DNA of 64,000 bases, from contig NC_043005.1 of assembly GCF_006345805.1 (NCBI RefSeq), positions 24,800,001 through 24,864,000 on the forward strand. The letters run 5' to 3'. The number at the start of each line of letters is the position of its first letter. Position 1 is the first letter of the stretch. This DNA comes from Octopus sinensis (Eukaryota). Position numbers and translations under genes: made by a program. This document shows, piece after piece, positions 1 through 64,000 of the stretch. The notes under the pieces are model-generated. The model was not told the origin of the DNA, did no database searches, and saw nothing but the letters and a program-made list of their open reading frames with translations.

Positions 1-790
1 GCACTAAGTTTTAACATTCTAGCTCACTTCCACTTTTACAGCAGTGCTTGGAAGGAAGGTGTGTAGCGTGTGATCGTCGCATTGACCTTGACAGAGGAAG
101 TTGAGTAGAGAATCTGCATCAAATTTTGCCTAGAGCTTGGCGATACCTGCTCAGAGGCCTACGCATAATTTTCAAAAGGTTTTCATCACTCTCGACACAA
201 CCAAGGAGATCTTGTGCAACTGAAACCCGGGTGTCTTCTCGGTCAGCTGAAAGCAGTTTTGGCATAAACTTGGCAGACATGCGTCTCATACCCAAATCTT
301 CAGTGATAATGGACTGAACTGAACCATAACTAATCTGCACATCTTCTGATAACTCGCGGATGGTGATTCGACGATTTCCCCTCACAGCTGCACGCACATC
401 TGCAATGTTTTTCTCAAGTTCTGCTTGTTGCGGGTCTCCCAGAACATTTATCAGTATCGACAGTTTTTCGGCCATCTTAGAAACGTTTGAACCACACGTA
501 CACTTGTGTCCGACTCATATACTCCTCTCCATACACTTTTTGCAACGTTGCATTAGCCTCTGAGCAGGTATCGCCGTGACAATTTTCTCTGTCATGGTCA
601 ATGCGACGATCACACGCTACATACCTTCCTTGCAAGTACTGCTGTAAACAACAGAAGTGAGCGAGAACGTTAAATCTTTGTGCGCATACACAACAGAGTT
701 AAAGGTCAGTATTTGCCAAGCGGCTTTACTCTGCATGCTTTCGCTTCGTTACTATGGCAACAGTCCGGATACTTATTAATCAGACCTTGT
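1..790 (-). mobile_element. Mariner-type DNA transposon remnant with foldback structure (transposase N-terminal HTH fragment)
   Basis: ORF 119-475(-) reads NRRITIRELSEDVQISYGSVQSIITEDLGMRRMSAKFMPKLL, typical of the mariner HTH/linker. Region 1-165 is an inverted copy of ~545-690. Mariner-like TIR end (CAGTCCGGATACTTATTAATCAGACCTTGT) at ~761-790. Confidence 0.85.
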
Positions 791-943
791 CTGTTAAAAA
801 CGAAAATGTATGGCCGTCACTAGCATGTGAGTATGTACCATACTTTTGATAATTACTTTAGGTGCCTGTGTATTTGCGAGCAGACATTGACGTCTCCTCG
901 GCCCGCCTTCACCTAGCGGGACATCGATGATTTGATAGATCGA

Positions 944-968
944 AAGAGAGAGAGAGGGAGAGAGAGAG

Positions 969-1021
<53 letters not shown>
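944..1021. repeat. (GA)n/(GATA)n compound microsatellite
   Basis: Directly visible. Confidence 0.95.
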
Positions 1022-1145
1022 TGTACTCATTCTCAACTGAGTAGAGATCAGCAATGTGAAACGAAATGCCTTGTTCATGGACACAACGTTCCGCTAGTCC
1101 AGGAATCGAGCCCGCGACCTACTTATTATGAGGCGAGGTCGCGCG

Positions 1146-1194
1146 CACACATACACACACACACGCGCTCTCTCTCTCTCTCTCTCTCTGTATG

Positions 1195-1229
<35 letters not shown>

Positions 1230-1531
1230 CTGTGTGCATTTACATATATATGTATGTGTGTCTGTGTGCATTTACATATATATGTATGTGTGTCTGTGTG
1301 CATATACATATATATGTATGTGTGTCTGTGTGCATATACATATATATGTATGTGTGTCTGTGTGCATATATATATATATATATGTATGTGTGTCTGTGTG
1401 CATATATATATATATATATGTATGTGTGTCTGTGTGCATATACATATATATGTATGTGTGTCTGTGTGCATATACATATGTATGTATGTGTGTCTGTGTG
1501 CATATACATATGTATGTATGTATGTGTGTGC
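1146..1531. repeat. Microsatellite-derived minisatellite (~30-38 bp unit TATATATATGTATGTGTGTCTGTGTGCATATACA)
   Basis: About 10 tandem copies; source of the spurious overlapping ORFs at 1094-1592. Confidence 0.95.
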
Positions 1532-1621
1532 AGCCCGTAATCATCAGGCTGTGGGTTCAATTCCTGGATCAAGCAGTGTGACGTGTCCTTGAGTAAAGCA
1601 CTTTACTTCACATTGCTCCAG

Positions 1622-1622
<1 letters not shown>
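1532..1622 (+). mobile_element. tRNA-derived SINE head fragment
   Basis: B-box-like GGTTCAATTCC followed by GTGTCCTTGAGTAAAGCACTT, as in the related head at 5120-5208. Confidence 0.6.
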
Positions 1623-1652
<30 letters not shown>

Positions 1653-2479
1653 TCCTCCCTTCCTCCTTCCTCTCTCTCTTCTCCCTCCTCTCTCTCTCCC
1701 CATCTCCTTCTTCAATCAGCCGCTAGAATACAGTGATATCGCACTACTTTATCCTTCAAATCCTCCAAGGCACACTGGATATGCAAGTTCATTATATCAT
1801 TAAGACGTGGTGGTCACGGTTGATGTTTTTCGTTATAGGTTTGCTCAGTTAAAGCTAATAAGCAACTAAACAGCAAATACCTGAAAGGTAATCAATACTT
1901 TTAGAAATAGTTTTCTCTTAATGATTAATGTCTGTGTAATGACCTTAAGCTCATAAATCGTGCGCTGATAACCCTCTACTATAACCATATTCTCTAAACT
2001 TGTTTCTGCTGGATCAGGCCGTTGGCAAAAGCCGTGCTGGCGCGTGACAACTGACTCAGCATATCTTTGTTTTTTGTTTGTATTTTTTTTTTCTTGTTTC
2101 TTAAACTTTTCGTAAGCTGAATTGTAGTTTCGCGTACGCGACTCGAGCCCCCAAAATGTGTATATTCCTTTCATACTGATTTAACCAGTCAACCGTAAAT
2201 TTTGTGTTGTTTACCTCAACTGTTCCTCTGGTTATGCTTGACATCATTTTCTCACCCGTATGATGACTCAACAATGGAAACAAAGGAATTCCTGAAGAAA
2301 GAAAGAAAGAAAAAAAGACAAAAAGATAGGAGTTCTGGAATGTTGTAAGAAAATAGACTGAGGATAGATATCAGATCGTGTAGAATTTTAAAAATCGGAC
2401 AGATTTGCCTAATAAAAGCACTTCGACTATGGACCATGTTGCAAATATTTGTCTTTATTTCGTAGGACAACACGTTTAA

Positions 2480-2695
2480 GATATCAGCTCAACGTGTGAA
2501 GTATCTAGGTGGGTACCCGACTTGCTGGAAATAGCAGCCAAATCTCGCTCAAATCATACAAATCCAATTTCTTAGATAAGAGGACACATTGAATTATGTT
2601 AGTCCATTGGATAATTAAGACGTGATGGTCACGGCTGGAATGCTATTCGTTATAGGTTTGCTCGAAGTTGATCTGGAACTAAAGAACAAACACAA
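2480..2695 (+). repeat. Unclassified ~200 bp dispersed repeat (related copies ~1720-1870, 2960-3150, 3190-3400, 9730-10130, 32330-32480, 33340-33530, 61140-61350)
   Basis: Shared degenerate motifs GAAATAGCAG..AAATCTC, GATGGTCACGG(C/T)TGGAA and CCTGGGGCTAAACAAC across copies in both orientations. Confidence 0.6.
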
Positions 2696-2699
2696 TATC

Positions 2700-2940
2700 T
2701 CGATGTTATTATTATTATTATTATTATTATTATCATTATTATTATTATATTATTATTATTATCATTATTATTATTATTATTATTATTATTGTTCAGGTCA
2801 CTGCTTGGAATTGAACTCGGAATCTTGGGGTTAGTAGCCCGCGCTCTTAACCACTACGCTGGGCATATGGCGTAGTGGTAAGAGCGCGGGCTACTAACCC
2901 CAAGATTCCGAGTTCAATTCCAAGCAGCGACCTGAACAAC
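2700..2940. mobile_element. Back-to-back inverted pair of tRNA-like heads of the tRNA-head/hammerhead element
   Basis: 2789-2859 is the reverse complement of 2870-2940 (A-box TGGCGTAGTGG, B-box GAGTTCAATTCC). The left copy continues into (ATT)n...TCGATG, matching 17330-17352. Confidence 0.85.
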
Positions 2941-3665
2941 AACAAAACAAAATATCTATTTTGTTGTTGTTTAGTCTCAGGTCAGCCCTGATCTAAAGCA
3001 TTCTAGCTGTAACTGTCTTGTTTGGTTTTGTACATAAAGGACTACACTATGAATCCTGTGTGCCGTTTTTCTAATCAAGGAATAACTATTTGATAAAGAT
3101 TTGACTGTTATGTCTAACATGTCGATCGACTGTATAGAGGTTCCCTCATTGGCTCGTCCGTTCTGTGTATTGTAATATTGGTGTCATTGTTTAGACCCAG
3201 GTGAATTCTAGTAGACAAACCTATAATCAAAAACGTTCTAGTTATAACCATCTTACCGTTTTATTCAAGCCTTGCGTGTCTGTTATTACGTTATCCATTG
3301 CAGTCTTAAATATCTTTTAAGACAGTAGTATGTGATCTAAAGGAAATTTAACTGCTATTTCTGATAGATCGAGTGTCCATGTAGAGAGAGACTTCTTTGT
3401 TACCGCGTCTGTTATATGATATTACATGACAGTCAATCAGTGTCATTCGACATAGAAGCCACGCTAAGTACGTATTTTCTTTACTATAAATTCATGTACG
3501 TCACCTCACTGTTTAAGTCCTGATTTCATAGTGTTAAACAGGTGAGAGAATCTTCATATTGTCTCTATTTCTAGCTCGGATTTCTAGATTTTTCTGGAAT
3601 CGAATGGTACTTATTACTGTCAGCATCAAGGTGACGTGATTTAATTTTGAGTAAAGATTCTGCAT

Positions 3666-4270
3666 AGGTAATGCAATGCTGGATGGTTTCGCAGTCCAAG
3701 TACGAGATATCAAACGTGTTGCCGTAGTATTTATTTTCTCGTGCTTATATTTCCCCCATACCTCTGCAGCGAGGGTCTATATCTAACGCGCGAGCAAAAA
3801 TAGCCATCTATTTTCTGCAGAGAAACACTACGTCGAATTTTATGGGTAGCTTGACGAACAGATGTCCAGATAGTTATGTACTTGGATAAGCAGACAGATA
3901 GATGGCTATTTTTGCTCGCGTGTTAGATAGATATAGACCCTCGCTGCAGAGGTATGGGGGGAAATATAAGCACGAGAAACGAGATACTTCGGCAACACGT
4001 TTGGGGTCTCGTACTTGGACTTCATCACAAAGGGGCTGTTGTGCGAAACCATCCAGCATTCCATTACCTACCTTGAAGCAGTGTAAAGAAAAAAGAAGAA
4101 AAAAACCAGCTGAGATAGTATGGCCATGTAGCAAGATCCATAGCCTTGCAAAGACCATCCTTCAAGGAACAACGGAGAGGAAAGACGGAGAGAGAGAGGC
4201 GGAAAGAAGAAAATATGAACAGACAAATGAATGGGTAGGAAATCTGGCGCTGCAGATAGATAGAGCTTTG
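3666..4270 (+). mobile_element. RTE-like LINE 3' fragment with inverted duplication
   Basis: Frameshifted ...YGHVAR..SLAKTILQGTTERK...EWVG (RTE C-terminus). 3666-3811 is an inverted copy of ~3898-4070. Confidence 0.7.
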
Positions 4271-4909
4271 CACAGCCCGTCTTGACGCGCCTCTTATGTC
4301 TTCATCAAAAACTGAGGGATCACGGGGAGCGACTTACGCCTTTCTGAATCTCGATGATATTGAATTGTCACTTTTGCTTGTCTCTTTTTAATTGTTTTTT
4401 TTTTTTAATATATAGATTTCAAACACCCCCAGAGGGAGAATTTGTTTTCTAATAATGTCTATGATCAGGTCATCAAGGCTGTTCACTTCACCGTATATAT
4501 GTTGATAGTATGTAAAACGTTCCTCTGAGGCATTTTTTCTCTCAGTTATATAATTGATGTACACATGAACATGGATTGATGGATGGGTAGATGGATACAG
4601 AGGTACATGGACGGATATTTTTGTGGATAAAGTTAACTAGATAAATAGATGGATGGTAAGGTGAATGAATAAATAGTTAGAAGGGTAGATCAGGTGGATG
4701 AATAGATAGAACGATTGAGGGTTGGGTGGGTAGTTTGCTGAATAATAAATGGATTGACGGGTAGAAGAATGGATACGCGGTGAAGTGGTTGGGTAAATAA
4801 ATACAAGATAAGATAGCTTAACATGACAAGCAACCCTCTTTTATAACATAGCATGGCAAGATACCATGTCACTGATTAATATAATAAAAAAAAAAGTAAG
4901 AAAAGAAAA

Positions 4910-5208
4910 TGGCATTCCGTCGGTTAAGACGACGCGGGTAAAGTTGATCTGATCAACGGAACAGCCAGCTCGTGAAATTAACGTGCAGGTGGTTGAGTAC
5001 TCCACAGACACATGTATCTCAGATAGATTCAGCATGACATGGAATGTGACAAGGCTGGCCATTTGAATTACAAGTACAACATTTTTGCCAGCTGAGTGAA
5101 CTGGAACAACTTGAAAGAAGTGTCTTGCTCAAGGACACAATGCGCCACTAGGAATCGAACTCATGACCGTGAACCGAATACCCTGACCACCAAGCCACGT
5201 GCCTCCAC
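4910..5208 (-). mobile_element. tRNA-derived SINE (family B-related tail, different head)
   Basis: Tail shared with 5480-5610; head with B-box GAGTTCGATTCC on the minus strand. Confidence 0.8.
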
Positions 5209-5225
5209 TCTAACTAATAAAGATT

Positions 5226-5610
5226 GTGGAGGCGCAATGGCCCAGTGGTTAGGGCAGCGGACTCGCGGTCATAGGATCGCGGTTTCGATTCCCAGACCGG
5301 GCGTTGTGAGTGTTTATTGAGCGAAAACACCTAAAGCTCCACGAGGCTCCGGCAGGGGATGGTGGTGATCCCTGCTGTACTCTTTCACCACAACGTTCTC
5401 TCACTCTTACTTCCTGTTTCTGTTGTACCTGTATTTCAAAGGGCCGGCCTTGTCACTCTCTGTGTCACGCTGAATATCCCCGAGAACTACGTTAAGGGTA
5501 CACATGTCTGTGGAGTGCTCAGCCACTTACACGTTAATTTCACGAGCAGGCTGTTCCGTTGATTCGGTTCAACCGGAACCCTCGTCGTCGTAACCGACGG
5601 AGTGCTTCCA
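5226..5610 (+). mobile_element. SINE family B (tRNA-Arg-like head), full length
   Basis: A/B boxes (TGGCCCAGTGG, GTTTCGATTCC), anticodon-like TCG and TSD AATAAAGATT on both sides. Near-identical to 44036-44423. Confidence 0.9.
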
Positions 5611-6429
5611 ATAAAGATTATATTTGGAATATTAAGAAACGTAGCTAAATGGGTGCTGTCATAGCTATGTGGTTAAGAAGTTTGCTTTAGCAATACCAGG
5701 TTGCAAGTTCGATTCTACAGAGCAGTATATTAGCCAAGTGTCTTCTGCTTGATCAAAGCTTTCTCAAGTTTATCAAAGCTTTGTGGATTTTGCGGTTGCA
5801 CCTCGTTTCCACTGCTCAATTTTTCTCTATACCTCTGCGGTGAAGGTGCATGTATAAAACACGTGCAAAAAAATATCTATATATCTTTCTGCCTTTCTCT
5901 TTCTGTGTCTCTTTCTGTACCTCTCTGTCGCTCTTTCTTTTCTGTCTCTGTACCTCTCTCTCTCTGTCTCTCCTTTCCTCTCCATTTCTTTCTGTCTCTA
6001 CACGTTTATTCATCGATCTACCTAACTTATATGTCATCCAGCGCAACATGTTTCTTTATGTTCCTAAGCAGATACTTCAGTCTAAATTACCTCACGTCAC
6101 CTCCATGTTCACTGGAATAGGTGATATAAACGTACCAGAAAACTTAGAAATTAAATTATGATAGAAAGCTTACCAGATAGTCAAGATCGTTTCTGTTTTT
6201 ATTTCGTACACTCAAACCACTGCTCAGTTGAACACCAACGTCTGACCTCTCGGTGACTCTGAAGTCCACTCTGATGCCAGCTTTCGAAGAAGGTCTCTGG
6301 TCTGATGATGACTCTCTGGGCACTGACATTATTCCTTTAACTAAGCCATAACCTCCCACCGACCACGAAAATAACATCATCAATTACTACTTTGACAGAG
6401 ACAAGAACCGTTTCCTTGAAATTTAAGCT

Positions 6430-7250
6430 GATTTAGTTTTAGTTCCCCTCCCCCTGCACCTCAGTGCAGTTGGCTTGTACATCGTGCAGCAAAACGTCTC
6501 CAATCATCTCGGTTTAGAGTATAGTCGCTTGGATCTCTTCATGTGATGTTAAGTTGCTTCATATCTTCTTTGAAGGTGAAGCGCCATGTCTTGCGTTTTT
6601 TTTTCCTTTCCTCCATCCCTCTTGTGCTACTTATTGTGTAGCTGTTTTGGCTATTTGTTCTTCTGGCCGTCTGAAAACATCTCCTGCAAGTCTCACTCTT
6701 CTTTCTGCTACAATCTCCTGCATATTGCTCAGATTGACCCTTCTCGGGATTTCGGAGTTTGTAATCCTGTCCCTCTTGGTGATTTTGAACATTCTGCGTA
6801 GACTCCATTGGTGGAATGCATTCAAACTCTGGGTAATCTTGGCAGTCATTTCCCAAGTTTCTTTTGCGTAGACTGCTGTTAGCAGACACTGTTCTGGTAC
6901 AGCAGGGTCTTCATAGGACAGAATCACGCTCAGTGCTCCATTAAATGACAATCAGAGTGGCTAAAGATACAACAAAGGCAAGCCTAAGGATCAGCCCCCC
7001 CCACCCAAAAGACCAAAGTGTTGAAGAGCAGTTGACAAGGGGAGACGCCAATTCTTATGAATCAAGAACCCGTTGGAGACATCACCAACTGCATCTTCCT
7101 GGGCAATATTATTGCTGCAGAGGAGGATACTGAGGCAGACGTCAACTCCAGAATCGGGCGTGCAGCAATGGTGTCCAGAGGAATGAACAAAATCTGGGCC
7201 AACGCTTGGATTAGCAACTGCAAGCAGGTTGCACATCTGTTTATGATGCT
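6430..7250 (-). mobile_element. RTE-clade LINE 3' portion with inverted 5' segment
   Basis: Minus strand ~6890-6430: TAVYAKETW...LNAFHQWSLRRMFKI...RRVRLAGDVFRR...KTWR. Plus strand ~6920-7250: SLRIS..KTKV..FLGNII..DVNSRIGRA..MNKIW. Confidence 0.85.
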
Positions 7251-7498
7251 AACCACTATGAATTTTGTTAAAATGTTGAAATTGATTAAAACAAAAGTAA
7301 TTTCTAGTTATAAAGGTCATGACACCAAATGTGATCGGTAGTTGATTTTGGTATTGTTTTCTGTAGATAGTTGTTTTGTATAATTTAATAAACAAAACTA
7401 ATCAAAATAGTTGTGATGAAATACCCATGTCAACACTGCACGCATGCATGTATCACAGCCAACAGTATGTTAAGGTCAGTTATATACTCTGTCCTCGA

Positions 7499-7900
7499 GG
7501 CGGCGTGCTGGCAGAAACGTTAGCACGCCGGGCGAAATGCGTAGCCGTATTTCGTCTGTCGTTACATTCTGAGTTCAAATTCCGCCGTGGTCGACTTTGC
7601 CTTTAATCCTTTCGGGGTCGATATATAAAGTACCGGTTACGCACTGGGGTGGATATAATCGACTTAATCCGTGTGTCTGTCCTTGTTTGTCCCCTCTGTG
7701 TTTAGCCCCTTGTGGGTAGTAAAGAAATAGGTATTTCGTCGGCCGTTACGTTCTGAGTTCAAATTCTGCCGAGGTCGACTTTGCCTTTCATCCTTTCGTG
7801 GTCGATAAATTAAGTACCAGTTGTGTACTGGGGTCGATCTAATCGACTAGCCCCCTCCTCAAAAATCTCGGATAAAAAGGAATACTCGGGTAGAAAATAA
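7499..7900 (+). mobile_element. SINE family A (dimeric)
   Basis: Head GGCGGCG(A/T)GCTGGCAGAAACGTTAGCACGCCGGGCGAAATGC, B-box GAGTTCAAATTCC and a duplicated body; many copies in the window. Confidence 0.9.
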
Positions 7901-10439
7901 TATTTTCTCTCCTCTCCGTTCTTTCTGTTTCTACCTCTCTATCACTCACTCCTCCCCCACACACATACACTCACTCACACGTACACACACACAGACGCAC
8001 TCATAAATATATGTAAAAAAAAGAAACTGAGTAAACTTCGATGATCTGAGATTATCCAAACAATTATTTGATAACAATCCCTCAAGGATTGTTTAACATC
8101 TAAAAACAACAAAGGCGATAAATCTAAGATAATTTGAAGAAGCATATTACCATCTTGCCGTTCATGGTTAGCAGAATCGCTTGACTTAAGTGGAAGAATG
8201 GTTCAGGAAGAGCTCAGAATAAATATTTAAATGTACAATACTTGTTTGGTATATATAATGATTGTAGTTTCACACGGGAACAAAATTTCTGATCGTTATA
8301 TTCCGTGTATCCAAACTTTTTGCTTATCATATTCTGTGTACATTCTCAACCGCTATTTTCGATCACTATATCTTGTGTATATAAATTCTGTTTGAATTAT
8401 TGCATGTATGTACGTGCGTTCTTAGTCGTTGTCATTATACCATTATATAAACTCTATGTATACGCATTCTACGTATACATTCTCAGTCACCATTATGCAC
8501 CCTATCTATATCCCATTCTCATTTCCTATAAATCGTGTATACAAATTGACCATATACACTGGCGAAGATTAGATTTAAGACCGATGATAAAAGTTATATT
8601 TCTTACAAAATATTTTGTTACTAACAGCATACAAATTATTTCTATCTTTTACACCTTATGCAGAATTTATTTCTCTTTCGAATGATGCAGACAATAACTA
8701 TTTTTATACAACTTGAAGAATTCTAATGCTAAATTAATATAAACGTTTCAAATTTACCGGCAAAATTAGTTTAAGACCGTATCATTATAATTTTATTTAA
8801 AGCTTAAGATTGTAGCAAAAATGAGCCACAAGAACGAAATACATATTAGTACTTTGTGCCGTAGCCTTTATTCTTAATAAAGGCTGAACAACGCCTCGGC
8901 ATTGAATTCGGTAAGTGATTACAAAATTCTATGGGAATGTTTTCATTGCAGTATTGTACAGCGCAAGTTGTCTTCTGGAATACAGTTATGAATGGTTCCC
9001 GCTTTTCCATTGCAGAGTATATTAAAGATCTGTCTGTTTCGTTTCCAAGCTTAGCAATGTAAATGATATTTCCCTTTGAAGTTTCGTAGCTTCATTGCTT
9101 AAAGTTTGGTGGTACAGAAAATAACACAATTAAATTATCTAAAGAAAAGCAATAAGCACATAAATAAACAATGTGGTTATTAGCCACAAAGTTTTTTGTT
9201 TTTTTTCTACTGGAAACATTGCAATATCTAGAAAATATACAATAATCACTCATTCATCATGAACAAGTAATGTCTTTTTTTGATATCTTTATTTTTCTTT
9301 CCAGTTTTGTGTGTGTGTTTGTAAAGGCTAGCTCTTGAAAATAGGAAACTTCTACGTTGAAATTGTGCTTAATAAATGCCAACGCGTTTAACTGCCAATT
9401 GAAATCTACCACTTATTATCTACACAAGAGATTCGCGTATAGACGTACCATGTGACTATTAAAGAGTGTAGTACAGACTTGTGCAGATGTTTGCATGACG
9501 CATGCACTTCTGCACAAACATTGACACATTTTTTGTGCACCTGCATGATGTGTGATATTTCTGTGTTGTCTGGCAAATTAATGAATGAAAATGTTGTTGA
9601 CTAATTATTTTATTGCCAATGAAAAAAAAAATGTTGACTTTCATACTCAAAATCCTTTACTATTCACAAGATCAAAACAATCACTATTTTCTGCATATTT
9701 GCTCACTCGTCACCCAAGAGTCGAAGTCATCCACCCGGGGTCAATATTGCCTAGGTTAGGAAACCCTGCTATAGAGAGAGAGACTCGACCGTTTCTTTGT
9801 CTAACACTAAGTAGATGTCCTATGGTGGTACGGTTCACTGTAGAACATCTACTATGCCTTTCATTTTTAAAGGCGGTCATGTGTTTTGAGAGAGGTTAGA
9901 CTGCTATTTCTAGCAGATTGAGACTACATTAGAGGTTTTCCTTAATGCTGTCAATTAGCCCCAGGCAAGCGTCGAATGAATAAAACCTACGATCAGAGGT
10001 GTTTCTAATCTATTTTAGTTTAGTCTCAGGTCAGCCTTCATTGAAGAAGCTATTGTAGCCGCCACCATCTTGTTTGTTTTTTGTACATAAAAAAACTACA
10101 TTGGGAATTCTGTGTGTCCTGGGAATTCTGTGTGTCCTTCCCTTTCTAATCAAGGAACAAGATTAGAACCATGATTTTTTTTTTTTTTTACAATGAAAAA
10201 CTGATAAATCGTAAAACACTGATATTATTTTCCGATTTTTTTCACCCCAGATTTTTACTCAGGTGTTTATGCAATTGCATCGTTCATGTTTTACACAAAA
10301 GACACTTTTACTTCTCATATCATGTTATGCTGACTCATTGCTCAATCGTTGCAGCAGTGACTAGGATGTATTACATATCGTGACTACAGCGTTGTTTTCG
10401 TAAACAAAAGTATGTTCATGATAAGTAAGATCATGTTTA

Positions 10440-10960
10440 TTATAATAGAATGTCCATTTTGCTGATGTCACAGAGGCGCTGATAACGAGTTCGCTGATAT
10501 CCTTCCTGCTTTGACGCTTGTTGGTTGTGCAACAACTCGAGATTTTACATTTTTAAAATCAATTCCCATCTCCGCATGGCCACACTGAGAATTTCCCTTT
10601 CAAATATAGACTCAACATTAGGCATTTTTTTTTTTTTTTTTTGCATGGTTGGAACGACTGGCTGGAGATGTAATCTCTCCAGGAAATGTTCATTATAGAG
10701 TGTAGCAGGCGCAACTGGCAATTCGCCAGCTTTTTCATGTATCGACGATACAGTATGTGCATATCTCAGCAGAGTACAGCGTAGAGGATATTACCGCTGT
10801 TTGGTCGGTACACCTTGCATTTTGTTGTTTCAACGAGGAAAAATTCGGCTTTCTCGAAAGTGACATCTGAGACTCTATGCAGCAAACCATCTCCACGCCT
10901 CGGCTTTTATAATCAGAAATCGCTGAGATGCACGCACTTCTTCCCCAGCTTCAGTGTTCT
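10440..10960 (-). mobile_element. Decayed RTE-like LINE fragment
   Basis: Frameshifted LYSAE...LYRRYMKKLANCQLRLLHSIMNISWRDYIS, an RTE post-RT motif. Confidence 0.65.
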
Positions 10961-12179
10961 TTACAAGACTGGCCGAGCTGTTAGAATGTCGGATAGAATG
11001 TTCACTTCGCGCACTGAAGTCAAATCTCACCGAGCTCAGCTCTGCCTTTCATCGTACCTGGATAGATAAAGTTCAAATCAAAAGGGGCAATTCTTTTTCC
11101 AACTCTTTTTTACCTATCTAATTCTCTTGAAGAAATCGTCTGTGATCAAGTCAGGTCTGGAAAACCATTGGCCCCGCAAATTTAAAAGGACCAAAGACAC
11201 GCTGTGTGTCATGGCAGTAATGGGCTCCATGGCTTATGAAATGTGTGTATGTGTGTATATGTGTGTGTGATTTCTTTCTTTGATAGTGTTGGCTACAACA
11301 GTCATTAGTGTAAAACACTTTCAAATAATGTTCACGAACCTTCTAAACATTAGACGACCGTATCGCCACATCCACTACTAGTTCCCTCATCACCGTCGCC
11401 ACCATGATGATGACTGCTATTATTATTATCGTCATCATCATCATATTTATCATGATCGTTATCACATCACAAAACATCCGATGTTTTTATAGAAACCTAG
11501 CAATTCTTTCAATTGCTCTCTCTCTCTCACTCCTCCCCCTTTTTCGTTCAAGTAGTAACTCGCGCGCGCACACATTCTCTCTTTTCTCTTGTGATAACGA
11601 AATGAATTTTCTTAAGAAAATTGACATAAAGCTTTTTCTTCTGTTGTTAAGCAATGTAAGTAATTCCATGTGTGGAGTGTTTGTGAGTACAATTAGAGAC
11701 AACAGTGGTAACTGGGCTGGAGTGGAACTAGGGGCACAAGGGGGGCGGGTGGTGGTGGTGGTGGAAGAGCAGCAGGGTCAGGGCGTGGGGAAGAAGAATT
11801 AGTCGCTATATTTTGTGTTTCACTGATGTAGTGGGTGGCTGGAAGCAGGAGGGGGGTGTGATCTTCAATCACAAACATGTTGAGGTAGGCGAGGTCACCA
11901 CCACCACCACCATCATCATCATCGACATGTCCGCCCTTCCACTGTTACCATTATCGCAACCACTACTCCCCATACTGTTATTATCGCCATCGTCAACATC
12001 GTCTTCTATTATGGTCGTTTTATCACCTATGTTCATCATTATGTAGCATCGTCATCATCCTCACTACTTCATCACCATCGTCTTCATCATCATCATCACC
12101 CAAAAGACATTCCCTTTTTACAGAACCCAATGAAGCCACTTTAATATTTATTTAACTTACAAATCTCCACCTCAGTTTA

Positions 12180-12226
12180 CTACTACTACTACTACGACGA
12201 CGACTATTACTACTACTACTACCACT

Positions 12227-12293
<67 letters not shown>

Positions 12294-12300
12294 GCTGCTG
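12180..12300. repeat. (ACT)n microsatellite
   Basis: Directly visible. Confidence 0.95.
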
Positions 12301-12856
12301 CTGTTACAAATACTCTTACCTTGCATAAACACATGGTGGGGTGATGGTGTGTGTGGTGGTGGGAAGCGAGCCTGCAAAAACCACAAGAATTCCAGAGTAT
12401 TTTATTAATTACTTTTTCACATAACCAGGAGTGTGATGCAATAATTAGGACTTTCGTCAGTCCTACGAGAATAAAGAGGTGGGTTGGGGTGCAGCGTTCA
12501 TGGCCTTCGAAGACTCCGTGGCAGTGGACGAAGGGACAATATCCATGACCTTTATTGTTCCCTGCAAGACAGAGGAAGATGTTGAACCTTTGTCTTTGAA
12601 GTTGCAGCTCTCATGACCACCGTGGGACCCTGCAATTCTGGAAGGAGTGGAAGTGTTCATGATAGTTGCAGCCCTCCGTGAATGGTGATCTCCATTCTGT
12701 TTTTGTTCAACTTTGGACCATTGTTTGAAGAAGCTTATTTCATCGAGGTCGTCATTATTGTAGTGGTCTGTCATTATCATCGCCATTGTCATCTTCGTTT
12801 TCGTCATCGCCATGGCCATCACCATTACCATTCTCCTCGTCCTTCTCATTACATAT

Positions 12857-13467
12857 TCTTTTTTACTCTAGGCATAAGGCCCGAAATTTTTGGTGAGGGG
12901 CTAGTCGATTAGATCGACCCAACTACACAACAGGTACTTTATTTATCGACTCGAAAAGATGAAAATCAAAGCCGACCTCGGTGGAATTTGAACTCAGAAC
13001 GTAAAGACAGATGAAATACCTATTTCTTTACTACCCACAAGGGGCTAAACACAGAGAGGACAAACAAAGACAGACAAACGGATTAAGTCGATTACATCGA
13101 CCCCAGTGCGTAACTGGTACTTATTTAATCGACCCCGAAAGGATGAAAGGCAAAGTCGACCTCGGCGGAATTTGAACTCAGAACGTAGCGGCAGACGAAA
13201 TACTGCTAAGCATTTCGCTCGGCGTGCTAACGTTTCTTATTTCTTTATTGCCCACAAGAGGCTAAACATAGAGGGGACAAACAAGGACAGACAAATGGAT
13301 TAAGTCGATTATATCGACCCCAGTGCGTAACTGGTACTTATTCAATCGACCTGAAAGGATGAAAGGCAAAGTCAACCCTGGTGGAATTTGAACTCAGAAC
13401 CTAGCGGCAGACGAAATACTGCTCAGCATTTCGCCCGGCGTGCTAACGATTCTGCCAGTTCGCCGCC
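12857..13467 (-). mobile_element. SINE family A (trimeric)
   Basis: Three tandem body units; flanked by a TCATTACA duplication. Confidence 0.9.
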
Positions 13468-13531
13468 TCCTTTTCATTACACGTTATCTATTTTGGTGTA
13501 GGATTTCCTACTCTCTTTTTGTTTTCTTTTA

Positions 13532-13650
13532 TTCGATTTTGCCTTTCATCCTTTCGGGGGTCGATAAATTAAGTACCAGTTGCATACTGGGTCGATCTAA
13601 TCGACTGACCCCTCCCCCAAAATTTCGGGATTTGTGCCTAGCGTAGAAAA
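13532..13650 (+). mobile_element. SINE family A 3' fragment
   Basis: TTTGCCTTTCATCCTTTCGGGGGTCGATAAATTAAGTACC... tail. Confidence 0.85.
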
Positions 13651-13759
13651 GAAAAGACTTGAAAACATTTCGTACTCCAAATTGAACGCCGGAAATATAA
13701 TAGCAATCAACTGGAGCGTTGTATCATTAATAAAGTACGAAGCAGGAATCGTTGAGTGG

Positions 13760-14220
13760 GGAAGAAATTAATTGGGGAATATTAATAGAAAGCCGCTCGC
13801 AATGCAGAGAAGCATGTACCCCCAGTCGAGTATAGAGCTTGTACACTAGAAAAGATCAAGAAGAAAGTGTTGGTTAATGAGTGTTGAAGAAGTAATAGGA
13901 CTAGTAAAAAGTCTAGGTCTTTATCTTAGAAAAGATAATTTACAAAGATTATTAGAAAGGATTATTTACATAGCAGAGTTCAAAGGACAAAAACATCCAG
14001 TAAAATATGTGAGGAAAAAAGCCAAACTTTGAAGTAAATAAGTTCAGTTCGAAAGTCAGAAGTGATAAGAAATTACAAGGATAGCTGGATGGTTATGAGG
14101 GGATGAGGATCCATTGGATCAAGAAAATGATAAGCAGGACTCTGAAATAGAAAATGTGGAATGTACGTTGATACAGACGACACATAGTATAAGAAATGCT
14201 CAACGGTATCGCAAAATGAA
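13760..14220 (-). mobile_element. Highly decayed CR1/L2-like LINE fragment (post-RT region)
   Basis: Broken motifs IPLSIS, LITSDF and LLVYKLYTR..HAS resemble LGV.I.SDL..W and LYKSY.RP.LEYAS. Confidence 0.4.
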
Positions 14221-15001
14221 TAAATACAAAACGTGTAAACATGATAACATTAATGCAAAAAATACGCTGGAATTTTAACGAGGGTTTGTTTTTCGTGCAC
14301 ACTAAAATATCTATGACTGTTTTGTGAGAACAGAAATGAAAGGGTTTTTTATGAAACTAAATCATAAACTACTGAAGGGTTTGTTTGTGAACGAACTGTT
14401 ATGTAAATATACATAAAATACAGTGTTACCGGAGTAGAGAAGCAGAACTACTGAAAAAACAGGATTACGATTCACAGAGATAGCTACGTCGATAAAATAA
14501 CATTTAATGTTTTGAACATTAAAATAAAAGCATATTCAGACCTGCGGCAACAGAAATAACATGAATTGATCGCTAACAATATATTTGTCATCAACGTTAC
14601 CGGAGACAACTCCGAGCATGGTTCGCCTTTGTTAAAACTCTTCAGTAGAATTGCAGACTCATCGTAAACTACCGAACGATTAACGATCTTTTTTTCTCAT
14701 TTTTTTAAAAGTTAATTTACAGAAATACATAGTCGTTGGCATAAAGCAAACCATTTTACTGTACACCTGAACCTGTTGTATGCAGAACTACAGGTGTATT
14801 CGCATCTATCAATATAGAGAAAAACGCAGGTGACTATAGACAAGGTCTGCTCATGTATGGATATCCTGGGACTATATAAACATGAGCGAGTGAAGTTTGG
14901 CACAGTTAGTACTGGGTTTTGTGCCAATAAAGAGCAGGGCTCTCCAAAACATAACTTAGCCTGTGGTGAACTTCTAATATGCTGACGGTGATGAAGGCAG
15001 C

Positions 15002-15042
<41 letters not shown>

Positions 15043-15130
15043 AAGTAGTTGTTATCACTTGCAATATTGATGGGTGTAGCACTAATTAGTAAGAATACGG
15101 AAAAGCTGTGGTATTATTGTTAAAACCGTA

Positions 15131-15500
15131 GGGCGGCGAGCTGGCAGAAGCGTTAGCACGCCGGGCTAAACGCTTAGCGGTATTTCGTCTGCCGTTACGT
15201 TTTGAGTTCAAACTCCCCCGATGGTCGACTTTGCCTTTCATCCTTTCTGGGTCGATAAATTAAAAACCAGTTACGCACTGGTGTCGATGTAATCGACTTA
15301 ATCCTTTTGTCTGTCCTTATTTGTCCCCTTTATGTTAAGCCCACTGTGGGCAATAAAGAGATATTTTTCGTTCTGAGTTCAAATGCCGCCTTTCATCCTT
15401 TCAGGGTCGATAAATGAAGTACCAGTTGCGTACTGGAGTCGATCTAATCGACTGGCCCCTTCCCCCAAAAATTTCGGGCCTTGTACCTAGAGTAGAAGCG
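15131..15500 (+). mobile_element. SINE family A (dimeric)
   Basis: Family consensus match; TSD ATTATTGTTA(A/G)AACCGT. Confidence 0.9.
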
Positions 15501-15724
15501 ATTATTGTTAGAACCGTTATGTAACGGTTAGGGGCGTCAGATAAAACGCTCTGCAGATCACGATCTTCTTTTATAAGGTTCTGGGTTCATATTCCGGTCT
15601 TTTTGCTTTCCAGTTTTACAGGATCGATAAATTCAAGTACTAGTCGCTGTACTAAAATGTGAAACAGACCCGAAATAATTATCAGCAATACTAGTGGTGT
15701 CGGTAGTAATAATAGTAATATTGT

Positions 15725-16003
15725 TGTTTGTTCCTTCTCGAGCCACGCCTGGCTCATAAAGGTCGGTTTCCCGGTTTCGACGGGACGCCGGTCCGTCGCA
15801 GGTGAGCTGCAAGATGCAGAAGGAAAGAGTGAGAGAAAGTTGTGACGAAAGAGTCAGCAGACGTTCGCCATTACCTTTTGCCGGTGCCGCGTGGAGCTTA
15901 GGTGCTTCGTTCATAAACACACATATCGCCTGGTCTGAGATTCGAACCCGCCATCGCTCGACCGCGAGTCCGCTGCTCTAACCACTTGGCCATGTGCCTC
16001 CAC
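15725..16003 (-). mobile_element. SINE related to family B
   Basis: Head GTGGAGGCACATGGCCAAGTGGTTAGAGCAGCGGACTCGCGGTCG on the minus strand; different tail. Confidence 0.8.
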
Positions 16004-16029
16004 AATAGTAAAAGCTAGTAAGCTAAGAT

Positions 16030-16254
16030 GACCATGCTGGAGCACCGCCTTTTGTCGAGCAAATCGACCCCAGGACTTATTTTTGTAAGCTTAGTACTTA
16101 TTCTATCGGTCTCTTTTGCCGACCGCTAAGTTACGGGGACGTAAACACCACAGCATCGGTTGTCAAGCGATGTTGGGGGGACAAACACAGACACACACAC
16201 ACCCACACCACACACGCGCACACGCACCGCGCACGCGCACACGCACACACGCAC

Positions 16255-16301
<47 letters not shown>

Positions 16302-16471
16302 TATATATAACGGGCTTCTTTCAGTTTCTGTCTACCAACCCACTCACAAGGCTTTGGTCGACCCGAGGCTATAGTAGAAGACACTTGCCCAAGGTGCCAC
16401 GCAGTGGGACTGAACCTAGAACCATGTGGTTCGTAAGCAAGCTACTTACCACGCAGCTACTCCTACGCCTA
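16030..16471 (-). mobile_element. SINE family C with internal microsatellite
   Basis: Head ...TGGTAAGTAGCTTGC...GGTTCAGTCCCACTGCGTGGCACCTTGGGCAAGTGTCTT, internal (TA)n(TG)n and tail GGCGGTGCTCCAGCATGG. Confidence 0.9.
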
Positions 16472-17178
16472 TGATAACCTATAATAACATTTATCAACAT
16501 CACCACCACTACTAGCGTCATCCCAACCCCCATCAAAACTAAGCCCCTATATTTTATTCTCCACCTCAAACTCTACTTTATCGTAAACTACAACACCACT
16601 AAGAACAACATCAAGTGTTGTGGAAGAAACTAATGAGAGAAATCCTTTAAAAAATAAATTTAAAAAATCAAAAACGAAACGAAAAAATTAGATACACATT
16701 CACGCGCATGCGCGCGCACAGAATGTCCCTTGTTGTTGTTTGACCTTTCCATGACCTCATCTTCTACTGAACATCCCCCTCCATTCTTGCTGTTCCTTTC
16801 TGATCTCTGCCTTTTGAACTAATATATATATATAACTATACATCATGTGCTTACAATGCGTGTCCCATATCTAACACAGATACATTCGCACGGTCGTGCG
16901 TACGTATATGTATGCATTCTACGTCTGTGTGTGTGTGTGTGTCTGTGTGTACACATACACATACGCGTTTTTCATTCTATTATCGTTGGGTGTGTATATA
17001 TAGGTTTGTGTATACATATCTTTAAAGTATATACGTGTATACCTATCTCAAACTGGGTCTATTCCATCTCATACACAGATTGGAATGGATTATACACACA
17101 CACGTATATATACATATATATATATGCATACATACATGTGTATGTATGTATGTATATATATATGCATACATATATATT

Positions 17179-17525
17179 TACATTATTTACATTTGACGGA
17201 TATTTGTCCTCATCTTGTTCGTTGTTAACACAACGTTTCGGCTGATATACCCTTCAGCCTTCATCGGGCATGGTTAAGAGCGCATGCTACCAATCCCAAG
17301 ATTCAGAGTTCGATTCCAGGTAGTGACCTGAATAATAATAATAATAACATCGAAAAATACCTTAGGAATGAGAACCTAGGTTCGAAATTTCCCCAAGATA
17401 CCTGTTGAAGGCTGGAGAGTATATCAGCCGAAACGTTGTGTTAACAACAAACAAGATGAGGACAAAATATCCGTCAAATTTAAATAATGTACATAATTCC
17501 TCATCTCATAAATATAGAACTGTAT
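17179..17525 (+). mobile_element. tRNA-head/hammerhead non-autonomous element preceded by an inverted tail copy
   Basis: Inverted tail 17179-17270, tRNA-like head 17271-17330, (AAT)n, then HHR motif 17397-17442 (core mutated to CTGTTGA) and tail. Confidence 0.8.
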
Positions 17526-17788
17526 ATCTATCTATCTATCTATCTATCTGTCTGTCTAAATTTCTAACCCTTTATTGAAATCCGATTGACATGTTAGTTA
17601 CCCAGCCTTTTGTGTGTATACGTAAGTGAAGAGAGGGGTGAATGCATCCGTCTTTGTTGACCCTACGCGAATCATGGGTCACAGCTCTTAATTAAGGGAA
17701 AACGTTTACCATAACAGGATCTTGTGTTGCGTTGGAATTTTAATGTCGATGGTCTGTGAAGTGAAAGATTAGATCCCCCCTCTGTTCT

Positions 17789-17821
<33 letters not shown>

Positions 17822-18332
17822 CACACACACACACACACACACACCACACACACACATATATCCACACATATACATATACACCCACACACATACGTATAAT
17901 ATACAAAATAACGCTTCTAATCGTTATGCATTTATTATACACACAGCATGCATTCATACGTACACACACGAGTGTATATATATATATATATATATGGGTA
18001 AATGTGTGTGTATACATATGCGTGTATGTTTGTTTGTGTGTATATATATATATTTGTGTGTGTGCGTGTGTTGTTTATTCGTCTAGTGCATTTTATACAT
18101 TAAAATGTCTGACAAAATAGTATGTAGAAGCCTGCGCGTGTTTCCGTTTGGGTTTTATAATTGTATCCTCGGCTGTGTAATCCAGGATTGAGCGCTACAC
18201 AAGAGAATATGTAGAAAACAAAACGGGAGGTAAAGACAATATAGACACACTTCAAGAAAAGAAAAACGTGGAGAAATATTTTAATTTAGACATCACGGAG
18301 TTAATACGAGTTACCTTTTAGTCCTTACAATT

Positions 18333-19040
18333 ATTAGATTGTCTGGAAAGTTTTGAGCGTTTTTTAATATGCAAAATAGGGATATACTTCATGAACCTAC
18401 TTTTTCCAACTCTGCAAGTTCTCCAGTCGAGATATTTGAGTTTTCTTCGATTTTTGCCTTCAAAATATTTTCATCCAATTTTGAAGGTCTTCCGCTGCGA
18501 CTGTCATCTTCCAAGCTAAACTCTCCACCTTTAAATTTTGCAAATCACCTTTCAACAAATATTGTTTGCCAACATAACATGGCAGTCCTGGTTTAGGACA
18601 AATGTTGCTGTAATTTAGCCCCAGGAGACATCCTCTCCAGCTGGCTATACAACACGATCTGTGTCCTTATATTTTCAAACAAAGGAATCTAGCACCCCCA
18701 CTCAGATATTGTTTTGAGCTGAGTTGGGGTGCTAGATTCCCATGTTCGAAAATATAAGGACACAGGTCGTGTCGTATAGCCAGCTGGAGATGATGTCTCC
18801 TGGGGCTAAATTACAGCAACATTTGTCCTAAACCAGGACTGCCATGTTATGTTGGCAAGCAATCTTTACTTCAAAGTACTGTTGCTGAATATCTCACCTT
18901 TGAACAGGTTTTTGCAAGTCTTTGCAGCACTTTCTCCTTTTTTTTTCTTTAAAACAAATTAAAAGCATTACAATGCGAATATGAAATTTACCAAAAAGTG
19001 CACAAAGTGGTGATCATTAGCTTCCAGACACTTTTTAGTA
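18333..19040 (-). mobile_element. Mariner remnant interrupted by a palindromic insert
   Basis: Minus-strand peptides GESAAKTCKNL and RRPSKLDENILKAKIEENSNISTGELAE (mariner HTH region); TA-TTAGATTGTCTGGAAAG end. Confidence 0.65.
18561..18863. repeat. ~300 bp near-perfect palindrome (foldback/MITE)
   Basis: Arms 18561-18705 and 18719-18863 are reverse complements with few mismatches. Confidence 0.9.
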
Positions 19041-19044
19041 TGGT

Positions 19045-19470
19045 AAACTGCCACTTGGGAAACGTTGACCAAAGTGTCCAGAGAAGTTGTTGCACACGCC
19101 ATTTTAATTTCTTCCGGAAGGGCCGTCGGTGTAGCCGGTTTTCTGCAATACATGACGTCCTTTAAGGTGCCCTATTAGTAAAAGTCCGCAGGTGTTAAGT
19201 CAAAAGAACTTGCGGGGAACTCAACGGCACCTCTTCGTCCTATCCATGTCCTTGCAAACTTTCATCCTGGGCAGTACTGTGGCAGTCCATCGTCCTTTTG
19301 AGAGAAAAATTCATAATTTCCATAAAATGTGCGCATGGTAGATAAAACAGACGTGCGAAGCATATCTAGGTACGTTTGATTAGTAACAGTATCTCCAAAG
19401 AAAATGGTCCTATTTGACCCCCTCTCATGAATCTCCACACCATACATTGATCCCTGGTCAATTGACTACT
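19045..19470 (-). mobile_element. Tc1/mariner-superfamily transposase catalytic-domain pseudogene fragment
   Basis: FFGDTVTNQTYLDML...QKDDGLPQY; frameshifted WIGRRGAVEFPASSFDLTPADF..GTLKDVMY (SPDLTP motif). Confidence 0.8.
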
Positions 19471-20639
19471 TTCTTGAAAAGGGCTAAAAAGAGTTTTAAA
19501 AAGGTTAAAAGTAACTTGAGTTTATCCCATGATGTCTAAATTAAAATATTTCTACACGTTTTTCTTTTCTTGAAGTGCGTACACAGTTTTAGACGGACTG
19601 TATGTATGTGTGTGTGTATGTGTATGTGTGTGTGTGAATGCAGGCCATATGAACGAAATAATTTGTATAGATTTTATTTGGGGAGGTCACAAACCCCACT
19701 TACATTAGTGAAGCTATTACTGCTGATTATATTTAGATTTTGCTCGTTTTGCAATGGTTTCACAACCTTTTCTTTTCCATCTTCGATTAACTGTCGACTG
19801 TTCTTTGAAGCATTGTGGGAAGACTGTTCCATCAAACAACTTTGAAATTTGTAAGTTTTGTTGCAAATGAGTCTTTGTGCAGATAACATTGGTTTTTGTA
19901 GGCACCTAATATTGCTGTCGAGTTCCAAACATATTTATTTTATAAAAAATAGTCCATATACGGAATCCAAAATAGCGAAATAGATAAAAAGAAAGTACTT
20001 CCTTTATGATGTAATGGATATTTAGATAACCGAAATGTAGACTGTTTCCTTTATGACTAAAAAATTATGTACAGGCAGCCGTCACTGGCGAGCGAGTATG
20101 GCTTCGTTGCATGTACCATGCTTTCGCTAATTGTTTTAAGTGCCTACATAGTAACGAGCTCATTCACCTTTGACCCAGCGGAATATCCAGGATGTGACAG
20201 CTGGGAGAGATTGATGTACCAACAACCCACATAATAATATACATAAGATTGCGTTTGTTTGTGACACATAATACTGAGGAGACGTAGTCCGCTTCTTTGC
20301 ATGTTGTGCTGGACTGAGCAGAACATCCAAGGGGCGCAGTTGACAGGAAAGAAGGATGCGCCAGCGCTCGACCTCAACTCATTACTACTGAATAGGCTCA
20401 ACTCTAGGGGCCGGGGAACATTTTTAACCAATTACCCCAAAATGTATTTATTTATGCCGACGTTACCCCCTTGATTCGAAAGGAAGGAAATCATAGATTC
20501 TTTGAATTCAAAAGGTTTATTGAGTCTATTTATTTGGAGAATACAATTATAAATACAAAAAGTATAAGACAAATGCAATAAAATAAATTAATATCCTCAT
20601 TATGAAACAAAAGGATTTTTTCTAGAAACTTTTTCACTT

Positions 20640-20860
20640 CCAGTTTCGAAGAAATGATGTTTCATTTTTGTTACAGTTACATCAAAATTGTGGCATTTTG
20701 ATGTCAGAGCAATTTGGATACAGTTTTTGGGGTCCAATCGATTACTCTGCTTTGTTTTTATGTTCATTAGAGTGGAAAATATTTATTTGCAAATGTAGGC
20801 TGCTGCAAAAGGTAACAACTTTTTGACTGCCTCCTCACGTCAGAAAAGAAATTTCTGTCG
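20640..20860 (-). mobile_element. hAT (Buster/Charlie-like) transposase C-terminal dimerisation fragment
   Basis: LPFAAAYICK*IFSTLMNIKNK resembles LPFxTTYLCExxFSxLxxIKxK. Confidence 0.6.
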
Positions 20861-20885
20861 TAACAACAAACACGTTTTTTTTATA

Positions 20886-21137
20886 TATTGGGTTGGTACA
20901 TAATTATTGCGGCTTTTCTTCAACAAATTTTATTCAGCAAAAACAATAACAATATTTAACAAAAACATCTTTAAATGATGGTTTGACCGTCTGCCAAGCA
21001 AATGGGAAGCATTAATTGAAGTAAATGGTGAATATGCTCTAGAATAATCATTTAAAGATGTTTTTGTTACATGTTATTGTTTTTGTTGAATAAAATTTGG
21101 TTGAAAAAAGCTGCAATAATTTTGCACCAACCCAATA
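20886..21137. mobile_element. Mariner-derived MITE
   Basis: TA TSD; ~90 bp TIRs TTGGGTTGGT(A/G)CA...; centre encodes the mariner C-terminus FDRLPSKWEALIEVNGEY. Confidence 0.9.
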
Positions 21138-22542
21138 ATTTTACTTATGTCTAATGAGTCCTCATCACCCCAAGAATTTCCTTTTTATTTGGGGTGATTT
21201 ATCCTGGTTCGCGGACCCCTGGAATAGAGCAACGTAAACATAAGTGCCTTATTCAAGAACACAACGCGCCACTCGATCCAGGAATTGAACCTGTAACTTT
21301 GTGGTCATGAGGCCCACACTTTAACTAATAAATCTTCACGGTAGGAAAATAAATTGATTTCTAGCAAAGAGACAAGCCTCATTCAGATTTGGAGGATGGG
21401 GAAAAGTCAATGATCGTGACACCAATACTGTACTGGGACTTAATTTATGGGCTTTGGAAGGATGAAGAGTATTTGGATGGGTAAATGTATAAGACGGGTT
21501 ATGGTCGCGAGTCCATTATTGGCTGACATCATGATTATGACGGGTTGACCTTTAAAGTATGAGACTCATAGAAGTCTATCATATTACGGTGAAATAGGGG
21601 AGGACAGGGCCAGGTAGTAGATGTAGTATCAAAGACAAGCACACAAACGTACTTGCATGCGAACACACATGCATACACATACACACAACCATGAGTACAC
21701 TCATACATGTACACATATACATTCAAACATGCAACTATATCTTGAAGCCATTAAGAACTACCAAACTGTAACTGCTGGGAAATTAACATTATGTTCCCCC
21801 GTAATATGCAGATTCTCAGGTCCTTACTCAGTAAGCGCAAATGTGGAAGTTAATCGGGATATTTAAAGCAGCCTCATAGTTCTAAACAATTTTCGTTGGA
21901 AATTTTCCATCTTCTACACATGTTGCCAAGTACCACTCACAAAATTTAATTTTTCGGTCTTGATCATCTTTATTGAGAGCATGGACGATTCTTAGAATAA
22001 AAATTTTCTCCTTTTAGTGCTTTAAAATATGGACTCTTAATTTTCAAATTGCTGAGTCATGTCTCGCTTGCCGCACAGATTCTCTTGAATTCTAGTAACG
22101 TGTTTCAAGTAACCCTTCTCTCTTTGTGGGGCCGTCGATGTCCGTTGTCTTCCAGAACATTTCTTGTATACATTCGAAACATTTTCATTTGCTTCAAACT
22201 TCTCACTAATTCTAGTAGCCGGTTGTGTATGAAACTCTCACCATAACTGTCTTGGCACTTCGACTGCCTTTACAAACTTCCAGCAGCAATTTAGGCTAAA
22301 TTTCCTTTGTTCAGAGCATAGTCTAGCTCCCTTCATTATTTCAAAGGAGTTAAGCCTAAAGACAAATGAAACTCGAGAGTTATCAGCAGTTATACTGTGG
22401 GACACCTGTATATCATAAGATGCACATTCGTAAACTGCAACTGTCATAAAACATATATAAAACAGTATAAGGTAGGTATTGAAAGCACTTCATAAACATA
22501 ATCGCGCGCGCGTGTAGATACAGCAGACAGACATACATACGT

Positions 22543-22578
<36 letters not shown>

Positions 22579-22671
22579 GTATATTAATATAATCTGGGTA
22601 AAAAACACCCCAAAACTTTCGTATATTTCTCTTGACAGTTGACATTTTAAAAATATATACATCAACACAGA

Positions 22672-22810
22672 ATGCGTTCTGAGTTCAAATTCCGCCAAGG
22701 TTGACTTTGCCTTTCATTCTTTCGGGGTCGATGAAATAAGTACCAGTTACGCACTGGGAACAATCCCTCCCACAAAATTTCAGGCTTTGTGCCTATAATA
22801 GAAAGGATTA
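22672..22810 (+). mobile_element. SINE family A fragment
   Basis: GTTCTGAGTTCAAATTCCGCC...GCCTATAATAGAAAGG. Confidence 0.85.
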
Positions 22811-22889
22811 CATAGAGCTAAGAAGTGAATACGATTTGTCACAAACGGAAATATAAAGGAACCTCTGGCGTTTAGACAATCATTAAAGA

Positions 22890-23410
22890 ATCAGTACCGC
22901 CTTTAGTCGAAGAAATCGATCCCAGGACTTATTCTTTTTAAGCCTAGTACTTATTCTTTCGGTCTCTTTGGCCGAACCGAGCGATGGTGGAGGGAACAGA
23001 CACACATACATAAATACATATATACATACATACAAATATACATTACACACACACACACACACACACGTATAATACACATTAAGTACAGGATATCACCAAC
23101 GAGTGAAAAATACGTAAACACACGAGGGATAGATAATTGTGGAGAGTTAGGGCTTCGAACGAGCAAACAACGACAGAGTGGATGTACAGAGTAAACAATC
23201 GACAAAGGCAAACATTAAGGGCCGTTAGACCAAGACGAATTGTAATGGGTACGACAAGCTTCTTTCGGTTTCCGTCTACCAAACCCACTCACAAAGCTCT
23301 GGTCGGCCCGAGGCTATAGTAGAAGACACTTGCCCAAGGTGTCACGCAGTGGGACTGAACAAGGAACCATGTTGGTTGGTGAGCAAGCTATTTTACCACA
23401 GTTACTCCTG
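22890..23410 (-). mobile_element. SINE family C (interrupted internally)
   Basis: Head 23250-23410 and tail 22890-23010 match family C. Confidence 0.8.
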
Positions 23411-24081
23411 CTAATAATACATTAGCATTGAAATACCGAGGTCGTTGCAATTAACAGTATGGTAAAAAAATTTCGAACTTGAGGAAAGTGGTGATGATCC
23501 TGAATATGTCGGTGACCATTTTGTCGACAGGAGAGTTTGGATGAATTCAAATGCTGTGCATCTCCCAGAGTATCTTCCACGTGCAATCATGTAAAGGGGT
23601 CCTTGCGTTTCGCTTGAGAGTGATTCACCACGACACCGCCATGGCTGCTGCTGTCATCACCACCACTACCAATACTACTACTACTACAACGACAAAGTAA
23701 CCTGTGACACCACCATCATCAACGTCACCGGTATACAAATGTCAGCTAAGTCATCACCAAGAACAACCTCTCTAACAACAGGGCTGCTATTGTAGCCGTA
23801 GACATCCAACTTACTACCACCACGTCGTCGTCGCCATCGTGGATTAATTAGGTCAACATATTCCTGTGTTGATGTATATATTATAAAATGTCAACTGACA
23901 ATCCGTTAATCTCACTGCCCCAACTCTCTCTACCTTCTTTCTACATTCTCTCTCTTTCTCTTTCTCTCTCCCTGCTCCCTCTCACTCATCCCTCCTCACA
24001 TTTGGTCCCATTTCTTCCTTTTCCTTACATACATTTGTGTATAATGTGTATAACATATATAATATGTATTATTTTGTATTC

Positions 24082-24117
<36 letters not shown>

Positions 24118-24122
<5 letters not shown>

Positions 24123-24495
24123 AGGCTTGAAATTTGGGGGAGTGGACTAGTCGATCACATCGACCCCCTAGTGTTTCACTGGTACTTAATTTATCGACCC
24201 CAAAAAGATGAAAGGCAAAGCTGGCCTCGGCAGAATTTTAACCCAGAACGTAACGGCAGACGAAATACCTATTTCTATTTCTGTACTACCCACAATGGGC
24301 TAAACTCAGAGGGACAAACAAGGACAGACAAACGGATTAAGTCGATTACATCGACCCCAGTGCGTAACTGGTACTTGATTTATCGACCCCGAAAGGATGA
24401 AAGGCAAAGTCGACTTCGGCGGAATTTGAACTCAGAACGTAATGGCAGACGAAATACGGCTAAGCGTTTCGCCCGGCGTGCTAACGATTCTGTCA
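24118..24495 (-). mobile_element. SINE family A (dimeric)
   Basis: Family consensus match. Confidence 0.9.
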
Positions 24496-24894
24496 ACAAT
24501 GCGCATACATACAATACTTGCGGTGTTTGTTCCAGCTCTTTACGTTCTGATTTCATACCCAGCTAAAGTTTGCTTTTCATCTCGCTGAAGCCGATAAAGT
24601 ACAGTAATACCTGTTATGTGTTGTGGTGTTTGTAATCGACTAAACTCTTCTCCAAATTTCAAGTCTTATGTCTACGTTAGAAAGCAATGGTGACAAAGGA
24701 TCGGGAATCAAAGTGCACTGGTTTAAAATGAAAGGAAAGCTCTAATTGTCATCGTGTGTCTATGTGTACTTGTGGGTGATAGAGTTGTGTGTGTGAGTGC
24801 TTGGGTTTTATAACAAAGTCGATTTTGTGGGGGTTTTTCCTTTGTCTTCTGCCTCGAAAACTTTCAATTAAATAATTATCAAAAAAAAAAAAAG

Positions 24895-25110
24895 TGTCTG
24901 TGTTTGCCCTCCCCCACCACCACCACCATCGCTTGATAACTGATGCTGGTGTGTTTACGTCCCCGTAATTTAGCATTTCGGCAAAAGAGACCAATAGAAT
25001 ACGTACTAGGCTTACAAAGAATAAGTCATGGAGGTTGATTTCTTCGACTGAAAGCGGTGCTCCAGCACGGCCGCAGTCAAGTAAAAGAATAAAGGAACAA
25101 AGAGTAAAAA
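24895..25110 (+). mobile_element. SINE family C 3' half
   Basis: GTGTCTGTGTTTG...GCGGTGCTCCAGCACGGCCGCAGTCAA. Confidence 0.85.
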
Positions 25111-25435
25111 TAAAATTAATCTACTTCATTTTATGACTAATTTCCTAATTACTTATTATTGTCGGATTTTGCCCATTATTGACGATTACTTAATCGCTCA
25201 CTTTCTCACTGGTGTAGGTTGTTTCGCATTGTCCACCATATTGTATGTATAACGTTCGAAAGAGCACTGAAACAATTATTGCTGTTAGTTTGTTGGTTTC
25301 AGCTTTTTGACAGCGGCCATGCTGGAGCATCGCTTTGAATGGTATAGTCCATTGTATCAACTTGATATTTCTTCTATCGTTTTCGAAATGATAAGTTAAG
25401 CTGGGCAGGGTATGAACTCGGAATGTTAAAGAAAC

Positions 25436-25851
25436 GGTGACGGTGTAGTATGTGATCCACATACATGTTTCTGGTATAGCTTATGATCTACATTAGTTCA
25501 AATAGTGTAATCTGTGATCTACACCGACTTTTTGATCTACACTTACTCGACTTTCGGTTGGTTTTATAAACCAAAAAAATACTTTTATGATTTAAACACT
25601 TTTAGTCCTGAGCCCATTGAAAGAAGTCGTGATGAGAGCAAAAGAATTTTACACACAGGTTATTTGAGATGAAGATGCTGCAATAGAATTTCTCCGATGC
25701 CATGAACTCCTTGATGAACATGGAGATATTGATCCATCTCCAATTGTAATTGCAAATTTATGACAAAATTTTGAATGTAGATCACGAGCTAGTCTAGATT
25801 TAAGTTGCTGTAGATCACAATGGCATATAGATCACATAGTACACCAACACC
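25436..25851 (+). mobile_element. Merlin/IS1016-like non-autonomous DNA transposon
   Basis: TIRs GGTGACGGTGTAGTATGTGATC / GATCACATAGTACACCAACACC with subterminal GATCTAC/GTAGATC repeats; internal peptide DEDAAIEFLRCHELLD resembles an IS1595/Merlin N-terminus. No clean TSD. Confidence 0.6.
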
Positions 25852-25879
25852 CGTAACCGAATACTAATCGCAAAGTATT

Positions 25880-26200
25880 TTGTCCAATTTTGCTGTCCAC
25901 TGGCCTTTCTTTTCAGAGAAAATCGGTGCAAGCAATGTTTTTGCTCTAGACTTCAGCAAAGACTTCGACCGTATACCTCACCTACATATCGTGTCAAAAT
26001 TTTTCGCTTACAATCACTCCAAATCTCTTATCGGTAGATTCCAGTCACACGGGGTCTTTCTATTATACGTTGACTGATCTCTTGCTCGACTCTTTATTAA
26101 GCTTGGTGTTCTCCCAGGTTGGGTTTTGTTCCCCCACTATCTGCTTTCTGTATATCTGTGACCTCCTTACCGCCATATCCAACAACGTCAATTCGTATAC
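25880..26200 (+). mobile_element. LINE reverse transcriptase fragment (CR1/Jockey-like)
   Basis: ALDFSKDFDRIPH (LDxSKAFDxVxH), plus a frameshifted GVPQGSVLSP.LF..YI.DL-like motif at ~26105-26165. Confidence 0.75.
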
Positions 26201-26393
26201 AACTAAAATAATCACGTGGCAAATTCTATTTGAAAAGTGAGTGCAGTTCTGTGTGTGCTTCACTCACCATAATCAATTTCACGCACGAAAAATTCTTTGA
26301 AAACACACTAAGAATCCTTCACAAAGTTTTGATCAGCTGGAAGTATGTAATTACATTACGGAAGGGAAGCTCTAAGCAGCGATAAGTAAAACT

Positions 26394-26825
26394 GTAATGT
26401 AATTATCAGTCTGAATATGTTTGATGCACGTTCGAACTGGGGAACAAGCCACTCACTGCGTTTTGTCACGGAAAATATATCTCGCTTGTTGCCAAATGGT
26501 GTGTATGCACTTAGATCAGCTCGCAGCGCCACCTACCCAGACTGTGAGATGCTAGCATTTCAGAGTAGTTATCCCCTCTTCGGTCAGAGATACTAGGCAG
26601 ACGACGTTAGGAGCTGATTGAAGAGATTGGCTCTCTTGTGCTTTTCCAGTTACTATACAGTGACTGGTAGCGTTATACGGCGGCTCACCGTAAGTAAATT
26701 ACGGTGGGGAAGCGCTAAGCATTTGTCTACAAGCGAGATCTATTCTCTGTGACAAAACGCAGTGAGTATCTTGTCCCCCCAGTTCGAACGTGCATCGAGC
26801 ATATTCGGACTGATAACATTACAAT
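26394..26825. mobile_element. MITE with ~105 bp inverted arms
   Basis: 26394-26498 versus 26720-26825 (TATCAGTC..AATATG..GATGCACGTTCGAACTGGGG..CACTGCGTTTTGTCAC). Confidence 0.8.
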
Positions 26826-26867
26826 TACGTTAATTACAAACCTGCATGGGCTATTGGTCTCTCATTT

Positions 26868-27299
26868 GGATCTTTTCGGTTTGAACGGCAGTTTTTTCTA
26901 GCGGTGTCATATGAAATTGTCACCCATAATTATAACCCTAGTATCGATCTATTGTATTCCAATCTGTTTTAGGGTTGGGGTTAGTTAGGGTCAGGGGTGG
27001 GGGAAAGGGTATTTGTTTTTTCTTCACAAATGTAAATAAACCCAATCTGTTTCTTAAACGAGGGACATATTCATACGGCACAGAACTTTTTTCTTTACCT
27101 CAATAGACGTCAGTGATTGGTTGAAATTGCAGAAATTGAAGAAAAAACAACAACAAATATCTTACAAACTATAGAATTTTCTCAATAAAGCCAAGAGAAA
27201 AATATGTTTTATAAACACATTCTACCAGTAAACGAAGTTTTAAATTTTTTAGTTACCTAGACATTATATTAAAAACTGCCGTTCAAACCGAAAAGATCC
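26868..27299 (+). mobile_element. MITE with GGATC termini, 8-bp TSD and internal TTAGGG-like repeats (Merlin-like)
   Basis: TIR GGATCTTTTCGGTTTGAACGGCAGTTTT; TSD TCTCATTT at 26860-26867 and 27300-27307; second copy at 55592-56009. Confidence 0.9.
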
Positions 27300-27603
27300 T
27301 CTCATTTTCTTTTACATTGACTCTGTACTCCTTTGCAGGGGTAGCAGTGCTCATTTGTTAATCTGAACACATCTAGAAAAGGTGGTTTTAACAAAGCTTG
27401 CCTGATTCTGGAACCGACCTGCAGTCCCACGACTGGCAGTTGTCCTCTGTATGCGATCGACATTTGCATTCAAGAAATTTACAACTTTCCAAGAAGTGGT
27501 AATTTCCATCGCGTGCGCGTACGTGTAACGCGCGCGCACACATACCATTATTCATCGTAGATATACATAAATATGTCTGTCCATGCGGATAATTATATAT
27601 TGA

Positions 27604-27830
27604 TGCGAGCTGGCAGAAACGTTAGCACGCCGGGCGAAATGCGTAGCCGTATTTCGTCTGCCGTTACGTTCTGAGTTCAAATTCCTCCGAGGTCGACTTT
27701 GCCTTTCATTCTTTCGGTGTCGATGAATTAAGTACCAGTTACGCACTGGGTTCGATGTAATCGATTTAATCCGTTTGTCTGTCCTTGTTCGTCCCCTCTG
27801 TGTTTAGCCCCTTGTGGGTAGTAAAGAAAT
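27604..27830 (+). mobile_element. SINE family A (monomeric)
   Basis: Consensus match; TSD TATATATTGATGCG. Confidence 0.9.
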
Positions 27831-27885
27831 ATATATATTGATGCGTGTGTGTGTGGGTGTGTCTGTGTGTGTGTACATATAATTT

Positions 27886-28860
27886 TCACACACACACACA
27901 CACACATGCATAGTTGGGTGTTTTATTGTATTATCTCACCGCTACACGTGACAGACGACGGCATTTGAAGGTGGAGACAGAAATACGCATGAATTAATTA
28001 ACTAAAAATAAATAATATAGTAATATAAAATATAATAGATTCGGCAAATGATAAAAGATCTTAATCGAAATCTTGTGAGAGAAAATATAAAATTAAGTGT
28101 TGATGTCCTCAATAAACGCTGTTTTTAACACTCCTCACTTACGATGCGCCTCGAATTTTTTAACCCAAGGAATCCAGCGATTAAAATCTCGAAATTCCTT
28201 TACGCTTCAGCTATAAATTCATTTGCACCTTTTAATACAAACGCCTGTGTGTGTGTTTGTGTGTTACATATACACGCAAGATAAATAGATGCTTAAAATT
28301 CATAGCTATCTCTCTCTCTCTCTCTTTCTCCCTCTCCCTCTCTTTCTCTCTCTCTGTCACACACACACACACACACATGCATAGTTGGGTGTTTTATTGT
28401 ATTATCTCACCGCTACACGTGACAGACGACGGCATTTGAAGGTGGAGACAGAAATACGCATGAATTAATTAACTAAAAATAAATAATATAGTAATATAAA
28501 ATATAATAGATTCGGCAAATGATAAAAGATCTTAATCGAAATCTTGTGAGAGAAAATATAAAATTAAGTGTTGATGTCCTCAATAAACGCTGTTTTTAAC
28601 ACTCCTCACTTACGATGCGCCTCGAATTTTTTAACCCAAGGAATCCAGCGATTAAAATCTCGAAATTCCTTTACGCTTCAGCTATAAATTCATTTGCACC
28701 TTTTAATACAAACGCTGTGTGTGTGTTTGTGTGTTACATATACACGCAAGATAAATAGATGCTTAAAATTCATAGCTATCTCTCTCTCTCTCTTTCTCCC
28801 TCTCCCTCTCTTTCTCTCTCTCTGTCACACACACACACACACACACACATACACACACAT
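27886..28860. repeat. 471-bp near-identical tandem duplication bounded by (CA)n tracts
   Basis: TAGTTGGGTGTTTTATTG occurs at 27911 and 28382, and the sequences match through the unit. Confidence 0.95.
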
Positions 28861-28879
28861 GCACAGAAGATTTGAAAAT

Positions 28880-29380
28880 TCAACTATTTCTGCCGATATC
28901 GTTCCAAGTTTCTTGCAAATGTCTCATTATATAAGTTTTCTTCCAGAACTTCCTGAAGAGTACACGGGACATTTTCTGTAAGAAGTAGGCTAAGCTGTTT
29001 CCCTGATTGTTCTTCAGTGTTCCATTTGGCATCAGTTTGTGACATTAACAAATATTCTTCTGAAAGTTCATCTCTAAGAAATTAAACGAAAAGGAGGCCA
29101 CGGGATGTGTTACCCTAATTTTGAAACCTGTATTTGAAAGAAAATTCGTTGTTTATGACATACGTTTTAAAAGACTGTTTAAGAACACATTGTTATTCTT
29201 ATGCTTTGGTACACATATATTCTAATACGTCTGCGGCTTATTTCCGAAGTATTTCGGCCAATACTCTAGCACATTGTTATATGCTCTGATGAAGCTATAA
29301 AGTATTGCACGGGCACTCAACTGTGTGTGCAATGTTCCTTATAGCCGAAACAGCCATTAGCTAATGAAGGTGATCACGTA
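28880..29380 (+). mobile_element. Penelope-like element 3' remnant (possible GIY-YIG remnant plus pLTR)
   Basis: Weak peptide echoes (PEEYTG; LILKPV) followed by an HHR motif at 29283-29361. Confidence 0.45.
29283..29361 (+). ncRNA. Decayed type I hammerhead ribozyme motif
   Basis: GCT-CTGATGA-A-GCTATAA...ATTGCAC...GTGCAAT...TTATAGC-C-GAAAC-AGCCATT-AGC. Confidence 0.6.
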
Positions 29381-29404
29381 ACTCCTGCCCTTTTATCATC
29401 CATT

Positions 29405-29617
29405 TATTCTTTTCTAAGCACAAGGCCCGAAATTTTTGGAGAGCTGGCCAGTCGATTAGATCGATCCCAGTGCGCAACTGATACTTAATTTATCGACTCC
29501 GAAAGGATGAAAGGCAAACTCGAGTTCGGTGGAATTTGAACTCAGAACGTAAAGACAGACGAAATACCACTAAGCATTTCACCCGGCGTGCTAACGTTTC
29601 TGCCAGCTCGCCGCCTT
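29405..29617 (-). mobile_element. SINE family A (monomeric, alternative tail)
   Basis: Consensus match. Confidence 0.9.
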
Positions 29618-29929
29618 TATTATCATACATTAGTCAATTAACTAATACTACGCTCTGTACTGACCTTCTGGTTGATGTTCGGGGCTGGAGCTGAAGATTT
29701 CAATGAATTCACACCTCCACGCAACTGGACTTTAGTAATATTAGGCTTTATAGCTATTTTGAATTCTGACTGGTTATTGGTACCGCTATGACAATACACA
29801 ATTACTTGGCGGTTTCTGTGCCTGAGGATACAGATGTAATTGTGTTTGTGTGTATGTGTACAGGTGTACCTCTGTTGTGTGTATTATGTATGTATGTCTT
29901 TCTGTGTGTGCGTATATTTTCCTGTATGG

Positions 29930-30255
29930 CTATTTTAGGGGAAGAGGTTAGTCGATTACATCGATCCAATACGTAACTCGTACTTATTGCACCGATCCCC
30001 GAAAGAATTAAAAAGCAAAGTCGACCTAGGCGGAATTTGAACTCAGAACGAAATACTGCTAAGCATTTCGCCCGGCGCGCTAACGATTCTGCCACATACA
30101 CACACATATATGATGGGCTTCCCGTCTACCAAATCCACTCACAAGGCTTTGGTCGGCCCGAGGCTATAATAGAAGACACTTGCCCAAGGTGCCACGTAGT
30201 GGGACTGAACCCGGTAAGCAAACTACTTACCACACACACAGTCACGCCTGCGCCT
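29930..30255 (-). mobile_element. Adjacent SINE A (29930-30093) and SINE C head (30100-30255)
   Basis: Consensus matches. Confidence 0.8.
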
Positions 30256-31070
30256 TAACAAAACCACTAATAATAATGAATTTATGCATATATATACATG
30301 TATGTGTGTGTGATAGTTCTCAGAAAAAAAATATCTTAATGATTTAGATGTCTTATATGTTATCTCAATCAAAGGTTTTCCTTTTTTTATACCACTGTTT
30401 GTATAAGTGTGTGTGTGTATACTCTGAAAATACATCCTCCCACATCTACTGTGTATTCACATACAAAAGGTCATGAAAAAGTGGACTAATTGATTTTGAT
30501 GTATCTAAAATGACTCACATACTCTCACATCCATGCGATCAATTGTAATGTTCGTAAATCTACACTTATCCGCATAAATGTGCCACACACGCATCTAAAC
30601 ACGTCACTGACTCGAGCGCGCTCACACACGCAAAGACACACACGTACACACACACACATACACACATATATATACATATACTCATTCTTGTTTAAACTTG
30701 TATGTCTAGGGGCGACTGGAAAGAAAGAAGTGGGTGACTGTCTGTTAGAAGCCTATGAAGCCAAGTCACGTGTTGCACAAGCTAAATAAAGAAAACAACG
30801 CAACAAAAAATAAAAATTCCTTCCAGAATATTCTTCAAATCTTCGTCCATTTCGGCTCATTATTTACTATAACCAGGACCGGATCCAATGAAGGTGGCAG
30901 TGGTGGTGGTGGTGGGGGGGGATGGGGCTGAGGTGTACGTGCCCCACTGAAGAAAAGAAGCGCGCCTTTCTAAATAATATTATTACGCCATTTTCTCTTA
31001 GAATTCTATTCCCTTCTGACCTTATGTCCACCCTTCGAAAAATTCCTGGGACCGCGCCTGATAACCCCTA

Positions 31071-31071
<1 letters not shown>

Positions 31072-31157
<86 letters not shown>
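31072..31157. repeat. (CA)n microsatellite
   Basis: Directly visible. Confidence 0.95.
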
Positions 31158-31191
31158 TTTTGTTCATGCGCAAAGAAAGCAATTAATTATT

Positions 31192-31398
31192 GGTGAGCTG
31201 GTAGAATGGTTAGTACGCCGGACAAAATGCTTAGCGGCATTTCGTCCGTATTTACGTTGGAATTCAAATTCCGCCGAGGTCGACTTGGGCCTTTCACCCT
31301 TTCGGAGGTCAATAAATTAAGTACCTGTTGAGCACTGGGGTCAGTGTAATCGACTTACCCCCTTCCCCGTAATTGCTGGCCTTGTGCCATAATTCGAA
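31192..31398 (+). mobile_element. SINE family A (older copy)
   Basis: Diverged consensus match. Confidence 0.8.
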
Positions 31399-31469
31399 AC
31401 CAATATTTCTTGAAGATTTCTTTGATACCACTTTCGCGTGCGGTCTACTCGGCCATTTACGCTTTATTT

Positions 31470-31860
31470 TATTCTTTTATTTGTTTCAGTCATTTGACTG
31501 CGGCCATGCTGGAGCACCGCCTTTAGTCGAACAAATGGACTCCAAGGCTTATTCTTTGTAAGCCTAGTACTTATTTCTGCTAAATTTTAATAAAAATATG
31601 CATATACTCATATTTTAAGTTCTATTTCGATCACCACACGCACACAAACACATACATACATACATACATACATAGTGTGTGTCTTTGTGTCTGTTTGTCC
31701 ACCTCATCACCGGTGTCGGTGTGTAAGTTCCGTAACTTAGCGGTTGGGCAAAAGAGACTAATAGAAGAAGTAGCAGTATTTTAAAAAAATAAGCATTGGG
31801 TCGATTCTTCAAGACGGTGCCCCAGCATGGCCGCAGTCAAAACACTGAAACAAGTGAAGG
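31470..31860. mobile_element. Two SINE C tail fragments in opposite orientation (31470-31575 -, 31675-31860 +)
   Basis: Family C tail motifs on both strands. Confidence 0.8.
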
Positions 31861-31919
31861 ATGACAACCTGTGGGTGTTATAAAGTTGGAAGAACGATTG
31901 TTAGCCACAGTGTAATTTA

Positions 31920-32315
31920 TTCTTTTCTAGTCTCGGCACAAGGCCCGAAACTTTTGGGGAGGGGGGTCAGTCAATTAGATCGACTCCAGTACACAACTGG
32001 TACTTAATTCATCGACCCGAAAGGATGAAAGGCAAGTCGACCTCGGCGGAATTTGAACTCAGAACGTAACGGCAGACGAAATACCTATTTCTTTACTACC
32101 CACAAGGGGCTAAACACAGAGAGGACAAACAAGGACAGACAAACGGTTTAAGTCGATTACATCAACCCCAGTGTGTGACTGGTACTTAATTTATCGACCC
32201 CGAAAGGATGAAAGGCAAAATCGACCTCGGCGGAATTTGAACTCAGAACGTAACGGCAGACGAAATACGGCTACGCATTTCGCCCGGCCTGCGAACCTTT
32301 TCTGCCAACTCGTCA
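31920..32315 (-). mobile_element. SINE family A (dimeric)
   Basis: Consensus match. Confidence 0.9.
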
Positions 32316-33641
32316 CGGTCACAGTTTAAAAACTTTTGATCAAGCAAACTCATAATCTAAAACATTCCAGCCGTGGCTATCCCGTCTATATTTAAAGAGT
32401 ATTTTAGACTGCGTTATCTAATGCGTCCTTTCTTTTCACCAAACGTTAGAATGTATTATGAGGGTCATTTAGCTGCGATGGTTTAACACTACCGCATGAA
32501 ACTGCGGTACCTACAGCGGGGTTCATTCTGTTACCAGAATCCCATACAAATCCCTTAGGATTACTTCCTTTCTCCCTTCCACGAGTCACGTGGGTGGTGG
32601 TGGTTACGAAAAGATTATATTCTTCGAATTAGCCTAAAAGAAAAAAGGGAATGGACCTTGTAGAAGCCTTTTTATCGGTGGTTACCTATCTTTTATTGGT
32701 GGTGACCCTAAAACAAATTTTCTCTAACATTGTTTCATTTGCTTCCTTTATCATACATCTTAAACTTCAAAGTCCCCTTTTTTCCCGTTTTTTTTTTTGC
32801 AAAAAAAGGACGAAAAAAAAAAGGAAATATTTTATGCCACTTAATTGAATTGAATGTTGTTTAAAGTTAATGTTCAAGTTAACGTATGGTTATACCGGAA
32901 ACACACATACACACACATTAATGTGTGTGTATGTATGTATGTATGTATGTATACGTATCAATGGGTATATATTCTTGTATGCATATATGTATGTTAGTAT
33001 ATATACGTTTGTATGTTGTTATTTAATCCTGAATTTGCTCCGGTCTTAACCCATCAAACACGCGTTGCCTTCTTTCATTTATCTTTGAACAGATCCAAGA
33101 GAATTCCTGACAGTTCAAAGGAATTCATTTGCTATATCTTATGTTTGTACCTAAAGTATTTTTTTTTTGTATTTTTACCGATATCTCGTTTCTTGTCCCC
33201 CCCCCGCACACGTCGTGTGTGATATTTGCTTCTCCCCGATATTCTCAGATGATCCCTTGACACTTTCATCAGCATGACAAATGTAAGTTGGCAACCGGTA
33301 ATCAACGACGCCATTGTTGAAAAAAATGTGGCAATATAGTATTACCAAATGAAACGTTTTAGAAATAGCAGTAAAATCTCTCTTAAATTGCATCCAACTG
33401 TTGTTGAAAAAGAGTACAGAGGGAATATGGTCCTATGTGTATTGTGCAAAGGGGAACGATAAGATAGTCACGGTTGGAAAGTCTTTGATCGTAGGTTACC
33501 TTGATCAGGTTTGACCTGGGGTTGAACGAGAACAGCGTTCCAAGAATCAACACTTTTTTATGGCAATACGCACTAGAAAGAATCTAGTCTGTCTGTCTGT
33601 TTGCCTCTGTGTCTGTCCATCTCCCTCTCTCCCTCACGCAT

Positions 33642-33681
<40 letters not shown>

Positions 33682-33849
33682 TACCTCGACTCCCACATAT
33701 ACACTACCATAACCTAGAGAATAAAACCACAGGACGTTTACATAAGCAGTTAGAAACACATTAAATGTAGGACAGCAAAATATACATGGGAGTGTAGAGA
33801 GGGCAGTTGCAGGGGCAACAACTGAAGCAAAGGAAACGATTGAAGTAGA

Positions 33850-34260
33850 GGCAGCACTTTTCCCAGCATGAGTAGGTGATGAGGAACGACGAATAGAAAA
33901 TAATAAAAAGTATGGGATCTTTTAAAATTATCCCCGAGCAGCTGTTAATACAATATAATCTACCTACCCTGTAGAGAATTGTTATGATGTCATAAATAAA
34001 TAAATAAATATGGTTTGGGATTTTAAGGAGAAATTAACATGGTGGGTGGATAACAGTCTAATCTCTTCAGTTAAGAGAGATTAGAAAATGAATTTGGAGG
34101 AAATCAGGCCAGGCGGCGATGAATGAAAGACTCAGCGTTGGAGTTAGAATTCTGAGTTTCAAGATTGGTAAAATCGTATGGAGAATAGGAATCGATTTAG
34201 TAGGGAGGGTAGTGGGACAGTCCCTCGCATGATTGGTGACCCACCATAATGTCAAGGACA
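33850..34260 (-). mobile_element. Decayed CR1/L2-like LINE 3' fragment
   Basis: Broken motifs TKSIP..LRILT..HRRLA and FSIR resemble FTKRIP..LSY.ERL..L..RRL..DL and FFSNRVV. Confidence 0.45.
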
Positions 34261-34544
34261 AATGTTAGTTTCTTTTTTTTTTTTCTTTTTTTTTTGAAGT
34301 TTTTCAAAAAGAGTAAAAGTTGTAAGTCTACGTGTTGGAAAAGCTATCACTTCTACGCGGGTAAATAAAAGGGCAAAAACCTGGATGTCCCCACTTCTTC
34401 GAGTTTTAGTATCTCTGGGTTTCATACAACGGGTATTACGACTCTCAACGATTTTTTTCCCCCAGCAATTACATTTTTTTTTCTTATATTTTCTCCTTCC
34501 TTTCTCATGAATGAGGTAGCGATAGCTATTTCGAAACTCAGTGA

Positions 34545-34705
34545 ATGCATTTCGCTCGTCGCTACGTTTTGAGTTCAAATCCCGCCGAGGTCGACTTTAT
34601 TTTTCATCCTTTCGGGGTCGGTAAAATAAGTACCAATTGAGTACTGGAGTCGGTGTAATCGACTAGACCCCTTCCCCAAAATATCAGGCCTTATGCTTGT
34701 AGTAG
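34545..34705 (+). mobile_element. SINE family A fragment
   Basis: Consensus match. Confidence 0.8.
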
Positions 34706-35224
34706 CAAGGTTCTTTTTATTATTCTCTCTTGCCTCTTCTACTAAAATGGTTTGTGATCGTCTGAAGTAGAAAGCTGTGTATCTACCTCCTCTCAAATGC
34801 ATTTGACATCTGAACCGTATCTCTAGCTTCCCCAGCCTTAAATTCAACTTTTCCTTCCCAATTTCCCTCTTAAATTTTCTTCCTGTCCATCAACCTACAA
34901 TAACTTCAGCTGAACATGAACTCCATCGATCCCTTACCTGTGTGGGAGGGAGTACAAAAACCTCGGCCAATGATTAAACATTACAACATAACAATTCTAT
35001 TCTTGGGTAGTGGAGGACATGAAAAAGGAAAGTTGTGAGTGTGAGCTATCATCTGTTCAATCGGTTGCTTAAATGAAATTGTAATTTCATTGGAGAAAAC
35101 AGTGAAATATATGTAAGAATTATACTTACCATCTCGGTATATCACTGTCCTTTATTTTTATGGACAGATGATGATCGAAAAGTAAAGATGTTCTTATCTG
35201 ATTTGAACACAAATTCTGCCTTTT

Positions 35225-35620
35225 CTTTTATTCTTATACTTGTTTCAGTTATTAGACTGCGGCCATGATAAAGCACCGCTACGACGGCGTTAGTCAAACA
35301 AATTGATCATCCTGCTCACATTTTTTAAGGTCTATTACTTATTCTGTCAGCCACTTTGCGGAACCTATGTTATGGGGGAGACGTAAAGAAACCAGACCGT
35401 TTGCCAAACGGTGTGGGGATTAACGCAAAGACAGACAGATTAAAAACACATAGTCGCAACGGGTTTCCACAAAGTTTCCATTTATCAGATTTACTCTCAA
35501 GGCACAGATCCGCCTGGGGTTATAGTAATATACAGCTGCCCAAGGTGTCGTGCAGTTGGACTGAACCCGCAATCATGTGGTTGCGAAGCGAACTTCTTAA
35601 CCACGCTGCCATGCTTACAC
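35225..35620 (-). mobile_element. SINE family C (old, diverged)
   Basis: Degenerate head and tail motifs. Confidence 0.7.
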
Positions 35621-35941
35621 CTATAGATTATGCGGCAGGGGGGAAAAAAAACAACAACCTAAGTATTGTTAATAAGTTTTACAGAGGAGGGACAGAGCCC
35701 ATTATCTCTATAAGTCACTCGAGATTGGTGAGATAAGTGTTGATGACTCTCTGCTTTGTTATGTTCATCTGCAGATGTTTAACAAGAATTTGGAGTGTGG
35801 ATTTGGCGCAAATGCTTGCTACAGAATGAACTATTCTCAAGATGTTTAGACAAAGACTATACGGTGGTGGCGATGTGTTAGGCCAAACATCTAAAATTCG
35901 CTCAGAAAGAGAAACTGTGTTTGTGTGTAAATAAGTCTGCA

Positions 35942-36129
35942 CAGTAATCTCTCGACTATCGCGGGTGTTACGTTCCAGAACCTCCCACAGAAATAATTAA
36001 GATCTAAAAAAATATAAATACCTATCAGCCATCCTGACGAGTCCGCAATATAAATTATATATTAGCCACGAAAATCCGCGATGTACTGAGAGCGCGATAA
36101 ATGAACCGCGATATGGCGAGAGATTACTG
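35942..36129. mobile_element. Tigger/pogo-like MITE
   Basis: TIR CAGTAATCTCTCG / CGAGAGATTACTG, TA on the right flank and CGCGAT subterminal repeats. Confidence 0.8.
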
Positions 36130-36919
36130 TACATGTGCGTGTGTGATTGTGAGATAAATAGAGAGGTTGGGTGAACGTGTGAGGGTAGGATGATCAAGTT
36201 TTAAGTAGGCACTCATAAAATACATGTTATCAGATAAGCGAAATTAATATGTACGTTGGCAAGTCGGACATTTTTAGATACGTCTTTAAGTATATCAATA
36301 GTATAACAGTGGTGCGTAGACTAGAAGCTGTATGAATTTTGCTTCTCAGTCAATGAAGGTCTCTTTCTTTCTATTACTGAATACACTATATTCTACTCTC
36401 CCTTTCACTCTGATTTTTCTACCTCGTCAATAAGAAACAATAAAACCATCCCAGGGTACTTTTTTTTGGCGCAAACCTAAAGTGACACCTGGATGATGAA
36501 TAACAATCGTTTCTGAAATAGGAATTTTCGGGGAAAGAACGATCGATTGCATCGACCTCCAGCACTTGAGTGACGATTCATTTTGTGGACATCGGAAAGA
36601 TAAATGACGAAGTTGACTGCGACTGGATTTGAACTTAGAAGAAAAGTGACTCGTGACTGTTTATTGTAAGGTATTTTGTCTGATGCTCTAACAGTTCTGC
36701 CAATCCGTCACAGCCATTGAACGTCGCAAAGCAATTTTTCCGATGTTGTCACGATTCTAATTCACTACCCTCAACAATACTATTTCTTGTATTTTTCACC
36801 GAAGCATCAGATGAGGGGATATTATAAAGATAGTTTACAATTTGTGAGGGGGTTACATAAAAAGAAGGGAAGAAAGGGTGAGGAGGGTGAGATGACTTTA
36901 AAAATATGCACTGTAGATG

Positions 36920-36985
36920 GTGGCACCTTGGGCCAGTGTCTTCTGCGATAGCCTCAGACCGACCAGAAACTGAAAGAAGCCTGTC

Positions 36986-37037
<52 letters not shown>

Positions 37038-37580
37038 GTTTTATTTGTTTCAGTCATTTGACTGCGACCATGCTGGAGCACCACCTTTTGCCGAACAGCT
37101 AAGTTTCGGGGACGTGAACACACTAACATCGTTTGTCAAGCGATGGTTGGGGGACAAACACAGACACACACATGCACATATATACGACGAGCTTCTTTAA
37201 GTTTCCGTCTATCAAATCCACTCACAAGGCTTTGGTCGACCCGAGGCACTTGTAGAAGACACTTACCCAAAGTGCCACGCAGTGGGACTGAACCCGGAAC
37301 CATATGGTTGGTAAGTAAGCTACTTACCACACAGCCACTCCTGCGCCTATATATATGTGTGTGTGTGTATGTGTTTGTCCCCTACCATGTTTGACAACTG
37401 ATATGGATTTGTTTACGTGCCTGTAGCTAGCGGTTCGTCAAAAGAAACCGATAGAATAAGTATCAGGCTTACAAAGGATAAGTTCTGGGGTCGATTTCTT
37501 CGACTGAAAAAAAAAAATGTTTAAGGCAGTGCTCCAGTATGGACACAGTCAAATGACTGAAACGAGTAAAAAAATAAAAG
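36920..37580. mobile_element. SINE C (+) with a second SINE C (-, 37040-37348) nested in its microsatellite
   Basis: Outer 5' part 36920-36990 and 3' part 37365-37580; inner near-complete antisense copy. Confidence 0.8.
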
Positions 37581-37679
37581 AAGATGGATGATGTAGTTCT
37601 GATACAGAAAAGCTTCTAACAGACCCCAAATCATCCTAATCGCGAAGGGCACAAACCGTCGCTCATTTTTCAATCTACC

Positions 37680-37860
37680 AGCCTTTGCTTAAACTCTTTC
37701 AATTCACCTTAATCGTTTTTGACAAATTCACTGAGAGAAAACATCTTTGTCTCCACCATCATTTCCCTTTCAAAGTGGAAGTTGAAAAAGTTGATGAGGC
37801 CTTGGCCGAAGAGAGGAGTGTTTGTCCGCAAATCTTTCAATTTCGTCCGCCCTCGTCAAT
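37680..37860 (-). mobile_element. L1/Tx1-like LINE 3' fragment
   Basis: Homologous to 61930-62100 (GQGLINFFNFHFE..). Confidence 0.75.
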
Positions 37861-38060
37861 AGTATTTCTACTAATACTAATAATAATAATATTAATATAA
37901 CAAACGTTGAATCTAAAATGGTGATATCACGTTTTATTTTCAGCATCTCTTAGTATATTATGACTTAAGAGTTGTTTAGAGAATTAATTAAACAGATGTT
38001 GCTATCTGATGCTCATTTAAATATTGGTTTTACTGTTTTTTAAAATGTGCGCGAGCATGC

Positions 38061-38099
<39 letters not shown>

Positions 38100-38505
38100 T
38101 GTCAAGTTATTTTTTTATGAGGTGAAGTAGAAATTTTGGGCGTTCATTTTTTTATGAGCTTTGTGATGAGAAAAGAAAAGGTTCTCTTAGAGATAAAAAT
38201 CGAAAGTATGCAAGTATCTCGCTAATTCAACCCGTCTGGAATATTTTGGTTTGCATCAATGAGTTTACTGAAATATGCCTCTATTGTTCTTTGTTGAGGT
38301 AGAAGAGTCATGTCGTGTGGCAGGAAGAGGTGTGATATGTACTGTTGGTACGTTCATGCTTCTACTTAAAGCATTTAGCGTTGTACAAAGAAAGGCTTTT
38401 ATCGACCGAGAAACAAAGTTGGTTCCCGGGTTTTCGCTCTATAAGTATCTTGTCTACTTAAGATCCATTATTACTCTGACTGCGTTGCATGCCATTTCTC
38501 TACAC

Positions 38506-38691
38506 TAGTGCTCCGCAATCTTTTTTCACTAGCGGCACACTTATATTCATTACAACATTCGGTGGCACACCTGAACTAAAAATGTGACTAAAAGTATAAG
38601 GAAGAAAATTATATTCAGGTTACACTGTGGCACACCTAGCATCGTCTCATGGCACTCCAGTGTGCTGCCGCATATCCGTTGCGGAGCACTG
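38506..38691. mobile_element. hAT (Charlie/Buster-type) MITE
   Basis: TIR (T/C)AGTGCTCCGCAA / TTGCGGAGCACTG; 8-bp TSD CTCTACA(C/T); GGCACAC subterminal repeats. Confidence 0.85.
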
Positions 38692-38841
38692 CTCTACATT
38701 ACTGAGGAAGCCATTACGTGGTCGCTTGACTATCCATGACTATCAATACTTTTGCCAGCCCCACATTTCCAAGACGATAAGATGATTACTATTTGTATCA
38801 AGGTGTGTGATTGTATAGAAGCTCATTCATTATTATTATTA

Positions 38842-40040
38842 AAGCGCTGAGCTGGCAGAACCGTGACCACGCTGGGCGAAATGCTTGGCGGTATTTCGTC
38901 TGCCGTTACGTTCTGAGTTCAAATTCCGCCGAGGTCGACTTTGCCTTTCATCGTTTCGGGGTCGATTAAACAAGTATTAGTTACGCACTGGGGTCGATAT
39001 AATCGACTTAATCCGTTTGTCTGTCCTTGTTCGTCCCCTCTGTGTTTAGGCCCTTTTGGGTAGTAAAGAAATAGGTATTTCATCTGCCGCTACGTTCTGA
39101 GTTTAAATTCCGCCGAGGTCGACTTTGCCTTTCATCCTTTCGGGGTCGATTAAATAAGTACCAATTACGCACTAGGGTGGATATAATCGACTTAATCTGT
39201 TTGTCTGTCCTTGTTCGTCCCCTTTGTGTTTAGCCCCTTGTGGGTAGTAAAGAAATAGAAATAGGTATTTCGTCTGTCTTTATATTCTGAGTTCAAATTC
39301 CGCCGAGGTTGACTTTGCCTTTTTTCATCCTTTCGGGATCGATAAATTAAGTACCTGTTACATACTGGGTCGATTTAATCGACTATCTCCCTCCCCCAAA
39401 TTTCAGGTCTTGTGCCTATGATAGAAGGGATTATTGTTAAGGCGGTGAACCGGCAAAATCGTTAGCACGCCTGAAAACAAAATGCATAGCACCATTTCTT
39501 CTACCTTTTGGATTTGAGTTCAAATTCTGCTGAGGTTGACTTTGTTTTTCATCCTTTTGGGATTGATAAGATAAGGACCAGTTAAGCACTGGGAGTTGAT
39601 GGAGATGACTAGCTCCCCTCCCCTAAATCTCAAGCCTTCTAGCTGGCAGAAACGTTAGCACGCCGGGCAAAATGCTTTGTGGTATTTCGTCCGTCGCTGC
39701 GTTCTGAGTTCAAATTCCGCCGAGGTCGACTTTACCTTTCATCCTTTCGGGGTCGATGAATTAAGTACCAGTTACGCATTGGGGTCGATGTAATCGACTA
39801 GTCTCCTCCTCCCAAACCTGTGCCTTTATAGTAAAAAGGATTATTGTTATTATTATTATCATTATTATTATTAAGGCAGCAAACTGGCAGATTCGTTAGC
39901 ATGCCGGACAAAAGGCTTAGCATTATTTCGTCTGTCTTTACGTTCTGAGTTCAAATTCCGACTAAGCCTTTTATCCTTCTCTGGTCGAGGAAATAAATAC
40001 TAGTTGATTACTGGTCTCGATGCAATCGACTATCCTACTC
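38842..40040 (+). mobile_element. Head-to-tail cluster of SINE family A (trimer 38842-39430 plus copies at 39441, 39641, 39874)
   Basis: Six body units in the same orientation. Confidence 0.9.
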
Positions 40041-40967
40041 CTCTTCCTCTAGAGGTACTCTAACCATGACCATCTCATCTTTTTTGACTACGTAGTGTGT
40101 AGTCTTCTTTACTGAAGAAGATGACTGTGTGGCGTGGTATGAGGGAGTTTGAGCTATTATTTCTAACGGCTTCTTACTAGTATAATTACTAAGTAATAGC
40201 AGCCTTTGTTGTGTTGTTTAGTTGGAAGAAGTCTGTTATAATGACTTGGGTGGACCCCAAGATGGATTTAGTGGTGGAGGTTAGTGCTTACGATAGAGGT
40301 TGATCAAACGATGGTGGGTGGTAGTTGGTGTGACAATAGTGGGACCAGTAAAGGGGACATCCTATGGTAGTTTATTAACTTGCTACATTAATTTGTGTTT
40401 ATCCGGAAGTGTGGGTTTCCCTCTTTTTAAACAATTTCTGATCACTTATCATTTGCACATCTACAGTGTATTATATGTATGTGTGTATGTATGTGTGTAT
40501 GTATGTGTGTATGTATGTATGTGTGTATGTATGTGTGTATGTGTGTGTATGTATGTATGTATGTATGTCTGTCTGTCTGTCTATAATAGGCAGGATGTAT
40601 ATTCAGGAAGTGGCACTACTAATATTACATATTTTTTCTTTCCCATAGTGTACACACACACACACACACACACATACACACACTCCCGTGCGCATTTGAA
40701 AATGGCATTTTATCAAGCATTGTACGAACTTCATGTAATGTTTCGCACGTTTCACAAATGACACTGTTTTGTCTGTCTGTCTATCTATCTATCTATCTTA
40801 TCTATCTATCTATCCGTCTACCAAATCCACTTTGGTCGGCTATGTTTTGCGTCTGTGTACTTTAGAGTGTCTGTATGTCTATGTATGTGTTTGTATATAT
40901 TTATGTACACCTGTATGCGTTAGCATGTCTGTATTGTCTTTACATATTTGTGTATATCTTTGTGTGT

Positions 40968-41001
<34 letters not shown>

Positions 41002-41749
41002 TGTATCTCCTTTTCTGTTTTTGTTAATGCCTTAGAAAAGTAACCTTGACCCTTTATAGGGTCTCCGAGACTGGTGGTAGCAAAGGAGAAAATTATTCCC
41101 AGACCAAAGATTGGGCTTGAACTCTTGTAACAGAATAGACCACTGCGGGTATCCAAGGGCCAAGTGTTGGTATTAAACAAGTTTACAGATTTTGTGTGTA
41201 TTTATGTGTGTGTGGTGTATGTGAATATATATGTATATACGTGTGTGTATATGTGTGAATGTCTTAGTGCGTATGTGAGTATGGATGTGTATGAGGTTAA
41301 GTACACGTCTCAAATGGAAACAGTTCAGATGAAAAATCTAATTACTTAAGCAGTACCGTTTAATTAGATGTCGTTAACCAAAGCTAAGTCATTAAAAGTG
41401 AGACTAAATCAGAAACATTTTGATTGAAACCAGGCCCCACCACATGCTCCCTTCCACACAGCTTTAGTCTTCTATTATGTTTCCGTTTATACAAATGCTT
41501 TAAAGATGTTGACCTTCCCCCCCTTGAGTCTAATATACACTTCTAGCAAAGTGACCGATAATATAATTAATTTCGTGCGCTAAGGAATTTAAATTAATTA
41601 GAATTACGGCTTTTGTTGTTACCATCCCTCAGTCTTGAAAAACTGTGGAGTGTCCCTGTGGTGGGGAATGAAGAATAACTCCTGAAATGTCTGTTAGGTC
41701 CTGTTCTCAACCTCCCTGCTGCCTCAGTCGCGCGCGCGTGTGTGTGTAT

Positions 41750-41796
<47 letters not shown>

Positions 41797-41806
41797 TATA
41801 TATATG

Positions 41807-41838
<32 letters not shown>

Positions 41839-41949
41839 AATATATATATATATTGTGCCTGTATGTGTGTGTAATGCAGGTGCACGTAACTTTGTTGATA
41901 GAACAACTGAATACACATCGTCGAACGACAAAAATCCACCCTCGCCGCA

Positions 41950-41982
<33 letters not shown>

Positions 41983-42349
41983 GTGTGTGTGTGTGTGTGT
42001 CTGAATTGACAACCGATGCTGGTGTGTTTATGTGTTCAAAAGTTTGTCGTAAGTGAAACAAAGTGTGGTTGCTAACATGACATGTTGTTGAGTCCTGTTG
42101 AAGCCATGTGTTGCTTTTTTCATTCTCCGTTAGCTGCTCAACAAACTGATCAACTATCTAACAATATCGTTCCGAATTCAAGGTTTCTTGGGGAAAAAAA
42201 TCGGTCCTACTATTCTTCGCCTGCTGATAGCCATCTATATACTAATCTTCACTGCATGTTAGGGTGGTGATTCGACAAACACGTGAGGATTAAGTGCACT
42301 CTAGATGTATCCCGATAGGTGAATCCAAGCCTCGTCACTGAAGAAAGTC

Positions 42350-42530
42350 ATGTCAATCAGTGAGAGCTAATCTGAGCCAATCAGAGAGAGCCAATATTTT
42401 GACAGTTAATCAACCGAGTCAACTTTTAAATTGAACTCCCTGTATAACGTAGTGAGTCACCGGTGACTTCCGTGGCGGAGACTGTTTTAAGACAGTTTTC
42501 GTTGTCGCTGTTTTCGTATGTTGTATGTTG
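42350..42530 (+). promoter_or_regulatory. Candidate CCAAT/ETS-motif regulatory element
   Basis: Two AGCCAAT boxes (~42375, ~42388), TGAGTCA, palindrome AGTCACCGGTGACT and ACTTCCG. Motif evidence only. Confidence 0.25.
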
Positions 42531-42745
42531 ACATATATAAATTTGAAGAGTCTTCATACAAATGCTGAATTTTTTCTGAATCCGTCTGTTTTAGATTCCT
42601 TCAATGTCTTGACACTGTTTACAATATTGCTTATGGAAGTTTGCAGTGAGAAAAAATAACTTTTGTTATGACAAGAGAAAGCTCTGCGAATTCTTTGCAG
42701 AATCTGGACTTCATTTTGTCAAACTTTCTGTCTGTCTGTCTGTCT

Positions 42746-42802
<57 letters not shown>

Positions 42803-43144
42803 TTATTTTGGTGAGTTTATTAGATTCCACGTATTTCATTTTACATGTGTTTAAAATGTGTGGGTGAATTGGTAACGATGATAAATCGCGCCCCCTGTGT
42901 CATGTACCAAGTCTTGATTACTCTTTTACTGCATGAAATAAAGATAACATTGACTGCACCTATTTACTAAAACGAAACCTCCTCCAAAATATCACAGCAT
43001 AAATGCTTTTATTTAATATACAGTTTTGATTAAGATGTGTGTATATATATATGGGTGGGCCCAAGAACAAGCATCTTAATAGACAGCTTTTATTTTTCGA
43101 AATAAACATTGAAGATTAACATCTGAATCACATCACTCTCTTTA

Positions 43145-43517
43145 TTCTCTCTTTTACTCTTTTATTTGTTTCAGTCATTTGACTGCGGCCATGCTGGAGC
43201 ACCTTATTCTTTTGTAAGCCCAGTACTTATTCTATCGGTTTCTTTTGCCGAACCGCTAAGTAACGGGGGACATAAACACACCAGCATCGGTTGTCAAGCA
43301 ATGCTAGGGGGGACCAAACACAGACACACAAACACACACACACGCATATATATACGACGGGCTTCTTTCAGTTTCCGTCTACCAAATCCACTCACAAGGC
43401 TTTGGTCGGACCGAGGCTAGAGTAGAAGACACTTGCCCAAGGTGCCACGCATGGGACTGAACCCGGAAGCATGTCGTTGGTACACAAGCTACTTACCACA
43501 CAGCCACTCCTGCGTCT
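43145..43517 (-). mobile_element. SINE family C
   Basis: Consensus match. Confidence 0.9.
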
Positions 43518-44035
43518 ATCACATTTATCTTTCATTCGTCTGTAGTCGTTTACACAATATATGGGCTATTTACATCTGAATTATAGAGCAAGTGTTTGAT
43601 TGAGTTTTCTGACAATTGTCTGTTTTTTTTTCTTCTTAGTATAAATTAGTCAGAGGAAGTATGGTTCCATTGATGACCTCTTTTTCTGGCTCTTCAAATC
43701 TAGTAGCAGGAAGTGATGAAGTTGTCCTTTGATGGAAGATATAGCTCAGGTGTTGTCAACAGAGTGAACTCTGCTAGCAATACCCAGTTTTCAGATGACA
43801 ATGTTAAACCGAACGACTGATTAAATCTGTCTCTCGAATATAGACCCGATCCTTTCAACGAGATTCCTTAAACATTTCGAAAATGTCCACAAAATTTCAC
43901 TCATAATTTGTAATTGTGTTAATGCGGCATCTGGTAGAAAGCATTTGCACAGGATACTGTACAGTGGACATTGAACCAGAAACCACATGGTTATGAAGCA
44001 AACTTAACGAAACAGCCACGCTTGCATTTTGAGTG

Positions 44036-44423
44036 GTGGTGGAAGCACTCCGTCGGTTACGACGACGAGGGTTCCGGTTGATCCGAATCAACGGAACAGC
44101 CTGCTCGTGAAATTAACGTGTAAGTGGCTGAGCACTCCACAGACACGTGTACCCTTAACGTAGTTCTCGGGGATATTCAGCGTGACAAAGAGAGTGACAA
44201 GGCCGGCCCTTTGAAATACAGGTACAACAGAAACAGGAAGTAAGAGTGAGAGAAAGTTGTGGTGAAAGAGTACTGCAGGGATCACCACCATCCCTGCAGG
44301 AGCCTCGTGGACCTTTAGGTGTTTTCGCTCAATAACCACTCACAACGCCCGGTCTGGGAATCGAAACCGCGATCCTACGACCGCGAGTCCGCTGCCCTAA
44401 CCAATGGGCCATTGCGCCTCCAC
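44036..44423 (-). mobile_element. SINE family B, full length
   Basis: Matches 5226-5610; TSD GCATTTTGAGT. Confidence 0.9.
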
Positions 44424-45247
44424 GCATTTTGAGTATAACTCTCCACTCGAGTGAAGTAGTGAATGAATTTTATGAATGAAATATTTCCGTATCCTGATGG
44501 ACTAGGAATTGAAATTTGAAATACTATCTTCTACCGAACATGGCAACATAACGGTTATTGACCGACTTAGATAAGGGCTCTCAGGACACTAGCGACATTT
44601 GTGTCAATAAGAAAAGATTTTTGATGGAAGGGGAATGAGTTTATATTATTACTAATATACGTAAAGGAGGGTCACCATTTGTATTTGGTGTTCAGTGTAT
44701 CTAGTGCAAAGCACTTAACACACGGGTGCACGCACGTACATACCTGTGTGTGTGTGTGCGCGCGCGCAGACTGGTTTTAGCAAGAATTCTGGGATTAGGT
44801 CACGGTTGTGGTGGTGGTGGGGAGAGAGAGAGAGAGAGAGAGAGAGAATGGGCTCAGATGGAAGGACATCAATAGATGGGCGAAAATGGTAGAAAATGGT
44901 AGAAAACTAATTGCAATAGAAATTTTCTAAACGGAACAAGGACTTGATTGACGAAAAAAGAAGGCAAAACAAGGACTGATGGAAATACCTCTCATTAGCC
45001 ATGGCAATTTAGACTACAGGCGCAGTTTCGGCACGTTTCAAGTCCGAAGACTTTAAGTTCAAATTGCGCAAATGATATAGTGAATATCACTGACGTAATG
45101 AAAAAATATGAGCAAAACATAAGACGACGGAATGTTGCAAGGCATCTCTTGCGATGCTCTTGACTACACTGCCAGCTCGCCGCCTTTATATTCTACCTTT
45201 ATATGAGATATTATCTCTTATTTTGAGTCATTATTTAAATGAAACAA

Positions 45248-45960
45248 GGCAGCGAGCTGGCGGAATCGTTAGCACGCCGGGTGAAACGCTTAGCGGCATT
45301 CCGTCCGTCCTTACGTTCTGAGTTCAAATTCCGCCGGGGTGGACTTTGTCTTTCATCCTTTTGGGGTCAATAAAATAAGTACAGGTCAAGAACTGGTCTC
45401 CTTCAAATTCCAGGCCTTGTGCCTGTTATACAGAAAGGATTATTTAAATGAAACAAGGCAGCTAGCTAGCTGAACCGTTAGTACTTCGAGCAAAACGCTT
45501 TACGGCATTTCGTCTTCAAATTCCGCCGAAGTCGAACTTGCCTTTCATCCTTTCGGGATCAACAAAATAAGTGCCAGTGAAGTACTGGGGTCGATATAAT
45601 CGCCATACCCCAGTGCTAAAATTTGAAAGCTTTTTTTAACTGGCGAGTTTGCAGGCTCGTTAGCGCACCGAAAAAATATGCTTAGCAATATTTCTTCCGG
45701 TTTTTCAAGTTCTGCTTTCATTTACCCCTGAGGTCGACCTTGTCTTGTACTCTTTCGCGGTCGATCGATTTCCTCTCCCGCCAAAATTATTGGCCTTTTG
45801 TCAAAATTACAAAGTATTATTTAACTGGAATTGTAGGGTTGTGGACTGCAGAACAGGCAGAGCTTCGGATAAAAATTGCTTGCAGTATTTAATTACGACC
45901 CTTTACGTTCTGAGCTCAAATGCTACCAAGATTTGACTCTTATCTCTGAACCCTCTGGTG
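45248..45960 (+). mobile_element. Tandem diverged SINE family A copies
   Basis: Copies at 45248, 45457 and ~45640; ATTATTTAAATGAAACAAGGCAGC duplicated. Confidence 0.8.
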
Positions 45961-45988
45961 TCGTTATCAAAATTAAGTTGATACGATT

Positions 45989-46109
45989 TTATATTTAAGA
46001 GATGAGGAATTATGTACATTATTTACATTTGACGATATTTGTCCTCATCTTGTTTCGCGTAGTGGTTAAGAGCGCGGGCTACAAACTCCAAGATTCCGAG
46101 TTCGATTCC

Positions 46110-46140
<31 letters not shown>

Positions 46141-46266
46141 TCAAAAAATACCTTAGGAATGAGGAATTATGTACATTATTTACATTTGACGATATTTGTC
46201 CTCATCTTGTTTCGCGTAGTGGTTAAGAGCGCGGGCTACAAACTCCAAGATTCCGAGTTCGATTCC

Positions 46267-46300
<34 letters not shown>

Positions 46301-46440
46301 TCAAAAAATACCTTAGGAATGAGAATCCAGGTTCGAAATTTTCCCAAGACACCTGATGAAGGCTGGAGGGTATATCAGCTGAAACGTTGTGTTAACAACA
46401 AACAAGATGAGGACAAATATCCGTCAAATGTAAATAATAT
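45989..46440 (+). mobile_element. tRNA-head/hammerhead element with inverted tail and an internal ~157 bp tandem duplication
   Basis: [inverted tail + tRNA head + (AAT)n] x2, then HHR and tail; AGTTGATA on both flanks (possible TSD). Confidence 0.85.
46348..46393 (+). ncRNA. Minimal type I hammerhead ribozyme motif (PLE-type)
   Basis: GACAC-CTGATGA-A-GGCTG[GAGGGTATAT]CAGCT-GAAA-CGT-T-GTGTT: stem I GACAC/GTGTT, 5-bp stem II, loop-less palindromic stem III. Confidence 0.75.
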
Positions 46441-47385
46441 TCAGTTGATATACTGAGGTTTGTGTGATGCAGTTTGACCAGCGACTGGAAAGAGGGACTC
46501 AGGCAACAACCATGATAATAAGGACGAAGCACATGTTAACTCTCAACTACCATAATTTCTCTCACTGACGCATCCACACTTCTGTGACAATGACTCACAG
46601 CTTAAGACGAGAATAAAGAACATTTTGTTACTGTTAGTTCTTTCCTTCCTTCTTTTTTGGGCGATGTCTTTTAAACTCTGGGTCAGCCATCAATCTACCC
46701 ACCGCTCGTTCCCCCTCTTTACCGCGCGCTCTCTGTCCGCCTAACTCTTCTCTTCTCTTCCTGTCTTTGCTCTGTCTGTCTCTTTGCCTCCTCTCTCAGG
46801 CCCTAATTTTGTCTGTATCTCTTTCTCACCCACCCTTTTCTCACTTTCTTTCTCTCTTTGTCTCCAGTTCTTTCTCTATAATGGGCGATGTCTTCTAAAC
46901 TCTGTCAACCTTCACTTTCTCCCTCTTTCCACTTCATCTTCTGTGAAGTGTTTGTTTGTTTCCTCTGGCTCCATGTGGAGATTGTGTCCACATCATTATT
47001 TAACATTAACGAAAATTGTGTTGAGTGGGTGGGCGTTACCAAAGCAATAAACAAACCAACACATTGGAATATACAGAAAATTCGTGTTTGTAGGTATGGG
47101 TGCATGTGTATCGGAATGATTGTATGTATTTACATATTTCGTGTGTGTGTGTGTGTGTTTGAATTCCTTAATCAGACGAAGGTACATAAACATACACATA
47201 CATAAACATGTATACACAAAAAATGCATAAACACAAATAATTCAGCTATGGAAAAAAAAAAAAAAAATTACAGAAATTGCCGAACAAATTTTCAGGTTTG
47301 ATATACTTTCTCCGAAAGATCGTCAGTAAGATTTTTTGTTTTTTCCACTTTTAAAACTTGTCCAACATCATGGCGAAGAAAGAAT

Positions 47386-48484
47386 GGTGGAGCTGGACGA
47401 CGGTCCACCCTCCCCGCCGCCAAACAAAAACCGAGCTTTCGGAATTTTTCTTTTTTTTTTCTTCTTAGCGGATTCTTAGGTTTTCAATGACGGAGATTCC
47501 GCATATCAAAAAATCACATTTTTAAAATTTTAAATTCGACCCCACCAAATTTTTAAATTTTAAACATTTTTCGAATTTTTTTTTTTTACAATCTTATTTC
47601 TTTATTGTCCACAAGGGGCTAAACATAGAGGGGACAAATAAGGATAGACAAAGGGATTCTGTCGATTACATCGACCCAGTGCGTAACTGGTACTTAATCT
47701 ATCGACCCCTAAAGGATGAAAGGCAAAGTCGAACTCGGCGGAATTTGAACTCAGAACGTAGCGGCAGACGAAATACCTATTTCTTTATTACCCATAAGGG
47801 GCTAAACATAGAAGGGACAAACAAGGACAGACATAGTCGATTACATCGACTCCAGTGCGTAACTGGTACTTAATTTATCGACCCCGAAAGGATGAAAGGC
47901 AAAGTCGATCTCAGCGGAATTTGAACTCACGACGTAACGACAGACGAAATACGGCTGCGCATTTCGCCCGGCATGTTAACGTTTCTGTCAGCTCGCCGCC
48001 TTGATGCGGCGGGAAAATTCGGAGATTAACAATATCGTGTTTGGTTCTATGAGAATCGTTTACCTTTAAAGCGAAAAAACTAGACCGACGTATACAACAG
48101 GTATGTAAAACATGCTGTTTCACTTGTTTCAGCCGTTCATTTCAGTGTGCTATAGAGATTGTTGCGCACGCGCGCCTTTTTTTGCTGGGTGGCGAGAGGT
48201 GTGTGGATCAAATTTCGAGTTTCTCATAAAATTTGAAATTAATTAATTTTTTGTTTGCCATATTGTTGTTAATCTCCGTATTTTTACACGGAGATTAAAA
48301 AAATTTCGAAAAAGTTAAAAATTTGGGGATGGGGGAGAAATTTAAAATTTTGAAAACATGATTTTTTTTTGTATGTCCTGAATCTCTGTCATCAAAAACC
48401 AAGGAATCCGCTGAGAAAAAAAAAATTTCCGAAAACTTTTTTTTTGTGGGTGGGTGGGTCGGATGACTGTCGTCCTGTTCCACC
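47386..48484. mobile_element. Foldback DNA transposon with GG termini and 8-bp TSD (Merlin-like), with nested SINE
   Basis: TIR GGTGGA(GCT/ACA)GGACGAC...; long diverged inverted arms; TSD GAAAGAAT at 47378-47385 and 48485-48492. Confidence 0.85.
47594..48000 (-). mobile_element. SINE family A (dimeric) nested in the foldback element
   Basis: Consensus match. Confidence 0.9.
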
Positions 48485-49149
48485 GAAAGAATAATTATAA
48501 GGATGTGTCACTGCATCTACCAATAGTTGGTGATTACCTACTCCCGGAGAATGATACCTTTGTGCCACTCTCTCCAACCCATGGGTCTATTTGAATAGTA
48601 GTGCAAATCCTGCCACAGCCTCGTTTAGTCGCCTTTTGCGACACGCAGAGGAAACGTTGAGTCTATTCTTTGACGTGCCAATCCCGGAAGGATGGCGAAA
48701 ATTTTTAATGATAGCGAGGGCCTATGAAAAAAGGGAAGGGCCAGTTAGTACATCGGATCGGGGCCAATTTAAAGCTTATTTAGCTGTTATTTCTTTTAGC
48801 ACATCTCACGACCAGGGTACAAGCAACAAATAGGCACAAGCAACAGAACACAGTCAAAGCAAGTGGCATCGCGTAGAATATATTTGTTAACACGTGCTTT
48901 CTCGCAGACAAAAGCGTTTTCATGTTCCGCTTGTTACTATGGAAACAGGCATGAATGTATCTATGGCTTGCGATTAGCTAAAATTACCCCAAATGTTCAA
49001 ACTTTCATTGTTACTAACTATTTGTTGATTTATAGCGAAAATGATTTTCACGTCATTCATTAGCCCATAAAAGTGTATCAATACACCGAATATGAAATAA
49101 ATTCGAACAGAAAATTATGTCGGCAGCCAAACCAACTAGATCCATGTTT

Positions 49150-49320
49150 ATGTTTGTGTGTGTGTTTACGCCCCTATAAGCTAGCAGTTCGGCAAACAGA
49201 CCGATAGAATAAGTACCAGACTTAAAAGAGTAATGGAATTGATTTATTTGACTAAAAATTCTTCAAGGCGGTGCCCCAGCATGGCCGCACTCAAATGACA
49301 GCAATAAGATTTAAAATAAA
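49150..49320 (+). mobile_element. SINE family C tail fragment
   Basis: GACCGATAGAATAAGTACC...GGCGGTGCCCCAGCATGGCCGC. Confidence 0.75.
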
Positions 49321-49378
49321 AAAAAAAATGTCTGCTCAATCAGTGGGCGGTAGCAAACTAATTCATAACCCGGTCTAA

Positions 49379-49495
49379 CGCCTCCGCCGCCTTCGCCTCC
49401 GCCGCTTCGCCTCCGCCGCCTTCGCCTCCGCCGCCTTCGCCTCCGCCGCCTTCGCCTCCTCTGCCTCCTCTGCCTCCTCCTCCGCCTCCGCCACC
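49379..49495. repeat. GC-rich 15-bp minisatellite (GCCTCCGCCGCCTTC)n
   Basis: About 5 copies plus a degenerate CCT/CCG tail. Confidence 0.9.
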
Positions 49496-49910
49496 TGGTC
49501 CTTGAGTGCTTCTAACAGAGTCCGTCCTGTTGCAAATTGCGAATATCCCAAGCTAGGCATGAAGCCCAATCTCAGAGGACCTGTAAAAGATCATGAACAC
49601 TGTTCCTTCTTACAGATAAAAGAAATCTTTTTTTTTTTTAAAAAAACAAAAAACCTAATGCTCATGTTTTCCTCCTTGACGCCACCACTACAATAAGTGC
49701 GTAAGCCTCTAACAATGTGAGAAATCATCGTCACCGCCATCATCGTTGTCGCCGTCGTCGTCGTCGTCGTTGTCATGATCCTCATATTTACACATGAGAG
49801 ATAAAGACGATAATACTGAAACGATATGCGAAGACAAAACACGGGGGGCCTGTTTCAACTTTCAACCACACAACAGCTGTGAGAACACGGAAGTGTATTA
49901 TGAGAACGAT

Positions 49911-50177
49911 GAGAGAGAGAGAGAGAGATAAAGACAGATAGATTTAGAGAGAGAGAGAGAGAGAGAGAAATAAAGATAGGTAGATTTAGAGAGAGAGATA
50001 TAAAGACAAATAGATTTAGAGAGAGAGAGAGAGAGATAAAGACAGGTAGATTTAGAGAGAGAGAGAGAGAGATAAAGACAGAAATTTAGAGAGAGAGATA
50101 AAGACAGATTTAGAGAGAGAGAGAAGAGAGATAAAGACAGATAGATTTAGAGAGAGAGATATAAAGACAAATAGATT

Positions 50178-50265
<88 letters not shown>
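49911..50265. repeat. (GA)n-based minisatellite (GAGAGATAAAGACAGATAGATTTA) and pure (GA)n
   Basis: Directly visible. Confidence 0.95.
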
Positions 50266-50268
<3 letters not shown>

Positions 50269-51600
50269 CTTATTTGAAGACCGTACTCCAGTGAAAGGAA
50301 GATGTTGTAGGAGTGTACTTCAGGATAGAAAGAGATGAGAAATGTTACTTCAAGGGATGGGAGGTAAATAATTGCTAATATATATAATTGTATAAATAAA
50401 CTTCCTATTTAGTCATCCATCGTTTAATTTTCATTAGGAAACACCGCAACCACCAACGCAAACAGAATCTTCATCATACACACATGAAGTGTGTCTCTCT
50501 TTCTACAAAATTGTGGACGCACGTTCATATACTCACGAACAAGATTTCAACATTTACAGCTGCAGGTCTTACATAGATCGTCTTAAAAAGAATGTACAAA
50601 ACCAACTGAACTTGTAACTTAAACACAATAAATACAAGTTTTGCCGGCGCAAAACCTTCAAAAGTCACCTTGGATTTTGGCTTTTAATCACAACCTGGGT
50701 GACCTTGAAAATGTCTTCGTATTTTTCAAAAATCTGTTGAGAACAACTTTTGTTAACTTTTAAAGTGGCAGAAAAAAACTTTAAATTAATCCCAAGAAGA
50801 CAGTCAACAATAGCAATCTTCTTGGTTACTCTAGACGAGGAAGTAGAGGGTGGCCCTCTTTTAGCAATTAATATCAAAGAGAGAGGTGAGTTAAAAAGGC
50901 GAACAACAAGCCTCGGGCTTTCGAACACAGCATAATTTTTCCTGACGAGCCAAGTTTTTATCAATTTTTAAATAGTAGATCTACGTATATGGGTGTGGAG
51001 ATTATCTAGCCGATAGTTTGATGTAAACAAACAGCAATCAACAGTAAAAACTTGATGGTGTGTCTGTTATGGTTTGAGGTGCTGTCTAGAAAATTGGGAG
51101 ATTAGATTTTTATTTATTGTAGTGGTAACATTAATTAGTTCAGAGAAATATATTTCTCTTCTTGAAGACAAACTCAAATCAATATTCTCAAGTAGTCAAA
51201 TTAAAGCAAAAAAAAAACAAAAAAAAAAAAAACGCAGTTGTTTGTTCATAGACATAACTCAACTTCACACTGCTAAAACTACGAAAAGAAATGAGAGGAA
51301 CAAAAATAGTATTAAACAAACGATTTCTTTAGCCGAGTCAAGTTTCCTGACATGAACACCACAGAACACGTGTGAATAATACCATACAAATACTTCATGT
51401 TAAAAAAACAAAACAAAAGAAAAAACGGACAATACACAGCAACAGGACCAGAATTCTTAATAATCTATACTAGACATATCTCAGAAATATCACCAAGGCG
51501 AATTAATTCTAAGCCCAGACGAGTTGCTAGTTTTAAAAGTTAAGCTAAAGGAACGTCAACCAAATATTAATACTGAAACCTTAATTACTCGAATACTAAA

Positions 51601-51996
51601 GGCGGCGAGCTGGCAGAAACGTTAGCACGCCGGGCGAAATGCTTAGCGGTATTTCGTCTGCCGCTACGTTCTGAGTTCAGATTCCGCCGAGGTCGACTTT
51701 GCCTTTCACCCTTTCGGGGTCGATTAATTAAGTACCAGTTACGCACTGGGGTTGATATAATCGACTTAATCCGTTTGTCTGTCCTTGTTTGTCCTCTCTG
51801 TGTTTAGCCCCTTGTGGGTAGTAAATAAATAGGTATTTCGTCTGTCTTCACGTTCTGAGTTCAAATTCCGCCGAGGTCAACTTTGCCTTTCATGCTTTCA
51901 AGATCGATAAATTAAATACCAGTTGCATAACTGGGTCGATCTAATCGACTGGCCTCTTCTCCCAAAATTTCGGGCCTTGTGCCTAGAGTAGAAAAA
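51601..51996 (+). mobile_element. SINE family A (dimeric, young)
   Basis: Consensus match; TSD TCGAA(T/C)ACTAAA. Confidence 0.92.
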
Positions 51997-52069
51997 TATT
52001 TCGAACACTAAATTTCCAAATATATTTATTGCAGAAAAGTCTTGATATCTATTTCTTACATATCACTGG

Positions 52070-52420
52070 GCGGAGGCGCAATGGGCAGCGGGATCGCTGT
52101 TTCGATTCCCAGACCGGGCGTTGTGAGTTTTTATTGAGCGAAAACACCTAAAACTCCATGAGCTCCAGTGGGGGGGGGGGGGGGCTGCTGTATTCTTTCG
52201 CCACAACTTTCTCTCACTCTTTCTTCCTGTTTCTGTTGTACCTGTATTTCAAAGAGCCAGCCTTGTCACACACTGTGTCACGCTGATTCTCCCCGAGAAC
52301 TACGTTAGGGGTACACGTGTCTGTGGAGTGCTTAGCCACTTGCATGTTAATTTCACGAGCAGGCTGTTCCGTTGTGCGGATCAACTGGAACCCTCGTCGT
52401 CGTAACCGATGTAGAGCCAC
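52070..52420 (+). mobile_element. SINE family B (head partly deleted)
   Basis: Matches 5226-5610. Confidence 0.88.
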
Positions 52421-52899
52421 GACGACGACATATCTGGATCTATATACCCATACATAAAGTCATATTACTCACATAAACGTATACATGAGCATACACACAA
52501 ACTGATTGAATTTTACAAACTAACTGGGCCATAAATATGTTCTCCTTTTTCTTCATGTCTAAGTATTTCGTATACAACTGGCAAAGAAAGACATCTGCTG
52601 TACTGATAACGTCTCTAAAAGTAAAAACCTATGCCTACTGCTGTCATCTTTTCTCCAGACAATCATTCTGTTTTCTCCTTAATGGCACCTCACTTATCGA
52701 GAAATTCCTGATTCTTGATATTATCTTCCTTTCTCCACCAGATGATTGTTTAACCTTTTCTAGAAGCGGAGATGTAATTTCAATAAATCAATGTCATGCT
52801 GTATGGTAATTAATACATTTTTCTTCAACTATGCTTTTTAAAGTCATGTCATTAACCACTGAGCCATTTCTGTTAGCGCATTTTTATCTCTATATAAGT

Positions 52900-53034
52900 G
52901 CAGGCATGGTCGTAGAGTTTAACAAGTTCCTTCTTTTGAATTCAATTCCTATTACTCAAGACCTTGGACAAATGTCTTCTACAACAGTCTGGAACTTATC
53001 AATGATTTATGAGGAAATTTGATGCTATAGCTTG

Positions 53035-53105
<71 letters not shown>

Positions 53106-53270
53106 CCACTGTTGCAGGAATCACGTCGCTCGCCAAAAATGGTAGCGACAGAATAAGTACTAGACATAAAATAAATCCTAGTGTCGAAGAATTGATCGAT
53201 TAAACTCAACAAGGCGGTGCCCCAACATGGCCGCAGTCCAAAGACAGAAAAAAAGAATGAAAAGATAAAT
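52900..53270 (+). mobile_element. SINE family C (old) with long (TG)n
   Basis: CCTTGGACAAATGTCTTCTAC...(TG)n...GGCGGTGCCCCAACATGGCCGCAGTC. Confidence 0.7.
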
Positions 53271-53943
53271 AAATTTATATACATTAGACATACATCTGAA
53301 TACATACACAGATAAGCACACAGACATTCTATCTATCTGTCTGTCTGTCTGTCTATGATGGCTCTACTCTATACTGTTTTCTCCTATCGTTTTCTCTCTC
53401 ATCCATTCTCTAATTCCTTTTTCTCTTCATTGTTTTCTATCTCTCTCTCCCTCTTTCTCATTTACACTCTCGTTGCTCACACGTGATCATCGTCCATCTT
53501 TCTTTTCCTCACTTGATCCGCTTTTTCTTTCAGGGCTGTCCTAAAGACTGGACGTAACCTGTCTCTCTCTTCTTACTTTTCTCTTGTCAAAGAAAATATT
53601 TCTCCAGCGTTCGCTATTTTACCCTCATTCTGGTCTAACGACCCTCCATGTTCGTTTTCGTTCGGTTTCCTTGTATGTCTCCACTGTCCTGTTTTTGTTC
53701 CTAACTTTCACCTCCATAAATCCCCTATTTATTTTGGTACTTATGGGAGCAACTATCTTCGAAGACTCATATTGTCGTTCAGTGTCCGAAATGAGGAGTA
53801 GATAGACAGCCGACAACTAATGAAGGGTCGTTCTTTAATTTACTTGTCTTGTTTTCCATTTGTTTCTCTCGTTTGCGTATTGAACTTATTTCTTTTCGCA
53901 TTTTATGTTGTTTACTGTTGGTGACGTCCTATACCCATATATA

Positions 53944-54018
<75 letters not shown>

Positions 54019-54192
54019 ATATATAGAGTAGTCGTACAACGAAGCACCATTGTTTACTGAAAATAGCAGTCGATGCATTTACGATGTCATAGTAAAGCTT
54101 CAATGTGTGAAGACGTGTGAGGGCAGCAAACAAAAAAAAAATTGTCTGTTCTCTTGGAAGAACATTATAAAAATGGACAACCAGAATCGGAT

Positions 54193-54267
54193 AATCCAGT
54201 ACCTAGGTTTCAGACTCTTCAAATACGTTTGTTATCATAAATTTGATTAGTCTTCATCAGCTGGATT
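54193..54267 (-). ncRNA. Canonical type I hammerhead ribozyme (intact core)
   Basis: Minus strand AAUCCAG-CUGAUGA-AGACU[32 nt incl. UCAAAU/AUUUGA]AGUCU-GAAA-C-CUAG-G-UA-CUGGAUU: 7-bp stem I, 5-bp stem II, stem III with palindromic CUAG loop, GUA cleavage triplet. Confidence 0.88.
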
Positions 54268-54538
54268 TACCTGGACAATATTTCAAATGTTGCTACATCA
54301 ATGCCAGTATACTCGCCTGAACACTTAGCCGTTAATAGACCGAGAACAGCGAAAATATTTTCAATGAAGAGTAAAATATTGCAATACAAATGTATTACTT
54401 TCCAGTAAAATAATGCACCGTAAAGGTAGAAGTATAAATATAGAGTAGTGGTACAACACACATCTATCCATATACGCATACATACAAACAGATAAGTATA
54501 TATGTGTGTGTGTGTGTGTGTGTGCATATATTATATAT

Positions 54539-54770
54539 ATTTCTTTACTACCCACAAGGGGCTAAACATAGAGGGGACAAACAAAGACAGACAAAGGGAT
54601 TAAGTTGATTACATCGACCCCAGTGCAGAACTGGTACTTAATTTATCGACCCCAAAAAGAATGAAAGGCAAAGTCGACCTCGGCGGAATTTGAACTCAGA
54701 ATGTAACGACAGACGAAATACGGCTACGCATTTCGCCCGGCGTGCTAACGTTTCTGCCAGCTCGCCGCCC
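54539..54770 (-). mobile_element. SINE family A (monomeric)
   Basis: Consensus match; TSD CATATATTATATATA. Confidence 0.92.
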
Positions 54771-55591
54771 ATATATTATATATATACATGGTATTGCAAG
54801 CAAGCGCGCACACAGAGTTTGTAATGGAAACGGAGTGTGAAGACAAACCAAATTTGGAAGCTGTTCCCATCCCTACCTCCCTAAATCTCTCAACAAGACA
54901 AACACATGCTTTATTATTCACAACTGTTTGTCTATATTATTACTCATCTCGTTTCTCATCATTTATAATTGCTTTTCCTCGTAGACAGATACGATGTTTT
55001 AAGGTCTAGCTAGGAAGGGGAAGAACTATAAAATGAGGTGGTCGTGGTTTCCATTCGTTACTGTGTAGGTTTTGATTTCGTCATTTCCGCTAATGCGATT
55101 ACTGTTCAAATGGTCAAATATTGTAACGATCTGGAGAAAGCGGAGGAGAGAGAATATGCCGTAAATACACAGGAAGGCAGGCGCGCACACGCACATACAA
55201 ACACACGCATAAGATAAAACACAATTTTATGCGCCAACGCAACAGAATATCTCTATCCTCCATTTGTCGCTTCGGCCCTTTCGTATCAACCTGTCCGAAA
55301 ACTGGCCTGGTTCTATGATAGCAACTCCCTGTTTTAACGTAATCCGAATTAAAACCCGCCATCAAAATTTGATATTAATTCATGTTCCAAACACCAGCTT
55401 AAGAATGACAAATTAATTTTACTAAATTAGAAAATCTTAAGAGATGAGAGACGTAACTATATTAACAAGTAAAGTTAATCGCCAGCTTTCTTATAGATGC
55501 AGCTTGCTGGAGAATGATACGGGTTCGCTCTCCTGCTTGCGATATATACTGGATGGAGGCTGCACCTATAACCAGCTGACGGAAGAAGATC

Positions 55592-56009
55592 GGATCTTTT
55601 CGGTTTGAACGTCAGTTTTTTTTTAATAATTTCCACGTTACTAAACACTTTTAAACTTCGTATACTGGTAGAATGTGTTTATAAAACATCTTTTTCTCTT
55701 GGCTTTATTGAGAAAATTCTATAGTTTGTAAGATATTTGTTGTTTTTTATTCTTCAATTTCTGCAATTTCAACCAATAACTGACGTCTATTGAGGTGAAC
55801 ACATTCTGTGCCGTATGAATATGTCCCTCGTTTAAGAAACAGATTGGGTTTATTTACATTTCTGAAGAAAAAAAGATACCCTTCCCCCCACCCCTAACCC
55901 TAACCCTAAAACAGATTGAAATATAATAGATCGATACTAGGGTCATCATTATGGGTGACAATTTCATATGACACCGCTAGAAAAACTGCCGTTCAAACCG
56001 AAAAGATCT
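55592..56009 (-). mobile_element. Second copy of the GGATC-ended MITE (CCCTAA repeats)
   Basis: Reverse complement of 26868-27299. Confidence 0.9.
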
Positions 56010-57099
56010 CCCTTCGGTTAAAAGATCTCTCTTCGGTTAAAAAGGTAGTAACATTGAATAGCCGTATTGATGAGGTGATTATTTTTACTTATTTTACTCA
56101 ATTTTGAAATAACATATACGCCAACAACAAAAACGCTAGCTGCGGACTCGTTGCTTTATAGGTCTTTTAAACACCGGTGCGCTTTATGTGTGGATAAAAG
56201 ACCGATGTCGGGCAAATGAATAAATATATGTAAATAATATTTCTTCTTTCTCGGTGTTGATTCTTCGAACAGAGTGGTGACATTTAGTAGAGATGACCCG
56301 GAAGTTGTTCCTCTTCGATTACTATCGCAAACAGCAGTAGCTTTCTTCAACCGAATGTTGATTGGTTGAGATTACCCAAATACAACAACTTAAATTTTTG
56401 AATATTACTTTAAAATTTTTACAAATGATTGGAATGAAAAAAAATAATTGTTAAAACTCCTTTATTTCAAGTAGAGATGGAAATACTCGATGTCGTATAA
56501 ATAGGACACTGAGACAATGTGATATAGCTTATTTAATGTTCTCATTTAGTGTCCTATTTATAGGACAGTGGGACTCAATGGGTTAACAATAAATAACTTC
56601 TAAAATACGAAATTTTGTTAAAAACGTTCAGAGAAAACCGTGTTCTACGTGAGGAATTCTACCCGTATTCGAAGTTTCAAACTGTTTAGTTAAAAAAAGT
56701 TAATTAAAAAAAAATCTGTGATTGAAACTGAATTGATCCCTAAATTTTTTTTATTATATTCAGTAATAATTGAAATAAAGGTAGTTTACTTCAACAGAAC
56801 TATGGTAACAAAAGGGTTAGATGAAGCCTGGCTTGGTTTCTGTCCTGCTGAACTTAGGTAGAGAGTACTCACTGTTTTGAGCCCAGGCATTTTACTTACC
56901 TCATCTCCTTTCACATCACCCCCCCATCTGCTTCTCTTCCTCCCACACTGTACTGTGTCTAGCAGACATTTAGGTGTTGCTCCATCATAGCCTTAGAGAT
57001 AATGGATATAACAAACAAAAGTAAGAAGTGAAGAAATCAGAACCTCTTTCTCTCTTTTTTTTCCTCCCGCCCCTCTTTTTACAGAGACGATCCCTCTTT

Positions 57100-57130
57100 T
57101 TGATAGACGGAAAGTGAAAGAAGTCTGTCG

Positions 57131-57189
<59 letters not shown>

Positions 57190-57420
57190 GTGTGTATGTC
57201 TTTGTGTTTGTGTTTGTCTCTCCCCATCACCACTTGACAACCGGTGTTGGTGTGTTTACGTCCTCATAACTTAGCGGTTCGGTAAAAGAGGTCCGATAGA
57301 ATAAGTATCAGGCTTAAGTAATAAATACTGGGGTCCATCGATTGGACTAAAAATTCAAGGCGGTGCCCCAGCATGGCCACAGTCTAATGATCGGAAGAGG
57401 TAAAACAATAAAAGATAACG
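57100..57420 (+). mobile_element. SINE family C 3' part with (TATC)n
   Basis: Consensus match. Confidence 0.85.
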
Positions 57421-57814
57421 ATTCACTTTTTCTTTCACGCTCTGTCTGTGTGCCTACCTGTCTGTCTGTCTCAGTCTCTTTGTCTGCCTCTCTCGTACAC
57501 ACACACACACATATACACACGCATATACACACATACGCATGCACGCATACACACATACACACGCATACGCACACATTCACATACTATACACACATGCACA
57601 CAAAACATACACACATTCACACACGCACACGAATACACACACACACTACACAGATGCACACATTCACACACACACACTACACACATACATACACGCCTAC
57701 ACTTACATACACACACACGCGCGTACCAGTCCGTTCAAGATGTATTTATTTGTTCAAATACTGCTTGTCTTCATAGAAATGTAAAATATAAGGAAATGCA
57801 CTCGAGTGACAAGA

Positions 57815-57846
<32 letters not shown>

Positions 57847-57925
57847 CACTACTACTACTACTACTACTAATACTACTACCACCACTACTACTACTACTAC
57901 CACTACCACAACTACTACTTCTACC

Positions 57926-57975
<50 letters not shown>
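57815..57975. repeat. (ACT)n/(ACC)n microsatellite
   Basis: Directly visible. Confidence 0.95.
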
Positions 57976-58348
57976 ATCTACGCATTCGGCACCGTATTCA
58001 TTGCCACCACTGTCTCCATCACCCTCTCCATCAAAGTCATCATCATCATCAACGGACAAACTATCCAATTTAGTATTCTTAAGAGACCTCTTAGCCATGT
58101 TTAGAAATCTCATTTCTCAAGTTTATCCCTCACCCCCGCCCTCTACTTACAACACTACACACCACACCTTACACTACGCCACAGCACAGCTCCCCCACCC
58201 CACACTCGACCACATCAGACCACGTTTCAAACAGCATCACCAACCCACCAGTACCTTACCACTTTTGGTAAAGAACTGGTTCGTTGTTTTTTGACTTCGG
58301 AAATATTTCTCTTTAATTTATAAACACACGTGTGCGCGCGCGCGCACA

Positions 58349-58387
<39 letters not shown>

Positions 58388-58518
58388 GTACACGTACACG
58401 TGTGTGTATGTATATACATGTAAACATACATACACACATATATATATATACCATATATATATATATACACATATATTATACATATATATATATACATACA
58501 TATATACATACATATACA

Positions 58519-58571
<53 letters not shown>

Positions 58572-58654
58572 ATCCAAACAAGAAAGCACAAAAAAACACA
58601 ACGCGAGGACGTGGAAGAAATATAGTATTATTGGACGCTAAGGAAAGAAGAAGG

Positions 58655-58689
58655 GTTTAACGTTTCGAGCGGAGCTCTTCGTCGGAAAC
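58655..58689 (-). ncRNA. Minimal hammerhead motif (U4C core variant), copy 1
   Basis: Minus strand GUUU-CCGACGA-A-GAGC[UCC]GCUC-GAAA-CGU-U-AAAC. Confidence 0.65.
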
Positions 58690-58762
58690 ATAGGTGAAGG
58701 AAAGATCCAGAGAAGGGAAGACAGAGGAAAAATATATATATATATACATACCTATATATATA

Positions 58763-58809
<47 letters not shown>

Positions 58810-59067
58810 TACACACACACACACTAACACTATATATATATATATATATATAATATATATTATATATATATATATATATAATTATATATATATATATATA
58901 ATATATATATACATACTACATATATACATACATACATATATATATATATACATACATACATATATATATATACTATAATATATATATACATACATACATA
59001 TATATATATATTATATATACATACATACAATATATATATATATTACATACATACATAATATATATAT

Positions 59068-59098
<31 letters not shown>

Positions 59099-59127
59099 CA
59101 TACATACATATATATATATATACATAC

Positions 59128-59188
<61 letters not shown>

Positions 59189-59197
59189 CATACATAT

Positions 59198-59235
<38 letters not shown>

Positions 59236-59240
59236 CATAC

Positions 59241-59316
<76 letters not shown>

Positions 59317-59543
59317 CATATATATATATATATATATATATACATACATACACACAATATATATATATATACTACATACACACATATATATACATATGTA
59401 TATATTCATACGTATACATACATACATATCCATATATATATATATATATATATATAGTTAATCCAAACAAGAAAGCACAAAAAAACACAACGCGAGGACG
59501 TGGAACAAATATAGTATTATTGGACGCTAAGGAAAGAAGAAGG

Positions 59544-59578
59544 GTTTAACGTTTCGAGCGGAGCTCTTCGTCGGAAAC
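59544..59578 (-). ncRNA. Minimal hammerhead motif (U4C core variant), copy 2
   Basis: Identical to 58655-58689. Confidence 0.65.
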
Positions 59579-59736
59579 ATAGGTGAAGGAAAGATCCAGA
59601 GAAGGGAAGACAGAGGAAAAATATATATATATATACACATACCTATATATATATACATATATATACATACATACTATATATATATATATTATATATATAT
59701 ACATATATATACATACAACACACACACACACACTAA

Positions 59737-59783
<47 letters not shown>

Positions 59784-60048
59784 CTACATATATACATACA
59801 TACATACATATATATATACATACATACATACATACATAATATATATACATACATACATATATATATATACTACATACATATATATATATATACATACATA
59901 CATATATATATATATCATATATATATATATACATACATACATACATACACATATATATATATATATATATACATACATACATACATACACATATATATAT
60001 ATACATACATACACATATATATATATATATATACATACATACATACAT

Positions 60049-60085
<37 letters not shown>

Positions 60086-60108
60086 CATACATACACATAT
60101 ATATATAT

Positions 60109-60151
<43 letters not shown>

Positions 60152-60304
60152 ATACATACATACATACACACATATATATATATACATACATACATACACA
60201 CATATAATATATATATATACATACATACATACACACATATTATATATATATATTATATATACATACATACACACACATATATATATATATATATATACAT
60301 ACAT

Positions 60305-60345
<41 letters not shown>

Positions 60346-60500
60346 CATACACATATATATATATACATACATACATACACATATAATATATAAATACATA
60401 TATATATATGCATATATATATATATATAAATACATATATATACACACATATATATGCATATATATATATAAATACATATATATATATACACACATACATA

Positions 60501-60556
<56 letters not shown>

Positions 60557-60570
60557 TACACACATATATA

Positions 60571-60608
<38 letters not shown>

Positions 60609-60960
60609 TATACACACATATATATGCATATATATATATATTATATATATATACATATATATACACACATATATATGCATATATATATATATATATATAT
60701 AAATACATATATATACACACATATATATGCATATATATATATATATAAATACATATATATATACACACATGCATATGCATATATATATATATATATAAAT
60801 ACATATATATATACACACATGCATATGCATATATATATATATAAATACATATATATACACACGCATGTATATACACATATATTTTGCATATTTTGATCAT
60901 GTATTAATCTGTTTTAATGTCTTTTACATTATTCATATTGAGTATACAGTATTCATATTT

Positions 60961-60993
<33 letters not shown>

Positions 60994-61444
60994 TTGTTGT
61001 TGTTGTTTCATTCATTCACTCATTGAAGCTACCAGTCTTGTCTTGTCGATGTTGGTATTTCAAATAATCGCCCTTTTTATAAATAATGATTAAAAAAAAA
61101 AAAAACTAGCCACACCATCAGACATTGTTACTGTTACTGTCATTGTTTAACCCCAGGTCAACCCTATTTGGGATGTATGATCGATCGAAGACTTTAATCC
61201 GTAACCATCCTGCTTTATTTTTTTTCAGGAATTGTGTAACTTAATTTGCATTATCCGTCGTGGCTTTCTTATTTAAGATGGTAGGGTGCAATTTAGAAGA
61301 GATTTAGCTATTTGGATGCTATTTCTAGCAGTTTAAACAACCACGTTGAGGTTGGTATGGCGAAACTTTACTGTTGAGGATTACAGCTGAATTACTTTTG
61401 ATCATAAATCTTCGGGATTGACTTAGGGATAACTAATGGTTTCT

Positions 61445-61652
61445 TATATAGGCACAAGGTCAATAATTTTGAGTGGAGGGGATTAATCGAGTCCATCAAT
61501 CATTGTACTTGATTGGTACTTTATTTTGTCGACCCCGGTGGGATAAATGGCAAAATTAACCTTAGCGGGATTTGAACTCAAAATGTCAAGAACCAGCACA
61601 AATGCTGCCAAGTGTTCTTTCCGAGCTTAGCGATTCTGCCAGTTCGCCTCCT
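61445..61652 (-). mobile_element. SINE family A (old)
   Basis: Degenerate consensus match. Confidence 0.75.
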
Positions 61653-61664
61653 TCCGTGGGTTAA

Positions 61665-64000
61665 ATAATTTATTCTTTTAATTAGCCACAAGGGCTTACA
61701 TAAGATAACACAAAATGACATAACAGAACAATACAAAAGGGTTTTTAAATCATGTAAGCAAAAAACAAAACAGAAAAAACAATGAAAATCAGACTCGCAA
61801 AAAGGGGAAGCGATTTAAAGGTTGCTCATAAAAAAAACCCCCACAAAACCACATGTGGACTGACTAACAGGGCAAGAGCCCTCTCCTTTTTTTCTTTTTC
61901 ACAGGTGCATGCTCAAGATAGGTCCTTTCACACTAACCATTTTCCCAACATTCACCCACCTTTCAACAAGTTTGCTAGAAGACAACGCGTCTCTCTCCAA
62001 CCTCACTTTCCTTTTCAAGTGAAACTTGAAAAAGTTGATGAGGGCTTGGCCAAAGAGAAAAGTGTCTGTCTTCAGCCCTTTCAAGCGTGTCCACCACACA
62101 GCTTCTTTTGCTACAGCCACCAGACAAATGAAAATTGCTTGTTCCTCCCGACCGAAGGAGGTCGGCGGTGCAGTTCTCACTATGGATTCAGTCGATAGCC
62201 GGAGCTGTCCTACACGTGACAGCTGGTGTTCGACATAAATTCACAGGTCAGCAATGTTCGAGTACTGGACGAATGCAGGCTCAGCTGACGGCGTTTCCGT
62301 GCCTGTAACGTTTATCTCGAACAGGCAGCGTCCTCCGGTAGCACAGACAGGCCAGGAATTTTTGGAGGTTATCCATAGGCCCCGGCCCGAAAATCCTCCG
62401 GATCACACTAGTAAACTGATCACCGTCGACGTCCAGAGTTTCCGCACTTTCCCTCCACTAGCCCTCTATAGAACGCTAGAGTGGAACTACCACCGACCGC
62501 ATTGCCCGACTGGCAGAGGTCTGTGAGCGCTTGACGGCACTCGAGGTGCAAGCACCCTGCCTCGGTCTGCATTTAATCCAGGATTGCAGTTCAGTCAAAG
62601 AGACGAGCTAATGGCAACCACCCCTGTTCGTCAAGGAAACGCAGGAGATGCCGCAGCCTGAGCGCATTCCTGCACGTCAGCAACCACGGCATGCCCAGCT
62701 CTGGTTTCGCTAATGGCTGCTACATCTACACCATGTGACCTCAAGTCGTTTAGAAGGTGACCTTGTTTTCAAGCCGACCCGAGGCCACTGGCATTCAAAT
62801 AACCCGCTGTGAGCATGGCCATGCTGAAAGAATAATAATGGAGGAGAGTGCCACCTACCGCTGTTTCCTGGTTGAATGGTCTCTTTATTCTTGGATGGGC
62901 ATGAGCAGATTTTTGAAAAGTCTTTCGGAAATGTTTTTCTGAAACTGCCGAATAGCTTGCGGGTAATTTGATTTTATTGCGTTGTATGTGTGTTGTGATA
63001 TTTTAAAAATTTGTTTGTGTGCTGGTGTTGTGTTGTCTGTTGGATAAACAAAATCTTTTATTGTGGTGTCTGTGTGATCTCTTAAATGGTTCATGAGTTC
63101 CATGTTATTTGTATTTATGGCTGCTAGGTTGGTAATGTGGGGAATCTGTTAGTGGTAGGATTTGTGTTCTTGTCTGTGTTTGTGGACGAGGCTATGGTGC
63201 TGGTGAATATGTTGTTGTTGGCGGTTGTGTTAGTGTGTTGCTGCTGTTGGGAAGTTCAGCTTCTTTGCACCTCCCCCGTTTTCCTTCTAGTGGTTCTGCC
63301 GTTTTCTTCGCCTTTTGTTGGGGACTGTATGCCATTCCCCCTTCTCGACCTCAGTGTTTCAAAGATCTATGTTGTCCTGGTCGGGAAGGTGAATATCTTG
63401 AGGGCAACATCTACCGGTGCTGCTGTTACTGCTGGTAGTGGTACTTCGGCTGATGTTGAGGTTGTTTTTCTTTTTGTCTGCTGTTGCTGTCTTTGCTGTT
63501 GGTGGTGCTTCAACGGTGGTTGAAGGCAGTTATTGTTATTGTTGTAGTGGTGGTGATGATGTTGATGGTACCTTTGCTGTGTTGGCTGCCACGCTGGAGA
63601 TGGCACCAAAGCTGGTGTGGGTAGAAGGGCTGGCCGTTCTTCCCTTCTCAGTCTGAGGCACGAAGCCTTGACGTGTTTTTTCTTACCACAGAGGTAATAC
63701 CCCAGCCTTCTGCCCTGTACAGCAACGTGGAGTTTTGTGCTGTGGTTGGCTGATCGAATCGGGGATGCGTTCTATGCTCAGTTGTTCTACTTGGATTAAG
63801 AACTCCATCCCCTGACCCGACTAATTTCGTTGGTGCAACTTGTGCACCTCCAGTATTGTGGAGGTGTCCTCAATGTCTAGTCGGACTGCCACCACCAGTC
63901 AGCATATATTTATTTCTGGAGGTACCTCCCCAATTTTTACTTTTGTTAAGCGCCGACCAAGGTATATCGGTACGAGCAAAAAATCCTGAGTTTTTAGTGG
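61665..64000 (-). mobile_element. L1/Tx1-like LINE, internally deleted and pseudogenised, extending past the window end
   Basis: ORF1-like remnant (LLVPIYLGRRLTKVKIGEVPPEI; low-complexity T/Q region). ORF2 start at 62816 MLTAGYLNASGL...DVAAISETR (APE endonuclease N-terminus) joins directly to post-RT LGMPWLL..ALRLRHL. C-terminus AKEAVWWTRLKG..GQALINFFKFHLKRKVR and A-rich 3' end at ~61670. Confidence 0.85.

Follow-up and report, generated by a model that had tools for sequence, protein, structure and literature searches.

Endonuclease-bearing Penelope-like elements (PLEs) of the Penelope/Poseidon type encode a reverse transcriptase (RT) followed by a C-terminal endonuclease (EN), and their terminal repeats (pLTRs) contain the first ORF codons together with a hammerhead motif (PMC3846280, PMC8557442 and PMC11167929, in the parts drawn on here). 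Their insertions show an inverted, 5′-truncated copy, a tail of about 31 nt at one end, a target-site duplication (TSD) and a palindrome at the pLTR start (same sources); all of these insertion features recur in the octopus family described below. The inverted layout is reported together with two RT start sites (PMC8557442, PMC3846280, PMC11167929), and for an anole PLE in vitro both strands are cut and extended from two internal RT start sites, which were alike between strands in the account of PMC11167929. Pairs of hammerheads on opposite strands, 100–700 bp apart, as well as single motifs, have been read as truncated PLEs (PMC4209133). The promoter of Drosophila virilis Penelope is described as internal, LINE-like and TATA-less (PMC2377424).

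The locus analysed here lies in a window of Octopus sinensis DNA (the whole stretch studied, 64,000 nucleotides), and consists of an insertion at 45984–46438 (455 bp) between 12-bp TSDs with one mismatch (Table 1). It is an ordinary PLE stump plus a probable later duplication. Most probably, a 5′-truncated, head-to-head pLTR insertion was made between these TSDs, and a 157-bp block within it was copied at a much later date, as DNA, by way of 5 nt of microhomology. The TSD score at the locus is 9, which 1.5% of 1,560 mismatched flank pairs attain, and the candidate TSD proposed in an earlier, sequence-only reading, AGTTGATA, is the exact core of the duplication. No empty target site was seen for this insertion. 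The antisense tail at 46175–46212 pairs with the sense tail at 46400–46438 with one bulge (predicted duplex –51.8 kcal/mol), as had been suggested, but the long hairpin itself would be possible only in a read-through transcript derived from the flank.

Table 1. Features of the insertion locus (positions are those of the window)
Feature	Position	Strand	Remarks
Left TSD	45972..45983	+	12 bp; one mismatch to right copy
Inverted arm: pLTR 3′ end plus long (about 31-nt) optional tail	45984..46055	-	1-nt deletion, absent from sense arm
Tandem unit 1, 157 bp	46002..46158	+	Part of antisense tail, inversion junction, head, (AAT)10, 19 nt before ATG
tRNA-Arg(ACG)-like head, copy 1	46057..46109	+	A box clipped; B box 46100–46109, then 13-nt deletion
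Tandem unit 2, 160 bp	46159..46318	+	As unit 1, but (AAT)11; 5 nt of microhomology (ATGAG) at the join
tRNA-Arg(ACG)-like head, copy 2	46214..46266	+	B box 46257–46266
(AAT)11 tract, between head and ORF start	46267..46299	+	
PLE ORF codons 1–40	46319..46438	+	Start inferred at ATG 46319; terminates at pLTR short end
Minimal type I hammerhead (predicted), palindromic helix III	46348..46393	+	G10.1–U11.1 replaces G–C; predicted cut after 46388
Right TSD	46439..46450	+	Partner of 45972..45983

All of the single-stranded core bases of the hammerhead are present, in agreement with the sequence-only reading. Stem I (46348–46352/46389–46393) is followed by CUGAUGA (46353–46359) and an extra A (46360) before helix II; stem II pairs 46361–46365 with 46376–46380, GAAA occupies 46381–46384, and the palindromic AACGTT at 46383–46388 stands in the place of helix III. 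One correction concerns the conserved G10.1–C11.1 pair, which is G–U in the window copy (46380 is T; most family copies have C); stems I and II have a predicted stability of –9.3 kcal/mol, against –11.2 kcal/mol with the family C11.1. The description of this copy as the best preserved applies within the window, where the hammerheads at 17.2–17.4 kb have core changes, but not genome-wide, the 39-nt family form of the motif having 1,081 exact genome matches. The same architecture is also found 3′ of a distant PLE ORF (locus L221). An Rfam scan of the window returned no hammerhead and no tRNA, the sole matches being to microsatellite-driven miRNA models below the cut-off.

Elsewhere in the window, the family has another head-to-head insertion at 17179–17522, with both hammerhead cores mutated, and two heads with (AAT)n stand back to back at 2700–2933, with no hammerhead body on either side. 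Shortly before the insertion, another abundant short repeat is present as two tandem copies at 45230–45590 (about 200-bp spacing, 81–83% alike) and as a fragment at 45900–45960. Open stretches on the minus strand resemble what we take to be pieces of a mariner-type transposase (122–514) and of the C-terminal part of a LINE RT (6542–6910). The long, near-perfect hairpin at 18646–18778, with a weak, sub-cut-off Rfam miRNA match, is probably a miniature inverted-repeat element.

What had been called a tRNA-head/HHR element is, judged by its sequence context, the pLTR of a PLE with RT and a probable GIY-YIG-type endonuclease, in which a tRNA-like head is followed by (AAT)n, the start of the ORF with the hammerhead, and a tail. 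When the genome was searched with the hammerhead region, 2,634 candidates came up at first look, and at one locus a broken RT-endonuclease ORF was found directly upstream of the repeat; the end of this ORF was then used as a genome query. Of the 30 loci found in this way, 28 have an ORF 3′ end that continues directly into the head and (AAT)n, in most cases with body and tail behind it; when the query and two near-duplicates are set aside, the figure is 25 of 27. At the other end of the element, an upstream pLTR copy at L096 shares the reading frame of the ORF and can be aligned with the N-terminal part of an 847-aa relative (E 2e-20), and window positions 46319–46438 translate to the first 40 residues of the ORF. 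Among 30 loci found with the 5′ part of the ORF, three insertions (L235/L238, L239 and L245) start at the head and continue into the ORF, while L242, L249 and L250 are true partial tandems. The head thus leads into the ORF and also follows its end, and the short element is therefore the pLTR.

Every copy of the ORF seen is broken. Of four ORF pieces scanned, one matches RVT_1 (E 9e-9), and 81 of 520 candidate homologues align at E≤1e-20, with up to 70% identity; the full-length ones are 800–850 aa long. GIY-YIG and CCHH endonuclease motifs are readable in the translations and in the relatives; the Pfam model gave no match on the endonuclease piece, and PF01541 was found in two distant homologues. 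No zinc-finger linker between RT and endonuclease was seen by eye in the translations. The family thus combines a single RT ORF, a pLTR composed of the 3′ UTR and the ORF start with a direct upstream copy, a predicted minimal hammerhead in the pLTR, and an inverted truncated copy with a 30–40-nt tail at one end and a TSD, all features of EN+ PLEs. Many copies (L242, L243, L246, L254 and L259; L235/L238, L237 and L239) contain the pLTR and no more than the first 320–510 nt of the ORF, followed by its 3′ part or by an end; these are either internally deleted derivatives or the products of further RT start sites.

Junction structures were catalogued at 90 loci, drawn in the order of their genome positions from the first 100 exact hammerhead matches on the list, a sample biased towards well-preserved copies; matches that fell in or next to an insertion already counted were left out, as were a few of the last ones listed. 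An adjacent antisense piece is present at 51 of the 90 loci and an inverted tail at 40. TSDs (score at least 9), mostly 10–15 bp long, flank 25 of the 40 inverted loci, against 6 of 39 loci with no inverted piece; mismatched flank pairs reached this score in 1.5% (inverted) and 0.9% (direct) of cases. Inverted, TSD-flanked insertions of a pLTR belonging to a PLE with RT and a probable GIY-YIG-type endonuclease are therefore a main form, which bears out the PLE-type integration proposed from the window alone; the opposite picture, of mostly direct insertions with LINE-type tails and TSDs, does not hold. Hammerhead cleavage as the event that defines the element end was rejected because the cut site is the right end at only 1 of the 90 loci.

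Right ends instead cluster at two sites about 31 nt apart, with 43 loci at one, 44 at the other and 3 elsewhere. At 35 of 38 inverted loci (two of the 40 could not be scored), the long end and the short end lie on opposite sides (P 7e-8 against 0.5), and this coupling suggests that in any one event each strand has its own start site. The element enzyme would nick both strands about 12 bp apart, the two internal start sites would give rise to one cDNA apiece, and these 5′-truncated products would then join head to head. It is equally possible that the inversion arises by fold-back self-priming at the near-palindrome of the head start. The two PLE start sites are apparently used in a coupled manner rather than chosen independently. 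Six insertions of the family, none including the ORF, were counted in a sample of 599,800 bases made up of sixty 10-kb stretches set at round-number positions; from this count, about 27,000 insertions are estimated genome-wide, with a wide margin of roughly 10,000–59,000. With so many insertions, the 35/38 pairing is a testable constraint on the mechanism of PLE integration.

At six loci in two sets (L004, L044 and L056; L048, L051 and L150), the body is joined through (AAT)n to the 3′ ends of two other AAT-ending repeats, which suggests joining by microsatellite microhomology. L056 and L057 (G000:C1:84872193-84875655) lie on opposite strands, 3.4 kb apart, with the same downstream flank, and resemble a larger inverted duplication.

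The tRNA origin of the head rests on alignment. Seven natural heads were compared with 10 tRNA types of the genome, a set that covers part of the isotypes and whose Arg gene was located by a motif search; tRNA-Arg(ACG) gave the best alignment in all seven, with scores of 13–21 against shuffle maxima of 10–12. An A box is present in 19 of 30 copies and a B box in 35 of 48, whereas ARAGORN and Rfam (tried on the window and on the isolated head) do not call the head a tRNA. At G000:C2:3121912-3162236, the tRNA-Arg(ACG) motif matches about 90 times, for the most part within a tandem array that repeats every 206 bp or so. In metagenome data, nine distant PLE loci were found (30–55% identity), and the six scanned showed no tRNA or A/B-box pair, a comparison that carries little weight.

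A head with A and B boxes is what a tRNA-derived SINE would have, and it is conceivable, if rather doubtful, that the short element is a separate SINE family with its own source genes which borrows Penelope enzymes. Its nearest match to tRNA-Arg(ACG) accords with this, as does the distribution of ends: the sense arms start within 37 nt around the tRNA start at 32 of 90 loci and reach the ORF at only 8, and the ORF is missing from all six randomly sampled insertions. The head, however, belongs to an ORF-bearing element at both pLTRs, and PLE pLTRs often start at a palindrome (in the account of PMC3846280), as the octopus head does at its near-palindrome. A separate subfamily was sought in the majority base of each column and was not found; a single CpG site aside, no column sets the 79 short copies apart from the 37 that are linked to the ORF. 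A distinct non-autonomous unit (SINE2) was likewise rejected, the whole unit being the PLE pLTR. Short copies may nevertheless act as RNA polymerase III (Pol III) sources, which would leave no subfamily signal.

TTTT runs were also counted, their depletion having been predicted from Pol III use beforehand. Five long ORF copies contain 0, 0, 0, 0 and 1 TTTT, and 126 kb of aligned copies contain 36 runs, none of them common to more than 3 of the 32–70 copies covering the site. The majority sequence over 2,359 nt (a 2.36-kb ORF) has none, where shuffling predicts 4.2 (P 0.012); A runs occur at normal frequency. By comparison, 147 TTTT were counted over 35 kb in 15 other RT families of the genome (4.2 per kb, or 1.4 times the number in their shuffled sequences), and 36 over the 4.3 kb of four PLE pieces from metagenomes. 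The deficit is weaker against synonymous shuffles (20 seen, 61 expected, in 28 non-independent copies); TCT is under-used in the ORF as much as TTT, and a control piece (L264) also has 1 TTTT against 3.5. The depletion amounts to one data point, because it concerns one family and the controls include no other PLE family of this genome.

Together, the tRNA-Arg-like head, the 32 of 90 starts located there and the lack of conserved TTTT hint at Pol III transcription. The tRNA-derived head may be the internal promoter of the element; if so, transcripts from the downstream pLTR would supply most of the short copies, and Pol III would be the likeliest polymerase for these short RNAs. A bolder reading is offered tentatively, as a possibility with the balance against it: the family would be a protein-coding Penelope with a captured tRNA promoter, purged of Pol III terminators over 2.4 kb, whose full-length template RNA, and perhaps mRNA, is made by Pol III, and whose downstream pLTRs have spawned tens of thousands of SINE-like copies. 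A Pol III mRNA leaves the translation of uncapped RNA unexplained. If true, a Pol III-transcribed, ORF-bearing retrotransposon would break the usual rule that autonomous elements use Pol II and SINEs Pol III, and would offer a direct route for a SINE-like family to arise inside its own partner. The window copy, with the 13-nt deletion after its B box, is an unlikely source of transcripts, because its A box is clipped and a TTTT lies at 46339.

The reiterated block, described earlier as repeated twice with a period of about 157 bp, is borne out as 157 + 160 bp. Its two units show no differences in the 127 nt outside the microsatellite, where (AAT)10 stands against (AAT)11, and one extra C lies at 46056, in the inversion junction of unit 1. 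The proposed microhomology at the join stands as an exact 5 nt, ATGAG, but the preceding GGA is not common to the start of unit 1. The duplication join has a single genome occurrence, at the window locus, and the inversion junction has two, which are the two window units. Both units carry three locus-specific changes, namely the 13-nt deletion, a CpG change and a 1-nt deletion in the antisense tail, the last of which is found neither in the sense tail of the same insertion nor in other fetched loci (96 normal). Two head substitutions were dropped as private changes, being a minor subfamily trait (6 matches); three other inspected loci of that subfamily are without the three locus-specific changes.

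The arm pairs of 31 other insertions (at least 60 sites each) differ by 2.5–18.6%, and of the non-CpG changes found over 2,813 sites, 267 are private and 14 shared; sequence change in these insertions is nearly all post-insertional. Direct tandems of the hammerhead unit occur at 3 of the 90 loci (L152, L159 and L172), and these same-strand units differ by 3.4–18%. The absence of differences in 127 nt therefore indicates that the duplication is much younger than the insertion. The original insertion would have been about 298 bp long and would have accumulated mutations before slippage or microhomology-mediated repair, between the ATGAG of the antisense tail and that of the start codon, copied the block. 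Against late duplication, the age of the insertion is judged on few sites (TSD mismatch 1/12, between-arm indel 1/39), and gene conversion is possible. The sense body differs from the family majority at four positions, two of them at CpG and some also found in other copies.

The block is either a younger duplication or an assembly error, and template switching is unlikely as its cause. An assembly or polishing error, the true locus having one unit, is itself improbable. The units are alike except for one AAT, the join is unique in the assembly, and among short-read contigs of six sequencing runs none crosses either the inversion junction or the join of the duplication with 31 letters of sequence to left and right, although contigs of several runs reach the left or right flank junctions; depths were left unused because they are swamped by other copies. 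However, such a failure to bridge is expected for so repetitive a family, the AAT number differs between the units, and the join sits on 5 nt of microhomology, which natural duplications often have at their joins. Reiteration at insertion, during reverse transcription or second-strand synthesis, as the sequence-only reading proposed, is very unlikely: repeated switching during insertion does happen in this family, since L161 (1 of the 90 loci) has two inversion junctions built from different pieces, the join falls exactly on the ORF ATG and later gene conversion might have homogenised the neighbouring units, but the inversion junction is not contained in the element RNA, so that template switching is not supported, both units have an identical junction and the same three changes, and 0/127 differences compare with a minimum of 2.5% among the 31 arm pairs.

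The minimal hammerheads of metazoan PLEs are, in the description of PMC4209133, likewise of type I, with a short helix I, an extra base before helix II and palindromic 15.2–16.2 positions; nothing essential differs from them beyond the G–U at 10.1–11.1 of the window copy. Helenus and TRIMp3 share a tRNA-derived sequence in the terminal repeat, proposed to be a Pol III promoter, but are non-autonomous LTR elements with a PBS and PPT, whereas the octopus head belongs to an ORF-bearing PLE; the autonomous partners of Helenus have been argued to need Pol II (PMC10886601, in the parts concerned). Schistosoma Sm-alpha also combines a Pol III-type promoter with a hammerhead, but has a canonical hammerhead, tandem non-coding units and the promoter at the 3′ end of the cleaved unit, and the sections of PMC6765202 consulted give no description of it as part of a PLE.

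Animal non-LTR retrozymes similarly have type I hammerhead repeats related to PLE pLTRs but are defined, in the account of 10.64898/2026.07.22.740005, by tandem arrays, whereas the octopus insertions are mostly single or inverted; a retrozyme identity was rejected on the direct tandems at 3 of 90 loci. The octopus repeats OR1 and OR2 are listed as CORE-SINEs (PMC4824008 and PMC4758252, in the parts seen); the PLE family, compared with these by description only, has no body domain between the head and the ORF start. In its tested sequence features, the octopus family can be classed as an EN+ PLE, and neither as a separate SINE nor as a retrozyme. In the freely available main texts that were searched, no description of a tRNA-headed pLTR or of PLE transcription by Pol III turned up; Repbase or Dfam may contain an entry for the family. 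The octopus family differs from Penelope/Poseidon PLEs in that its pLTR begins with a tRNA-Arg-like head and (AAT)n and its ORF strand is without conserved TTTT. The inverted layout is already known for PLEs; the unusual part is the tRNA-Arg-like head that starts the pLTR, together with an ORF that has no conserved TTTT.

What the first reader, a model, noticed from the sequence alone, without database searches (positions are those of the whole stretch)
54193..54267. Apparently intact canonical type I hammerhead ribozyme
Seen: all conserved core nucleotides are present (CUGAUGA, GAAA, GUA triplet), with a perfect 7-bp stem I (AAUCCAG/CUGGAUU), a 5-bp stem II extended by UCAAAU/AUUUGA, and a 2-bp stem III closed by the palindromic loop CUAG. 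Predicted cleavage lies between 54200 and 54199 on the minus strand. Established: a short stem III with a palindromic loop is the hallmark of PLE/retrozyme HHRs that work as dimers. Its flanks differ from the other HHR families here, so it is a separate family. Inference: if it lies within a transcribed intron it could cleave the pre-mRNA.
Basis: partly seen in the sequence, partly recalled or inferred. Interest (0 to 1): 0.8.

Follow-up and report, generated by a model that had tools for sequence, protein, structure and literature searches.

The report
Hammerhead in a Penelope-type mini-retroelement
This is a real hammerhead self-cutting RNA motif, but it sits in one old, solitary copy of a short repeat scattered through the genome, a repeat that likely hitchhikes on Penelope-like jumping genes, so it is a new member of a known kind and this copy is predicted to cut itself poorly.

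Summary
Observation confirmed: a type I hammerhead on the minus strand with complete core, GUA triplet and cut site 54200/54199 (0 hits in 60 shuffles). It lies in a non-coding 417-nt unit plus 26-nt terminal repeat (54458-54016) ending in (TA)n. The unit is a dispersed family (1223 first-look candidates) with fixed 3' ends, variable 5' truncation, head-to-tail partial tandems and inverted arms: Penelope-like (PLE) insertion anatomy without an ORF, i.e. a non-LTR retrozyme. Stems I and II covary among 119 distinct copies. Folding predicts helix III at 2-4% in a monomer and a double hammerhead for two copies. This copy is solitary, about 6% diverged, has A-U instead of the usual G10.1-C11.1, and an intact core is common (26 of 40 copies). 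No host exon was found, so the intron idea is unsupported. Autonomous GIY-YIG PLEs exist in the genome, but none of 50 loci checked shares the sequence. The scan noted similar PLE hammerheads in other genomes. Mildly interesting: younger subfamilies shortened loop III and lost the 10.1-11.1 pair.

The parts
54016..54458 (-). Whole insertion: one 417-nt unit (54458-54042) of a non-coding hammerhead-bearing repeat plus a 26-nt repeat of the unit start
   Evidence: Boundaries from blast against 29 other copies and self-match e2-26/e419-443; longest stop-free frame 72 codons
54193..54267 (-). Type I hammerhead: stem I, CUGAUGA, stem II with extension, GAAA, 2-bp stem III, GUA
   Evidence: covariation
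54201..54208 (-). 8-nt palindrome forming helix III: 2 bp plus tetraloop in a monomer, 8 bp between two hammerheads
   Evidence: Sequence; cofold MFE; 6-nt palindrome kept after a 2-nt deletion in the young subfamily
54199..54200 (-). Predicted cleavage site, 3' of A17 (54200)
   Evidence: Hammerhead consensus geometry (established knowledge); not assayed
54181..54274 (-). Outer helix Ib (54274-54270 with 54185-54181) closing internal loop 1
   Evidence: 91% of cells paired; one pair C-G 45, U-G 33, U-A 25; probability 0.62 in the 105-nt fold, 0.0 in longer contexts
54433..54458 (-). 5' copy of the 26-nt terminal repeat (unit start)
54016..54041 (-). 3' copy of the terminal repeat, running into the (TA)n target; the family's fixed 3' end
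   Evidence: 167 of 243 profile hits end at model position 420 or later
53937..54025 (.). (TA)n microsatellite, the inferred insertion target
   Evidence: 66 of 160 copies with the end motif have (TA)n within 30 nt, 14 a short TATA, 14 (TC)n, 55 run into the next unit, 11 other

Best explanation
The hammerhead lies in one old, solitary copy of a roughly 430-nt non-coding repeat family that is likely a non-autonomous Penelope-like element (non-LTR retrozyme), likely copied into (TA)n tracts by the reverse transcriptase and GIY-YIG endonuclease of autonomous Neptune-type elements. Likely cycle: a tandem source copy is transcribed; two hammerheads pair through the helix III palindrome and cut out unit-length RNA (inferred); that RNA is religated or stays multimeric; the helper enzyme primes at the unit's fixed 3' end in a nicked (TA)n tract and copies a variable length, often more than one unit and sometimes with an inverted arm (anatomy shown, enzymes inferred). 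Selection kept the ribozyme in the successive source copies. Landed copies such as this one decay neutrally. With a single hammerhead, this copy is predicted to cleave weakly, if it is transcribed at all.
For: Family: 40 of 40 scored candidates match at 84-100% over most of the query, of 1223 candidates; exact patterns give 60, 127, 142, 54 and 207 hits with 0 in each reversed control. PLE anatomy: fixed 3' end, (TA)n/(TC)n targets, spread 5' ends; head-to-tail dimers (L193, L221, L224, L225, L273, L286, L289) and inverted 5'-truncated arms. This matches the passages on pLTRs, inverted copies, tails and (TA)n targets in PMC8557442. No ORF. Helpers present: 5029 GIY-YIG candidates, 150 scored; 775-781-codon RT + GIY-YIG frames with the Neptune/Nematis-type Cys linker; these elements also end at (TA)n and repeat a short end motif at their 5' start. 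One locus has the element joined directly to a 5'-truncated PLE on the same strand (L241), as a template switch would give. Ribozyme selection: 90.8% of cells paired, 179 double-change cells against 72.5 shuffled, 0 of 500; swaps C-G/U-A and C-G/G-C in stem I, G-C/A-U in stem II; core 11 of 319 letters off the commonest against 208 of 2459 elsewhere in the aligned stretch. Dimer: cofold -51.8 against 2 x -19.9 kcal/mol. Age: ladder-like tree, end branch 0.06 for this copy and 0.02-0.03 for the youngest clade; best other copy 89.5-91%.
Against: No helper sharing the unit's sequence was found: 0 of 50 PLE loci hit by blastn or by a profile, out of thousands of candidates. The L241 junction is one case and could be a later deletion or chance, since 10 of 227 element-centred loci (duplicates included) have PLE fragments within 1.5 kb. 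Covariation cells count sequences; the tree suggests only a handful of independent swaps, and many rows were picked by patterns covering the 3' strand of stem I. The family does not keep the 10.1-11.1 pair (61 of 119 unpaired), and in the old subfamily only 10 of 38 cores are intact, often with U4C, so catalysis may be weak or dispensable. The circular unit folds no better than shuffles in a clear way (z -1.5), whereas retrozyme circles are described as highly self-paired. Cleavage and circles were not shown.
Confidence: 0.85

Rival explanations
1. The repeat is only the 3' end (pseudo-LTR) of an autonomous Penelope-like element, left behind by 5' truncation, and not a self-standing non-autonomous unit.
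For: Same end anatomy as the autonomous elements; PLE 3' ends carry hammerheads (PMC4209133); only 50 PLE loci were checked.
Against: 93 of 243 hits start at the unit's first 20 positions, and what lies upstream is the unit's own 3' end or unrelated flank. Full and partial dimers have a period of about 410-450 nt. No copy runs upstream into a PLE frame: in the 6 loci extended and in L267/L281 the PLE fragment lies downstream, on the other strand, or 1.2 kb upstream behind the element's own inverted arm.
Confidence: 0.07
2. This copy is a working, possibly domesticated intronic ribozyme that cuts a host pre-mRNA, like the amniote HH9/HH10 ribozymes.
For: It is one of 6 of 57 copies with intact core and all 7+5+2 pairs; HH9 is the best hammerhead model; GUA is a natural, active triplet (PMC1636495); host introns can be long, so a gene could span the region unseen.
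Against: No exon evidence in 184 kb (short exons would be missed). Solitary hammerhead with predicted active fold about 1%. Divergence of 6% leaves the core intact in most copies anyway. Of 130 contig records laid from four runs guessed to be RNA, 13 are 99% or more alike, none of the listed ones spans this hammerhead at that level, and the deep variants carry the young subfamily's letters.
Confidence: 0.05
3. The repeat spreads at the DNA level (satellite or miniature DNA transposon) and the hammerhead is a passenger.
For: Short tandem arrays and inverted arms exist.
Against: Polar anatomy (fixed 3' end, graded 5' truncation), dispersal over all large contigs, inverted arms at variable positions, and compensatory changes in the ribozyme stems.
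Confidence: 0.03

Closest known systems
Metazoan non-LTR retrozymes (Cervera and de la Pena 2020, PMC7229834; mussel 350-390 nt, axolotl HHR_Amex1/Amex2; bioRxiv 10.64898/2026.07.22.740005)
   Same: Non-coding 150-450-nt unit with one type I hammerhead; monomers, dimers and short arrays; weak palindromic helix III; coexists with autonomous PLEs. Axolotl Amex2 also has a mismatch at the base of stem II and cleaves much better as a dimer.
   Different: Mostly dispersed monomers and truncated copies, with clear PLE insertion marks; long stem II with an internal loop instead of a terminal loop 2; circular RNA not shown; weak self-pairing of the circle (z -1.5).
Hammerheads in pLTRs of EN+ Penelope-like elements (Cervera and de la Pena 2014, PMC4209133) and Neptune-clade insertions (Craig et al. 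2021, PMC8557442)
   Same: Hammerhead in sense orientation near a fixed 3' end, small palindromic helix III, long helix II, (TA)n targets, partial tandems, inverted truncated arms, short tail.
   Different: No ORF; 7-bp helix I with an outer helix, closer to canonical type I; G10.1-C11.1 lost in the middle and young subfamilies; no autonomous partner identified.
Amniote intronic hammerheads, Rfam HH9 (RF02275) (review PMC6155905)
   Same: Type I topology; model aligns 1-77 of 77.
   Different: 26.3 bits against a cut-off of 52; high-copy mobile repeat rather than a conserved single-copy intronic motif.

Membership tests
Type I hammerhead ribozyme | Core CUGANGA, GAAA, UH | tested here: met
Type I hammerhead ribozyme | Three helices around the core, helix I open | tested here: met
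   Helices I and II probability above 0.9; helix III can form but only 0.02-0.04 in a monomer
Type I hammerhead ribozyme | Compensatory changes among relatives | tested here: met
   12 of 27 pairs with changes on both sides; 179 cells against 72.5 shuffled; few independent events
Type I hammerhead ribozyme | Quasi-conserved G10.1-C11.1 pair (typical, not absolute) | tested here: not met
   A-U here; G-C in 24 of 38 old-subfamily copies; A.C, A-U or A.A in middle and young ones
Type I hammerhead ribozyme | Loop 1-loop 2 tertiary contact | tested here: inconclusive
   Internal loop 1 and an internal loop on stem II exist; no contact was modelled
Type I hammerhead ribozyme | Site-specific self-cleavage | not testable with these tools
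   Needs an assay; the genomic 5'-end test was inconclusive
Rfam HH9 (RF02275) | Score at or above gathering threshold | tested here: not met
   26.3 against 52 bits
Non-LTR retrozyme | Non-coding unit of 150-450 nt with a type I hammerhead | tested here: met
   417-nt unit, longest stop-free frame 72 codons
Non-LTR retrozyme | Head-to-tail tandem copies | tested here: met
   Dimers in the family; this locus is a monomer
Non-LTR retrozyme | Accumulates as linear and circular unit-length RNA | tested here: inconclusive
   Contigs of runs guessed to be RNA hold family members and cross the unit junction; contigs cannot tell circle from tandem, nor strand
Non-LTR retrozyme | Target-site duplication, no PBS/PPT | not tested
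   Microsatellite flanks hide duplications; PBS/PPT not searched
Penelope-like element, non-autonomous | Fixed 3' end, 5' truncation, partial tandem, inverted arm, tail, microsatellite target | tested here: met
Penelope-like element, non-autonomous | 3' end similar to an autonomous partner | tested here: inconclusive
   0 of 50 PLE loci match; thousands unchecked
Penelope-like element, autonomous | RT + GIY-YIG ORF | tested here: not met
   No tblastn hit in the window; no contiguous ORF in the copies examined
Domesticated intronic hammerhead | Inside a host intron and conserved at the orthologous locus | tested here: inconclusive
   No exon found in 184 kb; orthologues not examined

The most novel reading that the evidence does not exclude
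A cephalopod retrozyme lineage that is still transcribed and, over successive source copies, evolved an ever weaker hammerhead (G10.1-C11.1 replaced by A.C or A.A, loop III cut from four to two nucleotides with the palindrome kept) so that it cuts only as a dimer. Its dated subfamilies would be a natural series for testing how much catalysis a PLE-borne RNA needs, and copies starting at the cut site would be genomic fossils of cleavage in vivo.
Probability: 0.3. Interest if true: 0.5.

Novelty: new member of a known kind. Interest (0 to 1): 0.27.

Why it matters
Hammerheads in PLE-derived repeats are known from many invertebrates, molluscs included, so this is an expected kind of object. Four searches ('hammerhead ribozyme'+'octopus'; 13; 49; 50 'cephalopod'+'ribozyme'+'self-cleaving') listed no paper describing this family by title or abstract, but I could not check Repbase, Dfam or supplements. 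Its value is as a test set: the role of the hammerhead in PLE transposition is described as unclear (PMC8557442), and this family offers three dated subfamilies with natural core-adjacent variants and a helper-rich genome. The single copy flagged matters little.

Tried and rejected
(1) Cleavage fossil. 3 of 66 true 5' ends lie exactly at cut site +1 (P 0.003 against uniform, 0.055 once TA microhomology is allowed), and a targeted pattern gave one more locus. But other TA-rich positions score as high (-97: 4; -101: 3), all cases have TA just upstream, and their nearest relatives lean to the GUA lineage, where TA is the element's own sequence. Not counted as evidence. (2) Helper search: blastn and a profile against 50 PLE loci found nothing; patterns at the unit start and 3' end found no ORF-linked copy. 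(3) Expression: no RNA holder listed; contig depth falls near the cut site, but loose ends show alignment clipping, and contigs cannot show ends. (4) Host gene: 94 of 513 candidate frames plus a few others scanned, no host domain. (5) Rfam Hammerhead_1 genome search scored 74 candidates; its top 20 loci are other families. (6) miRNA-family Rfam hits near the locus are microsatellite artefacts. (7) No usable kinetic figure for A10.1-U11.1 found. (8) No earlier notes on this genome.

Full report
1. Observation. A strict descriptor gives this one hit in the window and none in 60 shuffled windows. Rfam HH9 aligns end to end at 26.3 bits, under its cut-off of 52; no family reaches its cut-off in the window. 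The first stem II pair is A-U rather than G-C. An outer helix extends stem I.

2. Context. The window is from a 2.72-Gb genome. I take it to be an octopus-like cephalopod from recall of its size and repeats; no call names it. The hammerhead sits in a repeat: 1223 first-look candidates, 40 scored, 84-100% identical over most of the 321-nt query. Comparison with 29 other copies sets the element at 54458-54016: a 417-nt unit followed by a 26-nt repeat of its start, then (TA)n. It has no frame above 72 codons. Among 243 distinct profile hits in the loci held, 167 end at the same 3' point, while 5' ends are spread. Of 160 with the end motif, 66 are followed by (TA)n, 14 by a short TATA, 14 by (TC)n, 55 run into the next unit and 11 are other. 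Head-to-tail dimers and inverted truncated arms are frequent. These are the marks of Penelope-like insertions as described in PMC8557442 (passages).

3. Helpers. The genome has many GIY-YIG elements (5029 candidates, 150 scored), some with intact 775-781-codon RT + GIY-YIG frames and the Cys linker of the Neptune/Nematis clades. They end at (TA)n and repeat a short end motif at their start, as our unit does. None of 50 such loci shares sequence with the unit. Ten of 227 element-centred loci (duplicates included) have PLE fragments nearby; none of those examined is contiguous upstream, and one is a direct in-line fusion downstream of an element fragment. So the element is non-autonomous and its partner is unidentified.

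4. Selection on the ribozyme. I aligned 121 of 130 copies covering the hammerhead, dropping 9 that were partial, misaligned, carried a local duplication or were near-duplicates. With the named structure, 90.8% of cells pair and 179 show double changes against 72.5 in shuffles (0 of 500); slid controls pair 17-42%. The informative swaps are C-G/U-A and C-G/G-C in stem I, G-C/A-U in stem II and C-G/U-A in the outer helix. They amount to a few inherited events, and many rows were picked by patterns covering the 3' strand. In 29 middle-subfamily rows picked without a hammerhead pattern, the core departs from the commonest letter at 11 of 319 positions against 208 of 2459 elsewhere. A tree of 98 long copies is ladder-like, midpoint-rooted for drawing only: one subfamily has end branches near 0.07-0.13, the group holding this copy 0.05-0.09 (this copy 0.06), and the youngest clade 0.02-0.03. 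Along it, 10.1-11.1 goes from G-C (24 of 38) to A.C, A-U or A.A, and loop III loses its two central bases, staying palindromic. Cores are intact in 10 of 38, 30 of 49 and 30 of 34 copies of the three groups, assigned by my own column rule.

5. Mechanism. Folding gives stems I and II at probability above 0.9 but helix III at 0.02-0.04, with loop III pairing to the core instead; the active monomer fold is about 1% in four contexts. Two copies fold to the double hammerhead with an 8-bp helix III, -51.8 against 2 x -19.9 kcal/mol; 96 of 121 rows do the same. Nearest-neighbour models ignore tertiary contacts, and coral and mussel monomers do cleave (PMC7229834, parts 2-3 read), so weak monomer activity is predicted, not shown. 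The axolotl Amex2 hammerhead, with a 2-bp helix III and a mismatch at the base of stem II, cut 22% in an hour as a monomer and far better as a dimer (same paper), the closest precedent. I infer the cycle proposed in PMC4209133 (parts 1-2 read): tandem transcript, dimer cleavage, religation or multimer, reverse transcription by a PLE from the fixed 3' end. Most copies read through the cut site (107 of 112 extend upstream of it), so templates were uncut or religated. An apparent excess of 5' ends at the cut site did not survive the microhomology control.

6. This copy. It is a monomer with one hammerhead; the nearest family fragment found is about 77 kb away. It is one of the better-preserved copies (6 of 57 with all pairs and core), but an intact core is the norm (26 of 40). 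In 184 kb no host exon was seen: 94 frames scanned gave 3 weak transposon-type Pfam hits; short exons would be missed. Contigs from four runs guessed to be RNA hold family members, mostly under 95% alike, with the young subfamily's letters at the greatest depth, and some cross the unit junction. That fits transcription of the family, not of this copy, and cannot show strand, ends or circles.

7. Comparison and novelty. It works like a dimer-type type I hammerhead of a non-LTR retrozyme and meets the sequence-level tests for that class; circles and cleavage are untested. A 2026 preprint argues that such retrozymes are non-autonomous PLE derivatives (10.64898/2026.07.22.740005; part 1 and passages read; no mention of octopus or molluscs in its main text; supplements closed). 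It is not an HH9 member. Other papers: PMC6155905, PMC1636495, PMC544870 and PMC8967140, passages only. Searches listed no description of this family; repeat databases were not available. Earlier scan notes report similar PLE hammerheads in other genomes; they did not change my reading.

8. Verdict. Real motif, right family guess, unsupported intron inference. New member of a known kind; interest 0.27. The subfamily series is the part worth a bench test.

Noticed in passing
L091:174-1610 and 1532-3874 (+); also L093, L094: A young GIY-YIG PLE family (about 98-99% identical copies) has a 479-codon upstream frame without Pfam match overlapping the 781-codon RT-EN frame in the -1 frame. PMC8557442's figure legend mentions frameshifted ORF1 in some PLE types; I did not see which clades.
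   Followed up: partly
L091 about 4860-4910 (+): Near that family's 3' end is a hammerhead-like motif with U3 and A8 in place of C3-G8, the covariant core described for Schistosoma Cercyon in PMC4209133.
   Followed up: no
L064, L069, L093, L097, L108, L141-L160: At least five other hammerhead families in this genome, most with a 2-bp helix III and a different palindromic tetraloop; 8 of 74 scored candidates pass the Hammerhead_1 cut-off.
   Followed up: partly
window 46343-46402 (+): Second hammerhead in the window, with a bulged A before stem II and a minimal helix III, at the end of the 157-nt tandem 46002-46323; unrelated to this family.
   Followed up: partly
L234:7130-7331 (-), about 77 kb from this copy: A decayed fragment of the old subfamily of the same element.
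   Followed up: no
L241:3225-3489 joined to 3487-4790 (+): Element fragment fused in line to a 5'-truncated, decayed PLE; possible template-switch chimera.
   Followed up: partly
family-wide, about 96-101 nt upstream of the cut site: Hot spot of 5' truncation (7 of 66 ends in a 3-nt window), probably TA microhomology.
   Followed up: no
window 54525-54770 (-): A very common unrelated short repeat (SINE-like by recall) just upstream of the element; found in many loci and as tandem arrays at 38890 and 47595.
   Followed up: no
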